Source: Tubulanus polymorphus (lineage: Eukaryota > Animalia > Nemertea). From it: a DNA stretch of 64,000 nt. Shown here piece by piece: positions 1-64,000 of the stretch. Positions within the stretch are counted from its first letter, which is position 1. Each line of letters begins with the position of its first letter. Under the pieces are notes generated by a model. It did not search any database. It had not been told where the DNA came from and was given only the letters and a program-made list of their open reading frames with translations. The translations under genes were made by a program, and so were the position numbers. The DNA is taken from assembly GCF_964204645.1 (NCBI RefSeq), contig NC_134032.1, forward strand, positions 8,916,275 through 8,980,274. Reading direction: 5' to 3'.

Positions 1-45
1 TCCTCCCAATTCATTCGGATTATATCTGTTTCTATTTTTTTTCAG

Positions 46-3000
46 AAATCCGCGTGCCGTTGTTACGAGACGCTAAGATGCGTTTGAGGTCGGATTATGA
101 CTGTAAAAAAGCCTATGGCGATAAAGTGAACACCTCGACGGCACTGTGCGCCGGTTATTCGCATTACCAAATAACTGCTTGCGGAGTGAGTACAAAATAG
201 AATTTCAAAATGAATTATAAACTCAAAAACACCTTTTTATGATCATTCGTGTTAATCCTTAAAGAACGGTACTAAGTGTATCTTTCTGTTAGCCCTTGGT
301 GGCACAAATTGTAACCAATGGATATACACAACTGATATTTTGTCGTTCGGAGGGAAATAGGTATTGGAATTGATATGGCAAGTTTCGTCCACCAGCTTCA
401 AGCTGTTCGGAAGTGCCGGGAGAAAATGTGCAAAATTTCAATGAATTTTTTCCTCATTCTACTAATCGATGCTTGTTTCGTGACATCACAGAGAAAGCCC
501 TTCAGAAGGGCATCACTCGGAAATTCCTTTAGAAGGGCTTTCCCAGTGACATCATTATCAAGAATGGCTTTACCATGTACTTGTGACTCATAAAGGAAAC
601 TCATTACCATGTATATTACCAAAATTGAACATGTTTATTACACAATGCACCATGACTTCATCTTTATCAGCTGGTCATACGTTATTGCAAATCCGAGACT
701 AAATCGATTTGTGTGCTCAAAACTAAAATGTACTCAGTTGATCCTACTGGACCCATGGTCCTTTATTTCCTATGATACTTCAAATCCATTCGCAGGAATT
801 GTCGACAAGCAAAATAGGTCGGCAATCTTAAATCGTTGGAATTGTGAAACATGTCGAAACCGAACTATACTCTCTTCAGTTGAATAAAAATCCACGACGG
901 AGCTATGTTGACCTATTTCGAAGTTGAACCACTCGTATTACGGTTATGCGCGTTAGGAAAATGCTAAATGTTCAATGAAATGGCGGCGCGCGGTAGGAAG
1001 TCCCCTCGGTGCGTCATCTCGAAACACAAATTGTTAAATAAGGTCAGTCGTCGAGAAAGATATTCAAAAACTTCGAACGCAGAATCAGACGGCAAATGAT
1101 CTCATAAACCTCAGGAAAATGGGGGCGTATAGATATTATAAGGATTCTAGGCTAGTTCGAGATTCGCGAATGGTTTTACGCTCGGTAAAATTATGCGGTA
1201 TTTGGGTTCACTGCGTCGCTGATATGAAAATCCGAAATCGCCAGCAAAAATCTGCGAAGGTGTTAGAATTGAGTTTAGCGAGTAAGGGACTGTATAGCTG
1301 ATCGATATTTAATCAAAACTTACATATAAGTAATAACGATGATTTATTTCATCGTCAATTAAATCGAATACAAAATTACAAATCAAGTACCGCATACATG
1401 ACAGAATTAGTAGATTGATGATAGCGACCCGAACAGAGCCATCGAGGCTGTACAATCACTTGGACGCTATGTTTAAAAAAATGAACGCCTACAAACTGAA
1501 AATCTTTTCAATAAAGAATGCGTGTAGTTGTTTCGTGCGGTTATCAATTAACACTCGAGATGATAATTGCGCGTCGATTCAAAAAAAACATAATTTTCAA
1601 TTTATATTTTTTCCAAACGCGTCGATTGAAATTTGAATAATGAATAATTTCAGCGCGTGCGCGATGATGAGTTTTCCTCAGGGGATTGCAGCGGCGCCGC
1701 GCGATCTAGGCGTGTTGCGCGAAAACCGAGAGATTTCATACAGAACGCAGAGATATTGCTTGGGTATGAATGGTATATTTTACGCAAGCGGGTTGGAACA
1801 TCGCTTATTCCGCCCGATAAGCCGTGACAGAGGCGATGCATCAAAGTTTCGATAAAAGTCGATCTGCTGAAGACACACTCTCAGCTGCTAATTTGTCTTA
1901 ATTTTGCCAACTCGTACGGAGACCCGGAGGGGACATGGTGAGAAATAGATATATTTTTTATTCGTTCGAACGAGAAACATTTCAATCGTTAGAACGAATA
2001 ACACTTCGTGCGAAGGAAAACAAAAATATTTATTTCCCACTATGTCCCCTCCGGGGCTCCGTAAACTCGATTACAAAATCGTTAAGGCGGGCGAAGGTCG
2101 GCCTTGCGACGGCTTGCGACTCACTGCGACGCGACTCACTGCGACCGCCAGCGACGATCGCGTCGCAACGACTCACTGACCTACGCTACCTTGCGACTGC
2201 CAGCGTCCATGGAACTCAAATCAAACTAAACTTGATTTGAGTTCAATACAGCGACGGGTTGCGACTGCCAGCGACGCCAGTCGCAATGAGTCGCACAGGT
2301 TCTACTTTCTCCGACGCGACTCGACCGTCGCAACCGACCTGCGTGCTGTTGCGACTGGCAGCAACTAGTCGCACACAGTCGCTGACAACCGCATCGCAAC
2401 CGACTTGCGCGGCCACTTGTGACGCAACGCGACGATCGCGTCGCGTCGCAAGGCCGACCTACGCCCGCCTTTACGAATTCGCTTTTCGTATTGAAACAAC
2501 TCTTGATTCATCGATGCGGTTTTTATCGGCGTTAGAGCATTTACAATCATCATCTCCGAAATATCCGAATCTTTTGGAAATATGGTACGATATTCATTTC
2601 TTTTCGATTCGATAGAAAACGAGATAAATATCGATACGGGAGGTTTTTGCAGAATATTAGAGAGGACCACAGAGGAGCCTTGAGGCTGTGAATGTTTGAG
2701 CCTTTTTCTACATGAATACAGTTTTTGAAAAGGAGAAGTTTTCTATTTCGCAAACTGATGATGATGCGGATTTGCTTTTCTTTTCTTTTTTTTTGTTTAG
2801 TTCGTCGATCTAGCCGCGTTTCACGCGTGTAATCATTTTCGATAATCAACTTCGCTAATTTGAAGCGCATTCTTTTGCTGCTCTATGGATTTTGATTTGT
2901 CGCATAATATCGCTGCCAGTTGTTATCAGCCTTGATTTTCACCGATTGAAATTTCGATTTCTCTCGGGAGAATATTCGCTTCCCCGTAAATTATTCGCGC

Positions 3001-4225
3001 GTGTGTGGATATCACGATTTTCGGCTAGAGACGCATCAAACTGCGCCGTTCAAATGACGATTGAGAGGGTTCGGCGATCCCTTCGCGACTGCGCATTCTA
3101 TTTAGACGGTCGACTCCAGAATCCTGGAATTTACTACCTAGCTAGTCTTACTGATTGATCCTCATTTTTGCTGAGCTTCAAAGTTGACCCGACCGGTCGC
3201 CTCTTATGCCTTGGACATAAACTCGTTTAAATCATGACGAACAATGACAGACCCGACAGCTACACCGGATGACAAGTTTCTTTGCAGAGTACATAATTTC
3301 TCCCCGGCCGAAAAAAGGTATCCTTTTCAGCCTTTGGTCGAGTTACGGAGTTATTGAATTGTGTTTTATCGAAGCTTCATTAGTTTTTTCAAAATCGTTT
3401 TCGAAATGGTTTTTCCATCAGGTCCCCATAGACGCATCCGTAATATTTCAACATAAAAACTATATTCGATAAATTCAAAATTTTTCCGATTTCACGTTCC
3501 TTATCTCGAAACTAATTCGTTAACGACGATTAATGAAAACGTAATAGCTGTTTTTCGTAAAAGAAGTTCGCAGGTTCACCAGGGAATCTTGGTGTCTGAA
3601 TCTTGGTTCCTAGGCGTCGACCACTGCGGATACAACCACTTCCACGAATGGGTGAACCCCCAGGATGCCAGGAGGATTTTTTTCGAATTCATCGCCACTT
3701 ACCATAATCTATCACAATTCATCATTATCATTGTTACTATTTCGGTCCTTGGCAATCTCATTCTTATCTTTGCTCGCATGTGTTACTTACTACATGTGTT
3801 TCTATGTTCTTTGTGATATTGCAAATAAAATACAAATAAAATACAAAATATTATGATAATAATCATTTTAATTTTCTGAATTCATCGTGATCTTCTTATA
3901 CATCTCTGCCCTACGTTCAGTCGGTTTGATTAGGAATAAAAAGCTCACAGAGAATTCGCCGTGAATTTCGTCCATTTTCATTTTACCATCGACTCAAGTG
4001 TTCAATTCTTTACTTTTACTTGATCTTTTTCAGGGCGACAGTGGAAGTCCGTTGGTTTGTTTGGATGGCACCAATCTGTGGCGTCTGGTCGGAGTGGTCA
4101 GCGGCGGCGTTCCTTGTGAAGATATCGACGATCCAAAATCCGGTCGTGCGGGTAAACCGGATGTTTATACACGCGTGTCGGCCTTCCAACCCTGGATACG
4201 CGACACCATCAGTGCGCATGTCTGA
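46..4225 (+). CDS. S1A (chymotrypsin-fold) serine protease, last two coding exons (46-185 and 4034-4225); 5' part lies outside the window
   Basis: Exon 46-185 (ttcag|...GGA|gtgag) reads [46 protein letters not shown]. It splices in phase 0 to 4034 (tttttcag|), which reads [63 protein letters not shown]. The catalytic Ser motif GDSGSP, LCAG and VYTRV...WI are all present. Confidence 0.93.
2085..2470. mobile_element. PIF/Harbinger-type MITE (GCGAC-rich) in the protease intron
   Basis: About 27-bp TIRs (AGGCGGGCGAAGGTCGGCCTTGCGACG / CGTCGCAAGGCCGACCTACGCCCGCCT) flanked by TTA on both sides. A second copy lies in the opposite orientation at about 24950-25210. Confidence 0.75.
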
Positions 4226-7200
4226 ACGCGTAATCATCGACTGGTCGCTCCTGGGTCACGAACGAATAAACATCATGACCAGTTGTGACCATCTTTTGGC
4301 CATAAGACTAGACTAATCACGGCACCAGTTATGACCCTGTGCCATAAATTAAACTAAACACGTGACCATCAATACTGCGAGAGATACCAATGGGAATAGC
4401 ACAGAATGGTATCCATCTCATCTCGAACTATCTACGAGGGTAATTTGATGACGTCATAAAGCGATTATGGAGAAAGAAAATGAGGCACCGACACGGCTTC
4501 TGTGGCAAGCGAGGATTCTTCGAGGATCCGCCAGGTTCGCTAGCGGTTACCGAGTTAATGCGCTTCAGTTTCAATCGAATTTTAAGCCAACACTCAGCGA
4601 TTGTGACGATTCGTTTGATAATATCGGGATACTAAAAAATAAAGTTCGAATTTCATCGAAAATCAACTCATCTGCGCTACACATTTCTACACCATCGTCA
4701 CATTTGTTTACGCTCGTTTCCTAGACGAGAGGTATGTACAAGGGAAATCAATAAGTTTTACAGTTGCGTTATAACTGGGTAAATCGTAGCGCCATCCGGT
4801 GCGTATTGGTACTCCTTACGCGCCAGTTGTATGCTTCCGGTTCGATTCCATGGCGTACAGAACATCACGTGAATATAAGCCGGGCGCTATTTTTTCGGCG
4901 GATGGCGTGATTAGTGCGTGTGAGTGCTGCTGCTGCTACTGCTGGCGGGGGTAATACTGTGATTCGACGCGAATTACTTCCGCATCGAAGTCGTGCATCA
5001 ATGGACGCGATTTAACGGGTGACTTATTATTAGAAATTCGTATCGACGTCGGTGATTTCTGTTTCGACGCGAGAAAACCTTTCAAGTTTCGATTCGTGAT
5101 TCTAAAAAACCATCTTAATGATGATAAGTACCGCCAGTGTCCGTTAAGTCCAACCCGAAGATCCACCTACGCACCCGTCAATTCTGCTAAACTGTGACAA
5201 TGGTGGCATCCCTAATCATCAGACCGATCCGAGAAAATTCGGATCCGCGAATTTTTGCAATAATGCTAGTTTTACCCCGGATACAGCGGCGCACCTGTCA
5301 ACTAAACTGCGAAAGTACATACACTAAGCTATGGCAGGTTAAATAAAAAAGCATGTTAATCCACTAAAAGGATCAGTTTATTTTTCCTGCATCTAACTCT
5401 ATTCGGAGCTAGTGGAGCGGTGGGAGGTAGGAGGGCGGAGAGGTTATCCATTGAATTCTAAAGAAGTATTGCTTATCCGATTAGCAGTTTTTCAAAAACC
5501 ATTTCTTTCTGACAATCTGCTCCATCTACACTCTGCATAATGTGTATAAGCGCATTTCTGTCAGCGTCGTTAGTGCCACGAATCATCGGATCATGAATGG
5601 CCGCTCTAATTACACGGTGCGCACAAGTTTGACCGACGTTTCAATGTCTCAGCGCCCATCTGAACGACTTTCAATGGCTTCTTATTACTACTATAACGGC
5701 GCGTAAAGATCAATTATCTCATAGTCTATGAATAGGAATAGTATGATTACATACAGGGAGTTCCGCCCATGCGCTAAGCTGTATCGATCGGCGGAATTCG
5801 AACTATACTGGCAGTGTGTGGTTTCACCTCTACGACCCTATACACAGACCCAACATAAAATTGTTCGGTTGCTTGTTGATTTAGTTTCTTACGTGGTTTT
5901 TAAGTCGCGTTATTGCCTTGAACCGCATCCTCAATGATGTTCACGTTTTCTGGAGTTCACCGAATAAGTTTACATTTGTATTTGCTGTAAGCAGTCAGTA
6001 ACCGCACTGATAGTTTAGATATATGTATAAGATTGGGTATTTTCAATACTCATCGAAATGTGATGACATAAGGAAGGGACAGTTGCGGAGGGGATAGTCA
6101 GTAGCTAATAACTGGACTGGGGTTTAGTTCCATGGCTCCATTTTCAAGTTCCTATGGTTGAATGACGATTTCGTCGGTCACTAACTACCCACATTGCTCA
6201 TGAATATAACCACGCTATAAGATATCACGAATTGGTACTTTGAATTGCGCGTGCAACAAAGTCGATTGATATTTACTTCATAGAGACCATATTCTCTACT
6301 GGTGGAAATAACGACCTTCGTCCTTAGGCTGAAAATGATTACGTCGTTTCTCCGCAGCGGCCGGGTCACTCATGTGATTGCGACAACAATTTTAATCAGT
6401 TCATTTCTATAGCTGCCGGGTCTGTAATGCTTAGCCTGATTGATCTTAAAAAGTAATGTACGTGGTTGGCGGCCGGCGGGGTCAATTTTTAAGCTCAGCA
6501 GTCGGGGAACAAATCATCATTTCATAGCTTTCAGCAGCGTTAAAGAGGTTACAAGAAAAACATATCCAACTAACGCGACTAAAATGTGGCTAGTTTTTCC
6601 GATTGCGCTTTTTGGAATACCTCTTTGCGGCGGTCGTCTGACGTGAAGGCTGCCAAAAATAAGTCGTATTTGACGGCTTATAAAGCGGCATTCAGCGGCG
6701 AGGTTTTGAAATTAAGAAACCGTGACGCACGCGAACGCCTCGAAAGAGCACTTAATCCGTAAACCAGATTCCGGATTTCCCTCGCAATCCGGAATTTCTA
6801 TTTTTGAAACCGAATCACTAAGAAATCTGCTATATATACAGTCGGTTACCGTTTAGAACTTCCTTTATTTATTACGCAGGAGGTGAATTGACATGCCAAC
6901 GGTATGAAAAGAAATCCAACTACTATGTTTTTAGATTTTATTACCGGTAGTACAATTTTTTACGTTTTAAACAATTCTATACTATACCTTTTTATGTATT
7001 ATTATTCGATACTATGACATCTATTATATCCTTATAGATATTGGAATGATTATCATAATCTTGTTACTATTACATCGATGAGAATTTTGTAATTTTCAAA
7101 GTATTTTTGAATAAATGATTTAAAGTTTATTTTATACGAAAAAAGTCCTGAAGTTTTGAGATGAAATATTGATAATTCGAGGGCCACCCTCTTTCAAGTT

Positions 7201-8087
7201 CACTGATGATTGTCCGGGATTTAGTAGCAGCCCTTTTACTGTGACACATGGGGAATTATGGACCGCAGCCATATATTTTGTACGGGTCTTTGGGGGTAAG
7301 TTGATAATGTTTTCATCAATTTACGCAGTCATCTGTCTAGAAATGCTACCAGTATGATTATTTGATGATGGCATATCGAAATATTGACGTAGGAAGCCTA
7401 TTTCCTAAAAGGGCCCCGAGGGATTTATGTTTTTCGCAATTTTTTTTTTTTAAACACACTTCTGTTCCCATCCATTTTAGAATGCCCGTTACAAATATAT
7501 TCTTTTCTTCTGTTATCTTTTTGATATTTTACCTTCTCTCTCTAATTCTTACTCCATTGATTGATAAAAAGAATTATGACTGGTAATGTAACAAGCGGAA
7601 AATGCCCGGGGAATTGTCGTTAATACCAAATAGATGGTTTTCAGCCACGGCCTTGTTTTCTTTGTTTATAATCATATCTATATCAGTATTCCCTTTTCCT
7701 TTGTATGGTACTCGTTAGGGAAGAGAAGAAAGATAAGACTGTAATATCCCCTCGATCGAAGATCACTGGAAATAATCTGAGCGTTTTGTCTGAGTAAATG
7801 TGATTATTAGTATGCTGGCAGAGCCGGAGATTAGTTTATTTGATGTTGCCTTATCGCTTATCGATGCACGCAGTACAGACGCTTAGACCTAGGCTCACTT
7901 AGGGGTTTTCACTGCTAGACGCTCATGTCTGGAGGTTTATCTAATACACTAAAGATCCTTTATTATATCACCGATGACCAGTGACACCATCCAAAAATCC
8001 CACTGCCCGATATTCACTGGGACAGGCAACCACCATATTCCAAAGTTACGGATTGGTTAATTTCGAATGGCTTCGCAGGGGCGGGTC

Positions 8088-8351
8088 CATCCGCCCTCGG
8101 CATGGATTCGAACCTGATGGTATCGTTACACGAAACCCTGCCACACTAGACTGAGTGCGCTGCTTCGATTATGTCATTTTTAGCCGAACAAATATTCCGT
8201 TTTTTTCCTATCCGTTTATAGTTCTTCCGTGAAATTTTCATCGGCGGTGATACAAAACGAGCAAGTTTCAATCCGATTGGTGCCGCAAGTTTTCGTGCCG
8301 TGGATGAGTGTAGCGAAGCCGTCAGGTTAGAATCCCTCCCGGGGGAGGATG
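8088..8351. mobile_element. MITE with tRNA-like long TIRs (same family as 31492-31823)
   Basis: Ends are CATCCGCCC...GGGAGGATG. The flanking 9-mers gggcgggtc / ggaagggtc match at 7 of 9 positions. The interior is homologous to the reverse complement of 31492-31823. Confidence 0.65.
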
Positions 8352-9331
8352 GGAAGGGTCAAAAATTTGAACTTGAAGATTGCCGCACATGCAGCACGCG
8401 CGATAGTCGTTATTCAAGTGCCCTCGGAAAAAATATTCACGAAATAGAACCCGCTGTACACAAGTGGTTGAAAAAAATTCATCAAGTAAATTTTCATTCG
8501 ATACGATCAGTTTACAAGCTGCCTTGTTGACATTTCTCTTCCATGTTCCTCGAGCGACGGGAACATTCATTAATATAACGCGAAATTTCAAAATTTTGAA
8601 AATATTCATACTTCGAGCTTCGTCCCTCGCAGGGTGTGGATTGTGGCCCTTTTTAAAGTTCATTCCTTTTTTGCGAATTTTGTTCCCGCAATAACACGCA
8701 CCCTCGGGATGGCAAGGCGTGCCATTGCGGGGACAAAATTCGCGCAAGTGTCAGGTTGGCTCAACAATGAACTGTCGATACATGTCGACTACCCATTGGT
8801 TAACTGAACCAACTTTTGAGCAAAAAAATTGACCCCTTGCAATATTATCATTCTTATCGTAAAATATTTGCGGATACCGATGTAAATCGTCGAAAATCTA
8901 CTCCGCTGACATGTAGCTAGCAGCACTGCAGTATGGGTGATTCATTCCGGTTTGAACTATGTTGTAAATAGAGATCAACAGATGTAAAGTCACGCAACAC
9001 TGACATATTGAATCAATTAAGGTGGAAATCGATAGTCGAATTGGAACAGACTGCATAATCAACGGATCGTAAATTAGAGAGCTGTGGCACGCTCGCCAAC
9101 TGAATCCGACCTCTTCACGCTCCATTTATAGGCTGGCGTTAAAAAGTATTAGCGCTACTCAGTTCAATATCGTTTTCTGTGTGTAAAGTAATTTTCTGAA
9201 TGGATATTTGCGTATAAATACATAATAAAATGACTGCAATGAAAACCCGCTTTTTACAGATTGAAAGTATTGAAAACTGAAAACCGATAATTTATGGCTT
9301 CTGATTAAAAACTTCCTCAATCAGCCTGTTC

Positions 9332-9734
9332 AATGGTGGCTGATAAGGGCCATAGCGTAAAATTTCTGGTATGTAAATGAGGGCGCCAGAACGCCAAAAC
9401 GAAAAAAAAACGTCCAATTTTCTCTAAAAGTTCGTTTTGGCGCGCCAAAACAAAGAAAATTCCGTTTTGGCGGGGGCGCCAAAACGGAATTTTCATTTTG
9501 GCGCCCCCGCTTACTGTGGTTGAATGTTTGTTTTGGCGGGGGCGCCAAAACAGAAATAACCGCGCCAAAACGAATTTTTCTCCGTTTTGGCGCGCCAAAA
9601 CTTTTAGAGAAATTTCGACGTTTTTCGTTGTTTTGTTGGGGGCGCCAAAACGAAAGTTCGTTTTGGCGGGGGCGCCCAAACGGAATTTTCTTCGTTTTGG
9701 CGCGCCAAAACGAACTTTTAGAGAAAATTGGACG
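9332..9734. mobile_element. Non-autonomous DNA transposon fragment with palindromic TTTTGGCGCGCCAAAA subrepeats
   Basis: Starts with ATGGTGGCTGATAAGGGCCAT, the same terminus as the TIR element at 33474-34491. The segment 9411-9734 is itself an inverted repeat built from GTTTTGGCG/CGCCAAAAC units. Confidence 0.6.
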
Positions 9735-9764
9735 AAAATTCTCGTTTGACCTAATCATTCATTG

Positions 9765-9806
9765 ATTCGACGTTTCGACTATAACCTAATAGTCATCTTC
9801 AGGAAT
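9765..9806 (-). ncRNA. Minimal type I hammerhead ribozyme (Penelope-like element type)
   Basis: Minus strand reads ATTC-CTGAAGA-T-GACTAT-TAGGTT-ATAGTC-GAAA-C-GTC-GAAT. This gives core CUGANGA and GAAA, a 6-bp stem II, a 4-bp stem I, a palindromic ACGT stem III and a GUC cleavage triplet. Confidence 0.6.
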
Positions 9807-10620
9807 ACATACGTACTCGAACCGCGTGCTCAATGAAACTAATTCGTACAGGCGGTATATAAAGTAAATTCAACTACAAGATGAAATGAAATGAGTAATG
9901 GGTAATGAGTAATGCATAGAGTTCAGATTTAGCTGGTTGCTGTGTGTTCGACGATGAATCTAAACCTTGAATTCTAAATTTCGAATTCTATATTTAGTGT
10001 TGTCTGAGTGATATTAATCAACATTTGAAATGAGTTAGGGCTAAGTGGGGTTAGATTTATTGATATAGATTTGGGCACACACATTCATTACGCATATATA
10101 TATGAATACGGTTAATATAGCCAATGTGATGCGCGTACGCTTAACACTGCTCGTCTGTTGAGCGCACTTGTAATTTTTGACCGATGGCGCTGCTGGACTC
10201 AATTCTGCGCTTACTGCACAGCACATGTTTTTCTTCCGCTGACGGGCGAACGGCTTTATGACGGCTTAACGGCGCATGTCCGGACGTTATTCGGTCGGGT
10301 GCATTTCTGCATTGGACCAAGCAATAAAGATATCTACACCGAAGCAGCTGATACATATGGTTACAACTGGACACAGCGCCAGGTCGCGCCGTGATTTTAT
10401 TTGCGGATTTCTTGATCCGGAAAACGTGCAAAACAATACTTCTTGCAACTAGAATATCTCAATTCTTAGTTATCTAAATTGACGATGAGGTTGGCGATTT
10501 GATAATATTGTTATACGTTGCTCTACGCGATTTATTGACAAAATGCTCAAACATCTCGCGCAATATCAATTAAGTCATCCATATTTCTATGATTTGTATT
10601 GCGATTCTATCGTTGACGAT

Positions 10621-10684
10621 AATAATAATAATAATGATAATAATGATAATAATAATAATGATAATGATAATAATAATAACAATG

Positions 10685-10718
<34 letters not shown>

Positions 10719-10738
10719 TAGTGATAATAACAATAATA
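10621..10738. repeat. (AAT/GAT)n microsatellite
   Basis: Directly visible; explains the poly-N and poly-I ORFs in the track. Confidence 0.95.
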
Positions 10739-12451
10739 TTGTGGTATCACTTATTTAGCGTTAAATCCAGTGAAGTTGCTCAGGGGGCACTTTACATTTG
10801 CATCAGTCATCTCTCCATAGGGTTAAGTAACACCGAGCAGCAAACAAGCGGTCAGAAGTCATATATCAGCCCAGGTGCCCAATTACTCGCAAGGTGGACA
10901 CCACGTAAATGTACTGCCACGACCCGCGACCCGGCTTCCCCTAACCGAACTCTCTAACCAATCTCCCACACCACTCCTAGAAATAAAGAGCTTCCGATTT
11001 TGAGGCGCCTACGCGAAAGGTAAAATGCACCACGTGTCAGGTTGGTGAATATCGAGTACGCACGATTAGCTCTGAATTGGGATTGATTGGAAAAGTATCG
11101 CTTTATATTGATACTTATCGGTTGATTTAGGTTCCTGGTGGGGGTATTTATGGCAATCTAAGATGTCACACGAAGGGGAAGAATATTTTTGGAATACGGT
11201 TCTCTTATGGCATGCAAGCGAGCTGTGAGGGTGACATAGAAGAACGGATTTTGGTAGTCATCTGGAAGTGTCTAGCGGGCAGATTCGATGACGTCATACG
11301 GGTATTCATGAAGTGGCACCGGAATAAATGTCAAAGGGGCCTGTAACGTATACAAATATAGCCGTGTTTTCTGGCAGGTTTTATGGGATAATGTGGTGTT
11401 GAGGTCGTTTGGGGATTTTAGAGTATAATAAACGCAACTAATATAGTTTAATGTAGTAGGTTTACGACGCTCGTAATACTACTCTCTGGTGTGAGTATCA
11501 GGTGTTCCGTGATTATATAGCTGATTATCAACTCAAAAGTTACCGATGCTATGTAATTCGATTCAAAATGTGATACTCGCTGACGCCTCATTTATGTGAC
11601 GACGCCTGTAGTTTCAGCACGGATTCATTAATCTTAATGCCGCATTATCATATCTAATAACAAAACAGTGAGATAAACCTTGCAGTTAGGAATAGAGAAT
11701 ACAGGTTTCTACGATTGACATCATAGATTTAAATGAAATAATGTATCAACTCGGAAATTTTTATTCCAACGTTTTGGTAAAAATATCAGTTATCCCTGTT
11801 CATCCCCGCTTGGCAGTGTTCCGATATCGCTCCCGAACTTGCCTTGGGAGGACCAATCAATCCTTTTACATATAAAGGACACCTAAGGTTTCCGATTGGC
11901 CGATTAGCCGCTATGTCATTTCTTATGGAACAATGCAAGACCGTTTTTTAAGCGGAGAGCTGGCTATGATTGGCTGGTAAGCTGGCCGAAATTGACCAAT
12001 CAGCGACCGTTTAACATACAGAATAGTATATCGAAAATCCCACAGTAATATAAGGGTAGATAAAGTCCGGAAAGTTTCCTTTGAGCTATGAATGTATTCA
12101 TTCATTCAACGTTTCGACTATACCTGATAGTCCTCTTCTTGAAGGTGAAAGTCGAAACATTGGATGAATAAGATTTTTAGCTGAAAGGAAATTTCTCGAA
12201 CTTAATCTTCCGTTATATGAGTGTGGATTTTCTTAATAGCGTTAGCGCTTCACCAAGGTTATGCACAGTTTCAGTGTAGTTTATTTACTCCACAAGTTAT
12301 GATAACATTGCACAGAGCACAAAAATTACACAGAAATAACAGCAAATTACAAAAATTATAATGATAGTATGAGTAATAATGATATTGATAGTAATATTGA
12401 TAATGATAATAATGAAAATAATATTAATAATAGTGATAACAATAATAAATA

Positions 12452-12952
12452 TAGCTGTAAAGCAGCGATAACGGGTTTTCTGGATGCATGTGATCGAAAG
12501 GAAAAATTAATTACCAGGTATTCGATGGAAAAAATAAAATGAGATGATTTGGATATTATCGGAGCAATCCTCTTTTTGGTTGAATGGTCTGACCCCAGTA
12601 TAGTCCCCCGCGATTTGGAAATTCTTGGAGCCCTCCTTTATTTACTTACTAAATGACGTCACAAACTGTTATTTCGCCCGTGCTTGTTGTCTAACAATTC
12701 AATTCAATTCTTTATTTACAGTAACCTAATAAGTAATTTTAAGTTTCAAATGGGATGGAAAGTATATTCAGACAATCTGTTGGTTCAGAGAGACCGTTAT
12801 TACAGTATAAATTTATTCATTTCGTTTCGAAGCTGTCAGTTGCCGAATCTGAATGAAGATGAATTTTATTTGACGAAATCGGCGGAAAATATATAATAAT
12901 AATAATCAACAGAATTTCAAGAGGGTTTTCGACGAAAGTCAGAAAACCCTAA
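12452..12952 (+). mobile_element. Helentron-associated (HINE/DINE-1-like) non-autonomous element, copy 1
   Basis: 5' end AGCTGTAAAGCAGCGATAACGGGTTTTCTG; 3' hairpin AGGGTTTTC-GACGAAAGTCA-GAAAACCCT, giving a subterminal inverted repeat plus a terminal stem-loop. A near-identical inverted copy lies at 20890-21390. Confidence 0.65.
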
Positions 12953-13875
12953 TAATCATCATGATAATTGTAATGACTATTATAATGCAAATGAAGATAA
13001 AGGTACAGCGCAATTGTAGTATCGAAATCTGATGATAATACACTATATTAAGTAAACGATTTTATACCTATTTTGATGAATATCGCCAGATTGAGCAAAG
13101 TTTTACCTCTCAAACAGAAAAGGTTATGTAGGGTATTTTCATTGGGATGTAACTAGGTAGTAGTAACTAGGTGTAAATTTGCTTCTCAGGCTTTGAAAAA
13201 AGGACATACTAAAAGAAAATGGAATTCGTCTCCAGTTGCTGCCAAATTTCATTTCTAACAAATTCTATGGTTTCGCTCAATCTAACGATATCTACTGATT
13301 TCAATAGGAAACTTATGGTTTGAGCGAGCATCTGAATCGACACAAGGCTAAACAAGGCTGAATCGACACATATTTGATAATAATACAGGAGACAGAGTTT
13401 CACATTGTCTTGCCCCTAAATAGCTATCGAAAGAATCTGACATTTCATTATCAGAAAAAAACACATGATTTGATACCTTGATACATATTATGTATAACGT
13501 TAAGTACTTTGCCAGTGACGCAACAGTTAATAAGTTTGTGCCACAAAGCCCTTGTCCAAATAGAGTCGAAGGCTTTTTTATAATCTATAAAGGTACAATA
13601 GAGTTTTTGATTGTTGTTTAGGAAGGTGTCGACTAGAGCCTTGAGGGTACCGGCAAAAGATAGTCATTTTCTTAGCACTCGGTATTGTAGTTCCATAAAA
13701 CATTGCATTTCGATAATCTTATGTAACATGATACTAAACACGCCCTCGCATAGCCCAAAAACTGCGAAACGCTGACACTCATGGAAAAATGAAAAAAATG
13801 TTCGGAAAGCACTCACAAACAGCTGAACAAAAACCAATCAAGTTCGAATTTAAGCTAATCTTGAAAGAAAAATGC

Positions 13876-14543
13876 AGCTGCAAAGCAGCCATAACGGGTT
13901 TTCTGACTTGTTAATTCAAATATCGTTCTTAGATTTGGTCGAAATCCATCTTAAATCAGAATAAAGACGATGTTTTTTCACTGTTACGTGGGTGGGTTTA
14001 AATGACGTATCCAGATCGACATTGCAGGTCGGTTACACGTTATTTCATTTTCTTGTCGGGTAGAGTTTGCAGGACCTATTTTAGTCGGTACCGGCATTTT
14101 CGTGGCGCCACTCAAATAATTCTAATCTTCGTTTTCAGAATTCTCTCACTTTGTTGAACGCGTTCAGTAGCCGTTAGTAAACGGAGCTGATTTCCCTGAT
14201 TTGGTTATTCTCGGAGCAATCCTCTTCTTGACCTGCACATAGACCATTCTCAAGGTCGTCGGGTAATATTAGGAATTTAAGGATTAGAAATTAATCCATT
14301 ATCTAGTAAGGTCTCTGCATATTCGTCGTGAGATTAATTCGACGAATGCATTTAAAAAAAAATCTTATCCCACGCTTCTAGAGTGCTATGAATATCACTA
14401 CATTGATTAGAGCGCCTATTGCTGATTAGTAGTCGAATCTGAGAGAAGATACATTTTATGAAATTTTTCTGGCTGGAAAGGGGAAAAGAAATAGTAATCA
14501 GCAGAATTACAAGAGGATTTTCGACGAGATTCAGAAAACCCTA
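13876..14543 (+). mobile_element. HINE-like element, diverged copy with the same termini
   Basis: Starts AGCTGCAAAGCAGCCATAACGGGTTTTCTG and ends GGATTTTCGACGAGATTCAGAAAACCCTA. Shares the internal block TCGGAGCAATCCTCTT with copy 1. Confidence 0.55.
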
Positions 14544-15477
14544 AAAATAGATTTAAAAGGGTACTGAAAGAGTGGCCGTTTCGCATGACATTCAATGTCG
14601 ATTCGCGTTGATTGAATAAAAGTCCGAGAAATGTTGGCATTTAGAACGCTCACGTTGGGCTGAACAAATTATTCTTTTTTTCGGTGTTGATTTCGATGAT
14701 TGATTACATTTCAAATCTGATTGCTTAAAAAAACGATTGCATAATTTCAATATCAACGCAGCGTGTATGCCAGACTAAGACTAGATTACTTCGATTTTGG
14801 CGCGGATCCAGATACGTAAATAAAGTGGATTCAAGCTGGGAAAGCGAAAGCAAATAATTCACACATTCGTAGAGAAACGACACGAATTCCAAAGTTGATG
14901 AAGTTCAGGTTCATCAAACTCAAAACACAGTAAATCTTGCGCGAGGCAAATTCATGGTCTTCTCAGTCTAAGAAGCTTACGCGATTAGCCTCCATTTCAA
15001 AATTCCTCCATTCATCCACTCAGACCAAACGATTGATTCTTTATTGCATCGTAGAACAAGAGACCATGAGGACTTTGTTTTTCCGCGAGATAGCGCACCT
15101 AATTGGTAAACGTTCGACAGCGAAATTTCGTTAATTTTCAATTAGGCCCCAATTGAAGATTTACATTTCTAGCCCCCTGAAGACAATCGTCGAGCCAATG
15201 ACCATTCTTGATAAACTCGGATCGATCGTTTGGTTCATCATACATGAATTTGAGATCTCGTTAAAACAAATCCAGGATCGACGATGTACTTACAGACTTG
15301 ACCGCACTTGATGTCACTTGCCACGTCACTTGCCACGACGGATCCTTTATTACCGCGATGATTGATATCTTACTGCACACAGGCAACAGTTTTGGGATCG
15401 TCAATTGCTTCAAGTGGAATAACGTAAGCCCATAATGATGAATCCTCACTTTTTCTTATAGCCAGGCATAACAAGAA

Positions 15478-15815
15478 AGCTAACTTGGGAGTTTATTGAC
15501 GCCTTGAAAAACTGAACGCATAAATGGCGTAATGTTGAGAATGAAAAATATGATGTAAATCATTTAATATCAAGGATCAATAAAGTTGATTTGGATTTGA
15601 ATATATCGATAATTGAATTGAATTGACCGCCAACCAGTCCACCCCCGATACATTGATGACGTAGTTCACAGCCTCCCAAATGATTATCAAAATTTATTAA
15701 AAATACTAAGAGTAATGGAATGCATTTACTCAATTGATAACTGCCACAATTCACGATGTTATTATTATTCTTAAATGCCAATATTGATGACGTAGTGCAC
15801 ATTGACTCACACTCA
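15478..15815. repeat. Dispersed repeat; diverged inverted copy at about 22955-23310
   Basis: Shared blocks in reverse complement, for example TTGATGACGTAGTGCACATTGACTCACAC, TTGAATTGAATTGACC and GTTTATTGACGCCTTGAAAAAC. Confidence 0.75.
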
Positions 15816-17574
15816 TTATACAACGCACAATTTCAATGCATTACTTGGAGTAAACATTTTAACTTTTTTAATGGCGTCAAAAAATCTACTTCTTGCTATC
15901 GGTGCAGATAAAACTACATAAATTACTATACGGTGTCTAATCTAGGTTGAATTACGCGCACATTACCCGTATAATGTGTGACGTAGATGATAATAATAAT
16001 ACACGATGTCGTCATACGATCAAAACCCGCTTTCCACAATCGAGTGACATAAAAACAAAATTAAGCAAAAACTTAATTCGAAATTTGAGAAGTACGCAAC
16101 GTTTTGAATTCTCGCGAGGGACCGGATCGCTGGACGAAATCGTTTTTTATAGTTAATATGTAGAAAATGGGTTTCAATGTACTTCCTTCAGCACGTCAGT
16201 TTGCGACTAAATCTGCATGTCTATTGGGTTAGATTCCTATATTCTATATGATACCTGCAATAGAAATGAGATTGCCTTCGATGTGCGCCGAACTTTCTTG
16301 GCAGAAGGATTGCGTCGCCACGATGAAATGCATTGATGAGATTATTATAAATGAAATTGCCACCGAGTGCGGATTAACCCTCAACTTCAGCAGCATCCGA
16401 TCGCAAAGTCCTGATTTCAGGTCAAAATGAAAATAGTCAGATTGCTCGTTATCTTTTTCTTATTCTTAAAATCGGGAATGACGCTGTTATCTATTTGATG
16501 GGGATAGATTTCATTGGATTTTTTTACTATTTCGTGTCCGAAGTTTTTTCACCATTTGGGATCGAAGCAGGGGGCGATTGCTCATTATAACTACGATAAG
16601 GAAATGTTCAGTAACCGGGCGCCATTTGAGGCGGTGTCCCGCGGGTCCAGTAATATTTTTGGACAGATTTTAACGTTGTGTTGTAAAAGTAAAACCTTTA
16701 GCGCGATTTATTGTCGTACATTTCCTTATTGACACAAAATCTAAGTTGTATATCGTTAGAAAAGTGACGATTTATATTTTCCGTTGACAATGATGTTTAA
16801 TACATACACGTAATATTGCCTTTATAATCCATTTTAGTAGCACGTTATCAGCCATATGGTTCGACTTAGTTACCGCTAAACGGTTTTGACTTTTCAATTG
16901 AAAGGGAGACAGTAAATGTGGATATGAATATGCGAGGAAAAAATGAATTATGCAGTGTTGTGTGTCTGGATCACGTCGGCACGTAACAGATGCGAGGCGA
17001 ATGGAGTACATACTAATCAACCTGATTTGAACAGACATGTGAATAGATTGTTAGCAGACCCCACTCTCTTCAAAGTGCGAATTTAGAGTGATCAACTGGA
17101 CATTTTTGTTTTCAGGAGGAGCCCTGCGGCCTGTTTTTTGTTTGTAAGATTACGTTTTCGTAACTTGGCCCAAAGGCTGCTACAACAGTGGCAAATTATT
17201 ACTAGCCATTGATATATAGAATGCATCTTAACAATAATTTATAGGCAGTACTGTTCCGTAAGACGAGTGCTCAGGACACATGACCTGATCAATCAAAGTC
17301 CTGTGTGCTGGTCATATGGTCAGTACTGATATTAATGATAATATGTCTAGCCTTCTGGCTATTGTTTTAACTTTTCTGATGACGTGGTCCTCATGGGTAT
17401 AAAACCCAGAGATTCACGTCGCTCTCTCTCTCTCTTTCTATAATAATATTAATAATTTATTTTCGTAAATCGGTTACGAGGTATCCAGTGCAAGCCAACA
17501 GGCTGTACATAAAATTAAGGCGCTGGAACCTTGTGCAGAGTGCAGGGGAATGTGCAGTGATACTTATAAATAAT

Positions 17575-17617
17575 GCTATAAATAATCCTAATGCTAACAA
17601 TAATAATTATGCTAATC

Positions 17618-17672
<55 letters not shown>

Positions 17673-17704
17673 CTAACAATAATAGTACATGTAATGCTAA
17701 TCAA

Positions 17705-17739
<35 letters not shown>

Positions 17740-17869
17740 CAAATTCTGATAATGATGACAACAATAACTTATACAAATACAAATACAATGATAATCATAA
17801 TTACGGCAATATACTATAACCATTAATATTTCAGCAATTTAGGTAAAGATACTCATAATGATAATAATA

Positions 17870-17920
<51 letters not shown>

Positions 17921-17942
17921 GTAATAATAATAATAATGATTG

Positions 17943-17980
<38 letters not shown>

Positions 17981-17990
17981 TTGATTACAA
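17575..17990. repeat. Compound (AAT)n microsatellite
   Basis: Directly visible. Confidence 0.95.
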
Positions 17991-19274
17991 ATATGGAGAA
18001 AGCAAATGCCACAGATAATAATGATTACAAAGATAGATAGTCTAGTATAGCAGTCTAGTCAAGTTTAGTTAAGACTAAACACATACCAAGTTTTTCCTCA
18101 ACGGGAGATGAATAATTACGCGTATTTCAGTAATATTTGTTTTTTAAATTGGAATGATAGTGAATTTATGCTGGTGGATGAACGGATTCTGCTTCGGCAA
18201 GCCGTGGTCACTTACTCAGCTCTCGCCTTGAGTACTGCAATAAAGCCGCATTTTCTTACTAATAATCGTAGTCTTTACTTCTTCTGAGCTAGGAATCCGT
18301 ATCGTGATTCTGAAAATATTTTTTTTTCAGATTTACTTGGGCAGGACCCCGACACTTTCGGTAAAGGGTTCTTGTGCCCGTACGTCCTTACCTCAGAGTG
18401 AAGAACAGACACATCAGTTCTCGGTGAACACCATTCCGGAGAGGAAATGAGTTCTTGCTAGAGCCGCTCATGGCCGAGTATAGAATGGACGACTTAAACA
18501 TGAACATCAACGTATAAACCTCGTTTACGTCCTCGAAGAGACACATCGGTTTTCGCGCGTGAACCTACCTCGCGGTAGCGGAAAAGCAGCGACATGTTAG
18601 GCCTAAGACGTGATTTACCGGAACGGACAGCTTGAAATAATCAAACAGTTTTCTCCAAGAACAGATACGTCGGAGGTAGAAACGACCAGAACAGACAACT
18701 CAATTCAATCGTTATACAGTTTCAGTTTCAGTTCAGTTGAAGGAACTTTCTCTCCAATACCCTCACATGTTAGATGTTACTGAACGCGAATAATCTATAA
18801 TCACAGTCCTCTGTACCAATGGCTAAATGTTTATCTAAATATATATGTATATAAAAAGTTTAAAACGCACTATATCAAAATATAAAAGATTGAAAACGAA
18901 TTTAATTATTATTATCATTCCCACTGACGATGATCTCTAGTGAGAGTCCGAAACCTCGTGTATTTTGATTCTAATTCTTGTTAAATAAAATTCGATTTTC
19001 ATCGTTGAAATTCTTCATATAGAGTGGTATTCTAAACTTATCATCTGTTCTCCACGTTTGAGAATGGCTATTCTAGCTTTATATAAATATATTGAGGAAG
19101 GCTTCATTCTGTTTGGATTTATGAATTTAAATCACTACTGTACTGAACAGCTGTTTTACCATTACAATACTGTGTATGCGCCGTACATATTCAATTGTTG
19201 TTTTTTTTTCTATGTATGATAGTATTTTGAAAACCTTTTATTCGATCTCTTTTTGTCTTTATTGTATGTCATCT

Positions 19275-19440
19275 AACTGTATTGCACTTCTTTGCAACAG
19301 TGCTATAGGGGATGAATTTCATTATACATCATTTTGTACAACCCTTGATCTTTTAAGGACCAAGTATATTGACAGTAAACATTCTTCTCACTCGTGCAGA
19401 CAAGAAATATGAGAGCACTTATGCATTTTTATAAGTAAAA
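19275..19440 (+). mobile_element. 3' fragment of a non-LTR retrotransposon ORF2 (CCHC knuckle region)
   Basis: Translates CIALLCNSAIGDEFHYTSFCTTLDLLRTKYI, matching the C..C...GDEFH...C...R..Y tail seen in many invertebrate LINE ORF2 proteins. Confidence 0.55.
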
Positions 19441-20279
19441 TTGCTTAAATATTCTTGGCACTAACATTGACGTTAAAGGGCAGTTTCCATGCATAAGATG
19501 AAACCAGAAAGCTCCATTTTATAACAAATAACCCCCGCTCTCTAAATCCTGTTAAGAACGTTCTTCCTTCGGAATGCATCGCCTTGTCTCGGCCAGACAC
19601 ACGAGGAGGACGCGTCGGCTGGAAGCCGTGCGGCTGTTTTAATTCCGCTCGTAAAATCCCTCGCTGCCAATCGTATTCGCGCAATACTCGACGCAGCAGC
19701 GAATTAGTCGCGGCGCGGCGTGATGCAGCACGCAGACCTCGGAGTAGTCTGATTACTCCTACACCGACTGATTACTCCTACACAGACCCGCCCGTTCATG
19801 TACTCGTATCAACGAGCGGACACTCGAAACTCCATCGTCCGAGAGCTTAATCGTAAACTAGATATCAATCAGCGGAACTGATAAGTTATCAGAACCCGGA
19901 CGCGGCGAAACGATTCGAAGGAGAACCTCAACGAGATTGGATTTCACGCGTGGCACCTCAAACGACGGTTCGTTACGTAAAATTTAATCAGTATATAACC
20001 TAACGCAACGTCGTCGGCATTAATTCGAAATCTGATATACTTTCGGCATCAAAAGCTCAACGCCGCAGTTAAACATGTCTTGCGAGTAGATTGGTTAATT
20101 TCCGTTGATGAAAAAAGCTCAACACGCGACAAAATGGATATTTCACATTCTCGGATTAGAGAAACCCTTCAGCGATGAGTGATTCGTTTGCGTTACGCGA
20201 TGTGAATTTTACGAAGTAATTTAGATGATTAATTGATTAATTAGCGCGTTAATTGAATGATTTAAGCGACTAAATCGAA

Positions 20280-23200
20280 ATGCGACTTAATTCAACGATA
20301 AGTATGGAAGGTGATGTACGGATTTCGGGTGCTAACTCGTCCCCGCTGCAGGTGACCGGGCTGCCCGGTGAAACAATTATACCGGCTTTGGATTACGTGC
20401 TGGCATGTATCCTGGGAACGGTTGGTTTATCGACATTCCTTATTAATTCGTTCATCGTAGTTGTATTTGCAAGGTGAGTGATTTAACCACCCCTAGATAT
20501 AATGGGCTTTGTGACTCCGCATCCAGTTCCACAGTTTCGTGGGTATTATTTGACGCTAGAACTGTTCCACTTTTGTCGTTGTGCGGGTTTTGTCGCTAGA
20601 ATTGCTCCACCTTTGAGTGGGTTAATTTTACTGTGGATCCGACCCCAATGCTGTGTAGTTCCTCGTATTTCCCTCGAATCAGCCCTACGCTGCGGGTTAA
20701 TTTGTCTGTGAATCCACAGTTCGAAAAACGTTGTATGGCTTCGATTTTAGTTTTGACTCCAGTTCCACAGTCTCACCCTGGAACCAGTCCTACACGGCTT
20801 GTGTTTTATGTGAGTGTCTGGAACTAGTTCACATTTGTGTGGTTTAATTTGACTGTAGGCTTACTTCCACAGTTGCGTGGGTTTTATTTTTAGGGTTTTC
20901 TGACTTTCGTCGAAAACCCTCTTGAAATTCTGTTGATTATTATTATTATTATATATTTTCCGCCGATTTCGTCAAATAAAATTCATCTTCATTCAGATTC
21001 GGCAACTGACAGCTTCGAACCAAAATGTATAAATTGATACTGTAATAACGGTCTCTCTGAACCAACAGATTGTCTGAATGTACTTTCCATCCTATTTGAA
21101 ACTTAAAATTACTTATTAGGTTACTGTAAATAAAGAATTGAATTGAATTGTTAGACAACAAGCACCGGCGAAATAACAGTTTGTGACGTCATTTAGTAAG
21201 TAAATAAAGGAGGGCTCCGAGAATTTCCAAATCACGGGGGACTATACTGGGGTTAGACCATTCAACCAAAAAGAGGATTGCTCCGATAATATCCAAATCA
21301 TCTCATTTTATTTTTTCCATCGAATACCCGGTAATTAATTTTCACATTTCACATGCATCCAGAAAACCCGTTATCGCTGCTTTGCAGCTACATTTTTTTT
21401 TGTTCAGGTTCCACAATTACGCAGGTTTCACCCATCAGGGGTCCAGTTTCACAGTTGCTGAACTGTCATTTTGTCTTTTGGTTCCAGTTCCTAGGTTATC
21501 GGGTTAACCTTCGATACGCAGGCTCCAAGCAGGATACTATAATCCCGCGGTTCCTTATTTCGCAATATTAGGGGGTGAGAAACCAGTGAAGAAACTTGTA
21601 CCGAGAAACTCCGTTACTACCCAGGAATCGAACCCATGAACCATGGATTAATGAGATCAGGGACCCAAGTTAAATTTGAATCTTCTTCCAGTTCACAGTT
21701 CTGTGGTTTTCCTTCGTCCCTGGCTTCAGTTCCAATCAATTGAACGGTTCACGCAGCTGTAATTTCTATTGAAAGTTTTTGTCAGCTAAGAATAGCAGCG
21801 TCAACATAAATCATGGAGATTTTTCCGTATAGATTTTTATTGAAAACGCATTATAGATTTATTAATTTTCCAACAAAAACCAAAAGCTACAAGCTGTATT
21901 TCATTGTTCCTAAGAACCCTGCGCTTAAAGACCTAACGAGAACAGTAATTCTTTCCAGGTATTTTTTTACATAGTAGTATCTCCTGCGAATCCTTCATGT
22001 CTGGCCAAAGCGATAATCTGTTCGGGTTCCTGATTGAATTAAGATCGTCTTCAAGGAGATTGTTAATGGCAATGGTAACGGCAATGCTACTGATGTCATT
22101 ATGGGTATAGTGTAGGTACCGGTACATGTTTGTATCGATGCGAGTGTGCATGAACGCTACATGTTTAGGCCATCTTGTAGATATTATTTGCTCTCGATCG
22201 GACAATAAACTTTTGAATTGCTGCAGGCACAGATTTTTTAGGTACGCTTTATTCAGTAAGCTAGCCTGCCTTACGTATTCGCTAAATCTTAATTCAAAAA
22301 TCGAGTGATATTTCCTCTTAATTAAATCTATTATCAATGCAAAATTATACCACGAACACTTAGCGAAGAAAAGTGAATATATTTCAGGCTCGTATATGAT
22401 GTTGGATCATTGATAAGTGAAAAATTGAATATAAAGTTTTCTTACGTAAAACCGACTATATACGATACGGAGAGTACTTCCATAGCTAAACTAGTTTATG
22501 TAAAGTACGAGCGAACTGTAATTAGTCGAGCGCCCATCTGGGCGGCCTTCGGTTACCGGTATCGGAGTTAGTCGACTATTTTCGAACTGAAAACAATTCG
22601 CGCAATCAAATCTCAGTTAGTCGGCGCCTAAAGTCCGCAAATATTGAACCACGGATTGGGCGCGGTCGGTGTAGTTCGGAACTAGTTCCAAGATTGGCGA
22701 CAACGTGAAATGCGTAAAGATCTAGTGCGATCGCTCATTAGTTCCGACTACTAGTCGACAGACCACGAAAACCGATGGTTGCAAAGCAGTTGTTTCCGAT
22801 TGGAGAAAGCTAAGATCTAGAAATGTTGTGCCACCACCACGCCACCAACATCAATTCCATTTTTGGAACAGTATTTGACGCCTTAAAAACAATGATTCCA
22901 ATAATGTTTGTATACATTGATACCTAGTATGCGTAATAAGCCTATGAGGGGTTATGTGTGAGTCAATGTGCACTACGTCATCAATATGGTGTTTCAAAAT
23001 AACAATTACAATTGTGACTTTTGGCATCGATTTTTTAACTGAATGTATTTCATAACTCTTATTTTATTTTCAATAAATTTTGATAATTATTTTTGAGACG
23101 ATGTCTGCTACGTCGTCAATATATCGGGGTTCGACTGGTTGCCGGTCAATTCAATTCAATCATTGATTTATTCAAATCTAAAAAACGTTTATTGATCCTT

Positions 23201-26200
23201 GATATTACATGCGAATATAGTTAATATCATCTCTAAAACACTGTCGGCAGTTTTAAGCAGTTTGTGTGTTGTTTTTCAAGGCGTCAATAAACTTTCAAGT
23301 TAGTTTTCTTGATTTAATTTCAGATATCGTTCGGTGAGGAATCATGGTAACATTCTTATAATCAACCTGGTCGTCTGTGATATGTTGATGGTGTCTCTTG
23401 GAATACCATCCGTTGTGATATCGCTATTCATTGGGCGGGACCCTCTCGGTGATATAGGTACGTCTCTTCCCTAAAATAGAATACCCGGTGAAATACCCTA
23501 TAGTTAGTAAAAATTGGTAAACATCCCCTAGTAATGATCCCCTAGGCAAGAAGTATTGATTTGCAACTGTTCAAAGTAGACGACAATGAATTCAAAAGCC
23601 GGGTAATTGTTAGGATCAAGCGCAAATAGATACTTCAATCCTAAAGGTCAATCGTTCATATTAGAATGTTGAAATAAATTGCAGCTCGATTTCAAAAACA
23701 ATTACGAATTCAAGGTTCATTAATTCTAGGCTTAATTCAACTTCTTTAGAAACTCATTAGAAATGATTGAATCGATAAAATTTCGAAGATATCTTTTTGA
23801 TGAATGTGCTTAGAATGTGATTATTGATAGCGATTTGCACAATTATTCTCCACACGTGGAATTCCTGACTTTCTTCCGGTCGTTAGCGGGTTAGAATTTC
23901 AAAACAGAACGCGTGATTATCTGAAAACGTTTTTAGTCATATTTTCTGGAAGTGAGTATATTAGGCAGTAAATTGATATTGCCATAGGTAGATCAACTGA
24001 GGCAGCCATCTTTTCTGAAAGGGCTTTGGGGTAAATCAATCATGTTATGTGATTTATTTGAGTTGCGATAATTTCTAGCGGTTATCCTCGACGGAAGAAT
24101 CTATATTGGTACGTTGATGATGCCAAAGTGGTATTTTGTAGGTGACACTGCAGAATGCTACATCATTGGATTCAAATAACATACGGTCATGTGTCAGGAG
24201 CGTGGAAAATGTTGATGTTTGAAGTCAAGGCAACTTATGTTTGGCTTCATACTTGAAAACTGTCACGATTTTGCCATGAGTATTGGGTCATGTTTCAACA
24301 AAGTCATAGCAAGTCGTGACGTGTAGGTTGAATATCGTAAACAATGACAATTTCAGGAAAGAGGTCCAAATTTAGAATTTGAGAAGTTGCTGTTAAGATT
24401 GGTACAATCTCAGTCTGTTCGTGACTCTAAACTAATGCGGGAATCAATCCGTTTCTACTTTCACCGTACAAAGTCCGGGTGATCAATTTTGAAAGTGCGC
24501 CGATAAAATGTGGTGTGGCAGTATATCGTCGATTGAAAATGTCTTGAACACGTCATGACTGTGGACAATAACTTTTTGAAAGTGAGCCGATTAAACGATA
24601 AAATGTACAATGTCTGAGCTGACGTTTGCTGTTCATTTTCATAAGATAATGTCTCAGGTGAAGCCCAGAACGCGTGCGACGGGTGAACGTTCGATTTTTG
24701 TATAAGTGTGCCGATAGAAACGTCCACGTCTGGTATTTGTAATTCATTTTCAATTAGAAATGTCTCGGGTGAAGTCCCGAACGCATGTAAAATGTGGACG
24801 ATCACATTTTTTAAACGTGGGCCGATAAATTTTCTAATGTCTGCGGTGTTTGCAGCTCAATTTTCAATTTAATCATCACCGGGGGTGTGAACCTATAAAA
24901 CTGTGAACGAATAAAACCCACAGTTACTTCTGTAGAGACAGTTTATTGCCTGCTGAGCGTAGGTCGACCTTGGTGGGCGCAAGTCGGTTGCGACGCGATT
25001 TCCAGCGACTGTGTGCTACTAGTTGCTCCCAGTCGCAAGAGCGCGTAGGTCGGTTGCGACGGTCGCGTCTCGTCGCAGAAAGTAGAACATGTGCGACTCA
25101 TTGCGACTGGCGTCGCTGGCAGTCGCAAGGTAGCGTAGGTCGGTGAGTCGTCGCAGTGAATCGCGTCGCAGTGAGTCGCAAGCCGTCGCAAGGCCGACCT
25201 ATGCCCGGCTTTTACAGTTTAGAGTTTAAACTAAACCTCATTATCAGAGGAACAAAAAAAGACAATCATTATTATTGTATTTTTGTTCCTCTGGTGATGA
25301 GGTGTAGTTTGAATCTCGAAACTGTAAGGCAATAAACTGTTCAGAAGTAACTGTTGGTTTTATTCGTGAACTCTACACCGAGATCTGCATCAGTTCACTG
25401 CAGCTATGAGACTGTATATTGCGTCAAAATAAACAATATGCCGTTAAGCGTTAACCGTTGAGGCCAACGTTCAAAACCTATACGCAAAAAAGCATCATCA
25501 TTTTGTTCGATAAAGTTCATAAAGATCATCGTAGATGATGCGCACACAAGATTATCACTGTGACAGTTCGATCAGATGTATACATTCATCAGTGTCGTAT
25601 AGCATTAACTGTCTGTGATTATCACCGGGGATAGGCGAGTGGGTGTGAACTTATGAAACCGGATCCGGGTCTGTCAACATTTATCGCACGTGTCATTATC
25701 AGTGCCGTTGTCAATTAATTATATAAACGAACGACCTAGACGCAACCTTACATAACATCGTCGTTGCATCATCGTGTGACGCCCATTAGAATAACAACAC
25801 CCGTCGTCGTAAGCCGAGGATATTATTATCAATGGGCGTGTTTTAGTTCGATATTCGACTCATTAAATCGTTCAAATCGTCGGGAATTATACTAATAAAT
25901 TTTCAAAGACGAAAATTCCCGATTCAGTAGGTGTCGAGGGTTCGATAACAACGAAAGTTGAAAAAAATGAATCACATCTTCTCAATCAATTATCAATGAA
26001 CTTACCGCTGCGAGACGTGGGGCGGGTTAAGGGGATTTCGCCCAAAATCCGAAAAAGCTCGCTTTTGAATAATGAATTTGCAGAAATTGAACAAAATTCC
26101 AGGCTGTATTCTTATGTACTTCCGGAACTGAAAATGACTGACGAAAGGTTAAGAGTTTCGCCGTCTCGTTGATAACATAATTGACAACGTTTTTGTGTCT

Positions 26201-27164
26201 ATTTTCAGGTTGTAAACTGCACGGTTTTATCGTGGGCACCACCGGCTTTTTATCGATAAACATTTTCGTCGCCGTGGCCGTTGAGAGGTACTACGTCATA
26301 GTGTTACCGCTCAAAGCGTTCAAACAAGCTCTCAAGAAACAAATATGGCTTTGCGCAGCTTTTTGCTGGATTCTGGCAGTCGGGTTTATGATCGGGCCCC
26401 TGGTGGGCTGGTGTCAAATCGCACCGGAAATAGAAGGCTCCTGCTCAATGGACTACCGCACACGTACGCCATCTTGTTCGTCGTACATATTGACGATATT
26501 CACGTGCGGTTTTGTGATACCCGTCCTGGTCGCTTCGGTCAGCTATACGCGACTGGTGCAGCATATGGTGCACCACGAAAGCTTCATGACGGGCAGCAAG
26601 AGCTCGTCGATCACCCGTCACGACATCCGCTTCGCGAAGCTATCAATCGCTTTGATGGTGACTTTCATCGCCGCCTGGACTCCCTACGCTATTGTCGTTC
26701 TTATCGGTCAATTCGGTGACCAGACCCTATTGACTCGCTACGTGCGATTCCTGCCGAGTTTCTTCGCCAAAATAAACACGCTTCTCAATTCGGTGATTTA
26801 CATTACGATGCAGACGAAATTTCGCCGCTATATGAGACGCATGTTACCGTTCGCTAGCGGCACCAGTCGGTCGATTTCGGAAATATCCCGAAGCGACTCG
26901 GACAAACGCCGCGGCCCTAGTACGCTAATCGTGAACGGCGTGCGACCGGAAGTGTCGTTTAATCGGCTCGAGGCCGACAGAACCGTCTACGTATCGCTGA
27001 CCAGGCAGATGTCGAATCGCTCCGACTCGAGCGGCGGTAACAACCGCGGTAGAAAACTCGTAAGAAAAACTGCGGTCAGGGCTAAAAACAAACCAGACAT
27101 AGAAATAACGTTCGCACTCTATGAAAAAAAACCTAAACAAACAAAATGTGATGTCTTTCTTTAG
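20280..27164 (+). CDS. Opsin, rhabdomeric (Gq/melanopsin-like) type, divergent; exons 20280-20473, 23324-23457 and 26209-27164; 427 aa
   Basis: GT-AG junctions are phase-compatible (AG|A, G|GT) and total 1284 nt. Motifs: RNHGNILIINLVVCD (TM2), GCKLHGF, AVERY, GW...PE...SCSMDY, DIRFAKLSI, AWTPYAIVVLIGQFG, and PSFFAK with the retinal-binding Lys (K296 equivalent) followed by NSVIY...QTKFR. The TM6-TM7 segment resembles cephalopod rhodopsin (WSPYAVVALLAQFG...LPVMFAK). Confidence 0.9.
20505..21710. repeat. Degenerate ~38-40 bp minisatellite (CCAGTTCCACAG core) in opsin intron 1, split by a HINE insertion
   Basis: The core recurs at about 20523, 20760, 20826, 20864, 21405, 21444, 21483 and 21689. 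Confidence 0.5.
20890..21390 (-). mobile_element. HINE-like element, copy 2 (inverted relative to 12452-12952)
   Basis: Reverse-complement match along about 500 bp; the spurious ORF-track peptides differ at 5 of 70 residues. Inserted in a T-run, as expected for Helentrons. Confidence 0.7.
24485..24870. repeat. Degenerate ~115-bp tandem repeat (3-4 copies)
   Basis: Recurring AAGTG.GCCGATA and AATGTCTC.GGTGAAG.CC.GAACGC blocks. Confidence 0.55.
24950..25210. mobile_element. Harbinger-type MITE, copy 2, inserted into one arm of a ~90-bp-arm palindrome (24906-25368)
   Basis: Reverse complement of 2085-2470. Removing it restores an arm matching the reverse complement of 25279-25368, with the insertion point at GCC-TTA-CAG. 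Confidence 0.7.
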
Positions 27165-30100
27165 GAATATACGAGGGATATATTTCTAAAATGTGGTTGA
27201 ATCATTTCTAAATATTTCTCCTGATGGAAAGAGATGTGAATTTAAGTATCTGAGATAAATCTGTGCGACTGACTCGATTTCTCCAACTGCAGTGATAGAT
27301 CGAATGGTTGCAAGGTTGTCTAAGAAGTCGAATATATTTAAGCATTTTACAGTTACTAGCTGCCGCATGGTACTTTTTCCATGTACTGGTCGGTCGTTTC
27401 TTTCTTTTCTACCAACTATTGGTGAGATTTGTTGTCCATTTTTTGAAGAAAATCATTTTAAAAATCGACCAGATGAAACGTGCATCAGATTAGTTTTTAG
27501 AAAAGTGAAAGAAAAAACGAAAAAAAGGAGAAAGGAAATAAATATGTCCGCCATAATTCCAGATGTTATATTCTACATGTGTACGATGCATTTCCGGTTC
27601 GAACTGATAATATATGCATGACGTATTTCCTGTTCGAAGCTTCTTTTTATATATAAACGTATTTCTATATGCTTGTCGTATTTGCAAGCATGTTTGGTTG
27701 ACAAAAAAGTACAAAAGAAAATCTTTAAGAAAACCATTCAGACCGACGTATCATGTTATGATTTTGCACGATTTCTGATAAATTGTTGTGAATTGCTGTT
27801 TCATTCCACAGTCATTGTGCCAGCGTGTGTGAAATGCTGCATAATTTTGCTGTACACTCTTTATCGTGGGACCATTTCCTTTTATATCGATTCCCCTGAA
27901 CTGTCCATTTATATGTATTAATTCTACTAATATTTTGTGAGGGTTCTAGCCGTGTGTGGGATACGCACAGCTGTGCACGGGGGAACTATGGGAATGACAT
28001 AAGTACCTCTGCTGTCCTATTTAGGTTGCGCATTTTGCCAAGTTAATTATGTTCGTCAATACACACCCGATGGTCGTCGTTGTCGTGACAATCTTTTAAT
28101 GTCGACGACTACCACTTAGTAAATTGAATTTAACAAATACAACTTGGAACTGAAGGGACGACTGACGAAATATACCGACTAATCCAACGAATGACATAAC
28201 GGGGTCGATTCTACATTGCTCTGGCAAATCTGACAATCCTCTCAGCGGCGTCAATGTTTTCATGACATAAAAGAAACAGGAGCAGTTTATACCTAGTTTT
28301 TTTTCCAGTGCAAGGCGCAATACAGATTGTCTTTGAAAACGTATTGAAAACATATAACGAAGAAATTGTGAACGAAATAATTACGGACTTAAAGATCAAT
28401 TTGACAATAAAGATATTTTCATTCATGCTCCTTGTTGATATCGATCTCAAATTCGATCGAAGGATTTCCCTAGGTTGAAGATGCAGTTTTTGATATAAGG
28501 GGCTGCTCAAATCCATTTGTTCTAACGGCGAGGAGTGTGGAGACGAAACTGTTGCAGTCGCTAAGCCTCCGTAGTATTTGAATGAAAAAGAGGAGAAAAC
28601 CAGTGAACAACTTTCAGCTTAGTATCTCTATTCTTCATACCGGTCGACCGCTTTTGGGCCTAATTCGTACTATCGTTGGTGATAGAATAGCCAAAATCAA
28701 ACGTAGGGATAAAAAACGATGATAGAAAGCCACTATTTACAGGTTGAGAATATAAAACGCCGATAATTTCTTGAATCAAAAAATATATCGAAAGATACGA
28801 CATTTCGAACTCTCCCCGATATTAGGAAAATAATTATATTCATTCAATAAATTATGTGTAACAGCAGCTATAGGTTTAGAGCAAATTAATAGTTCCTGGT
28901 ATCGTCAATAAACTCAGTTTGAACCGAACTAATTCAGCCTTGAAAACCATTCAGTTTGGGGTCACCAGTTTCATAAATCATTGTTTTAACATCAGATCAG
29001 CATGTGGTTTTCACATTAGTTGCCATTGCTACCAGGGACCATAATTACTGAATTAATAAACCATTTTACAGTTGCTAGCCGCCATTTTGTTAGGGTACTT
29101 TTGTCCCGTATTGTTGGGTCATTTTTTTCTATTTTTTTAAAAGTATCCGTGATGCGTGTTGTATCATATTTCATCTGTCCATGGATGGATTTTGACAACT
29201 TCAGCAACATTCAAACCGCGTGAATTTTTAGTTTTCAGTTATGTAAAAATCATTTCTCAAATTTACAACAATGCGACATGAGAGCGATATAAAAATCGGT
29301 GGTCAGTTTTTGCCGTGCGCATAGAAATCAAGGGTACTGAACTTTGAAGTTCGTTATTTTCAGAAATAATTTTCTAAAAAATCCAAGCATTTCAAGAACT
29401 GTGCGCATAAATGCCCCCTTTCAGGTGAACTTTGAAATTTTAAGATATCTTGCCTAGTTTTTTTCCTATGGCACTTTAACTGCAGCGCGTGTATTGTCAT
29501 TCCGAGATTCGGCGCTGTTTTCTTTGCGTGTATTTCAGTATATGGGTGTTATTTTTTCATTTTTACTACACTTGTCTCTACGGAAAATGGTTTTAATTGT
29601 TGGTACGAGTATCAGGTTTTAATATTACGGCATTAATACTGTATTCCGTTCTCCGGCGCTAGTTCGTAATGGCTGTATTGGTAGCCGCTTTTACAGCAGG
29701 CAGAGGCTTACGTACATGCACCCAAGAAAACCCAAAATATCACTCTTTTGTTGTAAATGCAATCCACACACTTCTTGCGATTTTGTGATGGTAGATGTCA
29801 CTTTTTACTTTTTATCACCTGTGTCTGACATTAGGATACTTGATACTTGATATGTCACCACCAAAGCAAGAAAACGTTTTCCTATATTTTCTTCCCAATC
29901 TAATCAATCTTGTGTGTACTTAATAGAAAGTATTCATAGAAAGTAGCTGAATATTTGCCCCAACCCATTTGTCCAGCTTTTTGACCACTTCTCAATCCAT
30001 CTAATTTCAGTAGATTTTTATGTAAATTTATTGATAGACTACTGATTTAAATGGTCATCATACTCGATTTTGAGTGTTATATTTCTTTTCTTCTTCCATC

Positions 30101-30823
30101 TCAATATAGGCCCATATATTCTCTTCCCGCGCGCAACTTCGAATACGTGATCAAAATGCCGTTCAGTCTCGCTGCTAAAACTGGTAAAAAAATCCCTTAA
30201 ACTCCAACATCTCTAATGTCTTCGATCTATTATATTGCATAAATGACGTAATATTAAAACCTGATACTCGTACCAACAATTAAAACCATTTTCCGTAGAG
30301 ACAAGTGTAGTAAAAATGAAAAAAAAACACCCATATACTGAAATACACGCAAAGAAAACAGCGCCGAATCTCGGAATGACAATACACGCGCTGCAGTTAA
30401 AGTGCCATAGGAAAAAAACTAGGCAAGATATCTTAAAATTTCAAAGTTCACCTGAAAGGGGGCATTTATGCGCACAGTTCTTGAAATGCTTGGATTTTTT
30501 AGAAAATTATTTCTGAAAATAACGAACTTCAAAGTTCAGTACCCTTGATTTCTATGCGCACGGCAAAAACTGACCACCGATTTTTATATCGCTCTCATGT
30601 CGCATTGTTGTAAATTTGAGAAATGATTTTTACATAACTGAAAACTAAAAATTCACGCGGTTTGAATGTTGCTGAAGTTGTCAAAATCCATCCATGGACA
30701 GATGAAATATGATACAACACGCATCACGGATAGTTTTTAAAAAATAGAAAAAAATGACCCAACAATACGGGACAAAAGTACCCTAACAAAATGGCGGTTA
30801 GCAACTGTAAAATGGTTTATTAA

Positions 30824-31223
30824 TTTAAACAGTTGCTGTTATCATGAAAGGGAATTTAACATAGTTGGCGCTCGCGCGACGTGGCAGGAGCGCAACGTGG
30901 CAGTTTCGTGGCAGTTTCGCGAGTGCCTACATAGGGGGGATCCCGAAACAGAGAGGGAGAGAGAGACCGAGAGACATTGCACCGGAACTGGAGAACAGCC
31001 CTGAGAGAAGAATAAAAATAAAAGCTATACTATTCACTGGAGAAGATTCTTCTAACGTTTCATTTTTACTATCACTGGTGGAGAACCCGGGCATCGATCC
31101 CGGTACCTCTCGCTTCTAACGTTTCATTTTTTACAATCACTGAACCACGCTCTGCCAAACTGCCACGTCGCGCGAGCGCCAACTATGTTAGATTCCCTTT
31201 TATGATAATTGCAACTGTTTAAA
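30824..31223. mobile_element. MITE with ~60-bp TIRs and an 8-bp TSD, nested in the fold-back arm
   Basis: TIRs TTTAAACAGTTGC...ACATAGTTGGCGCTCGCGCGACGTGGCAG and its complement. TSD TTTATTAA at 30816-30823 and 31224-31231. The empty site is visible in the left arm. Confidence 0.85.
31076..31113 (-). pseudogene. tRNA-Ala 3' half (about positions 39-76) including CCA
   Basis: Minus strand GCGAGAGGTACCGGGATCGATGCCCGGGTTCTCCA-CCA has the tRNA-Ala type GATCGATG T-loop, a paired T-stem CCGGG/CCCGG and the TTCTCCA acceptor end. There is no 5' half. Confidence 0.75.
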
Positions 31224-31491
31224 TTTATTAATTCAGTAATTAATAGTCCCTTGTAGCAACTGCAACTAATGTGAAAACCACATGCTAATCTGATATTAAA
31301 ACAATGATTTATGAAACTGGCGACCCCAAACTGAATAGTTTTCAAGGCTGAATTAGTTCGGTTCAAACTGAGTTTATTGACGATACCAGGAACTATTAAT
31401 TTGCTCGAAACCTATAGCTGCTGTTACACATAATTTATTGAATGAATATAATTATTTTCCGAATACCAGAGATCATCGCCGTGTCACATAT

Positions 31492-31823
31492 CATCCTCCC
31501 TAGGCAGGGATTCGAACCTGATGGCATCGCTACACTCAGCCACGGCACCAACCCCTGCCCCAGTAGACCGTGTGCGCAGGTGTACATGCGCAGCTTTGCC
31601 GCAAGAAAACCTGCGGCACCAATCAGATCGCTCGTTGATAATCGCTGAGCTAAATTTCACGGTAGCACTATAAATGGGAAAACCCAGGCGGAAATAAAAC
31701 GGGATTTCTGATTGGCTAATAATGACATCATATCTAAGCTACGCGTGTAGCTGTGCACTCGGTCTAGTGTGGCAGGGTTTCGTGCCGATGCCATCAGGTT
31801 CGAGTCCCTGCCGGGGGAGGATG
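31492..31823. mobile_element. MITE with tRNA-like TIRs and a perfect 9-bp TSD
   Basis: GTCACATAT-[CATCCTCCC...GGGAGGATG]-GTCACATAT. Both arms carry a Pol III B-box (GGTTCGA(A/G)TCC) pointing outward. Confidence 0.75.
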
Positions 31824-32184
31824 GTCACATATATACATTCATTATTTTGGGCGTTGTGTTGACAATCATCGTTTTAGAAGAGTCGTTACACCATGATCTT
31901 TTCATCGTCATTTACGCAATCCTCGGCATCTGGTAGATTATTATGCTCAAGGCGTCGCTGAATACTTCCTGCTGCGGAGACAAACCCGATCTTTAACAGT
32001 TGATAATACAGGTCCGCGATCTGTAATCAGTAATCTGCTTTACGAGCATGTTGCGGAATCCAATATCGCCATGGATTACAACGGATCGAAGAGAGCTCGA
32101 CTGGCGGCAATCAAACCCTGGCAAGCGAGGATAATTTGGCGTGTACTACAAAGGGGCACGTTGTCGACGACACGCGACCTGATG

Positions 32185-32258
32185 CATCTTCACCCGTCAA
32201 GGGATTCGAACCCACTACGATAAAGCTGTTCGGGGTTCGCCTAACCCCTTGACCTCAC
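32185..32258 (-). mobile_element. tRNA-derived SINE-like head
   Basis: Minus strand GGTCAAGGGGTTAGGCG...GTGGGTTCGAATCCC...GGGTGAAGATG has A-box-like and B-box motifs. Confidence 0.4.
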
Positions 32259-32564
32259 AAGTCGTTGGAGTCTTTACTAGCCGACCAGAATCCGGTCGTA
32301 CCGATCACAGCGCTTGTAACAAACGACTTTAGGCTTCGATTGGTTTTCCCGTAAAATGGACCAATCAACGAACGTTTTACTGAACAAGGAAGTATTTCGC
32401 AAAGCGATATATGACGTCATGCGCAACAGCGCCAGTAATGAAATCACGCTTCGTGAGGCCAGGGGGCTGGTGGAAGCGAGTTCGGGAGTGATACCGGACC
32501 CCTGGCAAGTGAGGATGGACCTGATGGATCTGCGACCAGAACATTTCGATGAAACGGCCGATGA

Positions 32565-33370
32565 AGCGGCCACGGGTTTAATTCGATTTTTCCTGTGACA
32601 GTTTTGGAAGGAATTGTCTATTAGTCATTTATTAACTGGTGTCCCAAAAATCACTGTAAAAGTTGTATCGTGTCTTTCGTCCAACAACAGTTCTAAGATG
32701 TTGTTATTTGGATATGTTTCACGCAATGGGCGGACAAATAAAAGCAGACCGCACAGCCCAGCGTGGGTATTTCATCCAGTATTTTTAACTGAGATCTTTG
32801 ATGAGTGTATCTATTTCGTTTTAAGGATTTGGGTCCCATAATCGATCCCCTGGAGCCTAAAATGGTCAATCGTAGAAATGGTTCGCCATTGACATTTTCA
32901 AAGATAGGGCTGTTACGATTTACGATTCTTGCGCGCGCGAATGTGAAACTCAACGATAAAACGATAAAAGATTTTCTCACACAGTGTGGGGTCCCCAAAC
33001 GGGGTCGCCAAGAATATCTTGGCGGTATCTCAAGGTACTTTACTTGCGTTCGGTACATCTCATGTAAGTTTTCAATCCGCCAAGGGATATTTTGATTCAT
33101 ATCGCTGTATAAGCTAAATCCTTATAACAAACTTTATCAATTAAAAGGGACACGTGTTCGATGAGAGAAAGGATATACTTTCTTGAAAGTAAGTGGTCTT
33201 TCAGGCCGCTAGCTAGTGAACTAGCAAAAATTCATCCGTATAAACTCACTGAATATGAGAGGGAATGCGACGAATGTTTTACTTCACGGTCACATGGAAC
33301 AGAACAGTCGACGGATATTCATTCTATGACCTGAATTCTTTACGTCCAAATATCAACTAGTTCCAAGGAA
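32565..33370. repeat. Old diverged direct duplication or dispersed repeat; partner at about 35505-36600
   Basis: Collinear blocks TTTTGGAAGGA.TTGTCTAT, AAATGGTCAATCGT.GAAA, AAACTCAACGATAAA and AACAGTCGAC...ATATTCATT. Confidence 0.7.
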
Positions 33371-33473
33371 ATGAACCGACTACATGTTTGACCAATTTCG
33401 TCTTTAAATTCCGATACATTGCGCATGACTAAAAATCTCGGACGAGTTTCTATACTTTTGGTAATCGGATCCA

Positions 33474-34491
33474 TATGGTGGCTGATAAGGGCCATGAAAA
33501 TATTTCCTGACAAAAAAATTCTTTCGTCATGAAAGATAAATTTCCATCGAAAAATATTTCGTGAGTGAAAATAATTTCCACTGTGATAAAAATAAATTTC
33601 CTTCAAAATATATTCGTTAGCAAAAATAGTTTTCTTCCCTTCAAAACATATGCTTAGTAAAAAATAATTCCGCAATGAGAAAATAAATCGCCTTCCTTCA
33701 AAATGTATTCCGACGATTGAAATATTTTCGCAGTGTAAAAATATTTGTGGGGTTTTCCGCTAGTGCGCGCTTTGTCGATTGAACCGCATATACCTGGCAC
33801 GACTTTCATGTAAAATCAGAGTACTTGGGTAGAGCATTTTTTTGATCCGAAAATGTCGTGACGAATCCTTGTGACCTAATGTTAGGAAGGATGGGATGGT
33901 GGTGCCGTCATCGGGTCCATGTGAACATAAATAAGGGCCAAAAATTTTTACAGTCAAAATCAAATTAAATTAGGGCTCTTGATTTTGATTCCTCCGGTCC
34001 ATCTAGAAATAACCATTTTTGGTCAAATGTAATGGACTCCGCATATCAATAAAAAGGGCCAAAATAACGGATACAAGTTGCTGTAGGATCGAAAACTAAG
34101 ACATCTTTTACTTGATGCCCCGTTCAACACACTACATACACACTACATACTTGACGGTACAAACACTGCTGCGTGAAAACGGGAAAACCCAAACTATTTT
34201 TACAGCAAAAATATGTTTAGACATATAAAAATATTTCTGATGGAAATATTTTTACTCACAAAAAATATTTTGAAGGCGATTTATTTTTCACACCGAAATT
34301 ATTTTCAGTCGCGAATATGGAAATTTATTTTTCATGACGAAATTTTTTCACTCAAAAAATATTTTTCGATGGAAAATTATTTTTCATAAAATTATTTTGA
34401 CTCACAAAATATTTTTCGATGGAAATTTATTTTTCATGACGAAATTATTTTTTGTCGGGATATATTTTCATGGCCCTTATCAGCCACCATA
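33474..34491. mobile_element. Non-autonomous TIR DNA transposon (TATGG termini, possibly IS3EU-like)
   Basis: TIR TATGGTGGCTGATAAGGGCCATGAAAATAT / ATATTTTCATGGCCCTTATCAGCCACCATA, plus about 250 bp of AT-rich subterminal inverted repeats. No clean TSD. Solo ends occur at 9332 and about 35703. Confidence 0.75.
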
Positions 34492-37400
34492 GAATGACGA
34501 CTTACACTTAGTAAATCTAATCAAAAATACAACTTTGTAATTCAAGCGACGAATTGTTCCGACAATGATGACATGACGAGTTCGACTATACATTGCACTG
34601 ATGTGGTTCGTTGCGAAATTTCATTAATTTGAAACAGTAAATTACTGACAGTTCTTCTTAACGCTAAATGTGCCGTTTGTAAGAAATCATATTCCATCAA
34701 AATCAATTTCAGTCAAGTGAAATTTTGTGTTGTGCCATCGGTAATCTGATATAAAGCTCAGAAACTACTTGAAATGGAGCCAGAAAACTATATATATCCA
34801 GAACGACTGAATGAAACGTCCAAATATTAGGATGATAGAAACGGGAATTTATTGGTATACAGCGTGAGTGCAGGTGGGTGAATGGTGAGTGAGAAAGGAG
34901 TCTATATCCGAAGTAGAACTCTACCACTCAGCAGTATGCTATTTTTAAGCTCATTGAGCCATAAATGGACTGCTGGCCGATAGGTGGTATGAGATGGTGG
35001 AAGTGAAATGAGCTTTGCATGAGGGAATGAAATGAGGGAATTTACAACATATCAAATCCATCAATATCAGAATGTGACCTCACCGCAACTATTCCATTTA
35101 AATGGCCTAATAAGAAATGGCATATTAAGAATAATTTCTAACATTCCATTTAACTAAAATCCGTCAGAGGAAATTGCAAATTTTACAATCCTCTCGGCGA
35201 AAATATATGTTATGGGAAGTATTTTCAGAGGGCGCCCTTCGAGCCCACAGCGACGTTTCCAGGTCTTTAACGAAACTAGACGCGTCTAGGGCGGTTTCAA
35301 CCTAGGCTATTCCCAGCTATGGGCGCAAAAACATTGTTTGAAAACTTAATACGATGAAATTGTGCATGAAGTAATCACGGACTCTATTTTATTATAAACA
35401 TCGAGCATATTTTCAATTATTCTCCTTGTTAATCGTTCCGAAACTCGCGCAAAGGATTTTCCCAGGACGAACGAAGTTGGCGGGAGAGGGCACTTGATTA
35501 AAATGAAACGGCTACGGGCTGAATTCTTTCCTAGGAAGCTTTTGGAAGGATTTGTCTATCAGTCGTTTCTCACGCGGTGTCTCAAAAATCACCGTTAAAG
35601 TTATACCGTGCCTTTCGTCGACCTTATTTTACCAGTTTCTGATTCAAGAATGCGAAGATGAATCTATTTTCTATTTTCGAGGTCATATAGAAAGTAATGC
35701 ATATGGCCCTTATCAGCCACGATACATGAAACTTTTTGCCAGGCAAAGCCATGATACAAAATCTTGCCCGAGAAATTGTGAGACATTTTAAATGGACTAT
35801 CTAATTATGTCGGTTGGCATTTTGCACAGAGCACTTATACCAAGTTCTGGTAAAAACTGATGTTGAAATGAAGCTGTCAAAATTTACGCCCATTAGTGTT
35901 AAGAGTAAGAACTAATTACGTAAGGGATTCGTAGTATCCTAGTACCAGTTGCATAATGTATCGATTTTCATTTCAATACCGAGATTTGTAGCTGGCGCTG
36001 CAGGAGAACCATTATGAGAGTTCCCTAGCATTACATCAGCGTATTTTAAAGCACAACTGCAACCACTACTAGAAGCAAACATCTCATTCAAAAATCGGGG
36101 TCCATATATTCGATCCCATGGTGCCCAAATGGTCAATCGTGGAAAGGGTGCGCCAGTGACATTTTTGTTAAAACATCGGGCTGTTTTGAACAACTTTCAT
36201 GCGAGCGCGAAACTAAAAACTCAACGATAAATGATTTTCTCACACAGTATCTCAAGGTTCTTGCATTTGGTATAATCGCGTAGGTTTTAACTCCGTCAAG
36301 GGATATCTGTGATAGGAGAATATTGATTCATTACGTTGCATAAAAGTTGCGGAAGCAGCAGAAATCCTAATAACTAAATCTATCTTTAAAAAGGGACTCA
36401 CAGCTAATCAAAGTAAGGGTAAATTTTCTTGAGAGTAATTGCGCTTTGAGACCAATAGCAATACTCTAATAGCATAATATGAAACAATGACAATAGTTTT
36501 ACTTCCCGGTCAGAATGGGACATAACAGTCGACCAATATTCATTTTTATGATCTGGATTCCCCGCGTCGATTGAAATATATCAGCTAGTTCCAAAAGAAC
36601 CCCGGGCAACCGGGCAGAACAAAAAAAGCCATAAATAATTATTCTCCATTGACGCAGTTGTATTGTGTAATCTTTTTCTTGCAAAATAGTGTAACCTATA
36701 TCTTTGAAAACTACTTCAGGTTTTACATTTCTATTCGTAACTATTCCAGCGAGATTCCGATTTTCACGTATTTCCGCTGATGCCGCCGAACTGATAGTGG
36801 CCTCGGGAGCACTCAAACACAAACATTCGAGGAGTTGATATGCCGAAAAAGAAGGACGTTATTGATTTTCAGGTAAAGTTAGCTCGTGGCCTTAGTGCCT
36901 TACTGACCCCCTCAAATTTTCATTACTTAATTCATTACCTACCATTCTTAATTATCCACACTTCACATAATGCGTTCAGAACTTCACCCGGGACGTTTTT
37001 GTTTTTAAATGACCACTGACACCATACTAACACACTTAAACAATAAACAAAATTCTTAATATGGACTTTCCTAAATTTACTTGACGGTGTGTGTCCAAAC
37101 CGGTATCAAGATTAAACTTAAGTAAATATGTACCTTAAAAGTTTAAGCATTTATAATTCACTTAAGTCCGAAATAAGTGAAAATCCGAATAAAACTATCC
37201 CGAGTTAAACTGTTCCATCAAAACTGCAGTACTGGCAACGGGGAACAATAGGATATGAACTTTCACTATCACTGAAGTGAAAATGGTAAGAGAGCATACC
37301 TTATTCTTCCGTTAGTATTTCTACGTAACTTTTTGTAAAGACAGCAGAAAAAAGAAAAAGAGTGCAAACTCCATTGGAATGATTTCAAATGATGGGAGAA

Positions 37401-38602
37401 TAAGTGACTTTTTGCAGATGATTAGGTCGAGAATAAGGACGGAAAAATACCAAGAAAATAATTTCTTTTTTTCAAATTATGAATAGAAACGCATACCTAT
37501 ATCTTATATCTTCAGCATTAAATTTTTGGCAGAATTTCGGAGGATTCGTCCTCTAAGTAATTGAAAAAGCCTAACATGTCTCCTCTTTATTTAATCCGTG
37601 TTTATCAGCATACCGGGGGACCCGTGGTTAAGACAGATCTTTGAACATGTGAACAATTTTGAAATATTGATATTTTTCCACGTATTTGACATGTAGCCTC
37701 TCCCTGGACGTATATTTACTACACCAACTATGATCGTTGTGATCTGGTGTGCTGGCCACAAAATGCAGACGGATCACACTACACTACACACGTTAACACA
37801 ACTGCCCACAGCTTTGATATTACCATCCTAGCTAGTGTGTCTCCCTGGATGCTGAACGATTTCATTTAACACGTACACTGTGTATGGAGTTTGTTGGACA
37901 ATTAATTTTTGTAAATTGGCCAATTTCTAAAATTCACTGCCCACTAACCCAAGGCGCTTTTACGAAACTGAATCTTTGTAAATCGATTTAAGTTTCACGT
38001 TTACGGCGCGCGGTTTAGTGAATCGGATTTGGTAAATCAACGCGTTTATGGATGCGGTTTCGTAAATTTATTTGTTAAATCGACTAACTTGCTCGGCGAG
38101 CAAGCTAACGATTTAGTCGGTGAAATCAAACATGGCGTCCTCTTCGACCGCGGTCTAAGACATCTATCGCAGACCATCATCTATCAATAATTCGGTCACC
38201 ATTGACGCCCATTTTCAGTGCGGTTTGCAAAATGCACTGCTCACGGCCATCAGGTTCGAATCCCCGCCGGGGGAGGATGGACGAACCCTGTCAGTTGAAT
38301 CATTTGCAGTTTCCTGGAAAACTTAAACAGGCCACACGCGAGGCGCACTTTCCATACTTTCCAGCAAACAGTCGTTCACAATAATCTCCGTCTGTTTTTG
38401 CACTAGTTGGAGCAGCAGATGAGTCTTTCCGCTCAGTTAGGATCATAGCCCGTGTCGACATAGTCTGTACTATAATATATTGCTCGTAGTTCCGTACTTA
38501 TGCTGCGATCCACAAAACGTGGAAGCGATCTTCCGATGTATTGAATCGGGTACACCTTAAAAATGGGTCTATGGTGGGTCGGGCAGTGTAGAGGAACTGA
38601 TA

Positions 38603-38989
38603 GCCCAGATTCACTTCTCTAGTATCATTCCAAGAAAAGGTAACTCCAACAACGTAAAAGAGTACAACAGCCTTGCAATAGCAGTTAACAACCATATCGG
38701 GAAACTATGCGCGGAACAGAATATCATGTTTATTGATAATGACACTATATTGAAACTTAAACCGTATGGTAAAGCTTTGGACCACTTTTATTCGCCGATC
38801 GATAAAAGTGGTATTCACCTCAGTGAAACCGGCAAGCTTGCATTGCTTAAACACTTTTGCGAGGCAATAGATGCTGTTACTAGTGATGCTTTCTGCACAC
38901 CGACCTCGGCAAAACGAAAGGAGAGATCACTATCCGGAACACCACCTTCAATAGAAAAAACCAGGAAAAAACAATACGTTGAATATTAG
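38603..38989 (+). pseudogene. LINE ORF1 C-terminal SGNH-esterase-like fragment
   Basis: In frame with the track ORF at 38726: AQIHFSSIIPRK...AVNNHIGKLCAEQNIMFIDND...DKSGIHLSETG. The SxIxPR, FIDN and GIHL motifs are typical of esterase-type ORF1p. Confidence 0.65.
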
Positions 38990-39014
38990 TCAAACACCAT
39001 GACTTGTTATTTGT

Positions 39015-41914
39015 ATGAAAAGCTCAGTAACTGATATACCTTGTACAAACAACAGTTGTTTGTACTTTAATGTTGACGAGGATTCTCCTCTTGAACGGGG
39101 AAGTCTATCCATCATTTCTCATAACATCAGAAGTGTCAACAAAAATTTTGACAGTTTAACTGATTTTTTGAATTGTTGTAATGGTCAATTTTCGGTCATT
39201 GGTTTGACCGAGACTTGGACTAATTCAAATAATTCTAACTCCAATTTGTATAGAATTAACGGTTACACGAGTATTTTTAAATCCCGCGCCAATGGTCAAC
39301 TTGGTGGCGGCGTAGCTCTCTTCCTAAAGGAAAATTTCAATTTCAAAGTACGGACAGACTTATCAACTAGGAATCATACTTTATTCATCGAAATTGTTTT
39401 AGATAAGAAATCCAATATTATTATTGGAGTAATATATAGACCTCCAGGAGGAAAATTACCAACTTCGAAGATGAATTTGAAGTTTTAACGGCAGAAATTA
39501 CTCGCGAGAACAAACTTTGCTACCTGGTGGGGGACTTTAATATGATACGCACAAAGATACTGAAATATTTCTCGAATCTTTATTTTCTCATTCTTTTTCA
39601 CCTTTGATTGACAAGCCAACTCGAGTAACTTGTGACTCGACATCCTTAATTGACAATATTTTTTGTAACGATTTGCGACATGTTCACAAATCTGGGATTT
39701 TTATGACCGACCTTTCGGATCATTACCCAATATTTACTATCTGCACTGGTGATCAGCCTCTGTCTGACAGACAACCTTTTAAAACTAGAATTTTCTCGCA
39801 GCGCAATATTTCTAATTTCAACAGATTACTAATGAATATTAACTGGAGTGAAGTGTATTCATCTGATAATCCCTCAGTTGCTTACACTACTTTCATTGAA
39901 AAAGTTTCTTTAGTTTTCAATCAAGTTTTCCCTCTGGTACCAGTTAATCATATTAATCCCTCATTCCATAAACCATGGATAACTCCTGGTATTATCGCAG
40001 CAATTAAAACAAAAAACAACCTTTATAGGAAATTTATTAGAACACGTTCAGAAAAAATAAAATCAAAATACAACTCGTACAAAAATCTCATTTCAAAGCT
40101 TATTAACAAAGCCGAATCTAATTATTATTCTGAAAAATTGCTCGCTGCTGGAAATGATATGAAAGAAAAGTGGAAACTGTTGAACACAGTTTTAGGTAGA
40201 AACATTTATTCTAAAATGCCTAATTCTTTTACTTCTGATCAACGTGTTATTTCTGGTAATATAAACATCGCCAACGAGTTTAACAATTTTTTTGCAAATA
40301 TTGGTGAAAGGCTTGCTACTCAAATCCCTGATACAGGGCAATCCTTTCATCAATATATGAATAAACGTGTCAATGAAAGTCTATTTCTCTTTCCGACTTC
40401 ACCTCATGAAATAAGTGATGTGGTCTCGGGTTTCCCCTTAAAGAAGAGTGCCGGTGTCGATGGTTTGAGTATTTTTGTTATAAAACAGGTGATTGACATC
40501 ATTAAGTTCCCTTTATCCCATATCTTTAACCGTAGTCTTCAGACTGGAAAAGTTCCCAATGAACTCAAAATTGCGAAAGTTTGTCCTTTGTTTAAATCCG
40601 GAGCCCCTAATTCTTTAAATATTTATCGACCCATATCTTTGCTTCCTAGCTTCTCAAAAATTCTGGAAAAACTAGTTTACAACAGATTGGTTTCCTTTTG
40701 TAACAAACAGGATATTGTAATCCCCGACCAGTTTGGCTTTCGTTCAAAACATTCAACAGATTTGGCATTAACCAAGGTTGTTGATAATCTTTCTGAAGCC
40801 TTGGAAAATAAGAATATTACTATTGGATTATTCTTGGACCTGTCTAAGGCATTCGACACCGTTAACCATGACATTTTGTTAATGAAGCTTGATTATTACG
40901 GAATCCGAGGTGTTCCTCATGATTGGTTTAAAAGCTACCTGACTGACAGGAGTCAAGTTTTAAGTTTAAACAATACCTTATCGTCTCCATTCAATATATC
41001 AATTGGTGTACCCCAGGGTTCTATTCTAGGCCATATGCTCTTTTTATTATACGTTAACGATTGCGTTAATGCGTCCAAATTACTCCATTTTATCCTCTTT
41101 GCCGATGACACGAATTGTTTATATAGTAACTCTAATATCAAAGAATTGGTTTCCATAGTAAATTCTGAACTGGCGAAACTTGGCATCTGGTATCAAGTAA
41201 ACAAACTTTCAATAAATATTGCGAAATGCCACTTTATGATTTTTGGTCGTGTAGATCACTTTAATTCTTCCATTTGGTTAAATGGAGAATTAATCAAACG
41301 TGTACATAGTACGAATTTTCTTGGTCTTTTTATAGATGACAAATTAAATTGGGATGTCCATATCAAATATGTCTGCAGTAAAGTGTCACGCTCCATTGGA
41401 ATTTTAACCAGATTAAAAAAGCATTTCCCATCAAATATCCTTATTACCCTTTATTATAGTTTTGTTTATCCTCATTTACAATATTGTAATTTAATCTGGG
41501 GAAGTAATTATGCAAACAAGCTTAATCCACTAATTTTACTACAAAAAAAGAGCAGTAAGAATAGTTAATAAGTCTCATTTCCTAGAACACACTGACCCTA
41601 TCTTCAAGAAATTGAATATCCTAAAATTTAGACATATTACAAAATTTCAATTAAGTCTATTTATGTTCAAATTCAATAATTCAAAATTGCCAAATTCCTT
41701 TAATCGGTATTTCAAAAAGAATGTTGATATACACTCGTATTCAACCAGAAATATGAATTCTTTTCGTGTTGCCAGATTTCGGACTAACAAAACACAATTC
41801 ACAGTAAAAATTTCTGGTCCTGTTGTCTGGAATAATTTGCCAAAAAGTTTAAAACAACTGTCGTGTATAGATACTTTCAAAAGAAAACTTAAATTGTATC
41901 TAATGAATTTGTAA
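39015..41914 (+). pseudogene. LINE ORF2 (APE endonuclease + reverse transcriptase), broken into three ORFs
   Basis: APE motifs HNIRS, GLTETW, GGGVALF, IYRPP, GDFN, IDNIF and SDHYPI. RT motifs YRPISLL, QFGFR, LDLSKAFDTV, GVPQGSILG and LFADDT. Frameshifts near 39470-39545 and in the A-run near 41545. Confidence 0.92.
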
Positions 41915-44866
41915 TTAATCTGTCTGTATCTGTCATCTATTACCAGATTGTAAGAGTGAATGAAAGATAGTGTGATTGACCGCCTGAGTGACTACGTGTG
42001 TGGGTGCATGTTTGGTGAAGGTGTATGACTGCATGTGTGTATGAGTTGAGTGAATCGGTGTATGCTAGGGGATTAGAGATTTTATAAGCCTTCATTGGCT
42101 TCATCTAATCTCCTCCACATAATATTAAAACATTTCATATTTGTATATCTCTTTATGACATGTTGTAATTTTATTGTGGAAATGAATTTATTATATTATC
42201 AGTTCACATAATATTCATATATATGTGAAGGAGGTATCAACGGCATCAAACGGACCAAAACCTTTGATGAGCTCGCATATTTAGCGCGCTCTATTGTGTC
42301 CGCGGCAGAGGTCCCGCTTGCAAATGGAAAAGCGTTACAAATATCTAGAAAATATCCTAGTCTGATTCGCCATAAATCGTGGAACCATACTTTATTTATT
42401 CAGACCATTGCAAAATTTCTCTTATAGAAGTCCTGAAGAAGTATTACCCCAAACACTCGACAACATATAGCCTGTTCGCGTTGTTAACCTATACGTATGA
42501 AATATACTTGGGATGAAAACACTAAAGCATCCCTCCTACGTGAATTTGAAAATAATGAGAATTTGAGTTTATCGAATACCTATCTGAGGTTATTGATGAT
42601 GTGTCAGTTTTGTTGCCCCAGATTACATCAGTATACCATAAATAATATGCGTAGCTAGTAAAAGCTTGAGAAGAGAAAAACATCAAGGAAACAATGATGG
42701 TTCGACAGAGACTAAATATGAGAAGAAAAGAACTTAAAACAGAGGAGAGAAAGCTCTCGGCTTCCAACCGTCCCAATGTACTTGAATATTACTACAAACG
42801 TAAACAGAAACGAGTTGCTATATGATTTAATAATAACAGTAATAATAACAGTATGATAATTATAATTTCATAAAGCTGTCATCTCTCTAAACAGTAAGAG
42901 CAATGCTCAAACTTTTTGAAATGTCTTTAAATCTATAAGTGTCCCGACGGAGGAATTTCAAGATAATATCGATAATGTTTGTTGAACGCGAACTCAAGGT
43001 GCTTCAAAGTCAACCAAAGGCATTCAACAAACTGGAATTATATCATGCAATATCAGAGACCTAAATGATAAAATGTTTGTTGAAAAATAATAAAGGGGTA
43101 TAGAATTAGGGGTATAAAAAGAAATGACGATAAAATGAAGTTATATGAATCATTTCACTCGTCCATTTAAACTCTTCAATGGAATGCTGAAAACCGGTGA
43201 TTTCCCTAAAATTCTCTTAACAAAGGGAATACTAGGCTACTACCGCATTGAGAGACTATAAAACCGCATAACTCCACGTTGCTCTATGAAGACATTGTCG
43301 CGTACCACAGAAAACCTTCAGCTATACACGGCGATAAATTTGTAACCGGTTCTTAAACAATATAGCGGTTCTATGGTGACAATATCTTGGGGAAATATTA
43401 AGCCTGACTACTGTGCTGAAATGCAGCTTATTTCTATGTTGACAACATTATGAAGGAGCTCAAAATAATCCGATGGACATGCACTAGCCCATCTCACAAG
43501 TCTCCCGGAATCACTTGTTCAAAATTGTGGTCGTGGAATCAAAGCTACTGGAGTCATATCCTATGAAGGAAGTGGTCTCTCCAACGGGTGCAGTTTTCCG
43601 TCATAGCTGGTGCTGAGTTTGCTTAAAAGTATAAGTGTGTTAGGTCCGTGGTTAGGTCCGTAGATGCGTCACGGGCAGTGCTATGCGCATTGAGAGACCG
43701 TTAGGCACGCGATTTAGATCTACGAGCAATTATCTCAAGTTGAGATAATTGATCGTAGGTAAGATGTACAGTCTTGATCGGTTTTGATCAAAGCACATAC
43801 TGCTCTGATGGTCCGACAGTTCTATGCGTAATTAGAGACCGCCAGTGAATCATCAAGGCGGCGAGCCCGGCTAATCAATAGTCGCAAATGGGTTTTGGTA
43901 GTTTTTAATGAGACCGGTTTTAATGAGACCAACCACTGCACGCAAAAACAAGCTGAGCTTGCTATCCTGAAGCCAAAAACGGAGGCAGCTTCCCAGCTAT
44001 CGCTGCAGTGAGTCAGAGTTTACAGTCCAAACACCAGAAACAGTAAACCATGCGACGTAGTGGTGATACAGAACAAAAGCGGTCAGACAGTTCTATGCGC
44101 ATTGAAAGACCGTCATCCATGTTCATTCTAAATTAGAGCATTCCTCAGTGTCGAAGCCAGGATAAGTATGTGTAGAAATACTAAACTAGTAAAACAGGCG
44201 TTAGGTTGATTAATGAAAAGATAGTGTCGATTGTGATTCTGCTTACTCTATTTAGTCCGCCGATTGTGTCCAGGTTTATAAGTATAGTGTTAAGACCATG
44301 GGCCGGTTTTATAGTTGAGATCTAGATCCTATTTTCCTAGATGTTGTGGGAATTTGGGTCGGATCTTACTTTTTAGGATCAGGCTTTTGTTCTCTACCAG
44401 ACAAAAGGGTTAAGCTTAATTGTCTTTCTTAGTCTTTCTTAGTCAGTTCTCATTATTGGACTTATTTAAGTACTTTTTTAAGTATTTAAGCCTGGTACCT
44501 TATGGATAGCTTGGAATTGACCCATACTTTTAAGATAAAAGTTATGATGATTGCTATATTCGTTAATCGCCATAGTATTGTAAAAACTGTTGTGAGTGGA
44601 TATCATGCGTTATATTAAATTCACCAGATGACAGTCTTAACTGAAGACGGCGGAAAAGATTATAAAGATCCAATAAAAATTAGATAATCATGGTCCTGTA
44701 GAGTTAAGTAATCATAGGTAGCTAATTTTGACAGTAGTCAAAGCCATCGAAAATATGAACTATGCGAAACCAAGAAAGATTTGAGGTAATATAAATTCTT
44801 AGTGTTTCGTTTTGAAGATGAAGCAGAACCTGACAAACTATCAACTTCATTTTATTCTAATTTCAG

Positions 44867-45431
44867 GCAGGCAATCGAGGAAGGTCCCAATACCCCTCAG
44901 ACGAATTGCCTAGCCCTCAACCACGCGATGTACCCAATGATTACGAACGTTTACACCAACAGATAGGTGACTCTAATCACCGTAATATTCACCCACGTCC
45001 GGTCAGCAATTTCCGGTTCGATGACGATTCAGGCGGCAAATTGGACCGAACCATTTTCTTACATCACGTGATGGTTGTTCCGTCCGGCCGATCTCGACAA
45101 CAACCCGTTAGATCATTGGACGCTCGCAACCATGACGTCACCGACGAAACGATCAATAACGATTACGCGTATGTCGATCAGCTGGACAGCGTGGTCGACA
45201 GTGACGTCGCAACAGATTGGGGCGACGAGAATTGGCCGGAATTGGCCGGATGGTCGTCTAGAACGATTACAACCAGAATTCCGCCAAAAACGGCCAGTAC
45301 GCGAAAACGCGAGAAACTCATCCGCTACGTGACCGAAGCAAAACCTTGTTGCGGAAGTTTGAAATGCGCTTTCGCGATAATCACAGTCATCCTACTACTG
45401 GTGGCGTTCGCGTGTACGATATACTTCAGTT
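44867..45431 (+). CDS. Exon: cytoplasmic tail + signal-anchor TM helix
   Basis: tttcag|AGNRGRSQ...RKREKLIRY...[30 protein letters not shown]|gtaagt. A basic stretch and Cys cluster precede the hydrophobic helix, indicating type II topology. Confidence 0.85.
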
Positions 45432-48400
45432 GTAAGTATTCTCCATCAGTGCTCGCGATCAAAATTAGAACCAACTCATAGGACCTTAAACCGAAATTGA
45501 TACATATATTTTCTGAATTATTAATCCTAGGAAATAATTGGTTCACCTTTTGTACCGTATATCTTCTTATCAGTGTTGTTGGTAATTGCACCCGCTTGTA
45601 ACCCTCTTTAGTGTAAAAACAACTCGAACTCTTGAGTCTACTCAGCCAGATGTATACATTCTATCTCTGAAGCCCCCACGATTCGCTTTTCCCTTTTATA
45701 TAGTTTACTGATTAGCCTGATGTGCAGGCCCTTTACCACACATACTTCGGTGCTGACGGATGGTGACGTATTCATACTGACTATTTGAACTCCATTCGAT
45801 GGTTCCCGGTTAAAAAAGATCTAGATATGTGCTATAAATCTTCAAGGGCAGTTAGAATAAATACATATCAGATTTCATATTCGCAGGAAAAATACCCTTC
45901 TAAAAATGTTCAAAAAGAAATAAGCCTTTTTTAGAGTAAGTCTTCAAACCAGAAGTGCAAACAACATTTGTGGATCTTGTGGAAGTCCCGTAAGATACCT
46001 CCGGACAACCACCCGCGGGCGTGCACCATTCTTTCTTAATTTGTTTTTATTAAACCACTTCTGATATGTTTCTAGTGTACGGATCTGCGTTATTCAGCAG
46101 TGAAGATGCAACAGCTCCCGGCCCTGTACTACCTACTAATCCAATAATAGACGGTAAGTTCTACGCAAGTCGATCCAGCTTAACGTATCAGTTTTTATCT
46201 ATAAGCTTGAAACGACAATGTATTTTAATCGTTGTCCTCATGGAAAACACAAATCGACAAATAGCAACTGTTGAACATGTTTTGTGTTATGTTATCTGTA
46301 GGCTTTTGTTCGGGTGTGCCAAAAAAGTAAAAACGCATTTGACACATATTTTCCCCAGCGATGGATTGACCGAATTCGCTGAAAAGTAGCTAAAGAATTA
46401 AGCCTTAGGCTATCTGCAACAAGTCCACAAATTGTCCGAGTATTTCTCAACTGCTGCCTTCCATTACGATCTGCCATATCGTTTTCAATTGATTCATTCG
46501 TTTGTTTTCCTTTATTTATTATCGTAGTTTATTCGAAAACATATCTCATACAATTGACAATGGTAACGGAATACTCAACTGCGTTAGCGAACAGTCAAAC
46601 TATAGAATATCAAAATCTATCAACTGCTGTAATCAACTATTTCAACGATGCTTTTTATAACACATCACTGTCAGTATTGTATAATTCAACGCGGATTAAG
46701 GAATTCAGGTAAACCAAAATCTATGAAATTCTAAATCGTCAGAATCGTTTAGATCATATTTTGTCTCATGACAAAATAAAACGTGTCAAATACTGAACAC
46801 ATCAAGCAACAATACCCGGTGTCCTACGCACCTTTTCGACTGCCAGCCATGCGTTGAATCGGGGCCGCATTAAGTCGTAGCAGGGAGGTGGGAGTGAAGC
46901 CCAGGTCGGCCTACGCCCACCTTTAGTTACCGATATGTTATTTAACACATTCGCCGCTAACTGCAAGTTATTGTTTCGTTGTTCCAGTTCCTCCATCGTT
47001 ACCATTAGGAGTGTACTCGCAGCTGATACATCATATTCCCTGTTAAATATTTGCACTCTGGCGCATTGAATTACAGAGTTTCTGATTGGCTGGTAATGTG
47101 AACAAACTCTGCATCATTCTCAATGCTCATTGGTCATTCAATTCTGATCAACGGCTGACTATATATTAGCTCTATTTCCAATTACGAGATATCTCGTTGT
47201 AGCAACTGGAAAGAAACGGCAAAGATGTAGCAAATTTTTTCTGGAACCCCCAGATGTATATGAAATCAATAAGTTGACTCAGGGTCCCTAGTTTTGACGG
47301 ATAAAAATTAACTTGTACAAATTTTTCATATTTCTGTGTGAATGACACCAGGAATGGCAGCGTTATAGCAGATGCGATCACGCGATTGAATGACATTGTC
47401 GTGTTATCTACGTTAGAGAAGTTTCTCGGACGTAACGACTCAACACTGGAAAACGTGAACATCGACAGTTCCCGGAGTATAGCCGTCAGACTCCCTATGA
47501 ACATACAAGGTACATTTTGAAATAATGCTATCGTGTGAAATTGATGACGTATTCGTGAGTTCTAAGAAAGGCCTGGAATGAACCCCTCAGCCAATTTGGA
47601 TCCATCTAAAATTTAAAAAAAATGTACTTTCTGGAAGTGTAACGGCAAATTTCCGTACCGAACATTAGGTGTTTGTTGTTGAATTTTTGTTCACCAATTG
47701 AAAATCCTGAACACTGTTGGAGTGTGGACGGACACTTCTTAAAAGTGTACTGATAAAACATCGTATGTCTGGTTATTCTAGTTCGTCGTCATTTCATAAT
47801 ATATCTCTGTAAAGACCTCTCAAAGCACATGAAGTATGGAAGATAAATAATGAGAAGGGTAACAAAAAAAGAAAGTTTAAGGAGAAGTGTGTCCAGGCTG
47901 CTGATTGATACCAGTTGCCTTTAACGCCCTCTCCTCATTTATTTGATTTATTTAATCATCACCTTCGCTTCCATAGTTCTATCGAAACTGGTTGATTTTC
48001 GAAAATAATTTTACATTTCAAAAATGTGCATGTACACATGCATCATCCTAAAATGGTGGTAGGGACAACTATTATTCTGAATGTTTTTCTTTTATTGTAT
48101 CACTTCGATATATTTAGTCTACGAACCTTCGGAGACTACAACACAAAGCACCAGTAGAGTCAGCAATGGGCAAGCGACTACCGAAAGGAATTTTTCCTTT
48201 TCCTCTAAGGCCCCGAAAACCACTAATACCCGAAAAACTACTGAATTCGTGAAAACGACTGAAGCCAAAAGAACCCCAGCAGACCATACAACCGCTGCTG
48301 CACAAACAACCACTGTAGACCACAAAACCACTGCAGCACAAACTACAACTCAATACCACGCATCCACTGAAGCACAAACAACCACTCCATACCACCCATC

Positions 48401-51400
48401 CACTGAAGCCACCACTGAACCTCAAACCACCACTCCATACCACCAATCCACTGAACCACAAACAACCACTCCATATCACCAATCCACTGAAGCTCAAACA
48501 ACCACTCCGTACCAACCATCCACTAAAGCACAAACAACCACTCCATATTACCAATCCATTGAAGCTCAAACAACCACTCCATACCACCCATCCACTGAAG
48601 CACAAACAACCACTCCATATCACCAATCCACTGAACCACAAACCACCACTCCATACCACCAATCCACTGAACCACAAACAACCACTCCATATCACCAATC
48701 TACTGAAGCACAAACCACCACTCCATACCACCAATCCACTGAACCACAAACCACCACTCCATACCTCCAATCCACTGAACCACAAAGAACCACTCCATAT
48801 CACCAATCTACTGAAGCACAAACAACCACTCCATACCACCAATCCACTGAACCACAAACAACCACTCCATATCACCAATCTACTGAAGCACAAACAACCA
48901 CTCCATACCACCAATCCACTGAACCACAAACAACCACTCCATATCACCAATCCACTGAACCACAAACAACCACTCCATATCACCAATCTACTGAACCACA
49001 AACAACCACTCCATACCACCAATCCACTGAACCACAAACAACCACTCCATATCACCAATCTACTGAAGCACAAACAACCACTCCATATTACCAATCCACT
49101 GAACCACAAACAACCACTCAATACCATCCATCCACTGAACCACAAACAACCACTCCACATCACCAATCCACTGAAGCTCAAACCACCACTCCATACCACC
49201 AATCCACTGAACCACAAAGAACCACTCCATATCACCAATCTACTGAACGACAAACAACCACTCCATACCACCAATCCACTGAACCACAAACCACCATTCC
49301 ATACCACCAATCCACTGAACCACAAACCACCACTCAATACCTCCAATCCACTGAACCACAAAGAACCACTCCATATCACCAATCTACTGAAGCACAAACA
49401 ACCATTCCATACCACCAATCCACTGAACCACAAACAACCACTCCATATCACCAATCCACTGAAGCTCAAACAACCACTCCATACCAACCATCCACTGTAG
49501 CACAAACAACCACTCCATACCATCCATCCACTGAACCACAAACACTCACTCCATATCATCCATCCACTGAACCACAAACAACCACTCCATACCACCAATC
49601 CACTGAAGCTCAAACAACCACTCCATACCAACCATCTACTGTAGCACAAACAACCACTCCATATCATCCATCCACTGAACCACAAATAAACACTCCATAC
49701 CATCCATCCACTGAACCACAAACACTCACTCCATATCATCCATCCACTGAACCACAAACAACCACTCCATACCACCAATCCACTGAAGCTCAAACAACCA
49801 CTCCATACCAACCATCTACTGTAGCACAAACAACCACTCCATATCATCCATCCACTGAACCACAAATAAACACTCCATATCACCAATCCACTGAAGCACA
49901 AACAACCACTACAACGAATTTAACAGGTATGTTTTAAGATAGAAGCTTAATAGAAATATCAAATTTGATCTGAAGATGGGAAAATCAACCGCAGCCCAGA
50001 ACTTACACAGTGGTCAAATGGTTTTATTTATCTACAGAATGCTCGCAGGGTCGTTATCGATGTTCGACGGGTAGGTGTATATCGCAATATTGGTTATGCG
50101 ATGGTTATTGGGACTGTCTCTCTGGAGAAGATGAAAGAAACTGTACCGGTAAGTGACTATCCTTGTAAAAACTTCACAAATTTCATATTTTGAGTTTCAT
50201 CGGCTTTATCCTGTTATGAGCAGGTCTTGTGATGAAGCATGGTCCACTTAGCCGAGTAAAATCAATATGTATAAATGTAGCGCGCACACTGCGCTAACTC
50301 TTCCTATGCTGCCACAACCTGATGTCATAAGACACAAATTGAATCTGTGTTTGCATGTTCATTATTGAAACGTTTAACGGCTGTTTCTTTTTCCTAAAGC
50401 GACGACCCAAGAAATCTCAACTACCGGACCCATAACCTCGAGCCCCTCATCGAGCCCTTCAGGTATGTTTTTAGATAGAAACTTAACAAAAATATCAAAT
50501 ATAATCTTAAGATAGGAAAGCCAACCGTCTGAAAATTTCAAAAATGTAGATTAATATTTGTAAGAATTACGAACTTTTGAATGAGATGAGCAATAATTCA
50601 AGTTGAATTATCGGGAAGACGATATCAATGTTTATAACTTCACCAGCGCACATTGTTGCATTAACTTTATAAATGAGTGATATCATAAAAAAGTTTATTA
50701 TCAGCCGAGTTCATCGATATTTTTACTTTGTTTCTATCTTAATCAAATCCAGAGATATAAAAACAAACTGTCGACTGATGGTAGACCATATACGAACTAC
50801 GAGGAACGTATTTCTGTAAGCAATAGATACGTTCCTCGTTGTTCGTACAATATGAGTGGGGGCCCTCAGATTTAGGATAAGTACCGACAGGTACTGATAT
50901 TCATTCATGATTTGTACTGTAGAAACATAATACATGCGTTGAATGAATGAGTCGCGAGACATGAGTCGCGACACAACTGCAGCCACGGACGAAAACAGTG
51001 TTAATTTGGTTATATTGTTCCTTAGAATGTTCCCATGGTCGTTACCGATGTTCTAGCGGTCGGTGTATATCGCAAGGTTGGTTATGCGATGGTGACGAGG
51101 ACTGCCCATCTGGAGATGATGAAAGAAACTGCACCGGTAAGGGAATATCCTCGTGACAACTTCAATAATTCCATTTTTTAGTTTCATCTGCATCGTCTCG
51201 TTAAATATGCTATAATTGTTGAATTTCTTCATTCACTTGAGCACCGAAACTTAAAGTATCCTTGCTTGCAGGGCCCGGGGTTAAATTGTCTCCAGCCGAA
51301 GCTCAGCACAACCCTATACCGGCTGACCCCAATTGGTCTATTACACCGGTCTAAGTAGCCACTATATGTCTATCCAATCAGATTTCTTGTATTGATAGAT

Positions 51401-54400
51401 GCCGTTGAAAAACAACGCATCTGATTGGCTTAATACATAGACTGATGGCCGCTGAGCGGCAAATGTCAACAAAGGAAATCTTAATCATCCATGACACATC
51501 TCCCCAACTTTTGTAACCAGTTATTTTCAGGATACCGCCTTGGCTCAGTGCCAATGGTGCCACATTAGGTTCAAATCCCAAAAATCCAAATTTCCTTCAT
51601 TGCGAATATTGCAGTTACAGCAAAGAAAACACTTTATCGCTGCTTTGCAGCTATAGTTTGGTTGATATTATTCTATAGAATGCCCCCAGGGTCGATACCG
51701 ATGTTCTAGCGGTCGGTGTATATCGCAAGGTTGGTTATGCGATGGTGACGAGGACTGCCCATCTGGAGATGATGAAAGAAACTGCAGTACCGGTAAGGGA
51801 ATATCCTCGTGACAACTTCAATAATTCCATTTTTTAGTTTCATCTGCTTCGTCTCGTTAAATATGCTATAATTGTTGAATTTCTTCACTCACTTGAGCAC
51901 CGAAACTTAAAGTATCCTTGCTTGCAGAGCCCGGGGTTAAATTGTCTCCAGCCGAAGCTCAGCACAACCCTATACCGGCTGACCCCAATTGGTCTATTAC
52001 ACCGGTCTAAGTAGCCACTATATGTCTATCCAATCAGATTTCTTGTATTGATAGATGCCGTTGAAAAACAACGCATCTGATTGGCTTAATACATAGACTG
52101 ATGGCCGCTGAGCGGCAAATGTCAACAAAGGAAATCTTAATCATCCATGACACATCTCCCCAACTTTTGTAACCAGTTATTTTCAGGATACCGCCTTGGC
52201 TCAGTGCCAATGGTGCCACATTAGGTTCAAATCCCAAAAATCCAAATTTCCTTCATTGCGAATATTGCAGTTACAGCAAAGAAAACACTTTATCGCTGCT
52301 TTGCAGCTATAGTTTGGTTGATATTATTCTATAGAATGCCCCCAGGGTCGATACCGATGTTCTAGCGGTCGGTGTATATCGCAAAGTTGGTTATGCGATG
52401 GGGAAGAGGACTGCCCATCTGGAGAAGATGAAAGAAACTGTACCGGAAAGGGAATATCCTTGTCGAAACCTCAATGATTTCATTTCTTTAAGATTCATCA
52501 GCCTTGCCTCGTTATGACCCCACGTAGGTCACTTGTCAATCACGTTTAGATAGAATCTAAATGCAAATATCAATTAACATCGGGAGATAATAAAAACAAC
52601 CTTGTCATGACTGGTTAACCATATACGAACAACGAAGAACGTGTTTCAGAAGCAATATAGAATTAGTGGGCCCTCAGATTTATTCGGTACACAATTTGTT
52701 TCATGGCAGCAGGATAAGTACTGCCAGGTACTAATATTCATCCATGATTTGTACTGTAGAAACATGATACATGTGTTGAATGCCCCGGATTACCGATAAT
52801 GATAATAATCGTGACATGAGTCGCGACACAACCGCAGCCACGGACAAAAACAGGGTTAATTTGGTTATATTGTTCCTTAGAATGTCCCCATGGTCGTTAC
52901 CGATGTTCTAGTGGCAGGTGTATATCGCAAAGTTGGTTATGCAATGGTTTCGTGAACTGTCCATCTGGAGAAGATGAAAGAAACTGTACCGGTAAGGGAC
53001 TATCCTCTTGTGGAAATTTCAATGTCATTTTGTTCAAGTAATACATCGGCTTTGTCCCGTTACGACCACACATAGGTGACCTGTGACACACATTTAGATA
53101 GAAGCTAAATGCAAACATCAGAAGATAATAAAAACAATCGCAACCCAGGACAAAAACATTGTTAATTTTGGTGATATTATTCTATAGAATGCCCCCAGGG
53201 TCGTTATCGATGTTCTAGCGGTCGGTGTATATCGCAAAGTTGGTTATGCGATGGTTACGAGGACTGTCCATCTGGAGATGATGAAAGAAACTGCAGTACC
53301 GGAAAGGGAATATCCTCGTGACAACTTCAATAATTCAATTTTTTAGTTTCATCTGCTTCGTCTCGTTAAATATGCTATAATTGTTGAATTTCTTCACTCA
53401 CTTGAGCACCGAAACTTAAAGTATCCTTGCTTGCAGGGCCCGGGGTTAAATTGTCTCCAGCCGAAGCTCAGCACAACCCTATACCGGCTGACCCCAATTG
53501 GTCTATTACACCGGTCTAAGTAGCCACTATATGTATATCCAATCAGATTTCTTGTATTGATAGATGCCGTTGAAAAACAACGCATCTGATTGGCTTAATA
53601 CATAGACTGATGGCCGCTGAGCGGCAAATGTCAACAAAGGAAATCTTAATCATCCATGACACATCTCCCCAACTTTTGTAACCAGTTATTTTCAGGATAC
53701 CGCCTTGGCTCAGTGCCAATGGTGCCACATTAGGTTCAAATCCCAAAAATCCAAATTTCCTTCATTGCGAATATTGCAGTTACAGCAAAGAAAACACTTT
53801 ATCGCTGCTTTGCAGCTATAGTTTGGTTGATATTATTCTATAGAATGCCCCCAGGGTCGATACCGATGTTCTAGCGGTCGGTGTATATCGCAAAGTTGGT
53901 TATGCGATGGGGAAGAGGACTGCCCATCTGGAGAAGATGAAAGAAACTGTACCGGAAAGGGAATATCCTTGTCGAAACCTCAATGATTTCATTTCTTTAA
54001 GATTCATCAGCCTTGCCTCGTTATGACCCCACGTAGGTCACTTGTCAATCACGTTTAGATAGAATCTAAATGCAAATATCAATTAACATCGGGAGATAAT
54101 AAAAACAACCTTGTCATGACTGGTTAACCATATACGAACAACGAAGAACGTGTTTCAGAAGCAATATAGAATTAGTGGGCCCTCAGATTTATTCGGTACA
54201 CAATTTGTTTCATGGCAGCAGGATAAGTACTGCCAGGTACTAATATTCATCCATGATTTGTACTGTAGAAACATGATACATGTGTTGAATGCCCCGGATT
54301 ACCGATAATGATAATAATCGTGACATGAGTCGCGACACAACCGCAGCCACGGACAAAAACAGGGTTAATTTGGTTATATTGTTCCTTAGAATGTCCCCAT

Positions 54401-57400
54401 GGTCGTTACCGATGTTCTAGTGGCAGGTGTATATCGCAAAGTTGGTTATGCAATGGTTTCGTGAACTGTCCATCTGGAGAAGATGAAAGAAACTGTACCG
54501 GTAAGGGACTATCCTCTTGTGGAAATTTCAATGTCATTTTGTTCAAGTAATACATCGGCTTTGTCCCGTTACGACCACACATAGGTGACCTGTGACACAC
54601 ATTTAGATAGAAGCTAAATGCAAACATCAGAAGATAATAAAAACAATCGCAACCCAGGACAAAAACATTGTTAATTTTGGTGATATTATTCTATAGAATG
54701 CCCCCAGGGTCGTTATCGATGTTCTAGCGGTCGGTGTATATCGCAAAGTTGGTTATGCGATGGTTACGAGGACTGTCCATCTGGAGATGATGAAAGAAAC
54801 TGCAGTACCGGAAAGGGAATATCCTCGTGACAACTTCAATAATTCAATTTTTTAGTTTCATCTGCTTCGTCTCGTTAAATATGCTATAATTGTTGAATTT
54901 CTTCACTCACTTGAGCACCGAAACTTAAAGTATCCTTGCTTGCAGGGCCCGGGGTTAAATTGTCTCCAGCCGAAGCTCAGCACAACCCTATACCGGCTGA
55001 CCCCAATTGGTCTATTACACCGGTCTAAGTAGCCACTATATGTATATCCAATCAGATTTCTTGTATTGATAGATGCCGTTGAAAAACAACGCATCTGATT
55101 GGCTTAATACATAGACTGATGGCCGCTGAGCGGCAAATGTCAACAAAGGAAATCTTAATCATCCATGACACATCTCCCCAACTTTTGTAACCAGTTATTT
55201 TCAGGATACCGCCTTGGCTCAGTGCCAATGGTGCCACATTAGGTTCAAATCCCAAAAATCCAAATTTCCTTCATTGCGAATATTGCAGTTACAGCAAAGA
55301 AAACACTTTATCGCTGCTTTGCAGCTATAGTTTGGTTGATATTATTCTATAGAATGCCCCCAGGGTCGATACCGATGTTCTAGCGGTCGGTGTATATCGC
55401 AAAGTTGGTTATGCGATGGGGAAGAGGACTGCCCATCTGGAGAAGATGAAAGAAACTGTACCGGAAAGGGAATATCCTTGTCGAAACCTCAATGATTTCA
55501 TTTCTTTAAGATTCATCAGCCTTGCCTCGTTATGACCCCACGTAGGTCACTTGTCAATCACGTTTAGATAGAATCTAAATGCAAATATCAATTAACATCG
55601 GGAGATAATAAAAACAACCTTGTCATGACTGGTTAACCATATACGAACAACGAAGAACGTGTTTCAGAAGCAATATAGAATTAGTGGGCCCTCAGATTTA
55701 TTCGGTACACAATTTGTTTCATGGCAGCAGGATAAGTACTGCCAGGTACTAATATTCATCCATGATTTGTACTGTAGAAACATGATACATGTGTTGAATG
55801 CCCCGGATTACCGATAATGATAATAATCGTGACATGAGTCGCGACACAACCGCAGCCACGGACAAAAACAGGGTTAATTTGGTTATATTGTTCCTTAGAA
55901 TGTCCCCATGGTCGTTACCGATGTTCTAGTGGCAGGTGTATATCGCAAAGTTGGTTATGCAATGGTTTCGTGAACTGTCCATCTGGAGAAGATGAAAGAA
56001 ACTGTACCGGTAAGGGACTATCCTCTTGTGGAAATTTCAATGTCATTTTGTTCAAGTAATACATCGGCTTTGTCCCGTTACGACCACACATAGGTGACCT
56101 GTGACACACATTTAGATAGAAGTTAAATGCAAACATCAGAAGATAATAAAAACAATCGCAACCCAGGACAAAAACATTGTTAATTTTGGTGATATTATTC
56201 TATAGAATGCCCCCAGGGTCGTTATCGATGTTCTAGCGGTCGGTGTATATCGCAAAGTTGGTTATGCGATGGTTACGAGGACTGTCCATCTGGAGATGAT
56301 GAAAGAAACTGCAGTACCGGAAAGGGAATATCCTCGTGACAACTTCAATAATTCAATTTTTTAGTTTCATCTGCTTCGTCTCGTTAAATATGCTATAATT
56401 GTTGAATTTCTTCACTCACTTGAGCACCGAAACTTAAAGTATCCTTGCTTGCAGGGCCCGGGGTTAAATTGTCTCCAGCCGAAGCTCAGCACAACCCTAT
56501 ACCGGCTGACCCCAATTGGTCTATTACACCGGTCTAAGTAGCCACTATATGTATATCCAATCAGATTTCTTGTATTGATAGATGCCGTTGAAAAACAACG
56601 CATCTGATTGGCTTAATACATAGACTGATGGCCGCTGAGCGGCAAATGTCAACAAAGGAAATCTTAATCATCCATGACACATCTCCCCAACTTTTGTAAC
56701 CAGTTATTTTCAGGATACCGCCTTGGCTCAGTGCCAATGGTGCCACATTAGGTTCAAATCCCAAAAATCCAAATTTCCTTCATTGCGAATATTGCAGTTA
56801 CAGCAAAGAAAACACTTTATCGCTGCTTTGCAGCTATAGTTTGGTTGATATTATTCTATAGAATGCCCCCAGGGTCGATACCGATGTTCTAGCGGTCGGT
56901 GTATATCGCAAAGTTGGTTATGCGATGGGGAAGAGGACTGCCCATCTGGAGAAGATGAAAGAAACTGTACCGGAAAGGGAATATCCTTGTCGAAACCTCA
57001 ATGATTTCATTTCTTTAAGATTCATCAGCCTTGCCTCGTTATGACCCCACGTAGGTCACTTGTCAATCACGTTTAGATAGAATCTAAATGCAAATATCAA
57101 TTAACATCGGGAGATAATAAAAACAACCTTGTCATGACTGGTTAACCATATACGAACAACGAAGAACGTGTTTCAGAAGCAATATAGAATTAGTGGGCCC
57201 TCAGATTTATTCGGTACACAATTTGTTTCATGGCAGCAGGATAAGTACTGCCAGGTACTAATATTCATCCATGATTTGGACTGTAGAAACATGATACATG
57301 TGTTGAATGCCCCGGATTACCGATAATGATAATAATCGTGACATGAGTCGCGACACAACCGCAGCCACGGACAAAAACAGGGTTAATTTGGTTATATTGT

Positions 57401-60400
57401 TCCTTAGAATGTCCCCATGGTCGTTACCGATGTTCTAGTGGCAGGTGTATATCGCAAAGTTGGTTATGCAATGGTTTCGTGAACTGTCCATCTGGAGAAG
57501 ATGAAAGAAACTGTACCGGTAAGGGACTATCCTCTTGTGGAAATTTCAATGTCATTTTGTTCAAGTAATACATCGGCTTTGTCCCGTTACGACCACACAT
57601 AGGTGACCTGTGACACACATTTAGATAGAAGCTAAATGCAAACATCAGAAGATAATAAAAACAATCGCAACCCAGGACAAAAACATTGTTAATTTTGGTG
57701 ATATTATTCTATAGAATGCCCCCAGGGTCGTTATCGATGTTCTAGCGGTCGGTGTATATCGCAAAGTTGGTTATGCGATGGTTACGAGGACTGTCCATCT
57801 GGAGATGATGAAAGAAACTGCAGTACCGGAAAGGGAATATCCTCGTGACAACTTCAATAATTCAATTTTTTAGTTTCATCTGCTTCGTCTCGTTAAATAT
57901 GCTATAATTGTTGAATTTCTTCACTCACTTGAGCACCGAAACTTAAAGTATCCTTGCTTGCAGGGCCCGGGGTTAAATTGTCTCCAGCCGAAGCTCAGCA
58001 CAACCCTATACCGGCTGACCCCAATTGGTCTATTACACCGGTCTAAGTAGCCACTATATGTATATCCAATCAGATTTCTTGTATTGATAGATGCCGTTGA
58101 AAAACAACGCATCTGATTGGCTTAATACATAGACTGATGGCCGCTGAGCGGCAAATGTCAACAAAGGAAATCTTAATCATCCATGACACATCTCCCCAAC
58201 TTTTGTAACCAGTTATTTTCAGGATACCGCCTTGGCTCAGTGCCAATGGTGCCACATTAGGTTCAAATCCCAAAAATCCAAATTTCCTTCATTGCGAATA
58301 TTGCAGTTACAGCAAAGAAAACACTTTATCGCTGCTTTGCAGCTATAGTTTGGTTGATATTATTCTATAGAATGCCCCCAGGGTCGATACCGATGTTCTA
58401 GCGGTCGGTGTATATCGCAAGGTTGGTTATGCGATGGTGACGAGGACTGCCCATCTGGAGATGATGAAAGAAACTGCAGTACCGGTAAGGGAATATCCTC
58501 GTGACAACTTCAATAATTCAATTTTTTAGTTTCATCTGCTTCGTCTCGTTAAATATGCTATAATTGTTGAATTTCTTCACTCACTTGAGCACCGAAACTT
58601 AAAGTATCCTTGCTTGCAGAGCCCGGGGTTAAATTGTCTCCAGCCGAAGCTCAGCACAACCCTATACCGGCTGACCCCAATTGGTCTATTACACCGGTCT
58701 AAGTAGCCACTATATGTCTATCCAATCAGATTTCTTGTATTGATAGATGCCGTTGAAAAACAACGCATCTGATTGGCTTAATACATAGACTGATGGCCGC
58801 TGAGCGGCAAATGTCAACAAAGGAAATCTTAATCATCCATGACACATCTCCCCAACTTTTGTAACCAGTTATTTTCAGGATACCGCCTTGGCTCAGTGCC
58901 AATGGTGCCACATTAGGTTCAAATCCCAAAAATCCAAATTTCCTTCATTGCGAATATTGCAGTTACAGCAAAGAAAACACTTTATCGCTGCTTTGCAGCT
59001 ATAGTTTGGTTGATATTATTCTATAGAATGCCCCCAGGGTCGATACCGATGTTCTAGCGGTCGGTGTATATCGCAAAGTTGGTTATGCGATGGGGAAGAG
59101 GACTGCCCATCTGGAGAAGATGAAAGAAACTGTACCGGAAAGGGAATATCCTTGTCGAAACCTCAATGATTTCATTTCTTTAAGATTCATCAGCCTTGCC
59201 TCGTTATGACCCCACGTAGGTCACTTGTCAATCACGTTTAGATAGAATCTAAATGCAAATATCAATTAACATCGGGAGATAATAAAAACAACCTTGTCAT
59301 GACTGGTTAACCATATACGAACAACGAAGAACGTGTTTCAGAAGCAATATAGAATTAGTGGGCCCTCAGATTTATTCGGTACACAATTTGTTTCATGGCA
59401 GCAGGATAAGTACTGCCAGGTACTAATATTCATCCATGATTTGTACTGTAGAAACATGATACATGTGTTGAATGCCCCGGATTACCGATAATGATAATAA
59501 TCGTGACATGAGTCGCGACACAACCGCAGCCACGGACAAAAACAGGGTTAATTTGGTTATATTGTTCCTTAGAATGTCCCCATGGTCGTTACCGATGTTC
59601 TAGTGGCAGGTGTATATCGCAAAGTTGGTTATGCAATGGTTTCGTGAACTGTCCATCTGGAGAAGATGAAAGAAACTGTACCGGTAAGGGACTATCCTCT
59701 TGTGGAAATTTCAATGTCATTTTGTTCAAGTAATACATCGGCTTTGTCCCGTTACGACCACACATAGGTGACCTGTGACACACATTTAGATAGAAGCTAA
59801 ATGCAAACATCAGAAGATAATAAAAACAATCGCAACCCAGGACAAAAACATTGTTAATTTTGGTGATATTATTCTATAGAATGCCCCCAGGGTCGTTATC
59901 GATGTTCTAGCGGTCGGTGTATATCGCAAAGTTGGTTATGCGATGGTTACGAGGACTGTCCATCTGGAGATGATGAAAGAAACTGCAGTACCGGAAAGGG
60001 AATATCCTCGTGACAACTTCAATAATTCAATTTTTTAGTTTCATCTGCTTCGTCTCGTTAAATATGCTATAATTGTTGAATTTCTTCACTCACTTGAGCA
60101 CCGAAACTTAAAGTATCCTTGCTTGCAGGGCCCGGGGTTAAATTGTCTCCAGCCGAAGCTCAGCACAACCCTATACCGGCTGACCCCAATTGGTCTATTA
60201 CACCGGTCTAAGTAGCCACTATATGTATATCCAATCAGATTTCTTGTATTGATAGATGCCGTTGAAAAACAACGCATCTGATTGGCTTAATACATAGACT
60301 GATGGCCGCTGAGCGGCAAATGTCAACAAAGGAAATCTTAATCATCCATGACACATCTCCCCAACTTTTGTAACCAGTTATTTTCAGGATACCGCCTTGG

Positions 60401-63400
60401 CTCAGTGCCAATGGTGCCACATTAGGTTCAAATCCCAAAAATCCAAATTTCCTTCATTGCGAATATTGCAGTTACAGCAAAGAAAACACTTTATCGCTGC
60501 TTTGCAGCTATAGTTTGGTTGATATTATTCTATAGAATGCCCCCAGGGTCGATACCGATGTTCTAGCGGTCGGTGTATATCGCAAGGTTGGTTATGCGAT
60601 GGTGACGAGGACTGCCCATCTGGAGATGATGAAAGAAACTGCAGTACCGGTAAGGGAATATCCTCGTGACAACTTCAATAATTCCATTTTTTAGTTTCAT
60701 CTGCTTCGTCTCGTTAAATATGCTATAATTGTTGAATTTCTTCACTCACTTGAGCACCGAAACTTAAAGTATCCTTGCTTGCAGGGCCCGGGGTTAAATT
60801 GTCTCCAGCCGAAGCTCAGCACAACCCTATACCGGCTGACCCCAATTGGTCTATTACACCGGTCTAAGTAGCCACTATATGTCTATCCAATCAGATTTCT
60901 TGTATTGATAGATGCCGTTGAAAAACAACGCATCTGATTGGCTTAATACATAGACTGATGGCCGCTGAGCGGCAAATGTCAACAAAGGAAATCTTAATCA
61001 TCCATGACACATCTCCCCAACTTTTGTAACCAGTTATTTTCAGGATACCGCCTTGGCTCAGTGCCAATGGTGCCACATTAGGTTCAAATCCCAAAAATCC
61101 AAATTTCCTTCATTGCGAATATTGCAGTTACAGCAAAGAAAACACTTTATCGCTGCTTTGCAGCTATAGTTTGGTTGATATTATTCTATAGAATGCCCCC
61201 AGGGTCGATACCGATGTTCTAGCGGTCGGTGTATATCGCAAAGTTGGTTATGCGATGGGGAAGAGGACTGCCCATCTGGAGAAGATGAAAGAAACTGTAC
61301 CGGAAAGGGAATAATCTTGTCGAAACCTCAATGATTTCATTTCTTTAAGATTCATCAGCCTTGCCTCGTTATGACCCCACTTAGGTCACTTGTCAATCAC
61401 GTTTAGATAGAATCTAAATGCAAATATCAATTAACATCGGGAGATAATAAAAACAACCTTGTCATGACTGGTTAACCATATACGAACAACGAAGAACGTG
61501 TTTCAGAAGCAATATAGAATTAGTGGGCCCTCAGATTTATTCGGTACACAATTTGTTTCATGGCAGCAGGATAAGTACTGCCAGGCACTAATATTCATCC
61601 ATGATTTGTACTGTAGAAACATGATACATGTGTTGAATGCCCCGGATTACCGATAATGATAATAATCGTGACATGAGTCGCGACACAACCGCAGCCACGG
61701 ACAAAAACAGGGTTAATTTGGTTATATTGTTCCTTAGAATGTCCCCATGGTCGTTACCGATGTTCTAGCGGCAGGTGTATATCGCAAAGTTGGTTATGCG
61801 ATGGTGTCGTGAACTGTCCATCTGGAGAGGATGAAAGAAACTGTACCGGTAAGGGACTATCCTCTTGTGGAAATTTCAATTTCATTTTGTTCAAGTAATA
61901 CATCGGCTTTGTCCCGTTACGACCACACATAGGTGACCTCTCACACACATTTAGATAGAAGCTAAATGCAAACATCAGAAGATAATAAAAACAACCGCAA
62001 CCCAGGACAAAAACATTGTTTATTTGGTGATATTATTCTATAGAATGCCCCCAGGGTCGTTATCGATGTTCTAGCGGTCGGTGTATATCGCAAAGTTGGT
62101 TATGCGATGGTGACGAGGACTGTCCATCTGGAGATGATGAAAGAAACTGCACCGGTAAGGGAATATCCTCGTGAAAACCTCTGCTTCGTCTCGTTAAATA
62201 TGCTATTATTGTTAAATTTCTTCACTCACTTGAGCACCCAAACTTAAAGTATCCTTGCTTGCAGGGCCCGGGGTTAAATTGTCTCCAGCCAAAGCTCAAC
62301 ACAACCCTATACCGGCTGACCCTTATTAGTCTATTTCACCGGTTTAAGATGTGTTGGTTGGATATTGGGTTGCCACTAAGTATCCACTATATATTTATCC
62401 AATCAGATTTTTGGTATTGATAAATGCCGGTAAAAAAACAATGTATCTGATTGGCTTAATACATAGACTGGTGGCCACTGAGCGGCAAATATCAACAAAA
62501 GAAGTTTGGGAAGTGTGATAATAGGCTAATGAATGGTCTGCGGCCAGGCATTGTTTAGGCGTGAGCTTCGACAGGAGGCAGTCAAAACCGAGCGAGGGAG
62601 GATGATCTGACACAATTCAATTTTAATTTCAAAATACCTTTATTGCTCCGTAATGTCCTATTACATTGTAGCTTTTGTAAAAATGGAATATAAATGATAT
62701 ACAAATATGAAAAATATTAGTAAACAGTATGTGATTATTTGACATCAAGCATGAATTTATTTATTGTTGACAGTGCAAAAAGCCTCAATTATCTAGGACA
62801 TGACTAGAGTCAAGAATTGAATATTTGGAAGCACCAGTCAATCCCCGAATATACCGCCCACAATGTAATTTGACATGATAATTGAATTTTAAATGATATT
62901 TAGATTTAACAAGTTTTTCCTGTTTTTATCTTTGAATTCGCAGTATCACAAATTAAGCCTGTGTTATTCGAGGGATTCCTGTTAATATGCTGAGATACAC
63001 ACCCTTGAAATATGAAAAAAAATTATCTCCATAATCTGAACCGGGCCAGCTTCCACAAACAGTAGAGTATGCAGTACCACATAATTTGACCTTAAAATAA
63101 CTCGAAAACTGTACCCTGTATTGTTCAGTGGTGTTACAACGAAGATGCGAATTAGTCGAGCGTTAGACGACGCAGTTCTGATTTCAGACTCTGCGACCTG
63201 ACTACTATATGCGCTAGACAAGCCTGTTATTTAATACAGAAGGTGGAGGCTCACCAATACTGACAAAACAAAAGCTATTGCTTTCGAAAAATGGAAATAA
63301 TAATGTCCCGTCGCATGAGCAAAATTATCGATTTCTTACTACACTGGAAGCTTTACTAAGTTTCGAAAATTTCGAAAAGCATTACCTGGCATTGCAACAA

Positions 63401-63797
63401 AAACACTATTTTACGTATAAAGAAAAACCCAAAAATAAAGTTAAGATCTAGCCCTTTGTTAGACTAGTTGATAGCGATGTATGTGAAATCTGTGGAAGTT
63501 GAAGTAACCATTGCTTACCGATCGAGATGAGGCTGTCCTTCCTTCCTTCCTCACTCCCTTCCCCACCCTCCCTTCCTCCCCTCACTCCCTGCTGTCAAAT
63601 CGATGTAAAATTTCTGTGTTAATTTGATGAATGAAGATTATGATCAATGTCACTATTATTCTTATCATAATAATTCTATTTTCCAGCGTGTTCTACGAAT
63701 GTATTTGATTGCGGTAACGGCACTGATTGTGTATCGTCAAGTCGCGTGTGTGATGGGTTTCCGGACTGTCCGAACGGTCGAGACGAAGCCGTCTGCT
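44867..63797 (+). CDS. Large type II membrane protein: TM - SEA - mucin stalk - 24 LDLa modules (TTSP-like stem; 3' end outside the window)
   Basis: Phase-compatible exons: 44867-45431, 46076-46153, 46528-46708, 47352-47509, 48118-49926, 50038-50148, 50400-50462, 22 LDLa exons in 51026-62154, and 63687-63797. More than 1,800 codons if all are used. A candidate start mini-exon is 44762-44785 (MRNQERFE|gtaata), less certain. Confidence 0.85.
46528..47509 (+). CDS. Two exons encoding a SEA domain (46528-46708 and 47352-47509)
   Basis: [72 protein letters not shown]. The junction creates FRNGSVIA, compared with the SEA cleavage sites of MUC1 (FRPG/SVVV) and matriptase (G/SVIA). Confidence 0.85.
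48118..49926 (+). CDS. Mucin-like exon (1809 nt), about 43 x 36-bp repeats encoding TE(P/A)QTTTPYHQS
   Basis: Open frame with phase 1-1 splice sites (atttag| ... |gtatgt). A 180-bp (5-unit) higher-order duplication lies at the 3' end. Confidence 0.9.
51026..62154 (+). repeat. Tandem exon+intron array of 22 LDLa exons (111 or 114 nt, phase 1-1)
   Basis: Exon starts: 51026, 51679, 52335, 52881, 53188, 53844, 54390, 54697, 55353, 55899, 56206, 56862, 57408, 57715, 58371, 59027, 59573, 59880, 60536, 61192, 61738, 62044. Consensus [30 protein letters not shown](E/D)DERNC(S)T. Periods of 1509 and 2165 bp. Confidence 0.95.
63687..63797 (+). CDS. Divergent LDLa exon following the array
   Basis: ttccag|[37 protein letters not shown]|gtaagt; six Cys, phase 1-1. 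Confidence 0.88.
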
Positions 63798-64000
63798 GTA
63801 AGTGTTGATAGATCAGACACAACTCATTCGTTTTTGTGGTCGGTTCACGTAGTGAACGACCACTTTGTTATCCTGTTCAAATGACGTCATGTTGTCTCCT
63901 AGGTCAGTCAAATTCTTACCGTTCAGTTTTCTCCGTAACAACATAATATCTACACTTTTCGCAGTATACAACTTATGTGTACTAATGAATGTTAGATCGA

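What the first reader, a model, noticed from the sequence alone, without database searches (positions are those of the whole stretch)
52335..61310. Half of the LDLa exons in the array have a non-canonical GA splice donor
Seen: 11 of the 22 arrayed exons end ACCG|GAAAGGGAAT at the position where their sisters have ACCG|GTAAGGGA. The GA exons end at 52445, 53301, 53954, 54810, 55463, 56319, 56972, 57828, 59137, 59993 and 61302. The change is fixed in two exon classes with different downstream introns: A (CDGEEDC, 6 copies) and C (CDGYEDC, 5 copies). Class D shares the 542-bp intron of class C but keeps GT. All GA exons have intact frames, acceptors, six Cys and acidic Ca ligands. Inference, four possibilities: (a) functional GA-AG introns; (b) in-frame skipping of symmetric phase-1 exons, giving variable module number; (c) read-through to nearby stops (A: [11 protein letters not shown]; C: TGKGISS*), giving a ladder of truncated isoforms; (d) use of a weak upstream GT. 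For (d), class C TGCA|GTACCG stays in frame, while class A T|GTACCG joined to the next exon's AA makes a TAA stop. Any of these would be a donor-encoded way of tuning ectodomain length.
Basis: partly seen in the sequence, partly recalled or inferred. Interest (0 to 1): 0.88.

Follow-up and report, generated by a model that had tools for sequence, protein, structure and literature searches.

The report
Amplified GA splice-donor variant in LDLa exons
Eleven near-identical exons of a ribbon-worm membrane protease gene do begin their introns with GA instead of GT, but they are copies of one or two mutations spread by very recent tandem duplication. The one annotated transcript I could see skips them all, so they are more likely silent passenger exons than a length-tuning device.

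Summary
Eleven LDLa exons end ACCG|GAAAGGG at exactly the stated coordinates, and twelve sister exons have GT.

The eleven sites are not independent. The array is a very young higher-order tandem repeat, A-B-C = 1,509 bp, with D inserted twice. Copies within a class differ by 0-1 bases, so only one or two T>A events were amplified.

The gene is a type II transmembrane serine protease of Tubulanus polymorphus: TM, SEA, mucin, LDLa array, SRCR-like, trypsin. It is RefSeq LOC141910239.

The only RefSeq product I could retrieve, isoform X9, splices exon E1 (donor after 51136) straight to exon B* (61738). That skips all 19 internal modules, including every GA exon. Isoforms X1-X8 could not be retrieved.

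No RNA data showed use, skipping or retention of a GA donor. U1 snRNA genes are all canonical. An independent DNA run of a diverged lineage lacks the A module and the amplification.

One lead favours real use. Both GA classes have a GT exactly six bases upstream (GTACCG|GA), the arrangement on which the human FGFR GA donor depends.

Best reading (about 0.5): an amplified donor-disabling variant whose exons are skipped in frame. Functional GA-AG splicing is about 0.2. Interest is modest.

The parts
52335..52445 (+). Class A LDLa exon, GA donor at 52446-52447
53844..53954 (+). Class A LDLa exon, GA donor
55353..55463 (+). Class A LDLa exon, GA donor
56862..56972 (+). Class A LDLa exon, GA donor
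59027..59137 (+). Class A LDLa exon, GA donor
61192..61302 (+). Class A LDLa exon of the terminal, older unit. GA donor. Its module has 4 mismatches to the other A modules, all in the intron.
53188..53301 (+). Class C LDLa exon (114 nt), GA donor at 53302-53303
54697..54810 (+). Class C LDLa exon, GA donor
56206..56319 (+). Class C LDLa exon, GA donor
57715..57828 (+). Class C LDLa exon, GA donor
59880..59993 (+). Class C LDLa exon, GA donor
50038..50148 (+). Exon E0, first array-type LDLa exon. GT donor (GTAAGTGA). Present in RefSeq isoform X9.
50400..50462 (+). 63-nt Ser/Thr/Pro linker exon between E0 and E1, used in isoform X9
51026..51136 (+). Exon E1, GT donor. In isoform X9 this donor is joined to the acceptor of B* at 61738.
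51137..61737 (+). The 10.6-kb interval removed as one intron in RefSeq isoform X9. It holds all 19 internal modules: D x3, A x6, B x5, C x5.
51679..51792 (+). Class D exon, GT donor. Further copies lie at 58371-58484 and 60536-60649.
52881..52991 (+). Class B exon, GT donor, acidic Ca ligands lost (CNGFVNC). Further copies lie at 54390-54500, 55899-56009, 57408-57518 and 59573-59683.
61738..61848 (+). Exon B*, a diverged B (3.3% from the others), GT donor, present in isoform X9
62044..62154 (+). Exon L, the last array-type exon. It is C-like but with GT, D instead of Y, and no AGT insertion. Present in isoform X9.
63688..63797 (+). Next LDLa exon, outside the array family, GT donor
44861..49925 (+). 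5' part of the same gene: exons for the cytoplasmic tail and TM, the SEA domain, and the 603-codon mucin exon (48117-49925)

Best explanation
The GA donors are real germline sequence. They trace to one or two T>A substitutions at intron position +2, not to eleven events.

The variant arose in a family of LDLa-module exons that has been reshuffled by unequal crossing-over and short gene conversion. It then hitch-hiked when a 1,509-bp A-B-C unit, sometimes with a D module added, was amplified about five-fold very recently.

Every exon in the array is symmetric (phase 1-1). An exon with a disabled donor can therefore be left out without breaking the frame that leads to the C-terminal trypsin domain. 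The variant is thus tolerated and is probably close to neutral.

My inference is that the A and C exons are mostly skipped, or lie inside a larger removed interval as in RefSeq isoform X9 (E1 joined directly to B*). On this reading the pattern is a by-product of repeat dynamics, not an evolved device for setting ectodomain length.

Shown: the sequence pattern, the repeat structure and its youth, the gene identity, the exon chain of isoform X9, and the canonical U1 genes. Inferred: that GA blocks normal splicing in this animal, and that skipping is the main outcome.
For: 1. Within-class identity is 0-1 mismatches over 546 bp (A), 307 bp (B) and 656 bp (C). All five C modules are identical. Only the terminal unit is older (A 4/546; B* 3.3%).

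2. The modules are mosaics. The 5' half of A equals D. C equals L plus a D-type 3' end and intron. The C and D modules align with only a few differences over 656 bp, one of which is +2. A and C share an identical 21-nt tract GTACCGGAAAGGGAATATCCT, bounded by differences on both sides.

3. The exon family exists only at this locus, plus one module in the upstream tandem paralogue LOC141910238. The expansion is therefore lineage-specific.

4. An independent raw-read DNA run with the same species label (X5, reads 95-99% alike) gives zero depth on the A module and almost none on the C donor. The B-like module shows about 1-2 copies' worth of depth. Eight of 20 reads carry G>A at +1 of a B-like donor, a second donor-killing change in this exon family.

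5. RefSeq XP_074657066.1 (LOC141910239 isoform X9) maps as E0, linker exon, E1, then B*, L and the 63688 exon. It omits all 11 GA exons and 8 GT exons, and the donor at each mapped exon end is a GT.

6. The trypsin domain with its His/Asp/Ser motifs lies downstream of the array, so only in-frame outcomes keep the enzyme.

7. GA halves the predicted U1 pairing: -4.0 against -8.7 kcal/mol for the sister GT sites. The twelve best U1 genes all read ATACTTACCTG. Sites matching a compensating variant are not U1 genes.

8. About 15 diverged LDLa exons of this gene and its paralogue all use GT.

9. GA donors make up 0.006% of human introns (PMC5714493, citing Parada 2014).
Against: No transcript evidence was obtained for this gene in any available run, so skipping itself is not shown. 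The runs that might be RNA hold none of the sampled words even of E0 and E1.

Isoform X9 is one of at least nine predicted isoforms, and I could not see the other eight. X9 also skips GT exons, so it does not isolate an effect of GA.

The same +2 change in two classes with different introns needs either a conversion tract of 22 nt or less, or a parallel hit. Both are somewhat unlikely under pure neutrality.

The GA exons keep perfect LDLa coding capacity, whereas the GT-bearing B class has lost its acidic ligands. However, the copies are too young for decay to be informative.

Both GA classes have a GT six bases upstream and a GGG at +5 to +7. These resemble the context in which the human FGFR GA donor is used efficiently (PMC4176328).
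Confidence: 0.5

Rival explanations
1. The GA-AG introns are functional and spliced by the major spliceosome, as at the FGFR1-3 GA donor. The weak GT six bases upstream (GTACCG|GA) and the good match at -1, +1 and +3 to +5, plus the GGG at +5 to +7, would recruit the machinery. Cleavage would occur at ACCG|GA, so all 23 modules could appear in the protein.
For: Both GA classes have GT exactly 6 nt upstream of the GA. Use of the FGFR GA donor is reported to depend on a canonical GT 6 nt upstream and on downstream intronic elements (PMC4176328; PMC7072748).

GA exons keep intact frames, acceptors, six Cys and acidic ligands.

The same change in two classes could reflect tolerance or selection.

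Standard annotation and read mappers hide GA junctions (PMC5714493, PMC4176328), so their absence from a RefSeq model is weak evidence.
Against: The upstream GT is a very poor site here (CT|GTACCG or CA|GTACCG; predicted U1 duplex about -2 kcal/mol).

The exon ends in CG, not the AG that is obligate in the GA donors of Eurytemora (PMC5714493).

No U1 variant was found. No GA donor was seen among about 15 diverged LDLa exons nearby. No RNA support was found. The intact coding is uninformative because the copies are identical by recent descent.
Confidence: 0.2
2. The GA introns are retained. Short introns would be handled by intron definition, so reading continues to the nearby stops ([11 protein letters not shown] after A, TGKGISS* after C). 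This would give protease-less membrane stalks or, more likely, transcripts destroyed by nonsense-mediated decay. The expanded allele would then be a partial or complete loss-of-function allele.
For: Introns are short (196-542 nt). In-frame stops follow within 7-11 codons. The first GA exon (52335) comes after only E0, E1 and D.
Against: RefSeq predicts a full-length, in-frame product that bypasses the block. The downstream LDLa, SRCR-like and trypsin exons are intact, and residues 1330-1704 are 85% identical to the paralogue's. No RNA evidence was found either way.
Confidence: 0.15
3. The GT six bases upstream is used as a cryptic donor. In class C this keeps the frame (NCSTE becomes NCK). In class A it creates a TAA with the next exon.
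For: The sequence outcomes are verified. Tandem donors 6 nt apart are a known alternative-splicing format, as in the FGFR VT+/VT- forms (PMC4176328).
Against: The site matches the consensus only at +1 to +3, with a U1 duplex of about -2 kcal/mol. Class A would be lethal to the frame. It would leave a single residue between two Cys-rich modules.
Confidence: 0.07
4. The GA sites are an assembly or consensus artefact, and the true sequence is GT.
For: I could not lay reads of the assembled individual on the sites. Highly identical tandem repeats are hard to polish.
Against: The change is a substitution outside a homopolymer. It is present in all 11 A and C copies and in none of the 11 B, D, E1 and L copies with the same flanks. 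The older terminal A copy has it too. Run X1 of the source project holds 79% of the sampled 31-mers of the stretch.
Confidence: 0.02

Closest known systems
GA 5' splice site of vertebrate FGFR1-3 (VT+/VT- alternative donors; Twigg 1998, Brackenridge 2003, as summarised in PMC4176328 and PMC7072748)
   Same: A |GA donor lies exactly six bases downstream of a GT. It is followed by AAG, with G-rich sequence just downstream, and the intron ends in AG.
   Different: Here the upstream GT is a very weak site, and in class A its use would create a stop. Use of the GA is not demonstrated here. There are eleven copies in one gene produced by recent duplication, not one conserved site. I could not read the primary paper; its details come from citing papers and from memory.
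Genome-wide GA/GG donors of the copepod Eurytemora affinis and of Oikopleura dioica (PMC5714493, PMC7072748)
   Same: GA at +1/+2 with A at +3, in otherwise normal U2-type introns.
   Different: Those donors have an obligate AG at the exon end; here it is CG. Those occur in 3-12% of introns genome-wide; here none was seen outside this array. A U1 variant was proposed there; all U1 genes inspected here are canonical.
Donor +2 T>A variants that cause exon skipping, and pseudo-exons carried in tandemly duplicated exon arrays (general knowledge)
   Same: A single-base change of the invariant GT in symmetric, in-frame, modular exons. Copies are spread by unequal crossing-over. The one annotated product I could see omits them.
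   Different: The skipped exons are still perfect coding modules, and half of a 23-exon array is affected. This is unusual in extent, though explained by the age of the repeat.
Type II transmembrane serine proteases with LDLa stems (enteropeptidase, matriptase, TMPRSS9-like)
   Same: N-terminal TM, SEA, LDLa modules, SRCR-like region and C-terminal trypsin domain.
   Different: A roughly 600-residue mucin stalk and an array of up to 23 near-identical LDLa modules, of which the RefSeq isoform uses four.

Membership tests
FGFR-type tandem GT-N4-GA donor (functional U2-type GA-AG intron) | Intron begins GA and ends AG | tested here: met
   ACCG|GA...TAG|AATG at all 11 sites
FGFR-type tandem GT-N4-GA donor (functional U2-type GA-AG intron) | Canonical GT donor six nucleotides upstream of the GA | tested here: inconclusive
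   A GT is present at -6 in both classes (GTACCG|GA), but it is a very weak donor (U1 duplex about -2 kcal/mol)
FGFR-type tandem GT-N4-GA donor (functional U2-type GA-AG intron) | Downstream intronic enhancer elements | tested here: inconclusive
   Only a GGG at +5 to +7 can be pointed to. Function is not testable from sequence.
FGFR-type tandem GT-N4-GA donor (functional U2-type GA-AG intron) | Spliced junction at the GA seen in RNA | tested here: inconclusive
   No informative RNA was obtained. X6 and X7 gave nothing. X8 gave one ambiguous 208-nt contig that does not touch a GA donor.
Eurytemora/Oikopleura-type GA donors | Obligate AG at the end of the upstream exon and A at +3 | tested here: not met
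   The exon ends CCG. +3 is A (PMC5714493).
Eurytemora/Oikopleura-type GA donors | GA donors common across the genome, or a variant U1 snRNA | tested here: not met
   0 of about 15 neighbouring diverged LDLa exons have GA. Twelve U1 loci are canonical, and variant-pattern sites are not U1 genes. A true genome-wide intron census was not possible.
U12-type AT-AC intron (class A only) | 5' splice site RTATCCTT | tested here: met
   ATATCCTT starts 8 nt downstream of the exon end in class A. A U12 snRNA gene is present.
U12-type AT-AC intron (class A only) | Branch site TCCTTRAY 10-20 nt upstream of the 3' end, and an in-frame, sensible product | tested here: not met
   Only TTCCTTAG|A is present, at the acceptor itself. 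The nearest in-frame AC lies 21 nt inside exon B and would delete that module's first Cys (reading).
LDL-receptor class A module (Pfam PF00057) | Six-Cys module scoring above the Pfam threshold | tested here: met
   Classes A, B, C and D score 44-49 bits against a cut-off of 24.1
Type II transmembrane serine protease | N-terminal anchor, SEA, stem modules and a C-terminal trypsin domain with the catalytic triad | tested here: met
   SEA, 10 LDLa and Trypsin domains in P0015. TAAHC, DIAL and GDSGSP motifs in downstream exons. The TM segment was read from the sequence.

The most novel reading that the evidence does not exclude
A ribbon worm splices GA-AG introns efficiently when the GA lies six bases downstream of a GT, as in vertebrate FGFR genes. 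This one protease gene would then carry eleven working GA introns. That would give a natural, multi-copy system for studying how a 'dead-end' donor is rescued, and it would mean that module number (12 to 23) is set by competition between GA and GT donors.
Probability: 0.15. Interest if true: 0.65.

Novelty: new member of a known kind. Interest (0 to 1): 0.35.

Why it matters
If the leading reading is right, this is an ordinary but clean example of how unequal crossing-over can fill a gene with perfect-looking exons that never reach the mRNA. It also warns against counting repeated copies as independent evidence.

It matters more if the GA donors turn out to be used. They would then be the first multi-copy, FGFR-like GA-AG introns outside vertebrates, in a genome with a canonical U1. 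That would make the rules for rescuing a GA donor directly testable, because matched GT/GA sister introns (C against D) differ at +2 and only a few other positions.

Tried and rejected
1. RNA evidence. The single run search found no run on record as RNA that holds the stretch. The three candidate RNA runs hold about none of its words. Laying them on one A-B-C unit gave nothing for X6 and X7. X8 gave one 208-nt contig: a B*-like exon end, 67 unknown letters, then an L-like exon. This contig is not a clean junction and does not involve a GA donor, so it is uninformative.

2. Independent DNA check. X5 turned out to be a diverged lineage (reads 95-99% alike). It does not cover the A module or the C donor, so it could neither confirm nor refute the +2 A.

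3. Other RefSeq isoforms. Two protein searches, with the N-terminal and C-terminal regions of P0015, returned only isoform X9 and the paralogue. The exact-sequence look-up of its encoding contig returned nothing. The mucin-exon search found no model of this gene.

4. Compensating U1 variant. Rejected.

5. U12-type splicing of class A from the ATATCCTT motif. Rejected for lack of a branch site and of a sensible product.

6. Downstream cryptic GT or GC donors. Before the in-frame stops the only candidate is the GT at +17, which shifts the frame. The phase-keeping GC (+61 in A) and GT (+64 in C) lie beyond the stops.

7. Rfam scan of the window. No RNA genes.

8. The primary FGFR paper (PMC152907) is not held.

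9. I did not build, search or fold any joined spliced model. The database protein P0015 was used instead.


Full report
**Observation**

The pattern is in the sequence exactly as described. ACCG|GAAAGGGAAT ends an exon at 52445, 53301, 53954, 54810, 55463, 56319, 56972, 57828, 59137, 59993 and 61302. ACCG|GTAAGGGA ends eleven sister exons, and one more sister (50038-50148) has GTAAGTGA, giving 23 array exons.

The exons are 111 or 114 nt and phase 1-1. Each encodes a six-Cys module that scores as Pfam Ldl_recept_a. The 14-mer around the GA is nearly private to this locus: 11 of 13 genome hits are here.

**What the array is**

It is a higher-order tandem repeat. A module (exon plus following intron) of class A (546 bp), B (307 bp) and C (656 bp) forms a 1,509-bp unit that occurs five times. 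A D module (656 bp) is inserted twice, and an older, diverged terminal unit A-B*-L closes the array.

Within a class the copies differ by 0-1 bases, and all five C modules are identical. Only the terminal A (4/546) and B* (3.3%) are older. The eleven GA sites therefore represent at most two mutational events, copied by amplification. This divergence looks low enough for the expansion to be polymorphic in the population (inference).

The modules are also mosaics:
- The 5' half of A equals D.
- C equals L plus a D-type 3' end and intron.
- The C and D modules align with only a few differences over 656 bp, one being +2.
- A and C share an identical 21-nt tract, GTACCGGAAAGGGAATATCCT, bounded by differences on both sides.

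The shared +2 A thus needs either a conversion tract of 22 nt or less, or a parallel hit. In a family this reshuffled, a short patch is plausible, but I cannot show which occurred.

**The gene and the organism**

Notes of this scan name the genome as the ribbon worm Tubulanus polymorphus. A database protein confirms this. An exhaustive protein search with the class A module found P0015. It is NCBI XP_074657066.1, 'uncharacterized protein LOC141910239 isoform X9 [Tubulanus polymorphus]', encoded on a contig of the same length as the window's.

P0015 contains SEA, ten LDLa modules and a trypsin domain. Downstream exons fetched from the genome show further LDLa modules, an SRCR-like region and trypsin exons with the His, Asp and Ser motifs. 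The gene is therefore a type II transmembrane serine protease with a mucin stalk.

The catalytic domain lies C-terminal to the array, so only in-frame handling of the array preserves the enzyme.

A tandem paralogue upstream (LOC141910238, P0142, 85% identical over residues 1330-1704 of P0015) has a single module of the array type. The expansion is therefore specific to this gene.

**What the annotated product does**

I mapped P0015 back onto the genome. The exon chain is E0 (50038-50148), a 63-nt linker exon (50400-50462) and E1 (51026-51136). It then jumps to B* (61738-61848), L (62044-62154), the 63688 exon and onward.

This isoform removes 51137-61737 as one intron. It contains none of the 19 internal modules: no GA exon, and also none of the internal GT exons D and B.

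The name 'X9' implies at least eight further predicted isoforms. I could not retrieve them.

This is a gene model and not a read-level observation. It shows that a full-length in-frame product exists without any GA exon. It also shows that the skipping in this model is not determined by the GA donors alone.

**Reads**

The one run search found four DNA-like holders from a single study, a 2026 raw-read DNA run of another sample (X5), and several small older runs that may be transcriptomes. Those small runs hold about none of the sampled words, including words from E0 and E1.

I laid X5, X6, X7 and X8 on a single A-B-C unit, 1,524 letters with no long internal repeat.
- X6 and X7 gave nothing.
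- X8 gave one 208-nt contig: a B*-like exon end, 67 unplaced letters, then an L-like exon. It is not a clean splice junction and does not involve a GA donor.
- X5 reads are only 95-99% alike, so they come from a diverged lineage under the same species label.

In X5 the A module has zero depth and the C donor almost none. The B-like module has roughly one to two copies' worth of depth at about 7x sampling. Eight of 20 reads carry G>A at +1 of a B-like donor (52992).

So this second lineage lacks the amplification and the A class as such. It carries a different donor-killing change in the same exon family, which fits dispensable modules.

No run gave evidence for GA use, exon skipping, retention or cryptic-site use.

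**Splicing machinery**

The twelve best of 23 U1 matches all begin ATACTTACCTG. Genome sites that match a compensating variant (ATACTTTCCTGGC, or ATACTTATCTGGC as proposed for Eurytemora) occur at about the chance rate. None lies in a U1-like sequence.

Predicted U1 pairing falls from -8.7 kcal/mol at the GT sisters to -4.0 at the GA sites. About 15 diverged LDLa exons of this gene and its paralogue all use GT.

A U12 snRNA gene exists, and class A introns contain a perfect U12-type 5' motif ATATCCTT eight bases downstream of the exon end. However, there is no TCCTTRAY branch site. The only in-frame AC would remove the first Cys of the next module. I reject this route.

**Comparison with known cases**

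GA donors are 0.006% of human introns (PMC5714493, citing Parada et al. 2014).

The GA/GG donors of Eurytemora have an obligate AG at the exon end and A at +3 (PMC5714493). Here the exon ends CG, so that type is not met.

The FGFR1-3 GA donor is reported to depend on a canonical GT six bases upstream and on downstream intronic elements (PMC4176328, PMC7072748). I could not read the primary paper. Both GA classes here have a GT exactly six bases upstream (CT|GTACCG|GA in A, CA|GTACCG|GA in C) and a GGG at +5 to +7. This is the one feature that raises the odds of genuine GA use above the generic prior. Against it, the upstream GT is very weak, and in class A its own use would create TAA.

**Verdict**

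Its apparent weight ('half of the exons') comes from counting identical young copies.

The most likely reading (about 0.5) is an amplified donor-disabling variant in dispensable, frame-neutral exons that are left out of the mRNA. This makes it a by-product of repeat dynamics and not a length-tuning device.

The alternatives are:
- Functional FGFR-like GA-AG splicing: about 0.2.
- Retention with truncation or decay: about 0.15.
- The cryptic -6 donor: about 0.07.
- Artefact: about 0.02.

Transcript data for this gene would settle the question quickly, and the exact k-mers and primers are listed under next steps.

**Limits of this work**

I built no joined spliced sequence for any search.

Noticed in passing
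window 52454-52461 and the same offset in the other five class A introns: A perfect U12-type 5' splice-site core, ATATCCTT, lies 8 nt downstream of the class A exon end. Sister introns have [A/C]TATCCT[C/T] at the same offset. A U12 snRNA gene exists (G000:C2:4997629-4997778), but no matching branch site was found.
   Followed up: partly
window 50400-50462: A 63-nt phase 1-1 exon encoding a Ser/Thr/Pro linker ([21 protein letters not shown]) lies in the 877-bp interval between the first two LDLa exons. RefSeq isoform X9 uses it.
   Followed up: yes
window 52881-52991 and the other four class B exons: The GT-bearing class B modules have lost the acidic calcium ligands (CNGFVNC instead of CDGxEDC), while the GA-bearing A and C modules keep them. 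The diverged B* has CDGVVNC.
   Followed up: no
window 53544-53645, and the same place in every 542-bp intron: A short element with a 10-nt terminal inverted repeat (CCAATCAGAT ... ATCTGATTGG) sits in the C/D/E1-type introns. In the independent DNA run it has about 50x depth against about 7x expected, so it is a dispersed repeat, probably a MITE.
   Followed up: partly
window 52992 (run X5): In an independent DNA run of a diverged lineage, 8 of 20 reads show G>A at +1 of a B-like donor. This is a second, different donor-destroying change in this exon family.
   Followed up: no
runs X5 and X8 against the window: Runs labelled with the same species differ from the assembly by 1-5% and share variants with each other (53233 C>G, 53256 T>G). 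The species label may therefore cover two diverged lineages.
   Followed up: no
G000:C8:8883554-8912725 (L014-L017): There is a tandem paralogue, LOC141910238 (2,259 aa, with MAM, LDLa, SRCR-like and trypsin). It shares the C-terminal LDLa-SRCR-trypsin part but has only one module of the array type, with a GT donor.
   Followed up: partly
L018:2700-3000 (G000:C8:8992975-8993275): A long (TA)n-type microsatellite, which reads as IYIYIY in translation, fills the intron just after the trypsin exon that carries the catalytic His.
   Followed up: no
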